A program made the position numbers and the translations under genes. The notes beneath the pieces are model-generated. The model was not told the DNA's origin. It searched no databases and worked only from the letters and a program-made list of their open reading frames with translations. DNA of 60,936 nucleotides, counting the filler. It is 5 parts of 5 records of this genome, joined end to end, with 100 filler letters (N's around TTAATTAATTAA, not from the genome) between each part and the next. Parts side by side here need not be neighbours in the genome. Positions count along the whole stretch, not along the records: positions 24,308 to 37,571 come from SRR31147125_8044; 4 more parts are not named here. The stretch is one strand, 5' to 3'. This document shows positions 1 through 60,936 of this stretch, piece by piece (position 1 is the stretch's first letter; every line of letters begins with the position of its first letter).

Positions 1-91
1 CGAGATTGCCCCCGCCGGGGATAATCTCCTGTACTTTTTCCTTGAACGAACTCGTTCTCTTTCCTTTCACTTCAATGGTGGTTGTTGTCAT
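1..91 (-). CDS. 5' fragment of a gene running off the window, possibly an Fe-S-binding/Hdr-like protein
   Basis: AAGGA RBS then ATG; reads MTTTTIEVKGKRTSSFKEKVQEIIPGGGNL to the edge. Product is a guess from resemblance to segments preceding CxxCxxC motifs in Desulfobacterota. Confidence 0.35.
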   Translation of the reverse strand, partial: MTTTTIEVKGKRTSSFKEKVQEIIPGGGNL

Positions 92-150
92 CGTGTTATC
101 CTTCAGATTCTTGAATGACGCCTGGTTCCCTGCCGCCTACAAACAATTAC

Positions 151-417
151 TCACTGATCCATCTGCCCGGCTCCCGCTATCTTCTCGATCAGCACCTTGT
201 AAAATCCATCCTCGTCCTCACTCTCATCAGATTTTATCACCCGGTAAGAAGCGGCGGGAAGGATCTTGAACAGGTCCTGCCTGGTCTCCACATCCGCCCC
301 CTTGATCTCCAGCACCTCCGAAGCATTCATCCCTTCAAATATCTGGGTGATCTTCAGCAGCGAAAACCAGGACACGAAGTTTCGCAGGTCCATCACGATA
401 TGAGACTGTTCAGACAC
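151..417 (-). CDS. TusA/SirA-fold small protein lacking the catalytic CPxP cysteine
   Basis: MDLRNFVSWFSLLK...EVLEIKGAD...DLFKIL follows the TusA pattern; GTG start with GAGGTG RBS; no Cys in the protein. Confidence 0.6.
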   Translation of the reverse strand: MSEQSHIVMDLRNFVSWFSLLKITQIFEGMNASEVLEIKGADVETRQDLFKILPAASYRVIKSDESEDEDGFYKVLIEKIAGAGQMDQ

Positions 418-462
418 CGGTTACACCTCGCACATGAATCATTTACACATGAAGCGATCTGC

Positions 463-478
463 TACAAAAAACGGACCA
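463..478 (-). promoter_or_regulatory. putative sigma54 -24/-12 promoter for the tusA-like operon
   Basis: Minus strand TGGTCCGTTTTTTGTA (GG-N10-GT variant), divergent from a sigma54 activator gene. Confidence 0.4.
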
Positions 479-632
479 GATTTACACCGATTTCATTGAC
501 GGAAGATCGACCCCTCAGCCTTACTCCGTTATTACGCGGTTTTAGGGTCATATTTTTTCTATTCGAGCATATTTCGGATCTTATTAAAGTCTGGTATGAT
601 GGGGGCCGTTTTGCTGTTTCGTACCTATCTGG

Positions 633-648
633 TGTTAAAGTGTTAACA
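633..648. promoter_or_regulatory. palindrome, candidate enhancer (UAS) for the adjacent sigma54 activator
   Basis: Perfect TGTTAA-N4-TTAACA; related TGCTAA-N3-TTAACA at 665-679. Confidence 0.35.
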
Positions 649-688
649 GCAGGCAGTTAACATATGCTAAGGCTTAACAGGTGATGCA

Positions 689-2077
689 ATGATCGGTCGT
701 GAACTTGACGGATACTGGAAGACCGTGGTAAACACGATCCGCGACGGCATCATGATCATCAATACGGGCGGTGCTATCGTCTCCGTCAACCGGGCCTGTG
801 AGGAGATAACCGGATACAGCCGGGAGGAACTGATCGGGGAGCACTGCTCTCTTCTCGATAACAACCTCGAAGAGCATACCCCGAGGTTCAGCGATTTCCA
901 GACGGACAGCGACGCTCCGCAAAACGAGTCCGAACAGTACCAGTGCCTGGTAAAAAGAAAAGACGGCTCACTGGTCCACACGATGAAATCCACCGCCATC
1001 CTCCGCGACAGTGAAGGAAACGCACTCGGTCGCGTCGGGACAATCACCGACCTCAGCGAGCTCGTAGAAAAGGAGAACCTGCTCGAAGCATACCGCAAGC
1101 ATTTGCACGACCAGGATGACTTTCACGGAATCGTCGGAACCTCCGTGGCGATGCAGCAGGTGTTCGATATCATCGACAACGCGGCACGCTCCGACGCGCC
1201 GGTGATCATCTACGGCGAAAGCGGGACCGGCAAGGAACTTGTCAGCCGCGCTATCCATGAGATCGGCACGAGAAAAGACAAGCCGTTTATCAAAGTGAAC
1301 TGCGCAAGCCTCACTGAATCCCTGCTGGAAAGCGAGCTTTTCGGTCACGTGCGCGGAGCCTATACCGGCGCGTACAAGGACCGGGTCGGACGGTTTGAGA
1401 AGGCGAACGGCGGGGACCTCTTCCTGGACGAGATAGGCGACCTGCCGATGTCGACCCAGATCAAGCTGCTGCGCGTACTCGAGGAGAAGGTTATCGAGCG
1501 GGTAGGCTCGTCCACGCCGATACGGACCGATGTGCGCATCATCTCCGCGACCAACCAGGACCTGCCCGATCTCGTTGAAAGCGGGCTGTTCAGAAACGAT
1601 TTTTACTTCAGGATCAACGTCATCCCCATCTTCCTGCCGCCGCTCCGTGAACGCTCCGAGGACATTCCGCTCTTGGTCGAATCGTTTTTTCGCACCCTGT
1701 CGCTGAAGAGTACCAAGTCCATTGACGGCATCCACGAAGACACCATGGAGTTGATGATGAACTACCGCTGGCCGGGCAACATCAGGGAACTGCGGGCCGC
1801 ACTTGAGTACGCGTTCGTGACCTGTCACGCCGGCCCCATCTACCCCAACCACCTGCCTGAAACCATCTCGCGCAAGCATCAGAAGACGCCGCCGGCAAAA
1901 ACCAGCGACTTCAATCTTCATGAAATCGAGCGGCAGGAACTCATCGAAGCTCTCGAGAAATCGGGCGGCAATCAGTCGCAAGCGGCAAAACTGCTCGGCA
2001 TCTCCCGGGTAACCGTATGGAATCGCATGAAACGGTTCAACCTCAAGGCGAGAAAGAATATCGTCACATCCAGATAA
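689..2077 (+). CDS. PAS-domain sigma54-dependent Fis-family transcriptional activator
   Basis: N-terminal PAS, Walker A GESGTGKE, ESELFGH-GAYTGA loop, LFLDEIGD, WPGNIREL, C-terminal HTH. Confidence 0.95.
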   Translation: MIGRELDGYWKTVVNTIRDGIMIINTGGAIVSVNRACEEITGYSREELIGEHCSLLDNNLEEHTPRFSDFQTDSDAPQNESEQYQCLVKRKDGSLVHTMKSTAILRDSEGNALGRVGTITDLSELVEKENLLEAYRKHLHDQDDFHGIVGTSVAMQQVFDIIDNAARSDAPVIIYGESGTGKELVSRAIHEIGTRKDKPFIKVNCASLTESLLESELFGHVRGAYTGAYKDRVGRFEKANGGDLFLDEIGDLPMSTQIKLLRVLEEKVIERVGSSTPIRTDVRIISATNQDLPDLVESGLFRNDFYFRINVIPIFLPPLRERSEDIPLLVESFFRTLSLKSTKSIDGIHEDTMELMMNYRWPGNIRELRAALEYAFVTCHAGPIYPNHLPETISRKHQKTPPAKTSDFNLHEIERQELIEALEKSGGNQSQAAKLLGISRVTVWNRMKRFNLKARKNIVTSR

Positions 2078-2351
2078 TCCAGTAAATTGCGGTGAGAACA
2101 GCGGCGGCGACGTAGCAGTTGAGCACCACGATGGAGCCGAAGACGGAATGCCAGAAAAGCGTGACCCGCTGCCCGAAGGTCGCCGTACCCTCCCTGATCA
2201 TCCTCTCCTCGTAGCTGCACTCCGCATCCCTCTTGCTCCGATAGAACGACGCGGTAAAGGCAGCCAGCCCCGCATAGCAGAACGCGACGACAATAAACGC
2301 CGTAAGGTAGGTTATGGCAAGCTCGGTTGCCTGCACGACGGGCAATCTCAT
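2064..2351 (-). CDS. small two-TM membrane protein, hypothetical
   Basis: 95 aa with two hydrophobic helices, directly downstream of the SpoIIE gene. Confidence 0.5.
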   Translation of the reverse strand: MRLPVVQATELAITYLTAFIVVAFCYAGLAAFTASFYRSKRDAECSYEERMIREGTATFGQRVTLFWHSVFGSIVVLNCYVAAAVLTAIYWIIWM

Positions 2352-2362
2352 GGGAAGGCTGC

Positions 2363-3973
2363 TCAGAAAGCCTCCGTAGTCTTGACGACAATGAGGGTGA
2401 CATCGTCCTCAACGACCCCTCCTGCCTGGAACACGCGGAGGGCTTCTATGATTGTATCGAGTATGGCCTGGGCGCTGAGATCGGCATGCTCCCTGAGAAC
2501 CGAATAGATCACCTCCTTGCCGAACATCTCACCATCCGGGTTGCGTGCTTCCCAGATGCCGTCCGTGCCCAACAGGACAATCTGTCCTGCACGCAGGTCT
2601 CCCCGAAGGTTCTCGGTAAATGCGTAGTCCTCATCCACCCCGAGGGCGATCCCCGCCCCCTTCAGCTCGATTATTTCCGATGTTTCCGGGTCGTAAAGGA
2701 TGGCAGGGTCGTGGCCCGCCCTCACCCAGTGCAGACACGCACCCGCCTTATCTATCATCAGGTAGAACATGGTCATGAACGAGCCGCTGTCAGCCACGTC
2801 GCGTGACAACTGGCGGTTCACGTCGGAAATAATCTCGGCCGTCGTTCCGGGCAGTGCCGCCCGCTGGCGTAGAAACGCCCGGGTCGTCGCCATCAGCAGC
2901 GCCGATGAGACACCGTGGCCGGACACATCGCCGATAACGACGTCTATCCGTGCTCCGCCAAAGCGCTTGAACTCGATGAAGTCATAGTAGTCGCCGCCGG
3001 TTTCATCGCAATAGAGGGACGTTCCAGCGATATCGAGGCCCTCCACCGACGGTGCGGCCCGGGGCAGCAAATTCTGCTGCACCTCTTTGGCAACCTCCAG
3101 CGAGCGCTGCATCTGCTCTCGCTGGCGGAGCCCGTCGACCATGCCGTTGAACGAACGTGTCAGTGCGCTGATCTCATTGCTGCCTTTTGGTTTGATATGG
3201 GTATCCAGATCTCCGGATGCAACCCGGTCGGCGCCTTCATGAAGGGATATGACCGGGGAGATGATCGACCATCTGATAAAAAGCATGATCCCCAGGATAA
3301 GCAGAAACGTGGCAAGCGTTATCCCCAGCATCACGCGCTGGGAAAATTTCTTATACTCCGTGTGGATGAGCTCAAGCGTGCGTTCGACGCTGATGACCAG
3401 TTTGATAACGGCCACCAGTTCTTCGCTCTGCCGCTTTTTGATCGGGTAGAACGCCTCGATGACACGCACCTCAGGCTGGCCTTCCTCCATCTTGAGCGTC
3501 CGCACCTCACGCGTCACCAGCGGCCTTCCGGTATCGATCACCGTCTGGAAATCCGGCGGTATTGCCTGATGCTCGTCCTGCATCCTCCGTTCCGGTCTTG
3601 AAACGGTCCCATCAGGATTCTGTCTCTTGTGCTCGATAATCGTCCCGTCCGGTGCCCGAACCATTACCGCTACAACGTGAAAATTCAGGTTGTCACGTAT
3701 GAATTCAGCCTGATCATGGAACAGGTCGACGAGGCTCGTCGTGTTTTTCTCCATCACGAGCCTGCGTACCGACGTCTCCATGGACGACAGGAAAATCGTT
3801 GCTTTATTTTCTACTTCATTGAGGGCGATCTTCCTCATGTTATCTTTGTATATCTCAACACTTAGCAACAGAGACGCGATGGACAGACCGACAATGATCA
3901 GTACGGCCTGAACGGCGACATTGTTGAGATATCTAAAAGGGTTTTTACGACCCATGGATGACGACGCCCTCAT
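2363..3973 (-). CDS. membrane sensor with HAMP and SpoIIE/RsbU PP2C phosphatase domains
   Basis: Two TMs, HAMP, GGDYYD, GDVSGHG, TDGIWEA and DDVTL motifs. Confidence 0.92.
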   Translation of the reverse strand: MRASSSMGRKNPFRYLNNVAVQAVLIIVGLSIASLLLSVEIYKDNMRKIALNEVENKATIFLSSMETSVRRLVMEKNTTSLVDLFHDQAEFIRDNLNFHVVAVMVRAPDGTIIEHKRQNPDGTVSRPERRMQDEHQAIPPDFQTVIDTGRPLVTREVRTLKMEEGQPEVRVIEAFYPIKKRQSEELVAVIKLVISVERTLELIHTEYKKFSQRVMLGITLATFLLILGIMLFIRWSIISPVISLHEGADRVASGDLDTHIKPKGSNEISALTRSFNGMVDGLRQREQMQRSLEVAKEVQQNLLPRAAPSVEGLDIAGTSLYCDETGGDYYDFIEFKRFGGARIDVVIGDVSGHGVSSALLMATTRAFLRQRAALPGTTAEIISDVNRQLSRDVADSGSFMTMFYLMIDKAGACLHWVRAGHDPAILYDPETSEIIELKGAGIALGVDEDYAFTENLRGDLRAGQIVLLGTDGIWEARNPDGEMFGKEVIYSVLREHADLSAQAILDTIIEALRVFQAGGVVEDDVTLIVVKTTEAF

Positions 3974-3996
3974 GAATATTCTTCTTGGAGCTGGAG

Positions 3997-4890
3997 TTAC
4001 TGCTCCTTCTGTTCATTAACGATCTCGACGATGATTTCATAGATCTGCATCGGCCCGGTGCCCATCTCCTCCGCCAGATCCTTGAGTTGCTGTTCGGAAT
4101 CTACCTTCATCCCTTTCTTCTCAAGTTCAGTCACGACCATCGTGCAGTCCTGTTCGATTTCCTCGCAGAGTTGCGCAATAGTCTTTTTCCCCATACCCGA
4201 CTTAGGTACTTTCACTCCATCAACGACTGCCTCCGGGTGCTCGATTCCTTCGGTGCCGGTGCCGGTGCCGGTAGTGGTATCGGTTGCCTGGCGAGTCGCA
4301 GGTTTAATAATATCATAAATCTCCTGGGGAGTCTTTTTACTTCGCGCGGCAATATCCTGAATCATCTCCTTTTCACTGGGCACCTCAATTCCTGCCGCCT
4401 CAAGGAGTTCCGTACTTTTTGCAAGATCCAGCCCCATCCGGGACGTAAAGCCCTGCAGCGAGGAAGATTGGGCCTGCCCATACGGAGGATCGCCGTACTT
4501 GGACGCAGCGCCCTCTTTGATCTGCTCAGAAAAATCGACGATGGTGATGATCGGCGGCACATGATAAAAGGTGCCTACCACAAAGATTGCGGTCAGCAGA
4601 AACCCAACCGTGGACGCACCGGAAAACAGCCTGAAACTCTTCGCCTTGTTCTTCATATAATTCATGATCGGCTTCCAGTTCAGATAGATGTGCAGGAGAC
4701 CGACGAACACGAACAGGAACCCGACCGTGGTATGCTGCGCGGACCAGTCATGTTTGGTCAGCCCCCAGAATTTCCAGACCGCCCAGTTTGAAATCCTTCC
4801 CTCGGGAACCACATAGAGGACAACAGAGTTAAAGGTTAAGACAATCAGGGACCACGCGAGGGTCATAGACGTAATCTTTCGGAGGGTCAT
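3997..4890 (-). CDS. DUF4405 domain membrane protein (cytochrome b-like, two His)
   Basis: WGLTKHDWSAQH and LHIYLNWKPIMNY motifs; soluble C-terminal domain. Confidence 0.8.
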   Translation of the reverse strand: MTLRKITSMTLAWSLIVLTFNSVVLYVVPEGRISNWAVWKFWGLTKHDWSAQHTTVGFLFVFVGLLHIYLNWKPIMNYMKNKAKSFRLFSGASTVGFLLTAIFVVGTFYHVPPIITIVDFSEQIKEGAASKYGDPPYGQAQSSSLQGFTSRMGLDLAKSTELLEAAGIEVPSEKEMIQDIAARSKKTPQEIYDIIKPATRQATDTTTGTGTGTEGIEHPEAVVDGVKVPKSGMGKKTIAQLCEEIEQDCTMVVTELEKKGMKVDSEQQLKDLAEEMGTGPMQIYEIIVEIVNEQKEQ

Positions 4891-4944
4891 AGGTTTCCTC
4901 TTATCTTTATTTTGATTGGTTAAAAACTTTCAAAACAACTTAAT

Positions 4945-4960
4945 CCAATAATCATGCCAA
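4945..4960 (-). promoter_or_regulatory. putative sigma54 promoter of the DUF4405 gene
   Basis: Minus strand TTGGCATGATTATTGG (TGGCA -24 box, TTGG at -12). Confidence 0.5.
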
Positions 4961-5092
4961 CGTCTGGAGTAAATAATTAAATTATTAATTACCCTCTCCG
5001 CCGCCGGACACCACCCATGATAGAGCAGGCCTCCTGTGGTTCACCAGGATGAAACGCACATGAATGAACACCTCATTGACCGACCGAACGGT

Positions 5093-5138
5093 GAGTAATT
5101 TCTACACAGCCCTCATCCCCGGTGTGTAAAAAGTGCCC
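5093..5138. promoter_or_regulatory. paired inverted enhancer sites, ZraR-like UAS
   Basis: GAGTAATTTCTACAC (5093-5107) and GTGTAAAAAGTGCCC (5124-5138) match 11/15 as an inverted pair, about 90 bp upstream of a sigma54 promoter. Confidence 0.5.
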
Positions 5139-5225
5139 GTCTCCATCCTGTCCATTGAGTATAAGGAGACAACTGAAAACGCACATATAATACAATTACG
5201 AACACTTACACGATTGTTTTTTTTC

Positions 5226-5241
5226 AGGCACACCGGTTGCA
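5226..5241 (+). promoter_or_regulatory. sigma54 promoter of the zraP-like gene
   Basis: AGGCACACCGGTTGCA, canonical GG-N10-GC. Confidence 0.7.
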
Positions 5242-5294
5242 ATTATCAGGGCAAAGGCATCATCCACCAACCCCAAACCGATAAGGAGTTAGCC

Positions 5295-5831
5295 ATGAAA
5301 AAGCAGATTCTGACAACCACATTGATCGCAGCAATCGCAATCGGAACCGCAGCCACCGTCGCATCCGCCAACTGGGGACAGCGCGGCGGCGGAGGTTACT
5401 GGAATAATAATTACCAGAATGGAGGCCCGGCAATGCAGATGCAGTACAACCAGGCTCCCGGCCCCCGTATGCAGATGCAGGTCCAACAGCTCGATCCGGC
5501 TGTAAAGGAAAAACTTGATCAATTTTTTGCCGACACCCAGGATCTTCATAAGCAGATCGTCACCAAACGTGCCGAAGAGTTGGCCCTGATGAGAAGTGAA
5601 AATCCCGATCCGGGAGCAGCCGCCAAACTCGCAGGTGAACTCTTCGACCTGCGCGCCACCATTCGCCAGAAAGCGGAAGAAGCCGGAGTTGCTGAATACC
5701 TCGGCCCTCAGGGTCCCCGCGGCGGCAGGGATTTCGGTCCCGGACGCCAGGGTATGAGAGGCGGCAACAAAGGCGGGCGCGGAATGAACAACATGCAGAA
5801 TAATTTCGGTCCGAGAGGTTACTGGAACTAG
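5295..5831 (+). CDS. periplasmic ZraP/Spy/CpxP-family protein
   Basis: AAGGAG RBS, signal peptide, Gly/Met-rich ends, helical core LHKQIVTKRAEELALMRSENPD...LAGELFDLR. Start moved from the track's 5133 to ATG 5295. Confidence 0.8.
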   Translation: MKKQILTTTLIAAIAIGTAATVASANWGQRGGGGYWNNNYQNGGPAMQMQYNQAPGPRMQMQVQQLDPAVKEKLDQFFADTQDLHKQIVTKRAEELALMRSENPDPGAAAKLAGELFDLRATIRQKAEEAGVAEYLGPQGPRGGRDFGPGRQGMRGGNKGGRGMNNMQNNFGPRGYWN

Positions 5832-5847
5832 AGTCCCCTTCCCTCCC

Positions 5848-5888
5848 CCTCCTCTGTCGGCAGCAGGTTACCGGCAGAGGGGGTTTCT
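5848..5888 (+). terminator. hairpin, probable intrinsic terminator
   Basis: CCTCTGTCGG/CCGGCAGAGG stem followed by TTTCT. Confidence 0.5.
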
Positions 5889-6045
5889 CCCGGACACCTC
5901 CCCGGGCGTGTGCGCGCAGCTCTATGAATATTGTGCGGCCGACGACCTCGCAGAACTCCTGCGTTCCCGATCTTATGAAGGCCGTACCGGGACAAACCTG
6001 GTACGGCCTTTCTATCTTGAAATCCCTTACCGATCTCCTCCGGGT

Positions 6046-6219
6046 TTACTTCGAACCTCCCTGCGAGAGGGACTCCATCACCCGATCCAGGCTGAAGCTC
6101 ACGGCTTTCTGACTCGGTGGAAGCTCCTTGAATGTTTCCAGAAACTGACCGACATACGCCTGTGCCGGAACCAGCAGGCACGCCCGATCCAGCAGCCAGT
6201 CGTAATAGGTGTTCGATGT
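6046..6219 (-). pseudogene. 3' remnant of an arylsulfatase gene
   Basis: TSNTYYDWLLDRACLLVPAQAYVGQFLETFKELPPSQKAVSFSLDRVMESL is a characteristic arylsulfatase C-terminus; the rest of the gene is absent. Confidence 0.8.
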
Positions 6220-6367
6220 CCACCACACCGATGCGGAGCGGGAGTGGGCCTACGATCGCGACTCCCACATCGGCCGTCTCGACAAAGGCTTTGCAGAAGC
6301 GGAAAAAAACGGCTGGACCATCGTTGGCATGAAGAAAGACTGGAAGGTTATCTACCCGTTTGAATAG
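6218..6367 (+). pseudogene. 3' remnant of a HAD-family (nonspecific acid phosphatase-like) hydrolase gene
   Basis: Hand-translated VHHTDAEREWAYDRDSHIGRLDKGFAEAEKNGWTIVGMKKDWKVIYPFE*; in-frame TAA TAG just upstream. Confidence 0.8.
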
Positions 6368-6419
6368 CACGAGCCTGAATATATCCAGGCTGGCGCCTCA
6401 TTCACCGTAATCGGGTGAA

Positions 6420-7835
6420 CTAATCCTTACCGGGCCTGTGCGGAACCAGAACCGTACCCCGAAACCAGGAGAAGTAGACGCCGACCACACAGAGTGCGGT
6501 CGATATCATAAAGACGATGCGCAGGGAGGTCAGGAAAAACGGGTATTTATCGGGGGTGATCACTTCCCGCCCGACGACCATTGCCAGTACGACCGTAGCG
6601 ATCGCCATACTTGTCATCTGCCCGAGCAGCCGCATGGTGGACACGGTCCCCGACGCGAGGCCGTAGTGTCTCGGCGCAACCGTCCCCATAATTGCAGTCA
6701 TATTGGGTGAGCTGAACAACGCAAACCCGATGCCCATGAAAAAGAGGTTGGCTGTGATCAGGTACACCCCGGTATCCACCCCGATAAGTGAAAAGAGGAA
6801 CACACCGATCACGGTCATTCCCATTCCTGCCGTTGCCAGCAGGCGGGGTTCGATGCGATCGGAGAGTCTGCCCACGAGCGGCGACAGCACCGCCATCATA
6901 ACCGGCTGGACCATCAGGACCGTACCGGCGCTTCTCGGGTCCATCCCTTTTATATACTGCAGGTAGAGGCTGATCAGGAAGGTAACGGAGAAGGTCGTCG
7001 AGTAGTTGAGCAGGGCCGCCATACTGGAAAACGTAAATGGCCTGTTCGCTGCAAAAAGGCTCACATCAAATACCGGAAACCGCGCCTTCAGTTGCGAGCG
7101 GAAGAAGACGACAAGTAGGACGATGCCCGCTATCACGAGCATCACGCCGATCATTTCCGGGAGCCGTGTCGCCCCATATACCAGGGCCAGAATGGAAACG
7201 GCATACAGAGCACACCCACCGATATCAAACTGCTGCCCGGGCTCCCCTTTCCATTCCCCTTTGAGGAAATACAACGTCGTCAACAGTGAAAAGAGACCAA
7301 ACGGCAGCATGATAAGAAAAATCGAACGCCACCCGAAATAGCTGGTCAGCAGCCCGCCGAAAAAGGGTCCGGCCGACAGGCCGACGTAAACGGCTGATAC
7401 GTAGAGCCCGAGAGCCCGGCCGCGACGGTTCGGTGGGAAAATAGATGTGAGAATTGCCATACCGGTAGTGACGAACATCGACGCACCAAGCCCCTGCAGG
7501 ACCCGCATGGCGATCAGCACTGATGGCGTCGAGACGAATGCGGTGACGACAGATGTCACCGTATAGATCACGAGGCCCCAGGCGAACACTTTTTTCCGGC
7601 CCGATATGTCGGCGATTTTGCCGGCTGGTACCAACCCGATTGCAATTGCGAGCAGGTAGGAAGTCGCGATCCAACTGAGCTGTACCGCATTCATATTGAG
7701 TTCAGCCTGGATGTTCGGCAAGGCCACGTTGACCGAAGACATCATGAACGGTCCCATAAATGAGGTCAACGTCGTAACGATCAAAGCTGATCGCTCAAGT
7801 GACGGGGTTCGTTCGCTGGTATCAACCGGTTTCAT
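6420..7835 (-). CDS. MFS drug-efflux transporter, DHA2/EmrB-like
   Basis: About 14 TMs, SSVNVALP, motif A GKIADISGRKK, GPFFGGLLT. Confidence 0.92.
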   Translation of the reverse strand: MKPVDTSERTPSLERSALIVTTLTSFMGPFMMSSVNVALPNIQAELNMNAVQLSWIATSYLLAIAIGLVPAGKIADISGRKKVFAWGLVIYTVTSVVTAFVSTPSVLIAMRVLQGLGASMFVTTGMAILTSIFPPNRRGRALGLYVSAVYVGLSAGPFFGGLLTSYFGWRSIFLIMLPFGLFSLLTTLYFLKGEWKGEPGQQFDIGGCALYAVSILALVYGATRLPEMIGVMLVIAGIVLLVVFFRSQLKARFPVFDVSLFAANRPFTFSSMAALLNYSTTFSVTFLISLYLQYIKGMDPRSAGTVLMVQPVMMAVLSPLVGRLSDRIEPRLLATAGMGMTVIGVFLFSLIGVDTGVYLITANLFFMGIGFALFSSPNMTAIMGTVAPRHYGLASGTVSTMRLLGQMTSMAIATVVLAMVVGREVITPDKYPFFLTSLRIVFMISTALCVVGVYFSWFRGTVLVPHRPGKD

Positions 7836-8158
7836 CTACTCCCACCCGGGATATACTCATTGATCTGAAATATGACGCGTTTCCTTGTTTGTTTACCAGA
7901 TATCTGCGACTGTATAAACTACCAACTGGAACAGCCGGGTCAATATGACGCGAACCATCCTCCGGTAAATTAACTATCCTAGAGGGAGGACCTTACATTA
8001 TCCTTATTTATCAAAGTGTTAAAGAGAAACGGAGCGGTACGGAACACCGTTCGAATGATGTCTATACTGCAATGTCACTTGACAATGGCAAAATGTTATG
8101 TCATTGACTTTGTTGATTAAATGAAATCAATGAAGACAAAAACGAGAGAGGTGAACAG

Positions 8159-9169
8159 ATGAAAAGCAGGGTTTCATTCCTAAGTGCTGCGGCCGGTGCC
8201 GTCCTCATGCTTGCCGCTTCAGCTCCGAATGCATGTGCAAAAGCCATCGAACTGACCTACGCCAACTTCTTCCCCCCGTTTCACATCCAGTCCCAGCTTG
8301 CCGAATCGTGGTGCCGCGAAGTGGAAAAACGGACGGAAGCTCAGGTCAAGATAAACTACTATCCGGGAGGAACGCTGACCAAGGCACCCCAGACCTACGA
8401 CAGCGTCGAGCAGGGCATCGCCGATATCGGTATGTCGGTACTCGCCTATTCCCGCGGGAGATTTCCGATTCTCGGAACGGTCGATCTGCCGATGGGATAC
8501 CCCAACGGGGTGGTGGCCACAGAGATCGCCAACGGCGTGCTGAGCACGTTCAATCCGAAGGAGTTCGATACTACCCGGATCATGTATCTGCATGCGCACG
8601 GTCCCGGACTGATTCACACCCGCGACAAGGAAGTTCGGACACTTGACGATCTGCAGGGACTCAAGATCCGCTCCACCGGTATGAGCGCCGTTCTCTCCAA
8701 GGCACTGGGCGCGACACCGGTCAGCATGGGCATGCCCGATGCATACCAGAGCCTGCAGAAGGGAGTGGTCGACGGCTGTGCGCACCCGCTCGAGTCGAAC
8801 AAGGGATGGAAGCTGGCAGACGTGCTCGAGTACGTGGTCGACGAGAGCTCGGTCGCCTACACCACCACCTTCTTCGTCACGATGAACAAGATGAAATGGG
8901 ACTCATTGTCTCCGGAGATCCAGCAGATCATCTCCGAAATCAACGCGGAATGGTCAGTCAAGCACGGCGAGGCATGGGATTCAAGTGATGCGGAAGGCAG
9001 GAAGCTCTTCTCCGAAAAAGGTCGCCAAATCATCACGCTCGACCCCGAGGAAGCCAAGAAATGGCAGGAGGCAGTGAAGCCGGCCATAGACAACTATTCT
9101 GCAGATCTTGACAAAAAGGGTTTCAACGGTAAGGAAATCATCGATTATATAGACAGTATGCTCAAATAG
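8159..9169 (+). CDS. dctP: TRAP transporter substrate-binding protein
   Basis: Signal peptide, YPGGTL, DLQGLKIR, YQSLQKGVVDG. Confidence 0.93.
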   Translation: MKSRVSFLSAAAGAVLMLAASAPNACAKAIELTYANFFPPFHIQSQLAESWCREVEKRTEAQVKINYYPGGTLTKAPQTYDSVEQGIADIGMSVLAYSRGRFPILGTVDLPMGYPNGVVATEIANGVLSTFNPKEFDTTRIMYLHAHGPGLIHTRDKEVRTLDDLQGLKIRSTGMSAVLSKALGATPVSMGMPDAYQSLQKGVVDGCAHPLESNKGWKLADVLEYVVDESSVAYTTTFFVTMNKMKWDSLSPEIQQIISEINAEWSVKHGEAWDSSDAEGRKLFSEKGRQIITLDPEEAKKWQEAVKPAIDNYSADLDKKGFNGKEIIDYIDSMLK

Positions 9170-9196
9170 TCGTTACCCCTTTCAGCAAACCACTAC

Positions 9197-9240
9197 AATC
9201 GGCCCGCGCTGACCACTCATGCACAGAGCGGGCCGATTTT
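9197..9240 (+). terminator. intra-operon hairpin after dctP
   Basis: AATCGGCCCGC...GCGGGCCGATTTT. Confidence 0.55.
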
Positions 9241-9284
9241 CGGTAACCTGACCAGACAACAAGATCCCACTCATCTATACCAGT

Positions 9285-9776
9285 ATGTCGTCACTCGAAA
9301 TTCTTCTGGATAAAGCAGATCGTCTCATGAAAGCGGTCGCATCGTTCTGCCTCATGGGCATGGCGGTAGTGACCTGTACCGACGTCATCCTGCGCTCGAC
9401 GATCAACAAACCGATTTTCGGATCGGAGGAAATCGTATCGATCTTCGCGATCATGGCAATCGGTTTCGCCCTGCCCTTCGCGCACCGGAAAAATGCCCAT
9501 GTCGGCGTCGAAGTCCTCTTCCGGCTGCTGTCCGCAAGGAACCAGCGACGGGTTAAGGCGGCCACGACGATCGCCTCCTTCCTCCTCTTTCTCGTCATTG
9601 CCTGGCAGATGTTCGTCTATGCGCAGGTGACCAGGCTGTCGGGCGCGCTCTCAATGAACCTCGAATTGCCGATGTATTATTTCGTTTACGCACTCTCATT
9701 CTGCATGCTCGTTGTCGCGCTGTTCATGCTGCGAGATATCTGCTCCCACTTCAGCCGGGACAGGAAAGACGCATGA
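9285..9776 (+). CDS. dctQ: TRAP transporter small permease
   Basis: Four TMs, GSEEIV and AHVGVE motifs; lies between dctP and dctM. Confidence 0.92.
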   Translation: MSSLEILLDKADRLMKAVASFCLMGMAVVTCTDVILRSTINKPIFGSEEIVSIFAIMAIGFALPFAHRKNAHVGVEVLFRLLSARNQRRVKAATTIASFLLFLVIAWQMFVYAQVTRLSGALSMNLELPMYYFVYALSFCMLVVALFMLRDICSHFSRDRKDA

Positions 9777-11086
9777 GCCCGTCACTTACCGGCATAGTCG
9801 GCATCGTGTTGATGCTTGTGATCTTCGCCACCCGGATGCCGGTGGCCTATGTGATGACGCTGGTAGGCCTCGGCGGGTTCAGCTACCTGATAAGCCTCGA
9901 CGCGGGGCTCAACCTGCTGCCCCGCGTGTTCTTCGATACCTTCTCGTCCTACGAGCTGACGACCATCCCTCTGTTCGTACTGATGGGCCAGCTGGCCTTC
10001 AACAGCGGCATCAGCAAACGGCTGTACAACACCACCTACACGTTTCTCGGCAGCATCAGGGGTGGTCTGGCCATGGCAACCGTGTCCGCCTGCACTGCTT
10101 TCGGCGCGGTGTGCGGATCGAGCCCGGCAACGGCGGCGACGATGGCGACCGTCGGTCTACCGGAATTAAAACGGTTCAACTATTCTGACGAGCTCGCAGC
10201 CGGCTCCGTCGCATCGGGCGGCGGCCTCGGCATGATCATGCCCCCCAGCGTCGTGCTCATCATATACGGAATCCTCACCGAACAGTCCATCGGCGCGCTC
10301 TTCGTGGCGGGGATCATGCCGGCACTGCTGTTGACCGTCTATTTCATCATTTCTATCTACATCACCTGCCGGAGACATCCGGAGAAAGGACCGAAGGGTG
10401 AAAAATTCGGCTGGAAAGAAAAGGTGAGATCGCTGGCCGGGCTCGCCGATACGGTGTTCATTTTCGGGTTCGTCACCGCCGGACTGTTCGGGGGCTTTTT
10501 CACACCGACCGAATCCGCCGCCGTCGGTGTGCTCGCGATCCTGCTCGTATCGATCCTGCGCCGTCAGCTCAGCTGGAACGCGTTTGTCAAATCACTTAAC
10601 GAGACCCTGCAGACCTCGTGCATGATCCTGTTTTTGGTCGCAGGAGCGGTTGTGTTCGGCAAATTCCTCGCAGTGACGAGGATTCCGTTCGATCTCGCGG
10701 GCTGGGTAGGCGGCTTCGACCTGCCGTCGTTTTTAATCATCGCGATCATCATCGTTATCTACTTCGTCGGCGGCTGCCTGATGGACTCCCTCGGGCTCAT
10801 CATGCTGACGATTCCGATTTTCTTCCCGATCATCACCAATCTCGGCTACGACCCGATCTGGTTCGGCATCATCATCGTCCTCGTGACGCAGATGGGAGTC
10901 ATCACACCGCCGGTCGGCATCAACGTCTATGTCGTGTACGGCGTTGCCCAGTCGATGATGACTGGGATCTCACTCGGGGCGATATTCAAGGGGATCATGC
11001 CGTTTCTCGCCGCCATCGTCGCGGGCATCATCACGATGATCATCTTCCCGCAGATCGTCACCTTCCTGCCCAATCTCGTATATTGA
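9773..11086 (+). CDS. dctM: TRAP transporter large permease
   Basis: IPLFVLMG, IMPPS, FTPTE and ITPPVG motifs; ATGA overlap with dctQ. Confidence 0.95.
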   Translation: MSPSLTGIVGIVLMLVIFATRMPVAYVMTLVGLGGFSYLISLDAGLNLLPRVFFDTFSSYELTTIPLFVLMGQLAFNSGISKRLYNTTYTFLGSIRGGLAMATVSACTAFGAVCGSSPATAATMATVGLPELKRFNYSDELAAGSVASGGGLGMIMPPSVVLIIYGILTEQSIGALFVAGIMPALLLTVYFIISIYITCRRHPEKGPKGEKFGWKEKVRSLAGLADTVFIFGFVTAGLFGGFFTPTESAAVGVLAILLVSILRRQLSWNAFVKSLNETLQTSCMILFLVAGAVVFGKFLAVTRIPFDLAGWVGGFDLPSFLIIAIIIVIYFVGGCLMDSLGLIMLTIPIFFPIITNLGYDPIWFGIIIVLVTQMGVITPPVGINVYVVYGVAQSMMTGISLGAIFKGIMPFLAAIVAGIITMIIFPQIVTFLPNLVY

Positions 11087-11130
11087 GTCAATCGGGATAC
11101 CCGGTTCACAACAGGTTGGAAAGATTCGCG

Positions 11131-11394
11131 CTAAAACAGGATGACCTCTTTCAGATCACCGGACGCAAGCTCTTCCCCGGGCTGCAGTTCGATGTAGCCG
11201 TCCGCCCCGACGATCGAGCTCAGCATGTGGGAGCCCTGGGGGCTGACCTCTCTGATCACCGCTAATTCGTCCGGCAAATTCTCTATGTTGACCCGGTGAA
11301 ACAACGTGCGGTTCCCGCGGTTGGTCATCGGTTCGGAAACCTTCGTCGTCACCGTCCGATCGAGACCGGTCACCCCCTGAAGCTGCGCGAGCAC
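11131..11394 (-). CDS. moeA: molybdopterin molybdotransferase, C-terminal fragment (contig edge)
   Basis: QGSHMLSSIVGADGYIEL...GDLKEV matches the MoeA C-terminal domain. Confidence 0.7.
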   Translation of the reverse strand: MLAQLQGVTGLDRTVTTKVSEPMTNRGNRTLFHRVNIENLPDELAVIREVSPQGSHMLSSIVGADGYIELQPGEELASGDLKEVILF

Positions 11395-11494
11395 NNNNNN
11401 NNNNNNNNNNNNNNNNNNNNNNNNNNNNNNNNNNNNNNTTAATTAATTAANNNNNNNNNNNNNNNNNNNNNNNNNNNNNNNNNNNNNNNNNNNN
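11395..11494. other. artificial contig linker
   Basis: N44-TTAATTAATTAA-N44 (stops in all six frames); abrupt composition change across it. Confidence 0.98.
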
Positions 11495-11960
11495 GAAATA
11501 TCGTAGATACTTGCCCCTGCCACGAACCTACAGCACCATGGACAAATGGGATATTCAACCTGTTGCAAGCAGATTGGAGTACATATCTTGTTTTTAAATT
11601 GTCTACACAATCCAAAGCAATATCTGCGCCGCTCAAAATATCAATGGCATTTTCTTCATTCAGGTTTTCTTTAATGCCTTTGAAGCAAATTTTGGAATTG
11701 ATAGAAGAAACCCGCCTCTGTGCTTCATAAACCTTGCTGATACCTATGTTTTGCTCATTTGCAAATAGTTGTCTATTAAGATTAGATACATCAAATTCGT
11801 CACTGTCAACAACCGTCAAATTCCCTAAGCCTATGCGAGCCAGCATCTCTACAGCATATCCTCCAAGTCCACCTACACCGACTACACATACGGATTTTTC
11901 TTTTAATGTTTCCAGTTGTTCCGCTGATATCATATCTAGAGTTCGTTTATTTCTATCCAT
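11495..11960 (-). CDS. HesA/MoeB/ThiF-family adenylyltransferase, 3'-truncated
   Basis: GVGGLGG, DSDEFDVSNLNRQ and DCVDN motifs. Confidence 0.9.
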
Positions 11961-11995
11961 AATGCCTCCTTATATAACATGTCTTCAAATTGCAT

Positions 11996-12028
11996 ATAAA
12001 AAGATTCCACTTTTTGGCGGAATCCTTT
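11996..12028 (-). terminator. intrinsic terminator, riboswitch expression platform
   Basis: Minus strand AAAGGATTCCGCC-AAAAA-GTGGAATCTTTTT between the aptamer and the moeB RBS. Confidence 0.75.
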
Positions 12029-12055
12029 AGATAGGCATAAAAAATAATCCTATAT

Positions 12056-12147
12056 AATTCCTTTCCACCGGGAGGCCCAACCATTTCTAGTTGAACCCTG
12101 GTCTGATATTCATACAAAAAATGCTTAGATTATCAGACTCGGAATTC
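12056..12147 (-). ncRNA. Moco RNA motif riboswitch, P3-less (Tuco-type) variant
   Basis: Minus strand AATTCCGAG; P2 TCTGATA/TATCAGA containing CTAAG..TATG; CCAGGGT; CAACTA-GAAA-TGGTTG; GCCTCCCGGTGGAAAGGAATT; sits upstream of a moeB-like gene. Confidence 0.88.
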
Positions 12148-12393
12148 AAATATTTAGTTTTTTTAGCATCGACATAAGCGACGCTTGTAAATCATCTTTG
12201 TTTTTGCACATGCGTACTCATATTACTGACTTCGTCTATTGCCCATTTGCTGATCTTGAAAAAGTGTTGTTCCAAAATGAACAGCCCATGTATTTATTAT
12301 AAGAAAGCAACTATTTGTTTAATATGCCCAGTGTTATAACTCGAGTATGCACCGTGCTTTTTCATCCAAATAACGCCTACTTCTTTCTTCTAT

Positions 12394-12624
12394 TCATCCA
12401 CTCGATACCGTACCAAGTATGCTAACTGTATCGCCATCCTTTAATTTTGTACTCATCTTTACACGTTCATGATTCACAAATACTATAGGCATACGTCGTA
12501 GCAATATTGGCATCTCAATTAGTCTCAATAGCTGTATGAGTGTGGTGTCATTAGCAAGCTCCGCAAACCCCTTGTTTAATATATCAAGATTACAGTACGG
12601 AGGTGCATATACTCTCACTAGCAT
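12394..12624 (-). CDS. MoaD/ThiS-family ubiquitin-like protein ending in SSG
   Basis: IVFVNHE...LKDGDTVSILGTVSSG; ATG at 12624 overlaps the ferredoxin stop. Confidence 0.8.
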   Translation of the reverse strand: MLVRVYAPPYCNLDILNKGFAELANDTTLIQLLRLIEMPILLRRMPIVFVNHERVKMSTKLKDGDTVSILGTVSSG

Positions 12625-12830
12625 ACTTCTACTGCTCCAAACGGGCACGATTTCTCGCACATCTTGCAGCTTATACAACCATCTTTCAGCACCGGATACG
12701 CTTTTTTGTATCTGTCTACATCAGTTTTGCTCAGCTCCAATACACTTATCGGACATGCTGTAATGCATATGCCACAGGCCAAGCATTTTTTATAGTCGAA
12801 CTTTGGTAGCAATTTTTTCTTTTCTGTCAT
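12618..12830 (-). CDS. 2[4Fe-4S] ferredoxin
   Basis: CLACGICITACP and CISCKMCEKSCP. Confidence 0.92.
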   Translation of the reverse strand: MTEKKKLLPKFDYKKCLACGICITACPISVLELSKTDVDRYKKAYPVLKDGCISCKMCEKSCPFGAVEVC

Positions 12831-12840
12831 AATATGCCTC

Positions 12841-14802
12841 CTATATCCCCATATTCTTTAGGGTTTCGTTCTTTGGCGCTCCTGTCTCTTTATCCCACCC
12901 AAATGCATCCCAGTGCATGCTTACCATTTCATCTATTGGCACTTGCTTACCTTTTAAAGGACCGCTATCCAGCGCTGGCTTACCCGCCATCCTATCCTTC
13001 ATAAAGAAGTCCTTTGGATTGATGCCTTCTCGGATATTAAACTGCTGGCGCAACGTCTGTATGCGTTTACCGATTTCAAGATATTCATCAGGTGTTCTTT
13101 CCCATCCTGTTACTGCATTTAGGAAATCAAACATATTCCAGTTTGGCACACCAGTCATCATTGCATAATAGCATCCGCCCGACCCGTCCAGTAGCATCTT
13201 ATATGCTGCCATAGCGACTGACTTTTTGGCTTCATAGTCTGATGGAATATAGTCTTCATCTTTGTTGTGGTTCTTCATCTCTGGAGCCCATTTGCTATAT
13301 TGCCATAAAATCATAGTTTTGTAGTATAGGTTTGCACCCGTCGTGTGCTTACCAGGTGTAGGGTCAGCGCTGAAAAAAACACCAAGCATAGGATCAAGGC
13401 GAGCATCATGCATCCCTGGTTCTTGTCCGCCACAGTGAATAGCAAAGTCTTCAGTCTTTTTGTCCAGGCGTTCCACTGCCTTTTTAACACCATCTGCCAA
13501 TATATCACCAAATCCCTCACGAGCTATCATTTGTTCTACAAGTTGCACAATAGCATCTTTGTTGCCCCATGTTAGCTCTAAACCACCTGTATCTTCTTTG
13601 GTTATCAGTCCAGCTTCGTAGCATTCAATAGCATATGCCACTGCTCCACCTGCTGATATCGAGTCCATACCAGCTCTATTAAGCAACTCATTAATGTACA
13701 GTATACTGTTGTGATCTTTGTTTAGTAATAGTGCACCAAACGCATTCGCTGTCTCATACTCCGGTTTGTGAGTGTGACTAAATTTACCTTTTGACTGCTT
13801 TTTGATATCACACAATCCACCACATCCGATAACACATGAGTAGCAATGATACTTCTTGTATTCCGTTTGGTTTATGATATTTGGGTTCATGTTTTTATAG
13901 TCTCGAAATTTAAAATCTGAAGGCGTGCCCTTCCAGTTCTTTATTGGTGCATCGCCGTTTGACAGAGCCAATGTATTGTTCATAGCTGTACCAAACGTTT
14001 TTAGCAAACCAATAGTAAGAGCCCCATCCATTGGTGCCTCATTTTTCATTTTGCTCATAGCAGTACCCATGACAGGGAGCATACCACCCATCATCTTTGG
14101 CATATTTTGTTTCTTAACAATTTTGCCATATTCCCTTGATAGCTCCTTGATACGCTCTGGGTTGTCACCTTTTATAATCTTTGAGCCTGCACATACCAAA
14201 GCTTTTAGCTTTTTAGAGCCCATTACTGCTCCTAGACCAGAGCGAGCAGCTATTCTACCGAAATCATTGGTTATACCTGATATTAATGACATCTTTTCAC
14301 CAGCAGGACCAATCGTAGCTACTACTGGTTTCTTCTTTTTCCAGCAGTCATTAATCAATTTTTCCTCTGCCTCAATGGCATCCAGTCCCCAATAATCCTT
14401 CGCATCACGTATTTCTACATTTTTATTGTCCAGATAAACATATACCGGTTTTGTAGATATGCCCTTAAAGAATATAGCATCATAGCCACATTGCTTTATG
14501 CCCGGTGCTAAATTGCCTCCGCAGTTAGAGTCTCCCCATCCACCTGTCAACGGCGACTTACCAACTACCATCCATCTACCTGTCATCACAGCACCTGTGC
14601 CTGTCATTAGACCGCTTGTGAATCCTAAAATATTGTCTTCGCCCAACGGATCTGCACCTTTAGGAATGTTGTCGTATAGATACCTTACGCCTAAGCCTAA
14701 ACCTGACAGATATTCTTCATAAACTTTATCGTCTATTGCTTCCACTTGATGAGTGCCGTCAGTTAGGTTTACAACTAAAATTTTACCGGTATAGCCTTTC
14801 AT
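12841..14802 (-). CDS. aldehyde:ferredoxin oxidoreductase (AOR/WOR family)
   Basis: KSPLTGGWGDSNCGG, AARSGLGAVMGSKKLKA, CYSCVIGC, PEYET and GMDSIS motifs. Confidence 0.95.
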   Translation of the reverse strand: MKGYTGKILVVNLTDGTHQVEAIDDKVYEEYLSGLGLGVRYLYDNIPKGADPLGEDNILGFTSGLMTGTGAVMTGRWMVVGKSPLTGGWGDSNCGGNLAPGIKQCGYDAIFFKGISTKPVYVYLDNKNVEIRDAKDYWGLDAIEAEEKLINDCWKKKKPVVATIGPAGEKMSLISGITNDFGRIAARSGLGAVMGSKKLKALVCAGSKIIKGDNPERIKELSREYGKIVKKQNMPKMMGGMLPVMGTAMSKMKNEAPMDGALTIGLLKTFGTAMNNTLALSNGDAPIKNWKGTPSDFKFRDYKNMNPNIINQTEYKKYHCYSCVIGCGGLCDIKKQSKGKFSHTHKPEYETANAFGALLLNKDHNSILYINELLNRAGMDSISAGGAVAYAIECYEAGLITKEDTGGLELTWGNKDAIVQLVEQMIAREGFGDILADGVKKAVERLDKKTEDFAIHCGGQEPGMHDARLDPMLGVFFSADPTPGKHTTGANLYYKTMILWQYSKWAPEMKNHNKDEDYIPSDYEAKKSVAMAAYKMLLDGSGGCYYAMMTGVPNWNMFDFLNAVTGWERTPDEYLEIGKRIQTLRQQFNIREGINPKDFFMKDRMAGKPALDSGPLKGKQVPIDEMVSMHWDAFGWDKETGAPKNETLKNMGI

Positions 14803-15037
14803 AAAAAATCACTCCGTTTCGTTATAAAATATGTATTATTACTACTTTATTTTTAATTACTTATTATATTGCTCTTCTTTAATCCTCTATCGGAAACTAC
14901 ACATTAAGCAGCGGCAATATCCATATAAATCTGTTGCCAATTTAGCAGATAAATAGCTTCCATTCCATTATTTCCGCGTTACGGCATACTCTGCTTGACC
15001 TTATTGAAATAAATGTGCTACAATCACTGTACAAAAT

Positions 15038-15072
15038 ATATTACAAGTGTATTATATATAACAAATGTAACA
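15038..15072. promoter_or_regulatory. tandem ACA-N2-TGT palindromes, candidate TetR operators
   Basis: ATTACAAGTGTATT and TAACAAATGTAA between the divergent aor and tetR genes. Confidence 0.4.
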
Positions 15073-15171
15073 GTATTGAAATCAGTATACAACCATAATA
15101 AAAAACCGTCAATAGACTTAGGAAAAATGTTACATAAACATCAAAAATGTAAGAGAATATTGACGATAGAA

Positions 15172-15750
15172 ATGTCAGAGAATATGAATATGAAAGAGAA
15201 ATCACAAAGCAAATTAGCAACAAAAACGAGAGGCTGGATAACCGATGCCCTTATTTCGTTGATGCAGGAAAAGTCATTTAAAAGTATTACAATAACAGAA
15301 ATAGTGGAACGGGCAGATGTATCTAGACAAAGCTTTTACAGGCATTACGATACAAAAAGCGAGATTTTAGATGAATACATGTACGAAAGGTCTGTTGTTA
15401 AGTTTAAAGAGGAGTTTGATAAAGAAGACATCAACACAGTGTATGATGTTTTACTATTCTATTTCAAATATTGGCACAATCACAATGATGTTTTAAAGCT
15501 GATAATAGAAAGCGATTATATTTTGCAGATTTTCGAAGAATATGATGAGACAATGCGGACTCATTACAATGAAACTTTGAAAATTATCTTAGATAAATTA
15601 AACATTACTGATTCTGCTGAGTTAGAAATCATAAAGTCATTTATTATCGGAGGGCTATATAACGTGAAGATACATTGGACTCAAGCTGGATATGATCAGT
15701 CTCCTGAGTATATGGCAAAAGCTGTAGAAAAACTATTGATACAATCTTGA
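15172..15750 (+). CDS. TetR/AcrR-family regulator
   Basis: ITITEIVERADVSRQSFYRHY HTH; start uncertain (15172, 15184 or 15190). Confidence 0.9.
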   Translation: MSENMNMKEKSQSKLATKTRGWITDALISLMQEKSFKSITITEIVERADVSRQSFYRHYDTKSEILDEYMYERSVVKFKEEFDKEDINTVYDVLLFYFKYWHNHNDVLKLIIESDYILQIFEEYDETMRTHYNETLKIILDKLNITDSAELEIIKSFIIGGLYNVKIHWTQAGYDQSPEYMAKAVEKLLIQS

Positions 15751-15862
15751 ATAATGTAAAATGAGGAATTATATAAAAGGCATACTAATATAGCGAAGAG
15801 CAATTTCGTGTTTTTCTCAACATCCCCTAATATCTTACCATAATTCTGCTATTAAGTAGGCG

Positions 15863-16069
15863 CTATTTAACAACACTCCTAAATTCATAAGCAACTATTT
15901 CTTTTGTAAAAGCACAAGCATTAATTATTAAGACAACTCCATTATATGGGATAGCGTATACCTCTTTATTTATACTGATTCCTGCATCTTATAATATGCA
16001 TTCTGGGATTGTTAATCCTATTTTACAATCTTCACAGTTTGGATATGTGCATTCTTTTTTTCTAATCAT
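15863..16069 (-). pseudogene. small Cys-rich AbrB/SymE-like ORF with an internal TAA
   Basis: GAGGAG RBS; MIRKKECTYPNCEDCKIGLTIPECIL*DAGISINKEVYAIPYNGVVLIINACAFTKEIVAYEFRSVVK; stop at 15989-15991. Confidence 0.45.
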
Positions 16070-16351
16070 TTTTCTCCTCTGTATATTTTTTAATAAACAA
16101 AAAACCGACTGATAATCGTCGGCTTCGAGTTAGTAATTATTTGTTTGTATAATCGTTTATTGAATTAATTTAGTGCTCATTACAAAGGGTTATTGCGTTT
16201 AATGACCACTTGAACGTTGAGTTCTTTATGGCATCAAACATTCCATCCATAGAATAGTCAACAAACTCAACATCGCTTGATATTCTATTATAAACAACAA
16301 TAAAGACATGGAAAAATCATTATATATAATAGATACAATATATTAAAATAA

Positions 16352-16831
16352 CTACTTCCCAGACTCATCCAAACATTTTATTTGTTTAGCAACTTCTCTA
16401 ATCATATCAATTTCAAATTCTAAAGCTAATATTTTTTTATATATCTTTTCCACTTTCTCATTTGGAATATTGTAATTTAAAAACGTATCTTCAAATGTTG
16501 AAAAAGTTTTACTTATTTGCTTTGCGATAGAGATAAAGGATTCAGAGTGATGCGATTTCAATGCATTTTTAAATTTATTTACATCCTCACTTATGAGTTG
16601 TACTATGCCTTTTTCATCATCAGTTTCACTCAAAGCTAATGGGTAAGGACTTATTCTTTCTAAAAAATAATTGCCTTTATGGTTGACATTATAAACATAT
16701 TGCAAATGTAGTCCATCCAAATCAAAATCGACATAACACAATGTGCTACTAATAACCTGAACTTTTGCTCCTAATTGCTGTAATTTTATTGTGTGTTTCG
16801 ATACTTCTGCTGAATTGTAAATATTTCTCAT
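16352..16831 (-). CDS. hypothetical protein, co-transcribed with the NhaD/ArsB permease
   Basis: GAGG RBS, 159 aa, 10 bp after the permease stop. Confidence 0.75.
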   Translation of the reverse strand: MRNIYNSAEVSKHTIKLQQLGAKVQVISSTLCYVDFDLDGLHLQYVYNVNHKGNYFLERISPYPLALSETDDEKGIVQLISEDVNKFKNALKSHHSESFISIAKQISKTFSTFEDTFLNYNIPNEKVEKIYKKILALEFEIDMIREVAKQIKCLDESGK

Positions 16832-16841
16832 AATAACCTCT

Positions 16842-18116
16842 TTATATATAGAATATGATTAAGTATGCTGTTGATAGCGCTATCGAAAGCAACATAATTG
16901 GAAATCCAACTTTCATGTACGAAACAAATCCCAATTTGTAACCGTGTTTTTCTAACATACCACTTGCAATTACATTAGCTGACGCACCAACCAAAGTACC
17001 ATTACCACCTAAACAAGCGCCGAGCGCCAAAGCCCACCATAGTGGCGTAATGTTCATCGAAGATACTTCAGACATATGCTGTATAAGTGGAATCATCGTT
17101 GCAACAAATGGAATATTATCTAAAAATGCAGAAGCGATTGCTGAGCCCCATAAAATTAATAAAACCATGAAGAATATATTGCCACCAGTAATATTTATAA
17201 GTCCATTAGCAAGAAATCCAATAACGCCGACTTCTTCAAGTCCTCCAACTAATATAAATAGCGCAGTAAAGAAGAATATTGTTGGCCATTCAACTTCAAG
17301 TAAAACTTCTTCAGCGTCAACTTTACTTATAAGCAATAATAAAGCAGCACCTATTAAAGCAACTGTTGCCGATTCAAAGCTTAAATATTGATGGAGTATA
17401 AATCCACCCATTGTTAGAGCTAAAACTATTACACTCTTTTTTAGCAAAACTTTATCTTTTATTGCTAGTGTTTCATCCAGTTCCATTATTTTTGCACGTT
17501 TCTCTTCATCTATGTGTAATTGTTTTTTGTACATTATTTTGAAAATAAATATGATTGCAATAAGAATTACAATTACAATTGGTGCTAAATTTATAATGAA
17601 GTCTACAAATCCCAAACCAGAAGCACTACCAATCATTATATTCGGCGGATCACCAATTAATGTAGCAGTTCCACCAATATTTGATGCAAGTATCAATGGT
17701 AATACAAATGGTATTGGACTTAATTCGAGAGTATCAGTAATTACTAATGTTATAGGAATGATTAATAGGATTGTTGTTACATTATCGAGTAGCGCAGAAG
17801 CTATAGCTGTGAAGATTGAAAAAACAATAATTATTTTCCACGGTTCTCCTTTTACTGCTTTTGCGGCCTTTATTGCAAGAAACTCAAATGCACCCGTACG
17901 TCTTATAATGCTGACCATTATCATCATACCTATTAGTAATCCGATTGTGTTAAAGTCGATTGTTTCAATTGCTTGATCCTGTGTTTCTATTTTAAATAGC
18001 AACAGCATTGTTGCACCAAACACAGCAATGGTGGTTCTGTTTATCTTCTCCGAGATAATAACTGCATAGATAATAACAAAAATAGCTATAGCAGTAATAA
18101 TGTGATATAGTTCCAT
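16842..18116 (-). CDS. ArsB/NhaD-family (SLC13-like) ion transporter
   Basis: LDNVTT, ASNIGGTATLIGDPPN, LDNIPFV and GGNGTLVGASAN motifs. Confidence 0.93.
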   Translation of the reverse strand: MELYHIITAIAIFVIIYAVIISEKINRTTIAVFGATMLLLFKIETQDQAIETIDFNTIGLLIGMMIMVSIIRRTGAFEFLAIKAAKAVKGEPWKIIIVFSIFTAIASALLDNVTTILLIIPITLVITDTLELSPIPFVLPLILASNIGGTATLIGDPPNIMIGSASGLGFVDFIINLAPIVIVILIAIIFIFKIMYKKQLHIDEEKRAKIMELDETLAIKDKVLLKKSVIVLALTMGGFILHQYLSFESATVALIGAALLLLISKVDAEEVLLEVEWPTIFFFTALFILVGGLEEVGVIGFLANGLINITGGNIFFMVLLILWGSAIASAFLDNIPFVATMIPLIQHMSEVSSMNITPLWWALALGACLGGNGTLVGASANVIASGMLEKHGYKLGFVSYMKVGFPIMLLSIALSTAYLIIFYI

Positions 18117-18544
18117 ACTTTCACCTGTATTCTATTAAACAGCAAAATTTTTAATATTATATTCACCTTGTTTTCATAACAATAAATGAATTAATACTGT
18201 TTTTCATAAGTAAGTGTCTTTACGGAATTAACATTGCAAATTTGGGTCAAGGGACAATTTGAAGCATATATTTATAGTGTAAAGTCTATAACTATTTTCG
18301 TAACCATTTCTCGCAACTAATTTCAAAAAAGTTTACTCCTTTAATTTATATATGTCAAGACAAATACAAATTATTTTGTTTATACTGTTATATAAACAAA
18401 TAATTATAAGTAGAATATTTTGGAAGAAACCCCTTAAACTTTGCAACTATACTATAACTTTTAGTCTCCAAAAAAGATATGCTAATAGACTTTCATATTG
18501 CTAATTTAAAGTATCTATGAAACGAAATTTGATATATCATGTAT

Positions 18545-18772
18545 TTAAGCTTCGAATGGTTTTATTTCAGCGATAAGATCGTCACAATCGTCAGAATGGA
18601 TTTCCATACATATTTCATTTTTTAAATCAAGACTGAATATTCCTAATATTGATTTAGCATCAATAAGATACCTTCCTGATTTTAAGTCGATATCATATGG
18701 ATATTTTGAAGTGATGCGAACAAAATCTTTAATATCCTCTGATAAAGATAGTTTAACATTGATTGATTTCAT
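18545..18772 (-). CDS. HPr-family protein lacking His15
   Basis: IDAKSILGIFSL (Ser46 motif) present; no GLHARP motif. Confidence 0.85.
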   Translation of the reverse strand: MKSINVKLSLSEDIKDFVRITSKYPYDIDLKSGRYLIDAKSILGIFSLDLKNEICMEIHSDDCDDLIAEIKPFEA

Positions 18773-18916
18773 AATAAAATCCTTTCAAATTATAGTAATA
18801 ATATATTTAATAACTCAGCGTTATCATTAGTCAAATATAACGGAATATACGCTACGAGTTTAGCATATAGATAAAAGTTTTACAATCACAATTGCATAAT
18901 TTACTTTTTCATAAAA

Positions 18917-19431
18917 CTAATATAGATTAATTAACCAATGACGAAGTAAATATTTTATTATCAGCAGAATTATTACGGACACAAATATTATGATTAAAGA
19001 AGTGGCATGATAGCCTTGAAGTACCAATCCTAAAGCTAGTCCAGCAGCAGGCGGATGTTCTGAATTTGTCATCGTCATTATAAGTAATGACAATCCAACG
19101 ACAATTGCGCCCATGACACTAAAAATCCAATTACATCCTATCAAACTGTATATATAGAGAGATAAAAGACGCGTCAAAACACCTAGTACTATTCCAACGG
19201 TATAACCACCCAGTACGCTGCGAAAACGACTTGTCCTTATTTGTGGCATAGCAAATACAAGAAACGCAGTAGCACCAAATGCAGCAATCATAACTTCTTT
19301 AAACATGCTATCAATTACAAATAATATCAACATAACTGCCGCTGTTGCCATTAAACATTGCAAGATATAATGTGATTTATTTTTTTGAATTTCTTGTCAA
19401 TTAAAACTATTTCTTTTTGAAATATCTTCAT
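18917..19431 (-). CDS. HPP-family membrane protein with a homopolymer frameshift near 19380-19386
   Basis: AFGATAFLVF and EHPPAAG motifs; upstream MKIFQKEIVLIDKKFKK joins NKSHYILQC if A7 is read as A8. Confidence 0.8.
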
Positions 19432-19689
19432 ATTTGACACTTCTTTTCGTTAATTTTTAAAATAAACAAACATATTATATAGTAAAATTTTTATGTTGTC
19501 ATTAAAAATTGTATATTTCATGATTATGTGGGCATTAAGGCTATCGGTTAATACTTTACATTCCAAATTTACTATGTTAACATGCTAACGTTCACTAGGA
19601 TTGTGCTCTATATAACACTTTTTTTAAAAGATAAAGCATACAAAATATTCATCTAAAAATAAGCGCGTAATAAACAAGGTAATATACAC

Positions 19690-21723
19690 ATGAAAAAATA
19701 CATAAGTTTTATTTACAAATTCAAAAAAACGTTGATGGCAATTTTCATTTTGATTAATTTAACTGCAATTTTCGGCATCACTCAGATTAAGATCGCAACC
19801 ACATTTGATATATTCAAAACTGAAAATAGCCAGTATATAAAAAACCAAAAATTATTGGAAGAAAACTTCCCATCATCTGATCAGATGATTGTAATCACCG
19901 AGTATAGCAAAAATAAAGAAGATATAATTATTGATTTTGAAGAAAAGGTGTCAGAATTAGTCGGTGTAAAATTTGTTAAGGGCTTAAAAGACAGCGAAAC
20001 TGCATTACCTTTTGACATTAATGAGTTATCACCAATCAAAGAAGTTGATGGACAATCTTATGCTGTATTGACGATATTCCCAAATGACCAATTTAGCTTT
20101 TCACAATTAAAAATTTTGGAAGAACATTTGGATTCTACTGGTCTTGAACATTACATCGGTGGCGACAAGTATATGCAAAACAAAATCTTTGACTATCTTT
20201 TGTTTATATTATTAGGTATTTTACCATTTGCAATCTTTATTTTATTCAATATATTTAGAATTCAAATGAGATCAGTCAAAGCAACTATGCTTTCCATACT
20301 TCCTGCAGTAACTGCGGCTCTTTGGACGCTTGGATTTGCTGGCCTTATAGGAAACGAGATTTCTATACTTACAGTACTAGCTCCAATATTCACAATTATT
20401 ATTGGTAGTGCGGATGGATTGCATTTCATTTCTCATGTTCAAGAATTTTTAGGCGAAAAACATAGTATGCGTGATAGTCTAACAAAATCACTTTCTATGG
20501 TTGGTGTTCCGATGATTATTACCACAGTAACCTCAGTTGCTGGATTCATCGCTTTACTATTTATGAATACTAAAGCAATATTTGATCTTGCGATATTTGC
20601 CTCAATCGGGATTACACTTGCTGGAATTATCACTTGGGTAGTATTACCAACAATTAATAGTTTAGAAAAAATTGACGTGAAAAAGAAGAGCTCTTCAAAT
20701 GGCATCACAATTCCATTTAATAAGCTATTTGGTTCACCCTCAATTATTATTGTTGCTGTTCTTTTAATCGTTTCAATCTTCGGAATTCCTAAAGTTAACA
20801 CAGAGTTTAATCAATTAATGATGTACAAAAATAGCACAGAAGTCAATAAGAGTTTTGAAAAAATAATGAGCATAAACGGAGGTACTGTACCGTTTTTTGC
20901 ATTGATAGAAAATAGCGGAAATCCGTTAGGACAAGATGTTTCTGATAAAGCTAATGATTTTTCAAATGACTTGCTTAATAGTAATCATGTAAGCAAAGTG
21001 ATGTCTATTTATAGTGTAAGCGAAATCATCAAAGATAACTTGCCAGAAGGAATGCCACCAAGTTTACTTAACATATCCGATATGGATATATATGACGAGA
21101 TGGTCAACGATAAGTATTCAAAGATAGTTATATTCCCATCTGATTTGAACAATGAGACAATTGAAAATATCGTTGCAATAGCTAATGATTATGACAATAT
21201 TTTATTAACAGGAACACAACTTACTATGCATGAGCTAAATAAACAAATGATTGCTGGACAAAAGACAAGTCTACTTATTGCGTTTATTATCGTTTTTATA
21301 GCCTTATTAATCAGCCTAAGGAAGATAATTTTAAGTTTAGTATCAATGTTGCCGATTCTCGCAACAACTATTTGTCTTTTTGCCTTTCTTGGATTCTCGG
21401 GAGTATCTCTAAACCTATTCACAACCACACTATTTAGCATAACAATCGGCGTTGGTATAGATTATGCTATACACTTCACGTCGATTTATAATCAATATAA
21501 ATCAACTGGACTATCCAGTGAATCGGCAGTTGCTCAAGCATATGCATTTTCTTCTAGACCCATCATTGCAAATGCACTTGGATTCTCGCTAGGTCTAACA
21601 GCATTGATGTTTTCACCACTAAGAGTTCACTTATATATTTCATTACTCATGTGGGTTTCTATGGTATTATCATCAACTCTTAGTTTATCATTCTTGCCAA
21701 CAATTTTAAAGAAAATGAAATAA
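19690..21723 (+). CDS. MMPL/RND-family transporter
   Basis: Two RND halves, GSADGLHF and GVGIDYAIHF. Confidence 0.9.
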   Translation: MKKYISFIYKFKKTLMAIFILINLTAIFGITQIKIATTFDIFKTENSQYIKNQKLLEENFPSSDQMIVITEYSKNKEDIIIDFEEKVSELVGVKFVKGLKDSETALPFDINELSPIKEVDGQSYAVLTIFPNDQFSFSQLKILEEHLDSTGLEHYIGGDKYMQNKIFDYLLFILLGILPFAIFILFNIFRIQMRSVKATMLSILPAVTAALWTLGFAGLIGNEISILTVLAPIFTIIIGSADGLHFISHVQEFLGEKHSMRDSLTKSLSMVGVPMIITTVTSVAGFIALLFMNTKAIFDLAIFASIGITLAGIITWVVLPTINSLEKIDVKKKSSSNGITIPFNKLFGSPSIIIVAVLLIVSIFGIPKVNTEFNQLMMYKNSTEVNKSFEKIMSINGGTVPFFALIENSGNPLGQDVSDKANDFSNDLLNSNHVSKVMSIYSVSEIIKDNLPEGMPPSLLNISDMDIYDEMVNDKYSKIVIFPSDLNNETIENIVAIANDYDNILLTGTQLTMHELNKQMIAGQKTSLLIAFIIVFIALLISLRKIILSLVSMLPILATTICLFAFLGFSGVSLNLFTTTLFSITIGVGIDYAIHFTSIYNQYKSTGLSSESAVAQAYAFSSRPIIANALGFSLGLTALMFSPLRVHLYISLLMWVSMVLSSTLSLSFLPTILKKMK

Positions 21724-22146
21724 CTTAATAGCTTTGATATATTATTAACCTTATAATTATTGCTGATAGTGTAAAGCTTAGATTCGAACACCAATATAAG
21801 CTTACTAATAAATTGCATCTCTTTATCTCTACAGAAAACGCACTATCTAATATAGAGCTCATATATGTTGTCGGATTTGGACACGACTTTCTTCTTCTGC
21901 CTATGGCAGCGCTCGCTTTAGTCAAATCCTTTCGGTTTATATGCTTCAAGCAATTCTTTTGGATCAGGTTTTGCATATTGAACAATAGAAAAAAGAAAGC
22001 CTCAAGTATATTAAGTCCCTCCTCATAAATCAAATACTCCTCCTAATAAACATCGTGTAACCCAACTATATAAACGAAATAAGAGATTCCACATACAAAC
22101 ATCTTATGCTATAATAAATATTGTTGGAAATAATTAGGAGTGTTGT

Positions 22147-24207
22147 ATGATTTCAAATGTTGCCTATTTCTTATCACTGTTTTGTATCATAGCAGCGGTG
22201 AGTTTTACTTTATACGCCATTATTGTCATATCAGACAATCGTTCATCTATTGCTTATTGGGTATTTGCTGTCGCATGCCTATCTATAGCTATGTGGGCTT
22301 TTGGTTTCGCCATCAGCTATAGTGCTTTTACGCAAGCGTCCGCATTGTTCTGGAGGCGTTTTAGCACTATAGGACTCTGTAGCTTTTACTCATTACTTGT
22401 TCACTACCTACTACTGCGCATAAAAAATCTATCCTTTGTAAAAAAACCTCTGTTTTGCATACTGTTCTATGCACACAGTATCATTCTCACACTGTTATTT
22501 GCCACGCCATTGTTTGGGATAGGTTATCAGCCAAATATAATCTCTACACCTTGGGGTTGGTCTAGCCATTATACCTTTAGCACCCATTACATATTCTTCT
22601 ATATTTATTACATTATCTGCAGTCTTATTGTTTTATTTTTATTGAACATGGGAAGCAGACATTCTCACAACCAAAAGCAAAAGCGTCAATACCGAATTTT
22701 CTTGATTTATATTGGCATTGCTATATTACTGGGTTCTCTGACAGACGTTATCTTACAGGCCGTCCTTAATGATTTCCTCCAAGTCAGCCCCATAATCATC
22801 ATGTTCCCACTCTCTTACGCCCTCTTTAAAATAGGTCGCCAAGGAACATTCAAACATTCCCCCAGAGAAGACGCTACCAAAATCATTACAGATGAATTCG
22901 GTATAGTTTTCCACGATCAACTTCATATACCTTTTTTAATTGGTGCTGCCATTGCCTTTATTAGGGAGTGGCTGATTTATGATACCCAAAAATGGTATGC
23001 AGCAGCTCTTACCTTAACGATAGCTGGAGTTGGACTCATGGTCAGAGCTATTCTTAAGTCCATCCAATCCGAAAGTGTAAAAGACAATCAGGTTACCTTC
23101 TTCATTTCCCTCCTCGTTCCTATCTTAACTTTTCACGGTATGGCTCTTAACCAATCCTCATTATGGGCTTTACCTTTGGTTTACATGACTTTTTTCATAT
23201 TATACAATAGCCGAAAAATGATGCTAGCCCTTTCTTCTTCTATACTAATCAGCTACATAGCAACCATCTTCATCCTACCGGAACAAACCCTTAATCTTAC
23301 AATATCCGACCATTTTTTTAGGTTGTTTATCTATATACTGTTCCTTGGTAGCACCCTTGTTGTAACACGTTATAACCTAAAGCGCCTTAGACAGTTCAAC
23401 AACCAGCTAGCCAGTAACCAGCTCATTGCAGCTGTATCTACCATGGTAGTTCAGGCAGGTCATGATGATTTCGATATGACTATCAACAATGTTTTAGACA
23501 ATATTGGCAACTTTTTCGAGGCTGATAGAAGTCATTTCTTTGTAACCCGTAATGATAGCACTATACTCTATCATAGTAACGAATGGTACAGAAAAGCAGT
23601 CAATCAATCTAAACCGGACCAAAATTATCCGGACTTGTCAGAAGCCCAGTGGCTCTATAAACAGCTAATAACCAAAAAATTTATCTCCATAACAACTACC
23701 GATGACCTTCCAGAAGAAGCAGGTCTGGAACACCATATACTCAACAAGCATGGCATCCGCTCCTGCTATGCCGTCGGACTCTTTGAGCAAAGCGCTTTAA
23801 TCGGTGTGATACAGCTAGATTTCATGTCTACTGAAAGCAATTGGAACGGTACCAAGCGAAGAACCCTGCTGATTCTTGGCAACATTCTCTCTGATGCCTT
23901 ATCCAGACATTTTAGTGAATCAAAAATTACTGAACTGGCTTTTTACGATCAATTGACAGGTCTAGCCAACAGAGAGCTATTCCGAATGTCTATAAACAAG
24001 GCCCTAGCAAATACAGACCGTGATAATGGTATCTGTCTGGTTATGTTGGACTTGGATGGTTTTAAGAATGTCAATGATACTCTAGGACATGACATGGGTG
24101 ATTCACTGCTGATACAGGTAGCAAGACGTATGCAGCATCATCTGAAGACCACAGAGAGTATCAGCCGATTTGGCGGTGATGAATTCATGTTGCTATACAC
24201 TGACATC
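22147..24207 (+). CDS. membrane diguanylate cyclase (7TM-type N-terminus, further TMs, GAF, GGDEF), 3'-truncated
   Basis: YDQLTGLANR, DLDGFKNVNDTLGH and RFGGDEF motifs; GAF-like segment upstream. Confidence 0.9.
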
Positions 24208-24307
24208 NNNNNNNNNNNNNNNNNNNNNNNNNNNNNNNNNNNNNNNNNNNNTTAATTAATTAANNNNNNNNNNNNNNNNNNNNNNNNNNNNNNNNNNNNN
24301 NNNNNNN
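24208..24307. other. artificial contig linker
   Basis: N44-TTAATTAATTAA-N44. Confidence 0.98.
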
Positions 24308-26386
24308 GAAATTTTTAGAAAAAACAAAAAGAACAGCACTATTTATGTGATAGCGTGCATTGTGCTTATAAAACTAGTTTTAATGGGTTTGTTTTCATCA
24401 GATTTTCAAAACGCAATGTTTAAACCGTTTACTAGTTTTTTTGTGGATAATCTTTTACAGTTAAAATTGATAAACCCATACGAACTATTAAAGGATCAAT
24501 CAAAACTATTTCCTTATCCGCCAATGATGCTTTTTATACAAAGCATGGGTGCTTTGCTTTCAAGGATAGCGCCTAATTCGGTTTTTTTGAATAATATTCT
24601 TTTTAAAATCCCTCTGCTTGCTTTTGATGTTTTAGGGTTGCATTATCTTTTTTCTATATGTAAAGATAAAAAAAGAGATGCTATACTCTACTATTTTCTA
24701 TCGCCTATTATCATATATGCGTGTTTAATGCATGGACAATTGGATATTATACCGACTGTGCTTTTATTTGGAGCCATCTGTTATTTAACAGTGCTAGATA
24801 AAAAAAGCGATATTAAATTTATGCTTATGCTGTTTTTGGCGCTTTCTTGTAAGCTGCATATTTTAGCCATTACACCGGTTTTGTTTATGTATATATATAA
24901 ACGCGAAAGCTTTAAAAAAGCAGTTTATTTATTAAGTGTGCCAATTTTGTTAACAGCGTTGGTCATTGTTCCCTTTTGGGGACAAGGAATGCTGAAAAAT
25001 GTACTTCTTAATAGTGAACAATCACTGCTTACCGCTTTTAGTTTTTCTTTTGGATATGTAAAGTTATATATCCCTGTTTTGGTTTTTATGTTTGTATATT
25101 TTAAAATATTGACAATACCAAGAATCAACAAAGATCTATTATACAGCTTGTCAGGATTGATTTTTACTCTGTTTTTAGCGTTAGTACCCCCTATGCCAGG
25201 TTGGTATATTTGGATAATTCCGTTTTTATCAATTTTCTTTGTCAACCTAAGTGTAAAAAAATCTTGGGCAAAGCTTGTGATTATTTCGTTAAATCTGGTA
25301 TATCTGATTTACTTTATTTTAATACACAACACGGTACATACTGATTTGTACTTTTTAAATAATTCGCTTGATATGATTAAAATCAATGATGAGCTGATCT
25401 CAAACACTGTGTTTACGGTATTGACATCCATCTTGATTTTTGCAACATATCTTATGTATAAGTTTGGAATAATAAGCAATTCTCTATACAAGTTTAATCA
25501 TTCATTTATGATAGGATTATCAGGAGACAGCGGAAGCGGCAAGACTAACTTGCTAAATAGGATGCATACTGTTTTTGGTGGAAAAAACTTACTTGTTATT
25601 GAAGGTGACGGAGATCATAAGTGGGAGCGCGGCGATGATATGTGGAGCCATTATACGCATCTTAACCCTAAGGCTAATCAAATTTATAGACAAGCAAACG
25701 ATATAAACGATTTACGATTAGGCAAAGCAGTAGTTAGAAATATATACAAACACGATACAGGGAAATTTGATCATTCTAATGTGTTTGATCCAAAACAATT
25801 TGTTGTGTTAGCGGGGCTGCATTCTTTGTATCTTCCCCAAATCCGAAACAGCTTAGACTTAAAGGTTTTTTTGGATTTAGATGAAAACTTAAGAAGGCTT
25901 TGGAAGATAAGACGTGATACTGAAAAAAGAGGTTATTCAATAGATGAGGTTATTAAAAGCATTGAAGATAGATTAGAAGATAGCGAAAAGTATATAAGAC
26001 CTCAAAAGAAACATGCGGATATCATTATTAGAGTCTTTGATGATAAGCTTACTGATTATACGGATTTAAATTATAAGGAGAATTTAAGCTTAGAAGTCTC
26101 TATTGTGTCGTCCGAAAACATAGAAAAGCTTATAGACTGTGTAGTGGCTTTTGGTATAGATGTGAGATTTGACTTTGAAAAAGAATCGGATAAACAGACT
26201 ATTATATTTACAGGGCAAGGGCTAAACAACAAAGATATTGATATCGTTCTTAGCTCAAGTGAAATTATTCCGCACATTGATGATATTGTGACTATAAGAG
26301 AAAATGAAGAGAATAATCTCAACAATATAATTTTACTTCTGCTGTTAATCACAATTGATTATAAGATGAGACGAGGTATACGCTAA
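24308..26386 (+). CDS. fusion of a GT-C-type membrane glycosyltransferase and a phosphoribulokinase/uridine-kinase domain; frame open to the contig edge
   Basis: N-terminal multi-TM part with FPYPP, KIPLLAFD, HGQLDIIP; C-terminal GDSGSGKT, THLNPKAN, YKHDTG, GLH, WKIRRDTEKRGYS, YIRPQKKHAD. Confidence 0.8.
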   Translation, partial: EIFRKNKKNSTIYVIACIVLIKLVLMGLFSSDFQNAMFKPFTSFFVDNLLQLKLINPYELLKDQSKLFPYPPMMLFIQSMGALLSRIAPNSVFLNNILFKIPLLAFDVLGLHYLFSICKDKKRDAILYYFLSPIIIYACLMHGQLDIIPTVLLFGAICYLTVLDKKSDIKFMLMLFLALSCKLHILAITPVLFMYIYKRESFKKAVYLLSVPILLTALVIVPFWGQGMLKNVLLNSEQSLLTAFSFSFGYVKLYIPVLVFMFVYFKILTIPRINKDLLYSLSGLIFTLFLALVPPMPGWYIWIIPFLSIFFVNLSVKKSWAKLVIISLNLVYLIYFILIHNTVHTDLYFLNNSLDMIKINDELISNTVFTVLTSILIFATYLMYKFGIISNSLYKFNHSFMIGLSGDSGSGKTNLLNRMHTVFGGKNLLVIEGDGDHKWERGDDMWSHYTHLNPKANQIYRQANDINDLRLGKAVVRNIYKHDTGKFDHSNVFDPKQFVVLAGLHSLYLPQIRNSLDLKVFLDLDENLRRLWKIRRDTEKRGYSIDEVIKSIEDRLEDSEKYIRPQKKHADIIIRVFDDKLTDYTDLNYKENLSLEVSIVSSENIEKLIDCVVAFGIDVRFDFEKESDKQTIIFTGQGLNNKDIDIVLSSSEIIPHIDDIVTIRENEENNLNNIILLLLLITIDYKMRRGIR

Positions 26387-27072
26387 TGATTAGTGGAATT
26401 GTTTTTGATTTAGATGACACACTATATGATTATAAATCTCATAACGAGCCAGCTATTGATATGGCGATTAAATATTGCGCAAGCAAAACAGGAAAGAGAT
26501 TTGAAGACTGTAAAAATGCTTTCAATGTTTCTAGGAAAGAGACAAAAGAGATTTTAGGCGATGTTGCTGCCTGCCATAATAGACTCATATATTTTCAAAA
26601 AACTTTGGAGATGCTTGGTTTAAGACCAGCGAGTATAGCCTTAGAGATGTATGAGGAATATTGGGGGTATCTTTTATCTAACATAAAGCTAAACGACGGA
26701 GCAAAGGAATTGCTTGATTTTTGCAAGCAGAGCGGAGTTCGCATTGGGATATGTACAGATTTAACTGCGCATATACAGCATAGGAAGTTAAGAAAGCTAG
26801 AAATAGTTGATTATATTGATGTGTTGGTTACAAGCGAAGAAGCTGGCGCGGAAAAGCCGAATATGCGCATGTTTGAGCTTGTGAATAAAAAGATGCATAC
26901 AGAAAAAAACAAAACATGGTTTGTTGGAGACAGTATTAAAAAAGATGTTCTTGGTGCAAGAGAATTTGGCTACACTTCGTTTTACTACTCTAGTAGTTTG
27001 GAAAAATGCCAAGATGAAAAAGCTTATGATTTTAGCACACTATTAGATGCTTTAAAAAACAAGATAGGTTAG
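26386..27072 (+). CDS. HAD-superfamily phosphatase
   Basis: FDLDDTL, EKPN and VGDSIKKD motifs; TAATG coupling to the fusion gene. Confidence 0.9.
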   Translation: MISGIVFDLDDTLYDYKSHNEPAIDMAIKYCASKTGKRFEDCKNAFNVSRKETKEILGDVAACHNRLIYFQKTLEMLGLRPASIALEMYEEYWGYLLSNIKLNDGAKELLDFCKQSGVRIGICTDLTAHIQHRKLRKLEIVDYIDVLVTSEEAGAEKPNMRMFELVNKKMHTEKNKTWFVGDSIKKDVLGAREFGYTSFYYSSSLEKCQDEKAYDFSTLLDALKNKIG

Positions 27073-27085
27073 GGTAAAAAAAAGA

Positions 27086-27790
27086 ATGAATATGTCGATT
27101 GTTGTTCCTTGTTATAACGAAGAAAAAAACTTGAGCCTTATTTTAGAAAGGTTTAGCCAAGTTATTAAAGATGAAGCTATTGAAGTTGTTTTGGTCGATA
27201 ATGGTTCATCAGATGGAACCGAAGGTGAACTTGAAAAATTACTCCCTCATTACCCTTTTGCAAGAACAATTAAAGTAGAGGTTAATAAAGGTTATGGTTA
27301 TGGAATACTGCAGGGTCTTAAGTCTTGTAGTTCTAAATATATTGGGTGGACACATGCCGATATGCAGACAGACCCAAAAGACGTTATTTTAGCCTACAAT
27401 ATGATTGAAGAAAGAGGTTTTTCAGAAAATCTTTATCTTAAGGGTAACCGTAAAGGAAGAGGTCTTTTTGATAATATATTTACTTTTGGTATGAGTGCTT
27501 TTGAAACCATTTATCTTAAAAAGAAGCTTTTTGATATAAATGCGCAGCCAAATTTATTTTCTAAATCTTTTTTTGACAAATGGCAAGATCCACCTTTTGA
27601 TTTTTCTTTGGATCTATATGCCCTATATATGGCCAGAGAAAAGAATATTGAAATTATAAGGTTTGATGTATTGTTTCCTGAAAGAATACATGGAACATCG
27701 CATTGGAACAACAGCTTAAAGGATAAGTGGAAGTTTATAAAAAGAACTGTAGATTTTAGCACCAAGCTTAAAAGGAGAGGACTAAAGTAA
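27086..27790 (+). CDS. GT2 polyprenol-phosphate glycosyltransferase (DPM1-like)
   Basis: VVPCYNEE, VDNGSSD, NKGYGYG, HADMQTDP. Confidence 0.9.
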   Translation: MNMSIVVPCYNEEKNLSLILERFSQVIKDEAIEVVLVDNGSSDGTEGELEKLLPHYPFARTIKVEVNKGYGYGILQGLKSCSSKYIGWTHADMQTDPKDVILAYNMIEERGFSENLYLKGNRKGRGLFDNIFTFGMSAFETIYLKKKLFDINAQPNLFSKSFFDKWQDPPFDFSLDLYALYMAREKNIEIIRFDVLFPERIHGTSHWNNSLKDKWKFIKRTVDFSTKLKRRGLK

Positions 27791-27793
27791 GTT

Positions 27794-28399
27794 ATGGAAT
27801 ATATTGCTCATAGAATTAATACTTTGGATGAACTAAAAGCATTGGATACCATGTACGGTGTTGAAATAGATTTAAGAGATGATACAAATGGAAGAATATA
27901 TATTTCGCATGACCCATTTATTAAGGGTGAGGATTTTGAAACGTATTTAAAGCATTATAATCATGGAACGATGATTGCTAATATTAAAAGCGAAAGAATA
28001 GAGCACAAGGTAAAAGAATTACTTGATCAATATGGTGTGGAAAAATATTTTTTCTTAGATTCCAGCTTTCCTATGATAAAGCTCTTATCTGATATGGGTG
28101 AAGAGAATATAGCTGTTAGATATTCTGAATTTGAAGGTATGGACACACTTTATGTTATGAGCGGAAAAGTAAAGTGGGTTTGGGTTGATTGTTTTACAAA
28201 ATTGCCGCTTACAAAGAAAATTGAACAAGAAATGCATAAATTAGGTTATAAAATATGTATTGTATCACCAGAGCTTCAAAAACAACCAGAAAAAATTGTG
28301 GAATATCGAGATATGCTACATAAAAATAATATCAAAATTGATGCAGTATGCTCTAAAATTTACAATATGGATACTTGGAAAAGCGATAAACAAAAATAG
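27794..28399 (+). CDS. GDPD/PLC-like phosphodiesterase-fold protein
   Basis: IAHRIN, GVEIDLRD, SHDPF and CIVSPELQ motifs. Confidence 0.75.
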   Translation: MEYIAHRINTLDELKALDTMYGVEIDLRDDTNGRIYISHDPFIKGEDFETYLKHYNHGTMIANIKSERIEHKVKELLDQYGVEKYFFLDSSFPMIKLLSDMGEENIAVRYSEFEGMDTLYVMSGKVKWVWVDCFTKLPLTKKIEQEMHKLGYKICIVSPELQKQPEKIVEYRDMLHKNNIKIDAVCSKIYNMDTWKSDKQK

Positions 28400-28454
28400 T
28401 ACGAAATAACACGTACTATTAATATAAAACTACTTTTATAGGTGTACCCTATTT

Positions 28455-29354
28455 TTATAGCAGTGCAGTGCTAAAATATCTCTCTGCTCTATCCGCTAAA
28501 ATTGTGGAAATCACTTTATCTTCTCCATATTTTTTTGCCATCTGGGCTGCTGCCCAAACATTTGCACCAGAGGAAGTACCTACAAGTGCTCCTTGGCATG
28601 AAGTTATTTTTCTTGCTGTTTTGATGGCATCGTCATCAGTAACCTCGATTACATCATCTATAATATCGGTATCCAAAATTTTAGGAACAAAGCCATCTCC
28701 TATACCCTGAATTTTATGTAAACCGGGCTCGTGCCCTAATAGTGCCGATACGTTTTTTGGCTCAACAGCAACTATTTTTACATTTGGATTTTTTTCTTTT
28801 AGATATTTACCTACCCCAGCCAATGTACCACCGCTCCCTAAGCCAGAAACAAATATATCAACTTTTCCCTCTAATTGCTCATATATTTCTTTTCCTGTTG
28901 TAAGGTAATGAATTTCAGCATTCGCGAAATTCTCAAACTGCATAGGCATATAAACATTTCCGCTTTTTGCAAGCTCTCTTGCTTTTAAAACAGCACCATC
29001 AACATTTTCATCAGCAGGTGTTAAAACTAAATTTGCACCAAGGCTGTTTATGATTCTTTTGCGTTCTTCGCTCATGTTTTCGGGCATAACTATTGTAACC
29101 TTGTAACCCAAAAGCTTACCAGCAAGAGCCAAACCTATACCTGTGTTTCCAGAAGTAGGCTCAACAATTTCCATGCCTTGTCTTAGTTTTCCATCTTTAA
29201 TAGCAGACTGCAGCATGTGTTTTGCAATGCGATCTTTTATGCTGCCTCCCGGATTTAAAAATTCTGCTTTGGCATATATATTATATCCTGTTGTATTAAA
29301 AAGATTAAGAAGGGGCGTTCCACCTATCATATCCAACAAACTATCTGTTACCAT
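28455..29354 (-). CDS. cysK: cysteine synthase
   Basis: NPGGSIKDR (PLP Lys), EPTSGNTG, GSGGT, HKIQGIG. Confidence 0.95.
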   Translation of the reverse strand: MVTDSLLDMIGGTPLLNLFNTTGYNIYAKAEFLNPGGSIKDRIAKHMLQSAIKDGKLRQGMEIVEPTSGNTGIGLALAGKLLGYKVTIVMPENMSEERKRIINSLGANLVLTPADENVDGAVLKARELAKSGNVYMPMQFENFANAEIHYLTTGKEIYEQLEGKVDIFVSGLGSGGTLAGVGKYLKEKNPNVKIVAVEPKNVSALLGHEPGLHKIQGIGDGFVPKILDTDIIDDVIEVTDDDAIKTARKITSCQGALVGTSSGANVWAAAQMAKKYGEDKVISTILADRAERYFSTALL

Positions 29355-29421
29355 AAAAAATCCATTCCTTTCAATGTAACCATCTATATCATCAAAATAA
29401 AGCTTTCTGCTAAAAATCCTT

Positions 29422-29444
29422 AATTCTATGTATTAATAGCAATT
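29422..29444. promoter_or_regulatory. candidate Rrf2/CymR-type operator upstream of cysK
   Basis: Imperfect palindrome AATTCTAT-N6-ATAGCAATT. Confidence 0.35.
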
Positions 29445-29710
29445 TTAATCTATTTCGATTGTTTATTCAAGAATTTATTATAGTTATACTGTATTAATAT
29501 TATATAAACTATGTTACTGTTTTGTATTTTGTTTTTATAGAACGCTTGACAAATTTAATAGATAGTTTTTTAAAAAGATTATAATGAAATAGGCAAAGAG
29601 GCGGTTGGAAACATTAAAGCTGTATACATATTTGATGATATTGATCAAAGTAATGTTCCATCCGGGCTTGAAATATCTAAGTCCGATTTGCAAAAAATAT
29701 TTATTATAGG

Positions 29711-29938
29711 ATGTCAAAATTGTACAGAATAATTGTATCAAAAGCTATACCGTTGATATTGATATCATTTTTTTCATACTTGGTTCGAATAAAAGTTATT
29801 GATTATGCAATCGGTTCAATAGTAACGTTTTTGTACAGTGAAAATTATCTACTAACAGGTGTATTGCCAATGGCTTGTGTGTTTGTAGGTTTATATTTTA
29901 TAAACCGCGCGCTGATTAAAGGTGCTGAACTAAGATAA
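29711..29938 (+). CDS. small two-TM hypothetical protein
   Basis: Two hydrophobic segments; start may be TTG at 29720. Confidence 0.45.
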   Translation: MSKLYRIIVSKAIPLILISFFSYLVRIKVIDYAIGSIVTFLYSENYLLTGVLPMACVFVGLYFINRALIKGAELR

Positions 29939-30091
29939 TCATTTATAAATACTATTTTTTAAGCTATCCTCTAGGGTAGCTTTTTTAGCGTAAACCCCAT
30001 TAAACTTGACAAATATGCGTATTAGCTTCACTATATAAGTACTAATAAACTTAAAATTACAATAGATACTTTTGAAAGGAAACCATAAAAT

Positions 30092-30844
30092 ATGAGCAGA
30101 ATTGATGATTTTTATATTGATAACTATGATAAGCTTTTTGCTGTAGCTTTCCGAATGGCGGGAGATTGCGAAAAAGCAAGTGATGTTTTGCATAATTCTT
30201 ACGTTAAAGCAAAAAAGAATATAGATAAGCTTGAGGGGAAATCATCACTTTACACATGGGTTTATAGAATTGTTGTAAACGAAAGCTATAACTATTTTGA
30301 AAAGGTAAAGAGATTACCGTCTCAAAAAGCATTTGATTTTTATGGGATCACCGAAAAGGAATTTTTACGGTCGATAGATTATGAAGAAAAACTATCTGAA
30401 AGTTTAATAATTGATGAGCTAAGAGAAAAATGTCTGCAGGCATTTTTAAAATGTGTGCCTAAAAATCAAAGGGTATGTTTTATTTTAAAATGCTGTACAG
30501 ATTTTACTCATAAAGAGATAGGTGCTATTATGCAAATAACCGAGCAAAATGTAAAGGTTACATTGCATAGGGCAAGGAAAAGATTACAAGAACTGTTAGA
30601 GATGAGATGTGGACTTATAGACAAAAACAAGCCATGTAAATGTCATGTTTGGATAAAATTTATAAGAGATAATAACTTAGAATTGCCAAGCGGATATAAT
30701 CAAGTAAGAAACGAAGAGCTAAAGAAAACACACTTTAAAAATATGAGTTATATTAACAGATTAAATAAGCTGTATTATGTAGAAAATTCGATAGATAAGA
30801 ACGAATTTACTGAAAAAATAAAAGAATTATCAAAAGTTTTGTAA
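30092..30844 (+). CDS. ECF RNA polymerase sigma factor with a Cys-rich C-terminal extension
   Basis: Region 2 GKSSLYTWVYRIVVN; region 4 EIGAIMQITEQNVKVTLHRARKRL; then CGLIDKNKPCKC. Confidence 0.9.
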   Translation: MSRIDDFYIDNYDKLFAVAFRMAGDCEKASDVLHNSYVKAKKNIDKLEGKSSLYTWVYRIVVNESYNYFEKVKRLPSQKAFDFYGITEKEFLRSIDYEEKLSESLIIDELREKCLQAFLKCVPKNQRVCFILKCCTDFTHKEIGAIMQITEQNVKVTLHRARKRLQELLEMRCGLIDKNKPCKCHVWIKFIRDNNLELPSGYNQVRNEELKKTHFKNMSYINRLNKLYYVENSIDKNEFTEKIKELSKVL

Positions 30845-30868
30845 CCCTTTATCTTTCTAAACTGTCTA
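30840..30868 (+). promoter_or_regulatory. ECF-type promoter overlapping the sigma factor stop codon
   Basis: TGTAAC-N17-TGTCTA. Confidence 0.5.
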
Positions 30869-30871
30869 AGC

Positions 30872-30915
30872 AAGAACACTTTTTGGTATGGACCTTATAA
30901 GTGTTCTTTTATTTT
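30872..30915 (+). terminator. intrinsic terminator
   Basis: AAGAACACTT/AAGTGTTCTT stem plus TTATTTT. Confidence 0.7.
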
Positions 30916-30929
30916 ATAAAAGTAGAAAC

Positions 30930-30958
30930 TTGACAAGCAATTTTTTTATTGATAATGT
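30930..30958 (+). promoter_or_regulatory. sigma70/sigmaA promoter of the ACT-gene leader
   Basis: TTGACA-N17-TAATGT. Confidence 0.6.
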
Positions 30959-30964
30959 ATATTT

Positions 30965-31069
30965 AATTAAAGAAGAAAAAGCCAACGTTTTGCCACCGGG
31001 TAGAGCGATTATAGGTGTTTAGACATATTCCGTTAGGTCTTTGAAGGAATAGTGTTTGAACGCTTTTTT
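30965..31069 (+). ncRNA. guanidine-IV (GGAM-1/mepA motif)-like riboswitch
   Basis: A-rich 5' end; P1 CGTTTTGCC-ACCG-GGTAGAGCG containing CCACCGGG; then a long terminator stem (31014-31031/31046-31064, U6) whose loop holds GGTC, complementary to ACC in the P1 loop. Class assigned from the recalled consensus, not a model search. Confidence 0.7.
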
Positions 31070-31110
31070 ACTTTTAGGATGAAAAATGTGGAATTTGAAA
31101 GGATGGAATT

Positions 31111-31503
31111 ATGAAGGTAGAATTGGTACTGAGTTTATTGAAAGGCGAGTATAGTGTTTGCAGATTTAATAAAGAAACGGACTTGCCTATGTGGATAAGC
31201 GATAGCGGTTTTTTTAGCGTAACTAAAACGGATGATGAGCTTTCGATTGTATGCGATACGGCATGTGTCCCAAAAGGTGCAATACAGGAAAAAGAATGGA
31301 AAATACTAAAAATAGAAGGCCCATTGGATTTTGGTCTTGTTGGGATATTGTCTTCTGTTAGTGGTGTTTTGGCTGACAAGAGTATAAGTATATTTGCTAT
31401 TTCAACTTATGACACCGATTATATCTTGGTAAAACAGCAAAACTTAAAATTAGCAATTGAGTCTTTGCAGCAAAGAGGTTATAAAGTAAATAAACATGAC
31501 TAA
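31111..31503 (+). CDS. stand-alone CASTOR-like ACT-domain protein (COG3603/ACT_7-type)
   Basis: FFSVTKTDDELSIVC, GPLDFGLVGIL and IFAISTYDTDYILVK motifs; GAAAGGA RBS. Confidence 0.88.
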   Translation: MKVELVLSLLKGEYSVCRFNKETDLPMWISDSGFFSVTKTDDELSIVCDTACVPKGAIQEKEWKILKIEGPLDFGLVGILSSVSGVLADKSISIFAISTYDTDYILVKQQNLKLAIESLQQRGYKVNKHD

Positions 31504-31625
31504 AACATTAATCTAATGTTGTTGGAAGCATTATTTTAAACATTATAATGACTAACGAAAAATATAAAAGCGGTAGTGTTAGAAGCAAAGGATTTTGATT
31601 AACATAGAGAGAAATACAGCAAGTT

Positions 31626-31669
31626 AAAATACCAACTCCAATAAAGTTAATAATGGAGTTGGTATTTTT
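31626..31669 (+). terminator. intrinsic terminator after the ACT gene
   Basis: 15-bp stem AAAATACCAACTCCA/TGGAGTTGGTATTTT. Confidence 0.75.
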
Positions 31670-31688
31670 GTTGATTAAAAAATATGGA

Positions 31689-31723
31689 TTGACAAAGTAT
31701 ACTAAATATACTAAAATAGTATA
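31689..31723 (+). promoter_or_regulatory. sigmaA promoter with overlapping palindromic TetR operator
   Basis: TTGACA-N17-TAAAAT; TATACTA-AAA-TAGTATA at 31707-31723. Confidence 0.7.
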
Positions 31724-31738
31724 CAAGAGGTGTAAGGT

Positions 31739-32290
31739 ATGACAATAGATAATAGAATTGATAGTGCGGCATACGAGTTTGTTTTTAGATATGGTATAAG
31801 AAGCTGGAATATGGATGAGTTTTCTAAACATGTTGGTATTACTAAGCGCACACTATATAAATATGTTAACAGCAAAGAGAAACTATGTGAAAGAACGCTA
31901 TTAAATTACATAAGGGATATTCAAAGCCAGCTTAATAATAAGCTTGCTAATGAGACCGATTTTAAAAAGGGTATAGATAGTATTGTTTACGCTTATCCAA
32001 AACTATTGGCAAAAACGGATTCGCATGTAATTAAAGATATTTTTTTAAAGTATCCTAATATAGAACAAACGGTTACACGTGAAAAAAATAATATAGCGAA
32101 AGAGGCTTTGGAATTTATTAAGAAGGCTCAAGACAAAGGAGTGGTTGATAAAAGCTTTAAAGCAGAAATGATTTTGGAGACGATTCAAGCTCTGGTTATT
32201 TTTAATATAAAAAACTTTCCAGATAATTTGGAAGAAAAACTACAGCAAAGCATAAATATGATGGTATATGGCATTATTACAGAGAGATAA
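31739..32290 (+). CDS. TetR/AcrR-family regulator
   Basis: WNMDEFSKHVGITKRTLYKY HTH. Confidence 0.9.
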   Translation: MTIDNRIDSAAYEFVFRYGIRSWNMDEFSKHVGITKRTLYKYVNSKEKLCERTLLNYIRDIQSQLNNKLANETDFKKGIDSIVYAYPKLLAKTDSHVIKDIFLKYPNIEQTVTREKNNIAKEALEFIKKAQDKGVVDKSFKAEMILETIQALVIFNIKNFPDNLEEKLQQSINMMVYGIITER

Positions 32291-32341
32291 GCAATAAACT
32301 ATATCTATTTTTTTACAACTAAGACCGAAAGGAAAAAGATT

Positions 32342-32827
32342 ATGGAAAACAGAATTCAATATACGCCATTTAGATCGTTTGCTAGATTTTTGAAAATTAA
32401 GAAAGCAAAAAAGCTTATATTCATTGATGATAATATTGGAGACAAAATTGATGTGCATGGTGAGGAAACCTTTGAAGTATTTAAAGAGATCAGTCTTTTA
32501 GATGATGATGGCAATAAAAAACAAGGAGATACCATATTTAGCGTTGTGTTTTATGTAGGTAAGAAAGAAGTTTCAAAAGTTATGACAAGAAACGAAAAAA
32601 CGATACCATTTTTTATAGGCTTACCAGGTTTTTGTAATAAAAAGTTTATGGTAAATGAAGATATAGGAGCTTTTAGCGGAAAGTATGAATGGGAAAGCGT
32701 AGAAAAGGCAAAGAATTACGCAAACTCATATGCGGTTAATTTTATGAAAAAGCGCAGTAAAAGTATAAAGTATTGGATAACGGATAAAAAGACAGGTAAA
32801 GTCGTTTTGGAGAAAGCATATGAATAA
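32342..32827 (+). CDS. YdhR-like dimeric alpha/beta-barrel protein (putative monooxygenase)
   Basis: GLPGFCNKKFMV...FSGKYEWESVEKAKNY pattern. Confidence 0.6.
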   Translation: MENRIQYTPFRSFARFLKIKKAKKLIFIDDNIGDKIDVHGEETFEVFKEISLLDDDGNKKQGDTIFSVVFYVGKKEVSKVMTRNEKTIPFFIGLPGFCNKKFMVNEDIGAFSGKYEWESVEKAKNYANSYAVNFMKKRSKSIKYWITDKKTGKVVLEKAYE

Positions 32828-33742
32828 CATTGAAGATTACGTCATTATATATTTTTCGGGAACAGGCAATACAAAGCTTGTATCCGAACAAATAAAAATA
32901 AGGCTAGAAAAGGCAATAAACAGTGTTCAGTTGATATCTATTGAGGATAAAGATGCTATAGAAAATCTTGATTTTAAAAACAAGGTTATTGGGTTTGGAT
33001 ATCCTGTATATAAGTTTTCGTATCCTGACAATTTTGAAGAGGTTATTGATAAGATAAACCAAAAAGCGGTGTGTAATGACTACTTTGTATTTAGTACCTA
33101 TACTAGGTTTAACGCATATGCACTGGATGATTTTATTAGAAAAATGGATAGTAAGAAATTCAACCTAATTGCTAAGGGCTGTTTTAAAGCGCCATCTTGC
33201 GGGATTTCTGCAAGAAAAGAAGAAAAAGACTACGAATATGAATCGGTTATGTTTTTTGAAGATAATATTACAACCGCACTTGACAATTTTGTCAAAGGTG
33301 TTTTAGTAAAAAAGGACTTGGGATATAAGGCAAAAAAAGTTTCGTTACTACAGAAAATCCAAAAATCGTAGTTAAAGATGTTGAGATTGTTAAATACCCG
33401 AAGCTTAGTATAGATAAAACAATATGCATTAATTGTGGACTATGCCAAAAAAACTGTCCTGAAAACAATTTTGTTAAAAGTGAAAATAGTGTAAGTGTAA
33501 AGGATGATAATGGATGTCTTCATTGTTTAAGATGTATGCATAACTGTCCTAAAAATGCTATTGATTTTGGAGAACTAACTAAAGGTGATAATAGATATAC
33601 CCATGTAGTTAGGGATAAGATGTTTGAAAAATCTGCTAGCGGATATAAGGAAAAATATTGGATTGACTTTGATAAAACAATAAAATTGTGGCGTAAAAAC
33701 ACTATGAAATATTGGCTGAGTCAGAAGCTGAAAATAAAATAA
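32820..33742 (+). CDS. EFR1-family flavodoxin-ferredoxin fusion, frameshifted near 33332-33365
   Basis: YFSGTGNT flavodoxin motif; the -1 frame continues with CINCGLCQKNCP and CLHCLRCMHNCP to the 33742 stop. Confidence 0.85.
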
Positions 33743-33755
33743 GTAAAACCACACT

Positions 33756-33785
33756 AAGCATAGGTAACCCCCTATGCTTTTTTTT
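33756..33785 (+). terminator. intrinsic terminator
   Basis: AAGCATAGG/CCTATGCTT plus a T run. Confidence 0.8.
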
Positions 33786-33893
33786 ATTAGGGCCAGTTAT
33801 AAACAGATTTTATATAGTTTTTACTCACTATCCTTTTTGTTATATTCTTCAATACCTATTAACAATACATTAAAATTGCTTAGTTGCAATAAA

Positions 33894-33987
33894 CGTAATA
33901 TTTTCGTAATATTTGTCGATAATCGTCTTTAATTTAGTTTAAACAGCTTTAATCAGCTTTGAGAATAAATTTTTATTTTTATATACT
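33894..33987 (+). promoter_or_regulatory. WalR-like direct repeat and sigmaA promoter of the cell-wall hydrolase gene
   Basis: CGTAAT-N5-CGTAAT at 33894-33910; TTGAGA-N17-TATACT at 33959-33987. Confidence 0.45.
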
Positions 33988-34096
33988 CGTTTCACCAACA
34001 CAAGCAGTGGCAATAAAGTGTGCAAGCGTTAAAAACTTGTATACAGAACAGTCTAAATATTTTTTTGCTGCTTATTGGAACGAAAGGAGATATAAA

Positions 34097-35230
34097 ATGA
34101 AGAAAAAGAAACTTTTCAAAGTTTTAGCAACGGTTCTAGTTTTATGCATAAGTTTATTCCCTGCTGTTTCTTTTGCTCTATCTAGCAGTGATACATTATC
34201 TTATGGAGATAGGGGTGAAGATGTTAAAGAACTGCAGCTAGAGCTAAAGGCAAAGGGTTTTTTCAATTATACTGCAACAGGGTATTTTGGAAGTTTAACA
34301 AAAGCTTCGGTTAAAGATTTTCAATCTAGTAAAGGTTTAAAAGTGGATGGGATTGTTGGTCCAAACACTAAGGCAGAACTTTTTACTGATACATCAAGCA
34401 GTCCGATTGTGCAAGAAACAAAGCTTAAGTACACTATTGGTGATAAAGGTGACGAGGTTTTAAAAATTCAACAAAAACTAAAAGACTTAGGACACTTTGA
34501 TTATCATAAGGTTACTGGTTATTATGGAACAATAACAAAATCGGCTGTTATTAGTTTCCAAAAAGCAAATGGTCTAGTGGCTGACGGTATTGTTGGACAA
34601 AAAACATATGATAAGCTGTTTTTACAGACACAAAGCAGTATAACACTAAGGCTTTCTGATGAAGGTGATAGCGTATTTGACTTGCAAACCAGATTAAAGG
34701 AGCTAGGATATTATACGCATTCTAATATTACAGGATACTATGGAAGCATAACTGTAGCTGCGGTTAAGGATTTTCAAAAGGCTCACGGGCTTATTGCTGA
34801 TGGTATTGCTGGTAAAAACACAAAAAGTATTTTGTTCTCTGATGATGCAAAAAGCACATTAGAAAGCGTAAAGGGAAGCGATGCTGATGTTGACCTTTTA
34901 GCAAGAGTAGTTTATGGTGAATCACGCGGAGAACCGTATGAAGGTAAAGTTGCAGTTGCGGCTGTGGTTTTAAACAGAATAGAAAGTCCGCTTTTCCCAA
35001 ACAGCATGTATGATGTTATATATCAGGCAAATGCTTTTTCTATAGTAAAGGATGGACAAATAAACTTATCGCCAGATGCGGAAGCGCTAAGAGCGGCAAC
35101 AGATGCTATAAACGGTAGTGATCCATCAAAAGGTGCGTTGTTCTTTTATAACCCAGATATGACGAATAGTACTTACTTGAATTCAAGAGAAGTGACTGTG
35201 TATATAGGGGATCATAAGTTTTGCAAATAA
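34097..35230 (+). CDS. SleB-like cell-wall hydrolase with three peptidoglycan-binding repeats
   Basis: Signal peptide; three FQ..GL.ADGI.G repeats; LLARVVYGESRGEPYEGKVAVAAVVLNR; RBS AAAGGAGA. Confidence 0.92.
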   Translation: MKKKKLFKVLATVLVLCISLFPAVSFALSSSDTLSYGDRGEDVKELQLELKAKGFFNYTATGYFGSLTKASVKDFQSSKGLKVDGIVGPNTKAELFTDTSSSPIVQETKLKYTIGDKGDEVLKIQQKLKDLGHFDYHKVTGYYGTITKSAVISFQKANGLVADGIVGQKTYDKLFLQTQSSITLRLSDEGDSVFDLQTRLKELGYYTHSNITGYYGSITVAAVKDFQKAHGLIADGIAGKNTKSILFSDDAKSTLESVKGSDADVDLLARVVYGESRGEPYEGKVAVAAVVLNRIESPLFPNSMYDVIYQANAFSIVKDGQINLSPDAEALRAATDAINGSDPSKGALFFYNPDMTNSTYLNSREVTVYIGDHKFCK

Positions 35231-35264
35231 ATAGATAAAATATATATAGTAAAAATGACATATT

Positions 35265-35297
35265 AAAGCCAACTGAAAGTTTTTCAGTTGGCTTTTT
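35265..35297. terminator. bidirectional terminator between convergent genes
   Basis: AAAGCCAACTGAAA/TTTCAGTTGGCTTT. Confidence 0.8.
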
Positions 35298-35334
35298 CAT
35301 ATGTCTTATAACTTGATTGGTATAAACTTAAAAA

Positions 35335-35925
35335 TTATGACATCGTTTTAATCTCACCAATACTATTAGCTATACTGCAAACATGAGCGGCATCTTCTAT
35401 ATACGCGGCGCGCACATAAGCAAGCTCTATATGATCAGCAATCGCAACAGTACCATGACTTTGCAAAAGACAAGTACTGCGATTTTGATCTTTTAAAAGA
35501 GAAGCTACATTTATACCAAGTTGTTTGCTTCCAATTGGGGCAAATCTACTGACAGGGATTTCTCCATCTGTCCAAAATTCCATTTCCGCCAAAGCATATG
35601 GTATTGGTTTATCAACAACCGAATAAGCTGTTGCAAAAGGCGAATGAGTATGCAAAACAGCTTTTGCGTCGCATACTTTATAAATTTCGGTATGGAGAGG
35701 CCATTCTACTGATGGTTTTTTGTCACCATTCAGTACGTTGCCATCAAGATCAATTTTCACTATATCATCTATTGTCATGGTGTCGTGTTGTGCTCCGCTT
35801 GGCGTTATATAAACGATATTGTTATTATCATCATATATGCTTGCGTTTCCGCTTGTTCCCTGCATAAGGTTTTGCTCAAAGGCTTTTTTGTACCATTTAA
35901 GCAAGTCTGTCTTTAAACTAAGCAT
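35335..35925 (-). CDS. class II aldolase/adducin-family protein (FucA-like)
   Basis: GTSGNAS, ITPSG, PSVEWPLH, LHTHS and SHG motifs. Confidence 0.92.
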   Translation of the reverse strand: MLSLKTDLLKWYKKAFEQNLMQGTSGNASIYDDNNNIVYITPSGAQHDTMTIDDIVKIDLDGNVLNGDKKPSVEWPLHTEIYKVCDAKAVLHTHSPFATAYSVVDKPIPYALAEMEFWTDGEIPVSRFAPIGSKQLGINVASLLKDQNRSTCLLQSHGTVAIADHIELAYVRAAYIEDAAHVCSIANSIGEIKTMS

Positions 35926-36114
35926 AAATTTATCTCCTATATTAAATTAGTCTTATAAATATAATAATATCACTATTTATGAGCGTGTCAATATTTATAG
36001 TTAACACCTGCTTTTTGCTATAAGATAGGATAATAAAAGTAAATATAATAATAAGATAATGCTATTAATAGTACAAACTATTTAGTATATTAGTTATATA
36101 TCAAAAATTAGGAG

Positions 36115-37293
36115 ATGAAAACAATGCTGTTGTTAATAATATATTTAGCTTTTATAAGCTTAGGCTTGCCAGATACGCTTCTTGGCTCATCTTGGACAGT
36201 TATGCATATAGATATGGGTGCATCAATTGATTTTGCTGGTGTTCTATTTATGGTGATATGTGGAGGAACAATAATATCCAGCTTACTTTCAACCAGAGTT
36301 GTACAAAAGTTTAAAACAGGTAAAGTTGTATTGGTAAGCGTTGCTATGACTGCAATTGCGCTTTTTGGCTATGCTATATCAAACTCTATATGGATGCTGA
36401 TACTTTTTTCAATTCCACTTGGACTTGGAGCAGGTTCGATAGATTCGGCACTTAATAATTTTGTAGCGTTACACTATAAAGCTCGCCATATGAGCTGGCT
36501 TCATTGTTTTTGGGGGGTTGGAGCAACAGGTGGTCCTTTGATTTTGGCATTTGTTCTGGGGAGCAACGGAAGCTGGAGAAGTGGATACAGCACAATTGGT
36601 ACAATACAGACAGTACTTGTGGTGATTTTAATAGCATCATTACCGCTTTGGAAAAACGTAGGCAGTAATATAGCCAAAGAGCATGAAGGGCATGAAGAGC
36701 AAGTAGAGTTAATGTCTAACCGAGATTCTGTTAAAATAAAAGGTGTAAAGCTTGCTTTGTTGACTTTTTTATTCTATTGCTCCCTAGAAGCATCAGTCGG
36801 GCTTTGGGCAGCGAGTTATTTAACAACAATAAGAGAGGTTTCGCCAGATAAAGCGGCGCTTTGGGTTTCGTTTTATTATGGAGGTATTACAATAGGGCGG
36901 TTTATATCAGGGGCTATTTCGAATAAGATAAAAAGCGAAAACCAAATTAGAGGTGGCGTTACTATTATGGCGATTGGGGTTGTTTTAATGACTATTCAGA
37001 TATCGCAATTGTACCCTATGATAGGGTTAATACTAATAGGTCTTGGTTGTGCGCCTATTTTCCCTAGCATGCTACATTTAACACCGCAGCGTTTTGGTAA
37101 AAAAGCATCTCAGTCAGTAATAGGATTATCTATGGCTTTTGCATATATAGGAAGCACATTTACGCCCCCTATTTTAGGTGCGGTATCTTCAGTTTTATCG
37201 CTAAAGATTATCCCATATGTACTATTAGTGTTTGTGGCCCTAATGTTGTTAACAAGCGAGTCTTTACGAAAAAAACAGTATAATCAACAATAG
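36115..37293 (+). CDS. MFS transporter (FucP-like)
   Basis: About 12 TMs, AFISLGLPD, LHCFWGVGA, GCAPIFP. Confidence 0.9.
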   Translation: MKTMLLLIIYLAFISLGLPDTLLGSSWTVMHIDMGASIDFAGVLFMVICGGTIISSLLSTRVVQKFKTGKVVLVSVAMTAIALFGYAISNSIWMLILFSIPLGLGAGSIDSALNNFVALHYKARHMSWLHCFWGVGATGGPLILAFVLGSNGSWRSGYSTIGTIQTVLVVILIASLPLWKNVGSNIAKEHEGHEEQVELMSNRDSVKIKGVKLALLTFLFYCSLEASVGLWAASYLTTIREVSPDKAALWVSFYYGGITIGRFISGAISNKIKSENQIRGGVTIMAIGVVLMTIQISQLYPMIGLILIGLGCAPIFPSMLHLTPQRFGKKASQSVIGLSMAFAYIGSTFTPPILGAVSSVLSLKIIPYVLLVFVALMLLTSESLRKKQYNQQ

Positions 37294-37455
37294 TATGACA
37301 AAATATATATACAGATATTTTTTATGTAAAATATTTTAAGCCCGATTATTATAATTGGGTTTAGTTTTTTTACTGGTTTAAGGTTTGTTTATGGAAAATA
37401 AGCTACAATTGTTTTATAATTGCTATATGCAAAATAACAAGATTTTAAGGATGTT

Positions 37456-37571
37456 ATGAAAAATAATAATATAAGGCATATTACTAAAATGGCGATGCTT
37501 ATATGTATTGCTTTAATTCTAAGCTATATAGAAACACTTATACCAGCAACAGGAATACCAGGAGCTAAACT
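37456..37571 (+). CDS. Gx transporter (heptaprenyl diphosphate synthase component I-like), 5' fragment
   Basis: MKNNNIRHITKMAMLICIALILSYIETLIPATGIPGAKL runs to the edge. Confidence 0.7.
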
Positions 37572-37671
37572 NNNNNNNNNNNNNNNNNNNNNNNNNNNNN
37601 NNNNNNNNNNNNNNNTTAATTAATTAANNNNNNNNNNNNNNNNNNNNNNNNNNNNNNNNNNNNNNNNNNNN
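37572..37671. other. artificial contig linker
   Basis: N44-TTAATTAATTAA-N44. Confidence 0.98.
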
Positions 37672-37689
37672 TTTTTTTGAATCCCTCAT

Positions 37690-38679
37690 TTATAGTGCCA
37701 TGAGCTGGCATCCGGTAATTTTATATTGTGTAACGACATTTCGACCATTTTGTTTTGAATGATAGAGAGCGATATCCGCTTCATGGATCATTTGAAGGTA
37801 GTTTTTGATATCTGGACGGAACTGGACAACCCCCAGGCTGACCGTTACACTGATGGGCATGTCCTGATAAGCCGTTGTGCTTTTTTCTATGTTCATCCGG
37901 ATTCTTTGAGCGAGAATCGTCGCACTTTCCAAGTTGGTTTCGGGGAGAAGAATAAAAAATTCTTCCCCGCCATACCGGCCAATAATATCAGCGGAACGTA
38001 ATTGGGATTTAACGGTTTGCGCTATATTTTTGAGCACCTCATCGCCGGCAAGGTGGCCGTGGGTGTCGTTGACCCGTTTAAACTTATCGATATCAAAAAA
38101 TACAATGGAGAAAATAGTATTGTATCTTTTTGCTTTGTTAAACTCAAAGTCAATCTGGTTTTCCACATATACCCTGTTAAATAGGGAGGTGAGGGCGTCG
38201 TGGTTGGTCATCTGCTCCAATGTAAGATTGATATCTCTAATCTCCGATAATTTTCTCTGGGAAACGACTACATCGGTCATGTCATGAATGGTAATACAAA
38301 CATATGTCTCTCCGGTTGTACGATTTAAAACGGGAAGAAATGTACAGTCTTGGTGCATGAACTCAATCCCATCGTCTTTCACCATGCTGCTGTGACTGAA
38401 GCGAAAAAGATAGGGCTTTTGGGTCCAGGAAACAAAAGAATAGTTTTTGATCAATCGAACGCTTTTGAGTTTCAACTCCATCCACTGTCTGGGAAGATAG
38501 GAAAAAACTGAAAACAGGTTTTTTCCCACTAGATCTGTCGAAGGGATACCGCTGTGTTTGGCCATGAATTGATTCCAAAACAGGACTCGATTCTCTTCAT
38601 CCAAAACAGTCACGCCGATGTTGATCCGATCCAGTAGGGCGTTCAGGGTCTCAATATTGTCAATCACCATGCGTGTCAT
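37690..38679 (-). CDS. PAS-GGDEF diguanylate cyclase
   Basis: DALTSLFNR, DIDKFKRVNDTHGH, RSAD I-site and RYGGEEF motifs. Confidence 0.93.
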   Translation of the reverse strand: MTRMVIDNIETLNALLDRINIGVTVLDEENRVLFWNQFMAKHSGIPSTDLVGKNLFSVFSYLPRQWMELKLKSVRLIKNYSFVSWTQKPYLFRFSHSSMVKDDGIEFMHQDCTFLPVLNRTTGETYVCITIHDMTDVVVSQRKLSEIRDINLTLEQMTNHDALTSLFNRVYVENQIDFEFNKAKRYNTIFSIVFFDIDKFKRVNDTHGHLAGDEVLKNIAQTVKSQLRSADIIGRYGGEEFFILLPETNLESATILAQRIRMNIEKSTTAYQDMPISVTVSLGVVQFRPDIKNYLQMIHEADIALYHSKQNGRNVVTQYKITGCQLMAL

Positions 38680-39317
38680 AGATCTTCCAGAAGCTTGTCA
38701 ATGGACTGTGTTACAGCGGTGATGGCTTTCTCCGAAATGAAAATCAAAAGATCACTTTTGAAAGACTTATCTTTCAGATTAAACGTGATTTTGGAGAGCA
38801 GTGTATAGCCCCATTGCAGATTTCGTCTTTTGAAAGTATCGTATACAATGTCTTCCAATGCTTTGTTTTCTGAAAGCACCTCCGGAGGGTTAAACGTCAT
38901 ACCTTGGCTGAACAATTGCTCTGAGATGCTGTTAAGACACGCGCCCACCATTAAGTTGGTGAGCTCCAGCATGAAATCCATCTCCTCCACGGAATCCATC
39001 TGGGATGAGAGTCCCAGGATTTCAGCAAAGCTTTGCCGGGTTTCATTATTAAAAATGACCACCGCCTCTCCATCGATGAATGAGGCATTGTGAAATGCCT
39101 GTTTGAAGAGACTGACCGTTTCCTTTCCATCAAAGACGCTCTCTTTGAGGATTTTTTCTGCAACCTTTTCCGCCTCGATGATTTGAATTTCAGGAACCAC
39201 TAAATCGACAAAGGATTTCAGGATGGTTGCAAGGTCACTTCCTGCCTGTCCCATGGCAAGATTGACCACCTCTTTGAGCATCTCATATTGATCTTCCGTG
39301 AATTGAACAGGCATCAT
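38676..39317 (-). CDS. CheC-like phosphatase
   Basis: Two E..N motifs: KEVVNLAMGQA and LELTNLMVGACL. Confidence 0.85.
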   Translation of the reverse strand: MMPVQFTEDQYEMLKEVVNLAMGQAGSDLATILKSFVDLVVPEIQIIEAEKVAEKILKESVFDGKETVSLFKQAFHNASFIDGEAVVIFNNETRQSFAEILGLSSQMDSVEEMDFMLELTNLMVGACLNSISEQLFSQGMTFNPPEVLSENKALEDIVYDTFKRRNLQWGYTLLSKITFNLKDKSFKSDLLIFISEKAITAVTQSIDKLLEDL

Positions 39318-39694
39318 ATCATATCCAGGTTCTTTAAGATCTCAACGATCGGTTTCGTGTTGAGGGGACGCGCTTTTTCAATATACCCAATGGCCCCAAG
39401 ATCTGTTACGATTTTTTTCGCTTCAGGCTGAATGTCGGCAGTCAAAACAATGATGTTGGCCTGAATGTCTTGTTGTTGAAGCTCTTTCAACACTTCATAT
39501 CCTGTCTTTTCAGGCATGGTCAGATCCAGAAATACCAGATCAAAGTTTGTTTCCGTGAGGTAGGCTATTGCTTCGATACCATTGCTAGCCTCTGTTAAAA
39601 CGGGGACGCTCTCTCCAAAAAGATCCAATAATTCTTTTGAGAGCATTTTTCGAATAATTTTTGAGTCATCCACAATCAAAATGGATACAGTCAT
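39314..39694 (-). CDS. single-domain CheY-like response regulator
   Basis: ILIVDDS, FLDLTMP, LTADIQ; start moved to ATG 39694 (AGGG RBS). Confidence 0.9.
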   Translation of the reverse strand: MTVSILIVDDSKIIRKMLSKELLDLFGESVPVLTEASNGIEAIAYLTETNFDLVFLDLTMPEKTGYEVLKELQQQDIQANIIVLTADIQPEAKKIVTDLGAIGYIEKARPLNTKPIVEILKNLDMI

Positions 39695-39900
39695 TATAAA
39701 TTCCCTATAGTAAAAATTTGGCATCCCATTGGCACACCCGTTGATCACCGGAGACCATCTACTTGCATTCTGTTTGTACGGGGTCATCAGGGGCTTTGCA
39801 TTGTATGAAATGGGATGTTGAAAGCGCATTAAATGAGTACTTTTACCACCTTGGACAGCGGAGTGTCAAGGTGGTGCAGGTTTGGAAAAAGGTACTTTGT

Positions 39901-40574
39901 CTATTTTTTCGGCAACTGATCCAAATACCACTCCATGGGATCCAGTAAGGAAAATCCCAATTCCTTCAGTTTCTTTTTTATCCGGATGACATTATTGGTA
40001 AGAAGATATACGAAAACCCCCTCATATCCGGCTCCCAATGGCGCGCCACAAGGACACTGCCGATGGAGATATTCTCTTCGGTGATGGCATCCACAATGCG
40101 CTTGAGTTGCCCCACTTTCTCTTTCACCAGGATACCAACAAGCGTTCCCGGTTCTTTGATTCCAAGAACATTGATAAACGCACGGAGAAGATCTCTCACC
40201 GAGAGGATCCCTTTCAGCGTACCGTCGCTGTCCACAACGGGAAACGCCCCCACTTTTTTTTGCTGAATCAACAAAAGCGCATCCGGGATGGTATCCATAG
40301 GGGAGATGGTGCTGGGGGTCTCGCTCATGATATCCCGAACTTTCAACTCGGCAAGCTTTGCTTTCTCTTCAGGATCATCCGGCGATTTCAACAGCGTGTA
40401 GGGCATGGCACTTCGAAGGTCCCTGTCCGTGACAATACCGATCAGCTTATTGTCGGGATCGGTAACAGGGAGATGACGAATGCCGTTGGCAGCCATTTTT
40501 TCCCGGGCTTCAGAAAGGGAGGCCTCTTTATCAATGGTAATCACTTCTTTGATCATGGACGTGTTGACGAACAT
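39901..40574 (-). CDS. CBS plus ACT domain protein (AcuB-like), frameshift at about 40017-40021
   Basis: IRHLPV and GIVTDRDLR motifs; adding one base to G5 restores VFVYLLTNNVIRIKKKLKELGFSLLDPMEWYLDQLPKK*. Confidence 0.85.
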
Positions 40575-40659
40575 CTGAATCCTCCTGACAAATAGGGTTG
40601 AAACGTTTGACTCTCTTCAATGGCAATGAGTTGAACGAAAGGGCACCTGAATTGCCCCT

Positions 40660-41610
40660 TTATCCACGGAGCAGAACCTCCACATGGTTTTTGGCAAGTT
40701 CGGGAAGTCTTGGAAGATCGTATCCTCCTTCGAGGACGGAGAGTACCCGACCGTTGCAGAATTTATCGGCAAGCTGCATGATTTTTTCCATTATCCAGGT
40801 AAAGCAAAGCGTACTGACGCGGGTGTCGGACATCTCATCGTCCACATGAGCGTCAAATCCGGCAGAGACAATGAGAAAATCGGGCGCGAATTGTCTGATG
40901 GCCGGCAGCATGTCGGCCTGTATCAACGTCTGATACTCTGTATCTCCCTGTCCCGGAAGGATGAGGGTGTTTTTGGTAAAACCGGTTCCGTCGTCCTTTC
41001 CGGTTTCAAAATCACGTCCGGTACCGGGATAGGCAAAGGATGGATGCTGATGGATGGAGTAATAGAACACCGTGGCGTCATTCTCAAAAATGTGTTGGGT
41101 GCCGTTGCCGTGATGGACATCAAAGTCGATGATGGCCACTTTAGGGAGGTCCCACTGTTGCTGAAGATAGCGGGCGGCAATGGCGACATTGTTGAAATAG
41201 CAAAATCCCATGGCTTTATCGACTTCTGCATGGTGTCCCGGAGGACGTATGGCACAAAAGGCGTTATCCAATGTCCCGTCCATGATTTTGTCAATCGTAT
41301 CCAGAATGCCGCCAACCGCAAGAAATGCGGTTTCGTAACTATCCGGGCAGATGCCGTTGTCCGGATCTTCAAATGTGGTGTGACCGGAAAGACAAACCTC
41401 TTCAAATTTTCGTATGTATGAGGGATCATGCACGGTTTGGATCCACTTGATATCCGCTCTGGATGCCGGAAGAACGGTCAAGTGCGCCAATAAGCCGCCC
41501 TCTTCGATGCCCTGATGGATGGCGGTAAGGCGTTCAGCCATTTCAGGGTGATAGGGACCTGCATCGTGCAACATGTATCTCATATCATGTAAATAGCCGG
41601 TTTTTTTCAT
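40660..41610 (-). CDS. histone deacetylase-family (AcuC/HDAC-like) deacetylase
   Basis: HPE, RPPGHHA, DFDVHHGNGTQ, SAGFDAH and LEGGY motifs. Confidence 0.95.
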   Translation of the reverse strand: MKKTGYLHDMRYMLHDAGPYHPEMAERLTAIHQGIEEGGLLAHLTVLPASRADIKWIQTVHDPSYIRKFEEVCLSGHTTFEDPDNGICPDSYETAFLAVGGILDTIDKIMDGTLDNAFCAIRPPGHHAEVDKAMGFCYFNNVAIAARYLQQQWDLPKVAIIDFDVHHGNGTQHIFENDATVFYYSIHQHPSFAYPGTGRDFETGKDDGTGFTKNTLILPGQGDTEYQTLIQADMLPAIRQFAPDFLIVSAGFDAHVDDEMSDTRVSTLCFTWIMEKIMQLADKFCNGRVLSVLEGGYDLPRLPELAKNHVEVLLRG

Positions 41611-42005
41611 AAGATATTCTCCAGCCGGAACTAAAGGTCAAGGATTGACCGTTGGGTTGCATTGATAGGCGATGATAGTCAGACTCTTTCTGTAATGACA
41701 AACAAAAGATCGAGTCAAGCATTATTTCAAATATTCAGCAATCGGTTCCCTTTTACTTGCATTGGTGAGGATTTGTGCTTATATCCTTAAAACGTTTCGA
41801 TCATTACATTTCTGGTTACGGTATCCTTCAAAATAGCTTTACACTTTCTGACGCCGAACTCGGTTTTCCTGGGGCTTCCCATAAAAAATGTAAAGTGATT
41901 CTGTGAGAAGATGAAGGATACCCGGATTTTCATGGTATTGTTGATAAACCGGTTCGCCAGAGCCTTATTCGCCGGATAATTTAATAGACAGATTGGGAGG
42001 AAATT

Positions 42006-42932
42006 ATGGACGTTCTAATTACAGGTGCATCGGGATTCGTCGGTACCCGATTATGTCAGGTTTTGCTGGAGAGGGGAGATCGTGTTACAGGCGTGGGCAC
42101 ATCCAAACAGCCGAAAGTTGTGGCAACGCCTTATTATCAGGATCATCCGGAGCTGCAGGAACGCTTTACCTGGATCCGGGCCGATACAACCCAGTCGGGA
42201 GCGTGGCAGGATGCTGTAAAAGAGGCCGATACAATCATCAATCTCACCGGGAAAAATATTTTCGGCTATTGGTCAAAAAATTATAAAAAGCAGATTTACA
42301 CCAGCCGGATTCTAACCACGAAGCACATTGTGGAGACACTGTCGAATGAGAAAAAGCGTGTGCTCTTGAATACATCCGCCATCGGGTACTATGGCGATTG
42401 CGGGGAGACCGGGGTCACTGAAGCGGATGATCCCGGAGATGATTTTCTGGCCGGGGTCTGTGTGGATTGGGAAGAGGAAGCCAAAAAGGCTGCGGAAAAA
42501 GGGACCCGGGTGGTGTTGATGCGATTCGGCGTGGTGTTGGGAGATGGCGGTGCTCTTGGAAAGATGCTCCCGGCATTCAGGTTTTTTGCAGGCGGCCCAT
42601 TGGGTAACGGGCTTCACTGGTTTCCATGGATCCATATCGAGGATCTGATTCAGGCGATATTACTCTTTATGGAAGAGGAATCGATCGAAGGGGCGGTCAA
42701 TCTTGCGGCCCCTCATCTTTTGCGTCATAAAGAGTTTGCGTCCGCTCTGGGACGGGCGTTGAACCGTCCGGCCTTTATGCCTGCACCGGCCTTTATGGTC
42801 AAAACTTTCATGGGAGAGATGGGTCGCGCCTTTTTAAGCAGTCAGAAGGCCGCTCCGGCGGTATTGGAGGCCATCGGTTTTGAGTTCAAATTTGGGGATA
42901 TCGATACCGCATTGAAAGATCTTTTGGCTTAG
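42006..42932 (+). CDS. TIGR01777-family NAD-dependent epimerase/oxidoreductase
   Basis: ITGASGFVG, SAIGYYGD, GGALGKML and PWIHIED motifs. Confidence 0.92.
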   Translation: MDVLITGASGFVGTRLCQVLLERGDRVTGVGTSKQPKVVATPYYQDHPELQERFTWIRADTTQSGAWQDAVKEADTIINLTGKNIFGYWSKNYKKQIYTSRILTTKHIVETLSNEKKRVLLNTSAIGYYGDCGETGVTEADDPGDDFLAGVCVDWEEEAKKAAEKGTRVVLMRFGVVLGDGGALGKMLPAFRFFAGGPLGNGLHWFPWIHIEDLIQAILLFMEEESIEGAVNLAAPHLLRHKEFASALGRALNRPAFMPAPAFMVKTFMGEMGRAFLSSQKAAPAVLEAIGFEFKFGDIDTALKDLLA

Positions 42933-42956
42933 AAGAGGCGTTTCGTCCGGACAAAG

Positions 42957-42996
42957 AGGGCGTTGCGGCTGATTACAGTCGCGCAACGCCCGTTTG
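42957..42996 (+). terminator. GC-rich terminator hairpin
   Basis: GGGCGTTGCG...CGCAACGCCC followed by GTTTG. Confidence 0.65.
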
Positions 42997-43034
42997 TTGG
43001 ATAATTGCTCGTTTACCGTATGATTCGATAATGA

Positions 43035-43463
43035 TTAGTCTTCGGGGAAAATGTATGGCTCGATGTTGATCTCATCCGGATCCACAATGGGAAGGGGCTC
43101 GATCACGACGGCGTCGGGACAATCGATTTTATTGATGGTCGCCCCTGAAATCAGGGTGATCTCCATATCCTCCAGCCATGCGGATTCATCTTCACTCGTG
43201 GAATCCTCGAAGATGGCGATGTCATCGAATGAATAGCGATATACTTTCATTCCAGGTGTGGTCAACTGCGCTTCAGTGCCGTAGTAATTGCTCCAGATAT
43301 CCCCTTCATATATCCCGCCGCTGCCCAGGACGGCATCCATGAATCCCTTTTTGTCGAATTCCGGAGCGTCCGGTCCGGCAACGTCCGCGGGAACCATGAT
43401 AAAATCGAGATTCTTATGGGGAAGTCCGGTGACTTCGACACAGAGCCCTTCCTGAAGAGGCAA
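43035..43463 (-). pseudogene. orphan 3' fragment of an acidic hypothetical protein
   Basis: Protein-like acidic frame with no credible RBS or start; abuts the broken sigma-like gene. Confidence 0.45.
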
Positions 43464-43464
43464 C

Positions 43465-43840
43465 GGCTCCGGATGACATCTTCTACCGTTAACCGTTCAT
43501 GGCATAACAGGCGAAAAACGTCAATGAAGAGAGACCCATGCGCCTTCAGCCATTGGGGAGGCCGAAAACGACCGAATTTCTTTCGGGAAAAATCCTCGAG
43601 AATTCGTTGTGAAACCACGGAAAGAAAGGTTTTGAATTGGGATTTACCTTTGAAACGACGTATTCGTTGCCACTGATTTTCCTCCAAACGTTTGATGAGG
43701 TAGAGCATGGCTTCCTGGGCAAGGTGATCCTGGGGAAACCGTCTTTCAGCAAGTCATTCCAGAACGTTCCAGTGATTGAATACCTGTTTTTTCCAATACT
43801 CGAATGTCTCTTTTACCAATCCTTCACCTGTGTCATCCAT
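43465..43840 (-). pseudogene. truncated sigma70/ECF-like gene with an in-frame TGA
   Basis: MDDTGEG...HWNVLE*LAERRFPQDHLAQEAMLYLIKRLEENQWQRIRRFKGKSQFKTFLSVVSQRILEDFSRK (region 2-like); TGA at 43754-43756; no region 4. Confidence 0.6.
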
Positions 43841-43879
43841 CAAGGGATCAGTTCGCCCGGTCAACGGGTGTTTAGTCAA

Positions 43880-44329
43880 TTACGATAACAATTCAACAAA
43901 GCGTCTCTCTCGATAATCGAAAATATGGGTGAGCATCTTTTGGATAAAAAGTCGATGAACAATCTTGCCGATGACTGAAAACGGTAATTGATAACTCACT
44001 TCATCCCGAATAATTAACCCCTTGTCTCCCTCTTGAATTTCGTGATAATGGTACCAGAACGTGTAAGGCCCCAGCCGCTGTTCATCGACAAATGAGGTGA
44101 GAGGCCTGATGTGTTTGATCTCCGTCACCCACTGCCGTCTGCCTAGAATCGGAAGCGTGATACGGTACTCGATCAAAAGGCCGTTGAACATTTGGGGAGG
44201 CAGCGGCGTCACAATTTTGAAGTGGAGCGTATCCGGCGTGATCTGATTGAGATTGTCGGGGTTGCTGATGAAATCCCACACCTTTTGCCGGGGGGATTGA
44301 ACCGTTACTTGCCGGTGAATGGTGTACAT
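43880..44329 (-). CDS. SRPBCC-family protein
   Basis: VWDFISNPDNLNQITP, WVTEI and FVDEQRLGPYTFWYHYH motifs. Confidence 0.9.
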   Translation of the reverse strand: MYTIHRQVTVQSPRQKVWDFISNPDNLNQITPDTLHFKIVTPLPPQMFNGLLIEYRITLPILGRRQWVTEIKHIRPLTSFVDEQRLGPYTFWYHYHEIQEGDKGLIIRDEVSYQLPFSVIGKIVHRLFIQKMLTHIFDYRERRFVELLS

Positions 44330-44385
44330 AAGGCAGGTTTCTTTGTGTTTAAATAAATTAGAAAAAATTCTTGAAGGAATATAGC

Positions 44386-45429
44386 ATGGAAAACGAAAAG
44401 GGCAATGGTAAAAAAATCGGTGTGATCGGGGCAGGGAGCTGGGGGACGGCCCTGGCCAACCTGCTGGGCGATAAGGGATATCATGTGGATTTATGGGCGT
44501 ATGAGCTAGAGACGGTTCAAAATATAGCCGAATATCGAGAAAATAAACTCTTTTTGCCGGGTGTTGTCCTGTCTGAAAATATTTCTCCCACCGCTGATCT
44601 TGATGCGGTGGTGGCCAGTCACTCGTTGCTTCTCATTGTCGTCCCTTCCCACACCATGCGGGACATGTGCCTTAAAATGAAAGAGAGGATATCCCCGGAT
44701 ACCGTTGTCATTACCGCATCCAAAGGAATAGAGGACGGCACCTGCCTCACCATGCACGGCGTGATTTCCGAGTCGATTCCTTCCCTGAATAAAGATAAAA
44801 TCGTTGTGCTTTCCGGACCGAGTTTTGCCAAAGAGGTGGCCGGGAAAGTGCCCACCGCCATCAGTGTCGCTGCAAAAGATACCGACACCGCAGTGATGGT
44901 TCAACACGCCTTTGCCACGGATTATTTCAGAATTTATGTCAATGATGATCCCATCGGGCTGGAGCTTGGCGGAGCGGTTAAAAATGTCATTGCCATTGCC
45001 GCCGGATTTGCCGACGGCATGCAGCTCGGCCTCAACACCCGTGCCGCCTTGATCACCAGAGGTCTGGCGGAGATCCGGCGGTTGGGGATGAAGATGGGGG
45101 CCAACCCCCACACCTTTGCCGGACTCTCCGGCGTCGGGGATCTGATTTTGACCTGTACCGGTGATTTGAGTCGGAACTATACCGTGGGGAAACAGCTGGG
45201 GCAGGGTATGACCATTGAAGAGATCCAGAGTAAAAGAATCACCGTAGCCGAAGGGGTCCGGAATACCAAATCGGTCTACAATTTGGCAAAATCGCTGGAT
45301 ATCGAACTTCCCATTATCAACGAAGTATACAAAGCGCTTTATGAAAACGGCACCCCGGCCGACGCCATCGAGCGCCTGATGACAAGGCCTTTAGGAGATG
45401 AAACCGGTGAGTTGGGATGGACTCAGTAG
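44386..45429 (+). CDS. gpsA: NAD(P)H-dependent glycerol-3-phosphate dehydrogenase
   Basis: GAGSWGTALA, SKGIE, LSGPSFA, GGAVKNVIAIA and GDLILTC..SRN motifs. Confidence 0.96.
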   Translation: MENEKGNGKKIGVIGAGSWGTALANLLGDKGYHVDLWAYELETVQNIAEYRENKLFLPGVVLSENISPTADLDAVVASHSLLLIVVPSHTMRDMCLKMKERISPDTVVITASKGIEDGTCLTMHGVISESIPSLNKDKIVVLSGPSFAKEVAGKVPTAISVAAKDTDTAVMVQHAFATDYFRIYVNDDPIGLELGGAVKNVIAIAAGFADGMQLGLNTRAALITRGLAEIRRLGMKMGANPHTFAGLSGVGDLILTCTGDLSRNYTVGKQLGQGMTIEEIQSKRITVAEGVRNTKSVYNLAKSLDIELPIINEVYKALYENGTPADAIERLMTRPLGDETGELGWTQ

Positions 45430-46259
45430 AATCGGTGGGCTATTTCGATGCCCATGCTCATTTGCAGGAACCCCAGATTGTCCATGATCTGACTGGAATG
45501 ATGGAACGGTGGCAGGCCATGCAGGGCCGTGAGATTGTGTGTTGCGGTATCCACGAGAAGGATTGGTCCCGGGTATTAGAGATTGCTGATAACTACGGAC
45601 AGGTACTCCCTTGTTTGGGGCTTCACCCCTGGTTTGTCCAGGGAGCCTCTTCTCATTGGAAAGAGTGCCTTCTGAATCTCATCGATCAAAACCCACATGT
45701 GGTGGCCATAGGGGAGATTGGTCTTGATTTTGTTCTGAAAAGTGCAGATAGGGAGTTACAGGAAAAAGTCTTTACCTCTCAGCTGATCATGGCAAAGGAA
45801 AAAGGGATACCGGTTTCAATTCATGTCCGAAAGGCGTGGGAACGACTCGTCGCCATCATGAAAAAAATCGGGCCACTGCCGCAAGGGGGGCAAATTCATT
45901 CATATTCCGGTTCGGCGGATCTGGTACCGGTATTGGAAAAAATGGGGTTCTATATCTCATTTTCCGGTTCCGTCACTCAAGGGAATAACAAAAAGGTTCG
46001 AAAGGCACTATGTGCGGTTTCCCCCAAACGGCTTCTCATAGAAACCGACAGTCCTGCAATTTTGCCTCGTTATCCAATGAATCCGTTGCTTCCGGAAAAT
46101 TGGAAGCATCAGCGCTCTTCTCTTTATTTACAAGGGTGGAACGAGCCGGCGAATCTATTTCTCATCGCCCTGAGCGTATCGGAGATTTTCTCATTGGATA
46201 TGCGGCGATTGATGCAAAGAACCCGGGAGAACGGCTTGCGCCTGTTTCAAAAACGTTGA
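45417..46259 (+). CDS. tatD: TatD-family hydrolase
   Basis: DAHAH, GLHP, AIGEIGLD, HSYSGS and IETDSP motifs. Confidence 0.9.
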   Translation: MDSVESVGYFDAHAHLQEPQIVHDLTGMMERWQAMQGREIVCCGIHEKDWSRVLEIADNYGQVLPCLGLHPWFVQGASSHWKECLLNLIDQNPHVVAIGEIGLDFVLKSADRELQEKVFTSQLIMAKEKGIPVSIHVRKAWERLVAIMKKIGPLPQGGQIHSYSGSADLVPVLEKMGFYISFSGSVTQGNNKKVRKALCAVSPKRLLIETDSPAILPRYPMNPLLPENWKHQRSSLYLQGWNEPANLFLIALSVSEIFSLDMRRLMQRTRENGLRLFQKR

Positions 46260-46303
46260 GTGTAAAATCCATACAGAGAGAAAATGACACTCACTGCTTT
46301 AAA

Positions 46304-46621
46304 TTAAAGATTCAGCTCTTTTGCAATCATTTGAATCTGCTCTTCTATAAACGCCATTTGAGGGGCCATTTCACTCAAGTCCTTTTTTTGGGCAGATTTT
46401 TCAAGCATCTCGGCTGCTTTGGCCATTTCGTCAAAGCCTAGGTTGGCAGCGGCACCCTTGATGGAGTGAACAGCCATTGCCGCCTTGCTCAGCTTTCCTG
46501 TATCAACGGCTTCTTTAAAGTCCTTCAAGTCGCTGAGAGAAGTCTCCACAAGCATTTCTGCAAGTTCAAGAAAATCTTCTTTTTCAAAACCGATTTCAGA
46601 CGCCATTTGATTAAAATTCAT
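46304..46621 (-). CDS. Hpt phosphotransfer protein
   Basis: VHSIKGAAANLG. Confidence 0.9.
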   Translation of the reverse strand: MNFNQMASEIGFEKEDFLELAEMLVETSLSDLKDFKEAVDTGKLSKAAMAVHSIKGAAANLGFDEMAKAAEMLEKSAQKKDLSEMAPQMAFIEEQIQMIAKELNL

Positions 46622-46918
46622 CTTTACTCATCTCCCCGGTCTTTTTGTATCTTCTGTTTAATACGCGATTAGTCAGCCTGAAATAATTGAAACTACTTAC
46701 AAATATTATAGAAAAAAATATTGCAAATTTTATTGATACTATATTATTGAGGACTCCAACTGGAATTTCTGAAGCGCTTGATGGCATACTTCTTTTTTAG
46801 TATAATGATTTATAGTCAATTTCCCTTCAATAAGTTACGAAATTCTAAAATAGGCGCATTGCGACTCAAGCAGACAGTGCTATTGGATGTTAATATAACG
46901 GCCATGTCAGGCCACCTG

Positions 46919-47018
46919 NNNNNNNNNNNNNNNNNNNNNNNNNNNNNNNNNNNNNNNNNNNNTTAATTAATTAANNNNNNNNNNNNNNNNNNNNNNNNNN
47001 NNNNNNNNNNNNNNNNNN
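46919..47018. other. artificial contig linker
   Basis: N44-TTAATTAATTAA-N44. Confidence 0.98.
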
Positions 47019-47138
47019 AAAAAGAATCAATTTTGAATTACCCTAAAATTTCCATATTTGACTTTGGGTCAAAAAATATTCGATATATTTTTTACGTCTA
47101 ATAATATTTAATTATAAATCGGACGGACTAATAGCTTT

Positions 47139-47396
47139 CTAATTTTTATCACTTCCTTCATATGTTTTGTCAGTAAGTATCCAATATTTCCCATATCCTT
47201 TGCAAAAATTTCTGTTTTTTGTACAAACTTCCTGATATTCACATTCTGAGCACTTAATTGATTTTATATACTCTTTCTTTTCCATTCCTTTTAACATATA
47301 TTCCAACAATACAGGACTTATCTTTAGTTCTCTCAATAATTGTCTAGCTTCAATCTGCTTTCCAGCATTTATTTTGTCTATAATATTCTTTATCAT
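47139..47396 (-). CDS. FeoC-like winged-helix protein with four Cys
   Basis: wHTH-like N-terminus, then CSEC-x4-C-x6-C; GAGGTG RBS. Confidence 0.65.
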   Translation of the reverse strand: MIKNIIDKINAGKQIEARQLLRELKISPVLLEYMLKGMEKKEYIKSIKCSECEYQEVCTKNRNFCKGYGKYWILTDKTYEGSDKN

Positions 47397-47465
47397 GATT
47401 GATCCACCTCGTTGTATTAAATTAACAGAATCAATCTACAATATTAGTTTACGATTTGATTAGTA

Positions 47466-47612
47466 TTAATTTTTTATTATGATCCTGTTGATATTATTTT
47501 CTAAATTTGTTTTTTTTGTACTACAGCACTCGTTTGTTTTCCCTTGTTTACATGAACAATCGTCTCCACAACTACATTTATGATCTGTGTTATTAGTTAC
47601 ATTCAATCTCAT
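47466..47612 (-). CDS. metallothionein-like Cys-rich microprotein (not in the ORF track)
   Basis: MRLNVTNNTDHKCSCGDDCSCKQGKTNECCSTKKTNLENNINRIIIKN*; GAGGTG RBS (alternative TTG start at 47606); mid-operon position. Confidence 0.6.
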   Translation of the reverse strand: MRLNVTNNTDHKCSCGDDCSCKQGKTNECCSTKKTNLENNINRIIIKN

Positions 47613-47659
47613 CACCTCGCTAGTTTTTTGATATAAGCGGATTTCCTCGCTTAGTTTAG

Positions 47660-47947
47660 TTAATTAAGTTCATTTATCTCATTTAAACTCTCTTTTAAAC
47701 AGTTTAAGCCACTTGCATTTGCCTGTATGAGAGTTATATTGTTCTTTTTACAAATTTTAGAACACTCTCTAGCCATTTTATGGCTACAAGTTCTAGTCAT
47801 TAATATACAAGCATCTACATTTTCAATCTTCTTATTAAACATAGGGCATTTTTGATTAAAAACTTTACATTTAAAATTATACTCTTTAACTAAATTTTTA
47901 TATTCTCTCTCTATGCTCTTGACGCCTCCAATAATTGCAACTGTCAT
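47660..47947 (-). CDS. DUF2325-domain protein
   Basis: VAIIGG, DACILMTRTCSH pattern. Confidence 0.8.
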   Translation of the reverse strand: MTVAIIGGVKSIEREYKNLVKEYNFKCKVFNQKCPMFNKKIENVDACILMTRTCSHKMARECSKICKKNNITLIQANASGLNCLKESLNEINELN

Positions 47948-47963
47948 ATTTATACCGCCTCTC

Positions 47964-48028
47964 TTTTATTTTGATTATCAAAACATTTATCTTGCTTAAA
48001 ATCTATCATAAATTTTCGTTCTTGTCAA
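47964..48028 (-). promoter_or_regulatory. sigma70 promoter with a downstream Fur-like box
   Basis: Minus strand TTGACA-N17-TAGATT, then TGATAATCAAAATAA (11/14 to TGATAAT-N-ATTATCA). Confidence 0.55.
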
Positions 48029-48164
48029 CATAATTTTTTTGGAACTGTTCTAAACTAACTTAATTCGTTCAAAAAACATTAGTAAAATATATTGTTCAAC
48101 ATCAACCATTAATAAAATTTATCTTTGGTTCTATTAGTATTTGGAGCTTTGATTAAAAAATCTC

Positions 48165-48193
48165 TTGACGAGTTTATTTAATTGAATTATAAT
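48165..48193 (+). promoter_or_regulatory. sigma70 promoter of the first binding-protein gene
   Basis: TTGACG-N17-TATAAT. Confidence 0.65.
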
Positions 48194-48369
48194 ACTCTAG
48201 ATTATTTTGAAACACAAAGTATTCTAATGTTTTTAGATTTGTCTTTTAAAAATTAATATATTTATTATCAAATATTCTAATTCTTTTAAAACTTTGTATG
48301 TGAATATAATTGCCCGTAACAATAAAATAAAAATTATAAATAAAATAAAGAAGTAGGAGGAAAAAAATA

Positions 48370-50016
48370 ATGAAAAGAAAAGCTTTATTAGTAGCAAGTT
48401 TATCTCTTATGATTACAGCTACAGCATTTGGAGGGATCTTTGATTTCTTTAAAAAAGACAAGAATAAAAAAGCTGTTGTAAAATCAGCTGAGGTAAAGGA
48501 ATCTAAGTTAGTTTTTGCAAACTTCAGAGACTTAAGAGATCTAAATCCACACTTATATGGTGGAGAGCTATTTGCTCAAAATTTATTATTTGAAGGATTA
48601 CTTAAAATTAGTCCTGAAGATGGAAGTTTAAAACCGTGCTTAGCGGAAAGTTATCAGGTATCAGAGGATGGTTTAACATATACTTTTAAATTAAGAGAAG
48701 ATGTTAGCTTTCATGATGGTGAAAAATTTAATGCAGAAGCGGTTAAAGCTAATTTAGATGCTCTACTAGATAATTATGCTAGGCATGGGTGGTTACAGTC
48801 AGTTAAGTTAATGAAAGAAGTGGAAAATATGGGGCTTACTCCAGTTGAGGTTATTAGTGAGTATGTTGTCAAAGTTGAACTTGCTGATTCTTATTATCCA
48901 TTCTTAGTTGAACTTGGAATGACTAGACCATTTAGATTTATATCACCTAAATCATTTATTGATGGAACAACTAAAAACGGCGTTTCTAAAATGAGTGGAA
49001 CTGGATCATATGTTTTAAAAGAGAATCACGTTGACGAATACTCTGTATTTGTTAGAAATGAAAATTATTGGGGAGAAAAGCCTGAAATTAAAACTATAGT
49101 TGCAAAAGTTATCCCTGATAATCAAGCAAGAGTTTTAGCGCTTCAAAAAGGTGAAATTGACTTAATATATGGTACAAATATGATTGATGCTGAGACACTG
49201 GAACAATTTGAGGCGATGAAAGATTTCGATGTTAAAATATCTAATCCAGTATCTACTAGAATGATGTTAATGAACACAACTGATGATGTCCTTGGGGATG
49301 TAAGTGTTAGACAAGCAATCTCTCACGCTACAAATAAAGAAGCAATCTCAAAAGGAATCTTTAATGGAATCGAAGCACCAGCAGACACACTACTTTCACC
49401 GAACGTACCATATGCCAATGTTGGATTAAAGCCGTTTGAATATAACATAGAAAAGGCAAAAGCTTTACTTGATGCAGCAGAATGGAAGGAAGTTGCAGGA
49501 AGTAAATTCAGACAAAAAGATGGTAAGGAATTAACATTTGAACTTAATTATGATACTAACAAAGTTACGAATAAAGCCATCTCTGAATATATGCAGGGAG
49601 AACTTGCTAAAATTGGAATGAACGTTAAACTTATTGGTGAAGAGGAGCAAGCCTATAGGGATAGAATGAAATCTGGTGATTTTGATATTACATTTAATAT
49701 CTCTTGGGGAACTCCATATGATCCACAATCATTCTTAGCTGGAATGGTAAATCCCGTATATGGAGATTACATGGCTCAAAAAGGTCTTGCAAACAAATCT
49801 GAATTAGATCAGAACATCCTAGATGCATTAGGATCAATTGACGAAGTGGAAAGACAAGCTCACTACAAATATGCGTTAGAGACTTTACATTATGAAGCTG
49901 TTTATTTACCTCTTACTTACGAGAGAAACAGAGCTGTTTATAATGCTAAAGTTGGAAATGTTGAGTTCAATGCTTCACAATTTGAAATTCCAATGGAGAG
50001 AATGATTATAAAATAA
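48370..50016 (+). CDS. NikA/CntA-like nickel/cobalt(-metallophore) ABC substrate-binding protein, copy 1 (no lipobox)
   Basis: DLNPHLY, RHGWL, RPFRFISP and SWGTPYDP motifs. Confidence 0.9.
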   Translation: MKRKALLVASLSLMITATAFGGIFDFFKKDKNKKAVVKSAEVKESKLVFANFRDLRDLNPHLYGGELFAQNLLFEGLLKISPEDGSLKPCLAESYQVSEDGLTYTFKLREDVSFHDGEKFNAEAVKANLDALLDNYARHGWLQSVKLMKEVENMGLTPVEVISEYVVKVELADSYYPFLVELGMTRPFRFISPKSFIDGTTKNGVSKMSGTGSYVLKENHVDEYSVFVRNENYWGEKPEIKTIVAKVIPDNQARVLALQKGEIDLIYGTNMIDAETLEQFEAMKDFDVKISNPVSTRMMLMNTTDDVLGDVSVRQAISHATNKEAISKGIFNGIEAPADTLLSPNVPYANVGLKPFEYNIEKAKALLDAAEWKEVAGSKFRQKDGKELTFELNYDTNKVTNKAISEYMQGELAKIGMNVKLIGEEEQAYRDRMKSGDFDITFNISWGTPYDPQSFLAGMVNPVYGDYMAQKGLANKSELDQNILDALGSIDEVERQAHYKYALETLHYEAVYLPLTYERNRAVYNAKVGNVEFNASQFEIPMERMIIK

Positions 50017-50021
50017 ATACC

Positions 50022-50056
50022 AAGGAATTGTATGGTAATGTGCCATGCAATTCCTT
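50022..50056 (+). terminator. hairpin/terminator after binding protein 1
   Basis: AAGGAATTGTATGG/CCATGCAATTCCTT. Confidence 0.65.
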
Positions 50057-50135
50057 AGTTGTTAAATGAGTGATTAAAAATAAAATAATAATAAAACTAA
50101 AGACTCTCAAAATATAATTGGTTAAGCAAAATGCC

Positions 50136-50164
50136 TTGACTTTTCTAAGTATAAGTAATAAAAT
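50136..50164 (+). promoter_or_regulatory. sigma70 promoter upstream of the cobalamin riboswitch
   Basis: TTGACT-N17-TAAAAT. Confidence 0.6.
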
Positions 50165-50220
50165 TTAACTTGATTAGAGTTTTGTATAACGCAGGACTTT
50201 TAAAATGAAAATAAAAATAG

Positions 50221-50502
50221 TTACTGTGGTGGTATGAACCTTAATAAGGAAATCGGTTAGAATCCGATACAGCCCCCTCTACTGTGATATGGACGAAAGT
50301 ACGAGAAAGTCACTGATGAAGTGAGGAAAGTTAGAAGTTATTTATACAGATTAAAATAACTTCAGAAAAGTCTAAAGCTTAAAACAGAATTAACCATTGA
50401 AGCATTGATGAATTCTATTTTAAACTAAGACTTTTTACTTCTTTATTTTAATTGGGAAGATGTACGATTAGAACGAAGTTAGTCAGGAGACTTACCCAGT
50501 AA
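50221..50502 (+). ncRNA. cobalamin (B12) riboswitch with an enlarged accessory domain
   Basis: GGT..TTAATAAGGAAATCGGTTAGAATCCGATACAGCCCCCTCTACTGTGA..GTCACTG..TGGGAAG..AGTCAGGAGACTTACC; P1 TTACTG/CAGTAA. Confidence 0.92.
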
Positions 50503-50609
50503 ATATAAGCATGAATTTCGGGGACGGGAAATTTTATACTTAGAATAATGGAATGGAATCTAGGCTTTTGTAAATCAAAAGTCTGGTTTGATTTGCATAA
50601 ATTAAGTAT

Positions 50610-50668
50610 AAACCGATTAGAAAGCTTAGAAGAGAGTTTAAACTCTTGCTTGTAATCGGTTTTGTTTT
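50610..50668 (+). terminator. terminator of the riboswitch expression platform
   Basis: AAACCGATTA...TAATCGGTTT followed by TGTTTT, upstream of the RBS. Confidence 0.65.
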
Positions 50669-50710
50669 ATTTGTATATTTTCATGAAAATTTTATTTAGG
50701 AGGAAATTTT

Positions 50711-52339
50711 GTGAAGAATTACAAGCTTTTAGTTTTATCGTTATGTTTAGTTGGTTTTAGTTTACTTGGAGGGTGTTCAGGAAAAAAAGAGGAAGTGAAA
50801 AATTCCGAGGAAAAGAGTGAAGCAGTAAAAACTCTTAATTTTGTTAATTTTCGAGATATTAGAGACCTAAATCCTCATTTGTATGGTGGAGAGATGTTTG
50901 CACAAAATCTCTTATTTGAGAGTTTGATTAGAATAGCTGATGACGGTAGTTTTGAACCTTGGTTGGCTGAAAGTTATTCGATTTCTGACGATAACTCGAC
51001 TTATGTATTCAAGCTTAGAGAGGATGTAAGCTTTACTGATGGTGAGAAGTTTAATGCAAAAGCAGCTGAAGCGAACATAAACGCTATACTTGCTAACTAC
51101 AAAAGACATTCATGGCTTGAGTCAGTTAAGCTGATGCATAAAATCCAAGAGAATGGTGGAAAACCAGTTGAAGCAACAGGTAAGTATGAGCTTACAATTA
51201 GACTGGGGGAATCATATTATCCATTTTTAGTGGAGCTTGGAGTAACTAGACCATTTAGATTCATTTCACCAAAATCATTTATTGATGGTGGCACAAAGGA
51301 TGGTGTAAGTAGTTTAAGTGGAACAGGTAGGTACATATTAGAGGAAAATAATATTGATGAATATGCAGTATTTGTTGCAAATGAAAATTATTGGGGAACA
51401 AAACCAGAAATTAAAAAAATAGTAACAAAGGTAATGGCTGATAGTCAGGCTAGAACACTTGCACTTAATAGTGGAGAGATTGACCTAATTTACGGAATGA
51501 ATATGCTAAGTGCTGAAACTGTTGATAGTTTTCAAAATAAGTCTGGATTTAAGGTATCGATGTCAAAACCTATCTCTACTAGAATGCTTATGTTAAATAC
51601 TCAGGATGAGATATTAGGGGATTTAAGAGTCCGTCAAGCGCTGGCATATGCAACTGACAAAGTAAAAATATCAGAAGGTCTATTTAACGGAATAGAAGTA
51701 CCAGCAGATACTCTTTTCGCGTCAAATATCCCATACGCAGATTTAGGATTAGAACCATATGAGTTCAAACTAGAGAAAGCAAAGCAACTGCTGGAAGAAG
51801 CAGGTTGGAAAACAAATGCCGGAAATAAGTATAGAGTAAAAGATGGTCAAGAGTTAGAAATTACAATAAATTATGATAGTAATAAAATTACAGATAAATC
51901 GATTGCAGAATTTATGCAAGCTGAGTTAAGCAAAATAGGTGTAAAGATAGTCCTAATGGGTGAGGAAAAACAAGCTTATCAAGACAGGTTAAGAACAAGC
52001 GATTTTGATATTACTTTTAATTATACCTGGGGAACTCCGTATGATCCGCAATCTTTTGTTGGTTCAATGAGAGAATCTGTACATGGCGATTATATGGCAC
52101 AATTAGGGCTAACAAATAAAACTGAGATTGACGAACACATTAGTCAGGCATTAAGAAGTATTAAGGAGAAAGATAGACAAGAACATTATGAATATGTATT
52201 AACAACTCTTCATGAACAAGTTGTCTATATTCCAATAACATACTCTAGAAATATAGCCGTTTATAGTAACAAAGTAGAGAACGTAACATTTAATCCATCG
52301 AAATACGAAATACCAATTGAAAAAATGAATGTAAAATAA
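50711..52339 (+). CDS. NikA/CntA-like substrate-binding lipoprotein, copy 2
   Basis: Lipobox LLGGC; same motifs as copy 1; GTG start with AGGAGG RBS. Confidence 0.9.
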   Translation: MKNYKLLVLSLCLVGFSLLGGCSGKKEEVKNSEEKSEAVKTLNFVNFRDIRDLNPHLYGGEMFAQNLLFESLIRIADDGSFEPWLAESYSISDDNSTYVFKLREDVSFTDGEKFNAKAAEANINAILANYKRHSWLESVKLMHKIQENGGKPVEATGKYELTIRLGESYYPFLVELGVTRPFRFISPKSFIDGGTKDGVSSLSGTGRYILEENNIDEYAVFVANENYWGTKPEIKKIVTKVMADSQARTLALNSGEIDLIYGMNMLSAETVDSFQNKSGFKVSMSKPISTRMLMLNTQDEILGDLRVRQALAYATDKVKISEGLFNGIEVPADTLFASNIPYADLGLEPYEFKLEKAKQLLEEAGWKTNAGNKYRVKDGQELEITINYDSNKITDKSIAEFMQAELSKIGVKIVLMGEEKQAYQDRLRTSDFDITFNYTWGTPYDPQSFVGSMRESVHGDYMAQLGLTNKTEIDEHISQALRSIKEKDRQEHYEYVLTTLHEQVVYIPITYSRNIAVYSNKVENVTFNPSKYEIPIEKMNVK

Positions 52340-52389
52340 AGGTTAGTACTGCTTATTTCGAGGATAATATTGAGGTTTATAATAGAGTA

Positions 52390-52494
52390 GCTTGGAATTT
52401 TTTGTAGGGGCAATGCCTCGTGCTTGCCCTGCTTTACATCTAATTATAAAAAAAGGACACCCACAAGGTGAGCCCCTACAATTAATTTCCAAGT
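52390..52494. repeat. GTAG-type REP doublet (REPIN-like)
   Basis: TGTAGGGGC...GCCCCTACA inverted pair, flanked by CTTGGAA/TTCCAAG. Confidence 0.65.
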
Positions 52495-52520
52495 TTGGTT
52501 ATATAAAGAAAGGAAAAGTA

Positions 52521-53462
52521 ATGAGAAATTATATTATTAAGAGAATACTACTAGCGATACCGATGCTTCTTGCTATATCGTTTATTTCATTTACATTGAC
52601 GACTTTTATACCTTCAGACCCGGCAGAGGTTGCACTAAGGGTAAATGAGATTATTCCCACTGCTGAGGCAGTAGAACAGATGAGAGAAGAGCTGGGATTA
52701 AATGATCCGTTTATAGTTCGCTATGGTAAATGGTTAATTGACTGCGTACAGCTTGATTTGGGTGTATCGTATATAAATAATAATAGAACAGTGACAGATG
52801 AAATATTTAGAAGTTTACCTGCAACACTGAAGTTAGCTTCAATATCATTTATTATGATACTTTTTACAAGTATCCCTATTGGAATCTTTTGCGCTGTATA
52901 TAGAAATAGTTTTTTTGACAGAATAATTAGATTCTTTGTATTTATTGGAACAGCAATGCCGAATTATTGGTTGGGATTATTACTAGCTTGGTTGTTTGCG
53001 TTGAAACTAGGATGGTTCCCAACTAGTGGAGCCGAATCTTTTAAACATTTTATTCTACCTGCTGTGACACTTAGCTTAACTTACATATCAACATATGTGA
53101 GACTTATTAGAAACAGTATGCTTGATAATATGAAAGAGGATTACGTATTTTATGCAAGGGTAAGAGGTTTGAGAAAATCAAATGTAGTGGTAAGACATCT
53201 ATTTAAAAACTCCCTTCATTCAACAATAAATGCACTTGGAATAAGTATCGTTAAACTAATTGCAGGAACATTTGTAATAGAAAATATCTTTGCAATTCCA
53301 GGAATTGGCAGACTCTGTATAACTTCAATATTTAATAGAGATTATCCTGTAATACAAGCCTATATACTTTTGATGGGGGTTCTATTTATCTTTTGTAATT
53401 TAGCAATTGATATAGTTCATGCCTTCCTTGACCCAAGACTAAAAAAAGGAGCGGTGGCATGA
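52521..53462 (+). CDS. nikB: Nik/Opp-type ABC permease B
   Basis: MPNYWLG, ARVRGL and IENIFAIPGIG motifs; start moved to ATG 52521. Confidence 0.9.
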   Translation: MRNYIIKRILLAIPMLLAISFISFTLTTFIPSDPAEVALRVNEIIPTAEAVEQMREELGLNDPFIVRYGKWLIDCVQLDLGVSYINNNRTVTDEIFRSLPATLKLASISFIMILFTSIPIGIFCAVYRNSFFDRIIRFFVFIGTAMPNYWLGLLLAWLFALKLGWFPTSGAESFKHFILPAVTLSLTYISTYVRLIRNSMLDNMKEDYVFYARVRGLRKSNVVVRHLFKNSLHSTINALGISIVKLIAGTFVIENIFAIPGIGRLCITSIFNRDYPVIQAYILLMGVLFIFCNLAIDIVHAFLDPRLKKGAVA

Positions 53463-54283
53463 TGAGAAAAATATTAAAAGATAAAATTGCTGTAATAACT
53501 TTATTAATAATTACAACGGTAATTTTAATGGGAGTCTTTGCTCCTATTTTTGCACCACATGATCCTTTAGAGCAGGATATAATGAACAAATACGCTGAGA
53601 TATCTCGTTCTTTTCCACTTGGAACTGATAATCTAGGCAGATGTATATTCTCCAGGCTAATTTACGGAGTGAGAACTACGATGTTCTTTTCACTATTAAC
53701 TATGTTAGCTACGGTATCTATAGGAACGATTATTGGACTTGTTTCAGGATATTTTGAAGGAATAATAGATGAAATAATCATGAGATTCTGCGATATTATG
53801 CTGTCTTTTCCAAGCCAAGTTATGATTCTTGCAATTGTTGGGATCTTTGGAGTTGGTATCGAAAACGTAATAATTGCAAATATTGTTGTTAAATGGACTT
53901 GGTACGCAAGAATGATTAGAGGAGTTGTTATCAAATACAGAAATAAAAACTTCATGTTATATTCAAAGGCCATAGGAACAAGTAAAAGTTTTGTCGTATT
54001 TAGACACCTGCTGCCAAACGTGTTTTCGGAAATTATCTTACTGTCTACCCTTGATGTTGGTTGGGTAATAATTAATATATCTACACTGTCATTCTTAGGT
54101 TTAGGTGTTCAACCACCAACGCCAGAATGGGGAGCGATGCTTAGTGAAGCAAAAAATGTTATGCTAACACACCCAAATCAAATGATATATCCGGGATTTG
54201 CTATTTTAATAGTTGTTGCCAGCTTTAATCTCTTAGGTGATAGTTTAAGAGATATTCTTGATCCAAAGGAGGCAGAAGCATGA
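53459..54283 (+). CDS. nikC: Nik/Opp-type ABC permease C
   Basis: LGTDNLGR and LSFLGLGVQPPTPEWG motifs. Confidence 0.9.
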   Translation: MMRKILKDKIAVITLLIITTVILMGVFAPIFAPHDPLEQDIMNKYAEISRSFPLGTDNLGRCIFSRLIYGVRTTMFFSLLTMLATVSIGTIIGLVSGYFEGIIDEIIMRFCDIMLSFPSQVMILAIVGIFGVGIENVIIANIVVKWTWYARMIRGVVIKYRNKNFMLYSKAIGTSKSFVVFRHLLPNVFSEIILLSTLDVGWVIINISTLSFLGLGVQPPTPEWGAMLSEAKNVMLTHPNQMIYPGFAILIVVASFNLLGDSLRDILDPKEAEA

Positions 54284-55109
54284 TTTTAGATGTTAAAAAT
54301 TTAAAAGTTGAATATAAGGAGAAAAAAAGAAAGTTACAATTGTAGAAGATATCTCATTTCAACTTTCCGAAAATAGATGCCTTGGAATTGTTGGTGAATC
54401 TGGAAGTGGTAAAAGTATGACTTGGAAAGCATTAACAGGCATTCTAGATGATAATTTTGAAATAAGCGGTGAAGTAAAATTCAAAGGGAAATCACTACTT
54501 AACATGAATAAGAAAGAAAAAAGAGATGTTAGAGGGAAAGATATTACTGTAATTGTGCAAAATCCAATGACAGCCTTTGACCCTCTGTTTAAAATAAAAA
54601 GTCAAATGATTGAGACTTTTAGATCGCACAAAAAAATGTCAAAAAAAGAAGCCTATGCACTTTCGTTAGATATTTTGGAAAGACTAAATCTCCCTAGTCC
54701 AAAGGATTCACTAAATAAATATCCACATGAACTAAGCGGTGGAATGTTACAGAGAATCATGATAGGGATAGCAATTGCTTTAAACCCATCTATGATAATT
54801 GCAGATGAACCAACTACAGCAATTGATACGATCAATCAAGTAGAAGTTATCAGAGAACTGAAAGAGCTTAGAGACAAATTTAAAGTTGCGATGATCTTTA
54901 TATCCCATGACTTAAGTGTAGTACATGAAATTGCAGATGACATTTTGGTTATGGCAAACGGTAAAGTTGCTGAATATGGTTCAGCAGATGAGATTATGAA
55001 CAATCCACAGAGCGAACATACAAAATATTTAGTAAATACTAGGAAAAAACTACTTGATAGATTTGTTGAACATACTGATGGAGGTGGAGATATTGCTTTT
55101 ACAAGTTAA
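54280..55109 (+). CDS. nikD: ABC ATP-binding protein D, frameshift in A7 at 54322-54328
   Basis: ATGA overlap start MILDVKNLKVEY; other frame GIVGESGSGKS, LSGGMLQR, IADEPT. Confidence 0.88.
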
Positions 55110-55833
55110 GAATTTGAATAAAAGTTTCCTCATTCCAGACGGTATTTTTAAAAAATCAAAACATCATGTACTAAAAGATATCTCCCTAGAGATGTTAGAG
55201 GGAGAGTGTCTCGGTATAATTGGTGAATCAGGTAGTGGTAAAAGTACACTTGGCAGACTGATTATGGGAATAGATAAACAGGATAGTGGAGAAATTATTT
55301 TCACTGGTAAATCAAATAGAGATGAATACCAACATGAAACTAGTGTTGTGTTCCAAGATTATTCATCATCAGTTAATCCTAGATTTAGAGTGATTCAAGT
55401 TATTGCAGAGCCACTTAGAAATCAAAACTTATTAAAACAAGAACTTAAAAATAGGGTTATTAGTTTGCTTGAAAAAGTGGGTTTAAGTGAAGAGTATCTC
55501 TATAGATATCCACACGAGTTAAGCGGCGGACAACTTCAAAGAGTGTGTATAGCAAGGGCTATTTCTACCAATCCAAAGTTTATTTTACTTGATGAAGCAG
55601 TTAGTTCGCTTGATGTGTCTGTACAGATGCAGGTTTTGGAATTGTTGATTAAGCTAAAAAAAGAGATGAAACTCTCTTATCTGTTTATTACACATGACCT
55701 GCTTACGATTACATATATTTGTGATAGGATTTTATTTTTCAAAGAGGGCCAGATTATAGAACAAGTTGATGATATTAAAGAGTTAAAGAACGTAAAAAAT
55801 AAATATTCGAAGACACTTTTAGCAAATGTATAG
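55093..55833 (+). CDS. nikE: ABC ATP-binding protein E
   Basis: GESGSGKS, LSGGQLQR, LDEAVSSLD; TTG start after GGAGGTGG. Confidence 0.9.
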   Translation: MLLQVKNLNKSFLIPDGIFKKSKHHVLKDISLEMLEGECLGIIGESGSGKSTLGRLIMGIDKQDSGEIIFTGKSNRDEYQHETSVVFQDYSSSVNPRFRVIQVIAEPLRNQNLLKQELKNRVISLLEKVGLSEEYLYRYPHELSGGQLQRVCIARAISTNPKFILLDEAVSSLDVSVQMQVLELLIKLKKEMKLSYLFITHDLLTITYICDRILFFKEGQIIEQVDDIKELKNVKNKYSKTLLANV

Positions 55834-55912
55834 CTGGAATTTTTTAGGGTAAAATCCATTTTTTCCTATCTTAAGAAACCAAATACAGGACAGAAATGGA
55901 TTCTGTCCTTAT
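55831..55912. repeat. degenerate second REP-like element
   Basis: Shares the TAGC(T)TGGAATTTTTT(G)TAGGG flank with the 52390 element; AGGACAGAA..TTCTGTCCT hairpin. Confidence 0.4.
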
Positions 55913-55973
55913 GAATTGCAATGAGATATATAAATCATAGAAAGCTAAACAATCTAAATACCAGGAGAAGTAA

Positions 55974-56834
55974 ATGAAAAAAAGAGTAGCAATTTTAGTT
56001 AGTAAATATAGATATGAAGAACATTATATAGATGATGTGGTATTAAAAGAAGAGTTAGAAAATAGAGGGTTTAAAGCTGACATTATCAATTGGGATAGTG
56101 CTACTTATGACTTTTCACTAAGTGATTTGGCTATTATTAGATCATGCTGGGATTACGATGAAAGAGTGAATGAATTTATCGAGAGAATTGGTGAGATATC
56201 AAAAGTTACAAAACTGATTAATCCATATACTACAGTAGTGGAGAATAGTAATAAGCTATATTTAAAGAAAATAGAGGAAAAAGGAATTCCTGTTGTGAAA
56301 ACAGAATTTTTATGTGGTGTCGATGGTGTTTGTCAGTCCTTAGCTAAAATTGGTTCTGAGAAAGTCATTGTTAAGCCATCTGTTAGTGCAAGTGGGAAAA
56401 ACACGCATAGATTCCATATTGGTGACCCCGATATACATAATACTGTTGAAGAGTTGAGTAATCATAGTGAAGTTATTATTCAGCCATATATATCGTCAAT
56501 TGAAGATGTTGGCGAAAAATCGACAGTAGTTATAAATGGTGAGATTGTTTATACAATGAAAAAAACACCCGCTGAGGGAGGTTTCCTAGTGCATACCCAC
56601 AAAGGTGGAACTTATACTCCATCAGAGGTTGAAGAGAAAGATATGCCATTTCTTAATAAAGTTATAGAAAATCTACCTGAAAAAACTGCTTATGTGAGAA
56701 TTGATTATCTTTTTGATGAAAACAAGCAAGCAATTCTCCTTGAACTAGAAATGATTGAACCAAATTTATACCTAAATATTAATAAGAAGGGCCTACATAA
56801 TCTATGCGATTATATAGAAAGTGCTCTTAGCTAA
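55974..56834 (+). CDS. ATP-grasp enzyme, DcsG/RimK-like
   Basis: DLAIIRSCWDY, NSNKLYL, VKPSVSASG, IIQPY, YVRID and LELEMIEPNLYL motifs. Confidence 0.85.
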   Translation: MKKRVAILVSKYRYEEHYIDDVVLKEELENRGFKADIINWDSATYDFSLSDLAIIRSCWDYDERVNEFIERIGEISKVTKLINPYTTVVENSNKLYLKKIEEKGIPVVKTEFLCGVDGVCQSLAKIGSEKVIVKPSVSASGKNTHRFHIGDPDIHNTVEELSNHSEVIIQPYISSIEDVGEKSTVVINGEIVYTMKKTPAEGGFLVHTHKGGTYTPSEVEEKDMPFLNKVIENLPEKTAYVRIDYLFDENKQAILLELEMIEPNLYLNINKKGLHNLCDYIESALS

Positions 56835-56884
56835 AAAAATGTCGTTTTATCTAATTACACTAATTAGATAAAACGACATTTTTT
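56834..56884. terminator. perfect 24-bp hairpin, operon terminator
   Basis: AAAAAATGTCGTTTTATCTAATTA-CAC-TAATTAGATAAAACGACATTTTTT. Confidence 0.8.
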
Positions 56885-57011
56885 GTATTTTATATTAATT
56901 GACATTTTTAGAGTTATCTCAAAGGAAACGTGAGTTAAATATCGTATAATAAAAGTGGGAGAAAATATGGGGATTTTTCTAAAATATAGTGGTGTGATAG
57001 GGGTGGTTTTA

Positions 57012-58460
57012 GTGATTAAAAAGCTAGGGGATTTAAGGATTTCGCAAAGAATAGCAGCTTTAGCGGTAGTAAATATTTTAATGTTATTATCTATTTCATT
57101 GTCTATATTATTGAATAAAGGTATCAATAGAAATAGTGTGATAACTTTGACAGCTATATTTGTTCTTTTGGAGCTAGGGCTATCATATTGGATATCGACT
57201 AGTATAACGAATCCACTAAAAGAGTTCCAAAAACTAATGGCTAATATGGCAATGGGAGATTTGACAAAACACTATGAACTTAAAAAAGTCAACTGTTCAG
57301 ATATTATGGACTGTGGGAATGAAGATTGCCCTGATTTCTGCAAAGATGATGTACTGTGTTGGTTTGATGTTGGAAGTTACGCGCCGGAATTTGGCTATGA
57401 GGTACATTGCCCCAAAATATCAAACGGAATTTATAAAAGCTGTAAAGACTGTAAAGTTTATAAGAAAGTAGTGAGAAATGAGATGACTGAACTTGGAGCC
57501 TGGTATAATAAAGTTCTAAGAGTGTTAAAACAAGATATGATTAACATTAATGAGACTAGTATTTCTCTTGCTTCAGCAGCTGAGCAACTATCTAGTGGAA
57601 TGAAAACTATGGTAGATGGCGCAATGAGTCAAGCACATGAGTCAAAAAATCTTGAGAATGATGTTGATAGCCTAAATACTAAAATGAGTGAAGTATTAGA
57701 TAATATTCGAGATCAGTCAGCTTCAATTCAGCAAACATCAAGTACTTTAACGGAAATTACTGATTCAATTAATAGATTATTTAAAAACACAGAAAATGCC
57801 CAAAAGATATCTACAGAAACATTTGGTTCTGCCAAAATTGGAGAAGATTCTATTAAACAATCAACTAATAGTATAAAAGATATAGGAAATTTGGTTTCAG
57901 GTGTTGAGGAAACTACAAATACTATTAGTGGAATTTCTGAACAAACGAACTTATTAGCATTAAATGCCGCTATTGAGGCAGCGAGAGCAGGTGAAGCCGG
58001 TAGAGGATTTGCGATTGTTGCAGATGAGGTAAGGAAATTAGCCGAATTAACATCAGAATCAGCTCAAAGTATAGCCGATTTATTATTAAAAGCGAAAATA
58101 AACATGAATACTAATTTTACTTTGGCAGAAGATTCATTAAGTAAAATAGGGGATATTATTATCAAAGTTGAAATGACAAATAAAGAGATAAAAAATGTAT
58201 CTGAGATTATGGGAGATCAAGTTACTAACATTGAGGAGATATCGAAAGCTGTGTATAATATTGCTGAAGGTAGTAGTAATGTTGAAAGTATCTCTCTAGA
58301 GCAGGTGGAGGTCTTTGATAAAGTAAAAAGTCGTGTTATAAATATTTCAGATGTTTGCGAGCAATCATCTGCCATAACTGAGCAAAGTTTTGCAGTTGCT
58401 CAAAATATGGCATCAATTGCAGATGAACTAAAAGATCTAGCAGCTAAATTTAAATATTGA
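57012..58460 (+). CDS. methyl-accepting chemotaxis protein with a Cys-rich insert in HAMP
   Basis: [35 protein letters not shown]; two adjacent TMs; GTG start estimated. Confidence 0.92.
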
Positions 58461-58473
58461 TTCTTGTAATTAA

Positions 58474-58520
58474 ATAAAAAGAGCCTTCAGTTAGTCTATT
58501 TAACTAAAGGCTCTTTTTTA
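58474..58520. terminator. bidirectional terminator
   Basis: AAAAAGAGCCTT...AAGGCTCTTTTT between convergent genes. Confidence 0.8.
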
Positions 58521-58521
58521 T

Positions 58522-58887
58522 TTAAAAAATTATTAAACTTAATAGAGTTAATGTTGCAGGAATTCCCTGTTTTAGGAATACGGATTTACTTGAACTACTA
58601 ATAGATCCATATATACCAGCAACTAAAATACATAGAGCAAAATAAATAGCGATATTTTTGCTCCATACTGGATTTGGGATAAATATGCTCCACAACAATC
58701 CAACTGCTAGAAATCCATTATATAAGCCTTGATTTGCTGCTAACATCGTTGTTTTTTCAAACATATCTTCAGGAATAGATTTAAAAGTTTCCTTTCCCTT
58801 CGTAGTCCATGCAAACATCTCAATCCACAAAATATACATATGTTCAAAAGCCAATAAACCGACTAGTATTTTAGATATTGTAGACAT
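58522..58887 (-). CDS. DUF1304 membrane protein
   Basis: EHMYILWIEMF and LAANQGLYNGFLA motifs. Confidence 0.88.
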   Translation of the reverse strand: MSTISKILVGLLAFEHMYILWIEMFAWTTKGKETFKSIPEDMFEKTTMLAANQGLYNGFLAVGLLWSIFIPNPVWSKNIAIYFALCILVAGIYGSISSSSKSVFLKQGIPATLTLLSLIIF

Positions 58888-58902
58888 ATAGTTTCCTCCT
58901 AT

Positions 58903-59652
58903 TTATAATTTAAAAATCATTTTATTCTCTAATGAGCTAACTCCTTCTGGCGAATGAGTAGACAGATAAACTGTATCATTGGCTTTTACAAAGTTTCTAA
59001 CTCTATCTAGAGTATCTCTAGCTTGCTCTTTGTCTTCGAATACTAACGAAAGCTCTCCTCGTCTCAATGCCTCATCAGTATATGTTACATCTCCATGAAA
59101 CATGTAATGTAAGTTTTCAGATTCAGCTACTACAATTGAGTTACCTTTTGTATGTCCATATGCAGGTAGCATTCTTATTCCATCAGCAATTATTTCGCTA
59201 CTATCAAAGTTTTTGTATTTTCCATCTTTGAAGTTAACTTTGTTAACATTATCGCCATGTAGGTTTAAAGCTTCTGCTTCAATTTCTGATACGTAAATCT
59301 TAGCATGATCAAACAATCTAAGCTCTCCACTATGATCAGGATGTTTATGAGTAAGTATTACTTTATCGATATCCTCTACTTTATATCCTTCGTTTTCTAA
59401 GGCTTCCACAAAATTAGCAATTTTATTCCCTGTATAGATTTTAGCACCCTCTTTTTTCGGCATATCAGGAGTCTGGATAGGTAAGCCAGTATCAACTAAA
59501 ATAAGCTCTTGACCATTATCAATTAGGAAATTTTGTAAACTTGAAGGATATGTTTTTTCCATATCAATGCTTTCTTTTGAAGCACTTCCTCCAAATGCAA
59601 ACTCTTCTGTCATAAATCCATTTTCATAAAATTTTAATGCCTTGATTTTCAT
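58903..59652 (-). CDS. metallo-beta-lactamase-fold hydrolase (AHL-lactonase-like)
   Basis: LVDTG, THKHPDH, GHT, HGD and STH motifs; start ATG 59652 with GGGAGG RBS. Confidence 0.9.
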   Translation of the reverse strand: MKIKALKFYENGFMTEEFAFGGSASKESIDMEKTYPSSLQNFLIDNGQELILVDTGLPIQTPDMPKKEGAKIYTGNKIANFVEALENEGYKVEDIDKVILTHKHPDHSGELRLFDHAKIYVSEIEAEALNLHGDNVNKVNFKDGKYKNFDSSEIIADGIRMLPAYGHTKGNSIVVAESENLHYMFHGDVTYTDEALRRGELSLVFEDKEQARDTLDRVRNFVKANDTVYLSTHSPEGVSSLENKMIFKL

Positions 59653-59670
59653 ATTATATTCCTCCCGAAC

Positions 59671-59705
59671 ATTAATTGTATAAAATTTAATTTTATACAA
59701 TTAAT
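59671..59705. promoter_or_regulatory. perfect 35-bp palindrome, probable repressor operator
   Basis: ATTAATTGTATAAAATT-T-AATTTTATACAATTAAT just upstream of the MBL RBS. Confidence 0.6.
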
Positions 59706-59959
59706 ATAACACAAGTTTTTATAAAAAGCAATAAATTTTTTGATAACGAACATACATATAAAATGAAAAAATAAGCGTTTTTTAAAAAATATTGATTTTG
59801 CTAGTTTAATTTATAAAATAATATGATATCTTTACAATAATTAAAGAACGTATATATTGTTTTTTTATAGTTATAACCATTGACAAAACTATTTATATTT
59901 GGTAGTATTTTGATAAACGACTTAATTAAATCTACGTTTATTACAAAAAGGAGATCAAA

Positions 59960-60616
59960 ATGAAAAAATTATTACTTTTAGCAACATGTATAGCTTTAGT
60001 TTCATGTGACAGTTCTGATGATGAAGAGACTACTATTACTACAAGTCTAGCTACAACAAATAGGAATTCTTTTATTCAATATTGGGATGGAAAAATCATT
60101 GAAGGCTCAACAGTGAAGGCTACTATCGTAGATAGTGACGAAGCACTTCTATCACTTTCGGATGGTACTAAAACTTACGAAGACCATTATCAATTTCAAG
60201 AGAATGGTTTGATCGATGCATATACAACTTCTTATGCAGAAACTTATTACACCTATATTGATTCTGGAATTAAAACAGTTACTTCATTTGTACTTGAAGA
60301 CACAACTTCTTCAGATTATTTTGATTCTTTAGATACTGAATTATTTAGTAATTTTAATATTTCTACAACAACTTGTAGTCATTCAGAGATAGAATTCAAA
60401 CTAGATAATACTACAAAAGCATACGTAATCAATTTTACTAATGATTCTTATCTAGATGTATATGAAGCTGATCTTGCAACTTACAATTCAGCTCATATAA
60501 CTATCGACGGTGAAGAAGTGCTTAAATTAAATTATGTAAGAGAAAATTTTAATTTAATAATTGATAATGCTTCAAAGGATGAAATAATTATTTTACTAAA
60601 AGCATATTTAAAATAA
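59960..60616 (+). CDS. hypothetical lipoprotein
   Basis: AAGGAG RBS, lipobox ALVSC. Confidence 0.8.
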   Translation: MKKLLLLATCIALVSCDSSDDEETTITTSLATTNRNSFIQYWDGKIIEGSTVKATIVDSDEALLSLSDGTKTYEDHYQFQENGLIDAYTTSYAETYYTYIDSGIKTVTSFVLEDTTSSDYFDSLDTELFSNFNISTTTCSHSEIEFKLDNTTKAYVINFTNDSYLDVYEADLATYNSAHITIDGEEVLKLNYVRENFNLIIDNASKDEIIILLKAYLK

Positions 60617-60936
60617 CTTTTCCTACTTTATTAAAGCCGCATTATCAAGTTAAATGCAACGAGTCTTTTCAAAATACTTCAAATATATGTAGTTGAAAAT
60701 GATACTATTTTTTGCTTTCTAGCCTCATTCTTCTAGGAATAGATTCTGGGGAAGTTTACTTTCTAAATGTTCTTTTATTTCAGCCTGAGTGTATCTTTAA
60801 GCTAAAAAAGATAGTATACTTTCTCTCTCTTCTATATATTCTATAACTAATTCTCCTTTACAATGGTTGGTAGGATTTTCATTGTATCAGAAGATTTTAG
60901 TTATGTTTTTTTTATTTGTTGCACTTAATTATACAA

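Follow-up and report, generated by a model that had tools for sequence, protein, structure and literature searches.

A probable guanidine-IV riboswitch upstream of a stand-alone ACT_7 gene, and a tentative link of its protein family to guanidino compounds

The genes found under the control of riboswitches have earlier led to correct functional predictions, including those of guanidine exporters (Gdx), guanidine carboxylase and the canavanyl-tRNA deacylase CtdA. Among the RNAs which sense guanidine, the guanidine-IV class has been described as the mepA motif (Salvail et al., 2020) and as GGAM-1 (Lenkeit et al., 2020), and the main text of the latter gives PnuC and MATE as associations specific to this class. 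In an eLife study, the kissing pairs A29-U72 and C30-G71 as well as G77 are mutation-sensitive; the other reports add G26 and A63 (Salvail et al., 2020) and G66, U67 and G72 (Lenkeit et al., 2020). The model proposed in the Salvail preprint is that a short linker makes the helix P2 and the full terminator mutually exclusive. Among the GNAT genes, guanidine-IV controls one whose product acetylates canavanine. In the validated RNAs of C. botulinum and L. lactis, in-line probing and read-through respond to guanidine at sub-millimolar concentration.

Arginine, a guanidinium-bearing amino acid, is sensed in the human cytosol by CASTOR1, the arginine sensor of mTORC1 (PDB 5I2C, 5GS9, 5GT7). Asp304 of CASTOR1 forms a salt bridge to the guanidinium group of arginine, and the protein also needs the amino-acid end of its ligand and rejected creatine, citrulline and ornithine (PMC5020642). 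In the following sections we describe a bacterial leader which resembles the guanidine-IV RNAs and precedes a gene for a small protein homologous to CASTOR1.

Layout and conservation of the leader

The window, that is, the whole stretch of DNA analysed, comprises 60,936 nucleotides, and all features described here lie on its plus strand. A putative sigma-70 promoter, read from the sequence, would occupy positions 30930-30958, with the -35 hexamer TTGACA (30930-30935), a 17-nt spacer and the extended -10 element TGaTAATGT (30950-30958). It was not listed by a consensus promoter scan because its -10 hexamer matches at only three of six bases; the same layout, TTGACA-N17-TAACAT with the TG, is present at a homologous metagenome locus (L087). 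In the predicted fold of the transcript, the 9-bp hairpin P1, CGTTTTGCC / ACCG / GGTAGAGCG (30986-31007, loop 30995-30998), is joined by the 5-nt linker AUUAU (31008-31012), which appears single-stranded in the fold and in the comparison with L087, to an intrinsic terminator hairpin which would also carry the 3' half of a split aptamer (31013-31069). This hairpin spans 31013-31065, with stem strands at 31013-31031 and 31046-31065 and a U-run at 31064-31069, and its 14-nt loop GUUAGGUCUUUGAA (31032-31045), which contains GGTC (GGUC in the RNA) at 31036-31039, is conserved in the family alignment. A ribosome-binding site AAGGATGG (31099-31106) is followed 4 nt further on by the ATG of the ACT gene (31111-31503), which encodes a stand-alone protein of 130 aa with the Pfam domains A9CJY8-like_N and ACT_7. 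The gene has an apparent intrinsic terminator of its own, ATACCAACTCC ... GGAGTTGGTAT and then TTTTT (about 31628-31669), and is therefore read as a monocistronic unit; the gene that follows at 31739, which encodes a TetR regulator, is preceded by its own promoter-like site (31689-31717). The promoter, the ACCG hairpin, the terminator with its GGTC loop, the 130-aa ACT gene and the gene terminator had all been picked out by the initial annotation, and each was found in place. A 44-aa ORF (30888-31022) overlaps the promoter and P1.

The structure of the leader exceeds what is expected by chance. Its minimum-free-energy fold has a z-score of -2.9, with an equally good fold in one of 200 shuffles, and L087 carries the same 90 nt (nhmmer E 6.8e-15). 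A first nhmmer comparison of the leader with 80 genome loci of ACT homologues gave no match, and L087 was detected by a loop-motif scan and by running nhmmer again. Furthermore, an HMM built from 20 other family members, with the window and L087 left out, matches 30979-31071 at E 1.4e-14. Between the leader and L087, all substitutions in P1 (3/3) and in the terminator stem (7/7) preserve pairing. Across the 22 sequences of the family, 95.1% of the cells of the structure are paired as compared with 77.7% in shuffles, and in 23 of 31 pairs both partners vary; none of 500 shuffles reaches the observed values, and slid controls pair at 39-44%. Helix 1, which is P1, is paired at 95.2%, with changes on both sides in 5 of 9 pairs, and helices 3 and 4, which form the terminator, are paired at 94-98%, with such changes in 17 of 19.

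The most conserved parts of the alignment are not the stems, which are variable, but the loops of P1 and of the terminator, where GCC(A/G)CCGGGUA and CGUUAGG(U/C)CUU(U/A)GAAG are nearly invariant. These loops can pair with each other. Pair 18-81 covaries (A-U 15, G-C 4, other 2), while pairs 19-80 and 20-79 are C-G in all 21 cases, and in the leader itself this kissing helix P2 joins G31036, G31037 and U31038 to C30997, C30996 and A30995. A31035 and G31043 stand at the same spacing as the published essential A and G, and the arrangement ACnG ... AnGU(n4)G agrees with the published mutation-sensitive positions, a correspondence by spacing only, in which the numbering offset between the papers is inferred. 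RNAfold places a small 4-bp hairpin at the top of the terminator, but this hairpin is lost in members with ...UUAGAAG and was not accepted as a conserved helix.

Riboswitch class and the genes after family members

A covariance model (R1) with the window and L087 as its only two input sequences, used at E <= 1e-4 on 150 sampled Clostridia genomes, returned 20 full-length matches in 19 of them. A further model (R2) was applied to a second Clostridia sample of 151 genomes, taken from the order to which the genome of the nearest ACT homologue belongs; it matched at 24 places, in 22 of these genomes, and at one more in G407. The 20 downstream genes of the first sample comprise 10 assigned by Pfam to the NMN_transporter/PnuC-like family, five MatE genes, one pseudouridine synthase and four further genes that are PnuC-like by eye only. 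In the second sample, the 21 callable first ORFs of the 25 loci include eight MatE, two B3_4, two Pyridox_ox_2, one each of GNAT, NMN_transporter and EamA, four other single families and two short ORFs of 60 aa (L253, L254), which are probably mis-called. Taken together, the 41 classified genes thus hold MatE 13 times, NMN_transporter 11 times (plus the four by eye), B3_4 and Pyridox_ox_2 twice each, and GNAT and EamA once each; SugE, which also counts among the guanidine-related genes of the class, was found downstream of family members in neither of the two sampled genome sets.

Because the family precedes the published guanidine-IV gene set and the loop-loop pair covaries, in line with the published kissing pairs, the segment 30986-31069 very probably represents a canonical riboswitch of the guanidine-IV class (mepA motif / GGAM-1), an ON switch that works at the level of transcription on a single ACT_7 gene. 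The guanidine-IV architecture proposed in the initial annotation is borne out by these data. The associated genes which it lists include MATE, PnuC-like, B3/4 and GNAT genes, all of which were found downstream, and NimA, which goes unmentioned in the main text of Lenkeit et al. (2020), although PNPOx-type genes (Pyridox_ox_2) did occur downstream of family members. The RNA itself is ordinary, a known type of guanidine-IV switch, and the interest of the locus lies in the gene under its control.

By analogy with the published mechanism of the class, read-through in this copy would depend on guanidine. Without guanidine, the full 19-bp terminator would form and end transcription at its U-run, close to 31069. 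In the presence of the ligand, the P1 loop (A30995-C30997) would pair with the terminator loop (G31036-U31038), and once this pairing has formed, the 5-nt linker would be too short for the full terminator stem, such that the terminator would be blocked and the polymerase could read through into 31111-31503.

Two other readings of the RNA have to be weighed against the canonical guanidine-IV switch. The leader might be a mere Rho-independent terminator or attenuator with a chance hairpin upstream and no ligand sensing, as the shortness of its elements, the promoter that is weak by consensus and missing from the scan, and the lack of any Rfam match at the gathering threshold or at E <= 10 could suggest. 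The Rfam result is uninformative, however, because Rfam (15) also missed all 20 MATE/PnuC-linked copies of the same RNA. In a control set of 5 SMR and 20 (of 30) MATE loci from five Clostridium genomes it reported guanidine-I only, before three SMR genes, and R2 found no guanidine-IV in 35 SMR/MATE loci from five Clostridium genomes. Since the Rfam copy used misses guanidine-IV RNAs, negative Rfam scans of such leaders are no sign of novelty. Nor does the leader serve as the terminator of the sigma-factor gene upstream, because that gene has its own (about 30872-30916). The loops that are better conserved than the stems, the covarying loop-loop pair, the match of the independently built HMM and the position of the homologues immediately before known guanidine-regulated gene classes already contradict a simple terminator, and we give this reading almost no weight.

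The leader could also be a look-alike of guanidine-IV that responds to another ligand, for instance a copy of the Gd4v variant, in which case the ACT protein would answer to that ligand and not to guanidine. Gd4v has the two hairpins, pseudoknot and terminator and most of the conserved nucleotides in common with guanidine-IV, from which it is not easily delimited (PMC9788692). In addition, an extra hairpin at the top of the terminator, where RNAfold places the 4-bp hairpin of the window, is the Gd4v feature D2 (PMC9788692), and in the main texts ACT_7 does not figure among the six most frequent guanidine-IV associations. Against this reading, the 4-bp hairpin is held together by weak pairs (U-A, U-G, A-U and G-U), which conserved bases of the loop form with each other, and is not maintained in all members. 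Both loops of the window recur unchanged in copies that precede MatE and PnuC-like genes, PnuC being a guanidine-IV association named by Lenkeit et al. (2020). The marker gene of Gd4v is likewise missing, with no aminotransferase or transaminase among the 41 genes downstream of family members, and ACT_7 genes are also found under guanidine-I, an unrelated guanidine aptamer. A look-alike with another ligand is thus improbable, and the canonical guanidine-IV switch is retained in what follows.

The ACT_7 family, its link to guanidine riboswitches and its possible ligand

At L087 the same switch precedes an ACT_7 gene whose protein is only 58% identical to that of the window. A second connection is provided by guanidine-I, which Rfam places directly upstream of ACT_7 at 11 of the 73 genome loci scanned and at the metagenome locus L099; model R3 added no further guanidine-I at the remaining 87 ACT_7 loci, which gives 12 of 160 homologue loci in total. 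These aptamers match SMR/Gdx-linked guanidine-I aptamers at conserved positions, and in the scanned ACT loci no Rfam Guanidine-I match lies before any other gene. For the riboswitch class of the window, by comparison, the pairing with ACT_7 is rare. The initial annotation had suggested a count of COG3603/ACT_7 genes after guanidine riboswitches; such genes recur after guanidine-I but were found after none of the 41 classified guanidine-IV copies of the two sampled genome sets, and none of the 24 guanidine-IV places of the second sample precedes one. Of 399 evenly drawn genomes, 44 were positive, and neither guanidine class was present at any of the 30 loci from the best 30 of these, so that the link is limited to certain lineages. 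The ACT_7 tree is poorly resolved (130 columns, with 78 of 143 inner branches open), such that independent gains are not countable from it. No report of the association between guanidine-IV and ACT_7 was found in the main texts of the papers searched.

The ACT protein exceeds the curated Pfam cut-offs of 27 for both ACT_7 (1.6e-20, 73.1 bits) and A9CJY8-like_N (8.9e-18, 64 bits), and no orthologue above 64% identity was among the matches listed from genomes and metagenome contigs. HMMER matches it to PDB 1ZHV (E 5.1e-23) and, in two stretches, to CASTOR1 (E 9.4e-16), so that the proposed relation to CASTOR1 holds at an E-value of about 1e-15; a structure model (pLDDT 86.6) has TM-scores of 0.85 to 1ZHV and 0.70 to CASTOR1. 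A homodimer was predicted with a score of 0.86 (best control 0.00), at least 95% contact agreement between runs and a partner pLDDT of at least 87, and thereby passes a mark which 21 of 30 proteins solved as one-chain pairs, and none of 23 solved as single chains, also reach, although the predictor may here have drawn on solved relatives already known to it. The predicted interface includes residues 74-78, 91-101 and 103-104. The ACT protein is thus predicted to form a homodimer with the equivalents of the CASTOR1 pocket at the subunit interface.

The alignment noticed initially, of STYDTD (98-103) with STFNFD (299-304) of CASTOR1, was confirmed, and its Asp corresponds to Asp304, which forms the salt bridge described above (PMC5020642). 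Further equivalents are Ser93 for S111, Gly78-Ile79-Leu80 for G279-I280-V281, and Thr99, Tyr100, Thr102 and Asp103 for T300, F301, F303 and D304. These columns are invariant in 25 bacterial family sequences, and they include all CASTOR1 positions which touch the guanidinium or the amino-acid end of arginine. Conservation of the pocket does not fix the ligand; the STY.TD motif is also kept in the N-terminal half of CASTOR1. That the ACT protein binds a guanidino ligand is a tentative proposal, to which we assign rather less than an even chance and which is strengthened by the guanidine-I link at 12 of 160 loci. We infer that the ligand would be a guanidinium-bearing compound (arginine, canavanine or guanidine) and that the protein would take part in the guanidine/canavanine response of some Clostridia.

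The main competitor accepts a genuine guanidine-IV switch but sees in the ACT protein a general amino-acid-binding or regulatory module similar to those of aspartate kinases, which would belong to the guanidine regulon only indirectly. This has considerable merit and falls just short of an even chance. A guanidine switch is absent at 147 of the 160 homologue loci as well as throughout the evenly drawn sample, nearly identical proteins occur with and without a switch in the tree, and the homologues of Methanosarcina, Chloroflexota and further phyla stand in unrelated contexts, with Na_Ca_ex as the downstream neighbour in 8 of 75 cases. Among the fold matches of the model are ACT domains of aspartate kinases that bind threonine or lysine, and NCBIfam also points to aspartate kinases, with weak matches. 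A general module is less easily reconciled with the presence of two unrelated guanidine aptamer classes on one gene family, where Rfam found no other riboswitch class upstream of ACT_7 (73 of 80 genome loci and one metagenome locus), or with the invariant columns at the arginine-contact positions (PMC5020642). Moreover, GNAT genes are the commonest upstream neighbours of ACT_7 homologues (Acetyltransf_1 in 10 of 73), and this is the class with the guanidine-IV-controlled canavanine acetylator.

Returning to a guanidino ligand, a wider reading would make the stand-alone ACT_7 proteins (the Atu0741 / PDB 1ZHV family) homodimeric receptors for guanidinium-bearing molecules, with a pocket ancestral to the arginine site of CASTOR1. 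In some Clostridia they would have been wired at least twice, via guanidine-I and guanidine-IV, into a guanidine/canavanine defence regulon, where they would bind canavanine, arginine or guanidine. In this full form the proposal is speculative and on the unlikely side. Such receptors might buffer the bound compound or, alternatively, control a partner, for instance the recurrent neighbours, which are GNAT acetyltransferases and small DMT or LysE exporters. The leader gives a widespread orphan family, with structures available since 2005 (1ZHV, 1ZVP), a link to guanidine-type compounds, under two independent guanidine-sensing RNAs in part of the Clostridia. If ligand binding is true, the family would gain a ligand, guanidine/canavanine biology would gain a member which is neither transporter nor enzyme, and the way in which the pocket of the mTORC1 arginine sensor arose could be studied on a bacterial model.

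Comparison with known systems

Among the described RNAs, guanidine-IV is closest to the leader. Both combine P1 with a split aptamer completed by the terminator loop (Salvail et al., 2020; Lenkeit et al., 2020), and the leader family further shares the A-U/C-G loop-loop helix, the short linker, ACnG and AnGU(n4)G, and the occurrence in Clostridia. The sole difference is the regulated gene, as ACT_7 is not named in the main texts. Gd4v also shares the overall architecture and many conserved nucleotides with the leader, whereas its own features, namely the extra terminator hairpin, the changed essential G and the transaminase (PRK07324) contexts, are none of them seen here (Lenkeit et al., 2022; PMC9788692). 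Guanidine-I (ykkC subtype 1, RF00442), found before ACT_7 genes of Clostridium, Geosporobacter and Marinisporobacter, also has this protein family under its control, in most cases one gene at a time and by a terminator-based ON platform, but has an unrelated aptamer fold and sits on other branches of the ACT_7 tree.

The closest solved relatives of the protein are Atu0741 of Agrobacterium (PDB 1ZHV, from structural genomics), which shares its two-domain layout, and VC0802 (1ZVP). We know of no function or ligand assigned to 1ZHV or 1ZVP. The ACT protein was not retained as a member of the CASTOR1-type sensors, since it is a single unit and a homologue of one CASTOR1 half. CASTOR1 is built from homologous ACT_7 modules, and its pocket lies at an ACT-ACT interface, a placement which recurs in the predicted bacterial dimer. 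It is a tandem duplication of about 329 aa with four ACT-like units, GATOR2 as its partner and one arginine site at the ACT2-ACT4 interface, whereas the bacterial protein, at 130 aa, has one unit only, and its homodimer would have two symmetric sites in place of the one in CASTOR1.

Leader and gene layout

Upstream of the region under study (30930-31669) lies a sigma-factor gene (30092-30844; Sigma70_r2/r4) that ends in a terminator of its own (about 30872-30916). Against the Listeria sRNA model rliE, this terminator scores 21 bits in a truncated alignment (E 0.19; gathering score 90), a weak match that was dismissed as a terminator look-alike. The promoter, ACCG hairpin, terminator and ACT gene with its own terminator, as described in the initial annotation, were all recovered on the plus strand. 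A promoter-like site, absent from the output of a consensus promoter scan, comprises the -35 element TTGACA (30930-30935) and, after a spacer of 17 nt, the extended -10 element TGaTAATGT (30950-30958). The 9-bp hairpin P1, CGUUUUGCC-ACCG-GGUAGAGCG (30986-31007), is separated by a 5-nt linker from a 19-bp terminator hairpin (31013-31065) with the 14-nt loop GUUAGGUCUUUGAA and a subsequent U-run. Folded by minimum free energy, the leader gives a z of -2.9. The ACT gene starts 41 nt past the U-run, is preceded by a ribosome-binding site and encodes 130 amino acids (31111-31503; Pfam ACT_7 and A9CJY8-like_N); a second terminator lies 3' of it at about 31628-31669.

Assignment of the leader to guanidine-IV

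Homologues of the leader were sought by scanning for terminator loops with the pattern A-n-G-U-n4-G, the positions being taken from published mutation data. This identified the metagenome contig L087. Its ACT protein is only 58% identical to that of the window, yet the leaders align along 90 nt (nhmmer E 6.8e-15); at all ten stem positions that differ, pairing is preserved, and the loops are identical except for one base. A covariance model of these two sequences (R1), applied to 150 evenly drawn Clostridia genomes, retrieved 20 full-length matches (E <= 1e-4) from 19 of them, and one further weak match. A second model (R2), derived from the resulting 22-sequence alignment, added 24 places from a further order-level sample (22 of its 151 genomes) and one in Geosporobacter. 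Conversely, an HMM built from the 20 new sequences, excluding the window and L087, matches window positions 30979-31071 (E 1.4e-14).

In the 22-sequence alignment, the P1 loop region (GCC(A/G)CCGGGUA) and the terminator loop (CGUUAGG(U/C)CUU(U/A)GAAG) are near-invariant, and the stems vary freely. In pair counting, 95.1% of cells are paired, against 77.7% in shuffles and 39-44% with slid partners, and 23 of 31 pairs are changed on both sides, values which none of 500 shuffles reached. The P1-loop A and the terminator-loop U covary as well (A-U 15, G-C 4, other 2), flanked by two invariant C-G pairs. In the eLife paper, the corresponding A29-U72 and C30-G71 pair, and the double mutant A29G/U72C restores the loop. 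The published essential nucleotides (a G five bases after the U, an A two before the G, and a G in the P1 loop) also fit the leader by position rather than by consensus figures, with an inferred offset between the numbering schemes of the papers.

The downstream genes point to the same class. In the first sample (n=20), they comprise five MatE genes, ten NMN_transporter/PnuC-like genes by Pfam and four more by eye, and one pseudouridine synthase; among the 21 callable first ORFs at the 25 loci of the second sample, they comprise MatE (8), B3_4 (2), Pyridox_ox_2 (2), GNAT, NMN_transporter and EamA (1 each), four other single families and two short, probably mis-called ORFs. PnuC and MATE are associations specific to guanidine-IV according to Lenkeit et al. 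(2020), and control by this class is also reported for B3/4 and GNAT genes. The guanidine-IV reading of the initial annotation is thus borne out by covariation, by loop positions and by the genes downstream of the homologues: the leader RNA family is guanidine-IV, and the window copy is an ordinary member of this known class. The guanidine-IV variant motif Gd4v (PMC9788692) is excluded as far as testable, as neither a conserved extra hairpin on the terminator nor a transaminase gene downstream was found. The weakest strong match of the family (L213:1501-1596) has an altered terminator loop (GUCAGGGUUUUGAAA) and lies 114 nt before the pseudouridine synthase gene, not a transporter gene; this copy could be decaying or re-purposed.

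Rfam gives no indication of this class. With cmscan, no family matches the leader at gathering thresholds, and even at E <= 10 a guanidine family is not among the matches; the lack of a significant covariance-model hit, which the initial annotation regarded as refuting, does hold for Rfam taken alone. It is void as an objection because Rfam 15 likewise matched none of the 20 homologous RNAs of the first sample preceding MATE or PnuC-like genes (L196-L216); the copy of Rfam 15 used here is therefore blind to this RNA family, and in scans with it guanidine-IV leaders would appear as belonging to no Rfam family. A search for a positive control among 5 SMR and 20 MATE loci of five Clostridium genomes yielded guanidine-I alone. 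Elsewhere in the window, Rfam recognizes a molybdenum-cofactor riboswitch (12042-12156, minus strand, 69.7 bits) and a cobalamin riboswitch (50209-50513, plus strand, 53 bits).

In the published model, guanidine stabilizes the loop-loop helix P2; for steric reasons, the short linker then prevents the full terminator stem from forming, and transcription continues. The window copy has every part required, namely the 5-nt linker, a 3-bp P2, the 19-bp terminator and the U-run. By analogy, guanidine would promote formation of P2, block the full terminator stem and allow read-through into the ACT gene.

Guanidine riboswitches upstream of ACT_7 genes

ACT_7 lies downstream of none of the 41 classified guanidine-IV matches in the sampled genomes, and the window together with 160 ACT_7 homologue loci yields just two guanidine-IV copies, that of the window (89.7 bits) and that of L087 (86.9 bits); among guanidine-IV RNAs, this link is rare. 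Guanidine-I (RF00442), however, recurs directly upstream of the ACT gene, with matches of 66-88 bits at 11 of the 73 genome loci covered and one of 84.5 bits at the metagenome locus L099. Our own guanidine-I model (R3) found no further copy in the other 79 metagenome loci or in the 7 genome loci outside the Rfam scan, giving 12 of 160 homologue loci in total. At conserved positions, the ACT-linked aptamers match those preceding SMR/Gdx genes of these genera (72.8-89.1 bits), and they are therefore assigned to the guanidine-sensing subtype rather than to the ppGpp or PRPP variants. In the ACT loci scanned with Rfam, guanidine-I precedes no other gene and no other riboswitch class lies upstream of ACT_7, the T-box at locus L055 being downstream of the ACT gene and before a tRNA-synthetase gene. 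In Clostridium sp. SHJSY1 (L077, 2480-2900), a guanidine-I aptamer is reduced to its first ~25 nt, which neither Rfam nor R3 detects and which lead directly into an ACT_7 frame lacking its first ~12 codons; it looks as if a deletion took out the rest of the switch together with the gene start. The genome of Geosporobacter ferrireducens holds both classes: its ACT_7 gene (L002) has guanidine-I (82 bits, ~275 nt upstream), and a MATE gene (L247) has guanidine-IV (73 bits).

Most ACT_7 genes lack such a switch (147 of 160 homologue loci). Of 399 genomes drawn evenly across the class, 44 contain an ACT_7 homologue, and neither guanidine-I nor guanidine-IV was found at the best 30 loci of these 44 genomes. 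Switch-linked and switch-free genes are interleaved in the poorly resolved protein tree, where the window, L087 and L001 form a weak group only (SH-aLRT 86).

As a rule, the ACT gene forms a unit by itself. Among the genome loci (L001-L080), its commonest upstream neighbours are GNAT acetyltransferases (Acetyltransf_1 in 10 of 73 upstream ORFs), while downstream ORFs include LysE-type translocators (4/75) and GNAT proteins (3/75). Na_Ca_ex occurs in 8 of 75 downstream neighbours, mostly Methanosarcina loci as judged by eye only. In L087, a 143-aa EamA-type half transporter (1917-2345) lies 30 nt past the ACT gene and is followed by a nitroreductase; a similar half-size EamA (DMT) protein of ~140 aa is encoded directly behind a guanidine-IV switch at L260:1050-1472. 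The half-size EamA protein could be a small guanidine exporter that belongs to none of the SMR, MATE and PnuC classes.

Relation of the ACT_7 protein to CASTOR1

The observation underlying the initial annotation is confirmed and its interpretation supported. No report linking ACT-domain, COG3603 or PF13840 genes to guanidine riboswitches was found in the accessible literature, though supplementary tables and Nelson 2017 may list such cases. Canavanine is acetylated by a guanidine-IV-controlled GNAT, and canavanyl-tRNA is deacylated by guanidine-controlled B3/4 proteins. A putative pocket for an arginine-like ligand, made in response to guanidine, would be in line with this canavanine/guanidine theme. 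The interest lies in the link of two guanidine riboswitch classes to an orphan, CASTOR1-related protein family.

The closest solved relatives of the window protein are Atu0741 (1ZHV, E 5.1e-23) and the human arginine sensor CASTOR1 (E 9.4e-16). Its AlphaFold model (pLDDT 86.6) has TM-scores of 0.85 to 1ZHV and 0.70 to CASTOR1. A homodimer is predicted with a score of 0.86 (best control 0.00), a mark that 21 of 30 proteins solved as one-chain pairs attain and none of 23 solved as single chains; at least 95% of contacts agree between runs, with a partner pLDDT of at least 87, and the predicted interface contains the pocket residues (74-78, 91-101 and 103-104). This score may reflect memory of the solved relatives.

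According to PMC5020642, CASTOR1 holds the guanidinium of arginine by Asp304 and the carbonyls of Gly274, Thr300, Phe301 and Phe303, and its amino-acid end by residues 279-281 together with Ser111, Val112 and Glu277; arginine binding is absent in the S111A and D304L mutants, and creatine, citrulline and ornithine are rejected. Counted along the HMMER alignment, window Ser93 corresponds to Ser111, Asp73 to Gly274, Gly78-Ile79-Leu80 to Gly279-Ile280-Val281, and Ser98-Thr99-Tyr100-Asp101-Thr102-Asp103 to Ser299-Thr300-Phe301-Asn302-Phe303-Asp304, so that the earlier alignment of STYDTD with STFNFD holds; the positions equivalent to the arginine-contact residues are all invariant columns in 25 bacterial proteins. 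Conserved pocket positions do not by themselves identify the ligand: the STY.TD motif also occurs in the N-terminal half of CASTOR1. Because CASTOR1 is matched twice by the window protein, once per half, it seems, by sequence, to consist of two copies of the bacterial unit in tandem.
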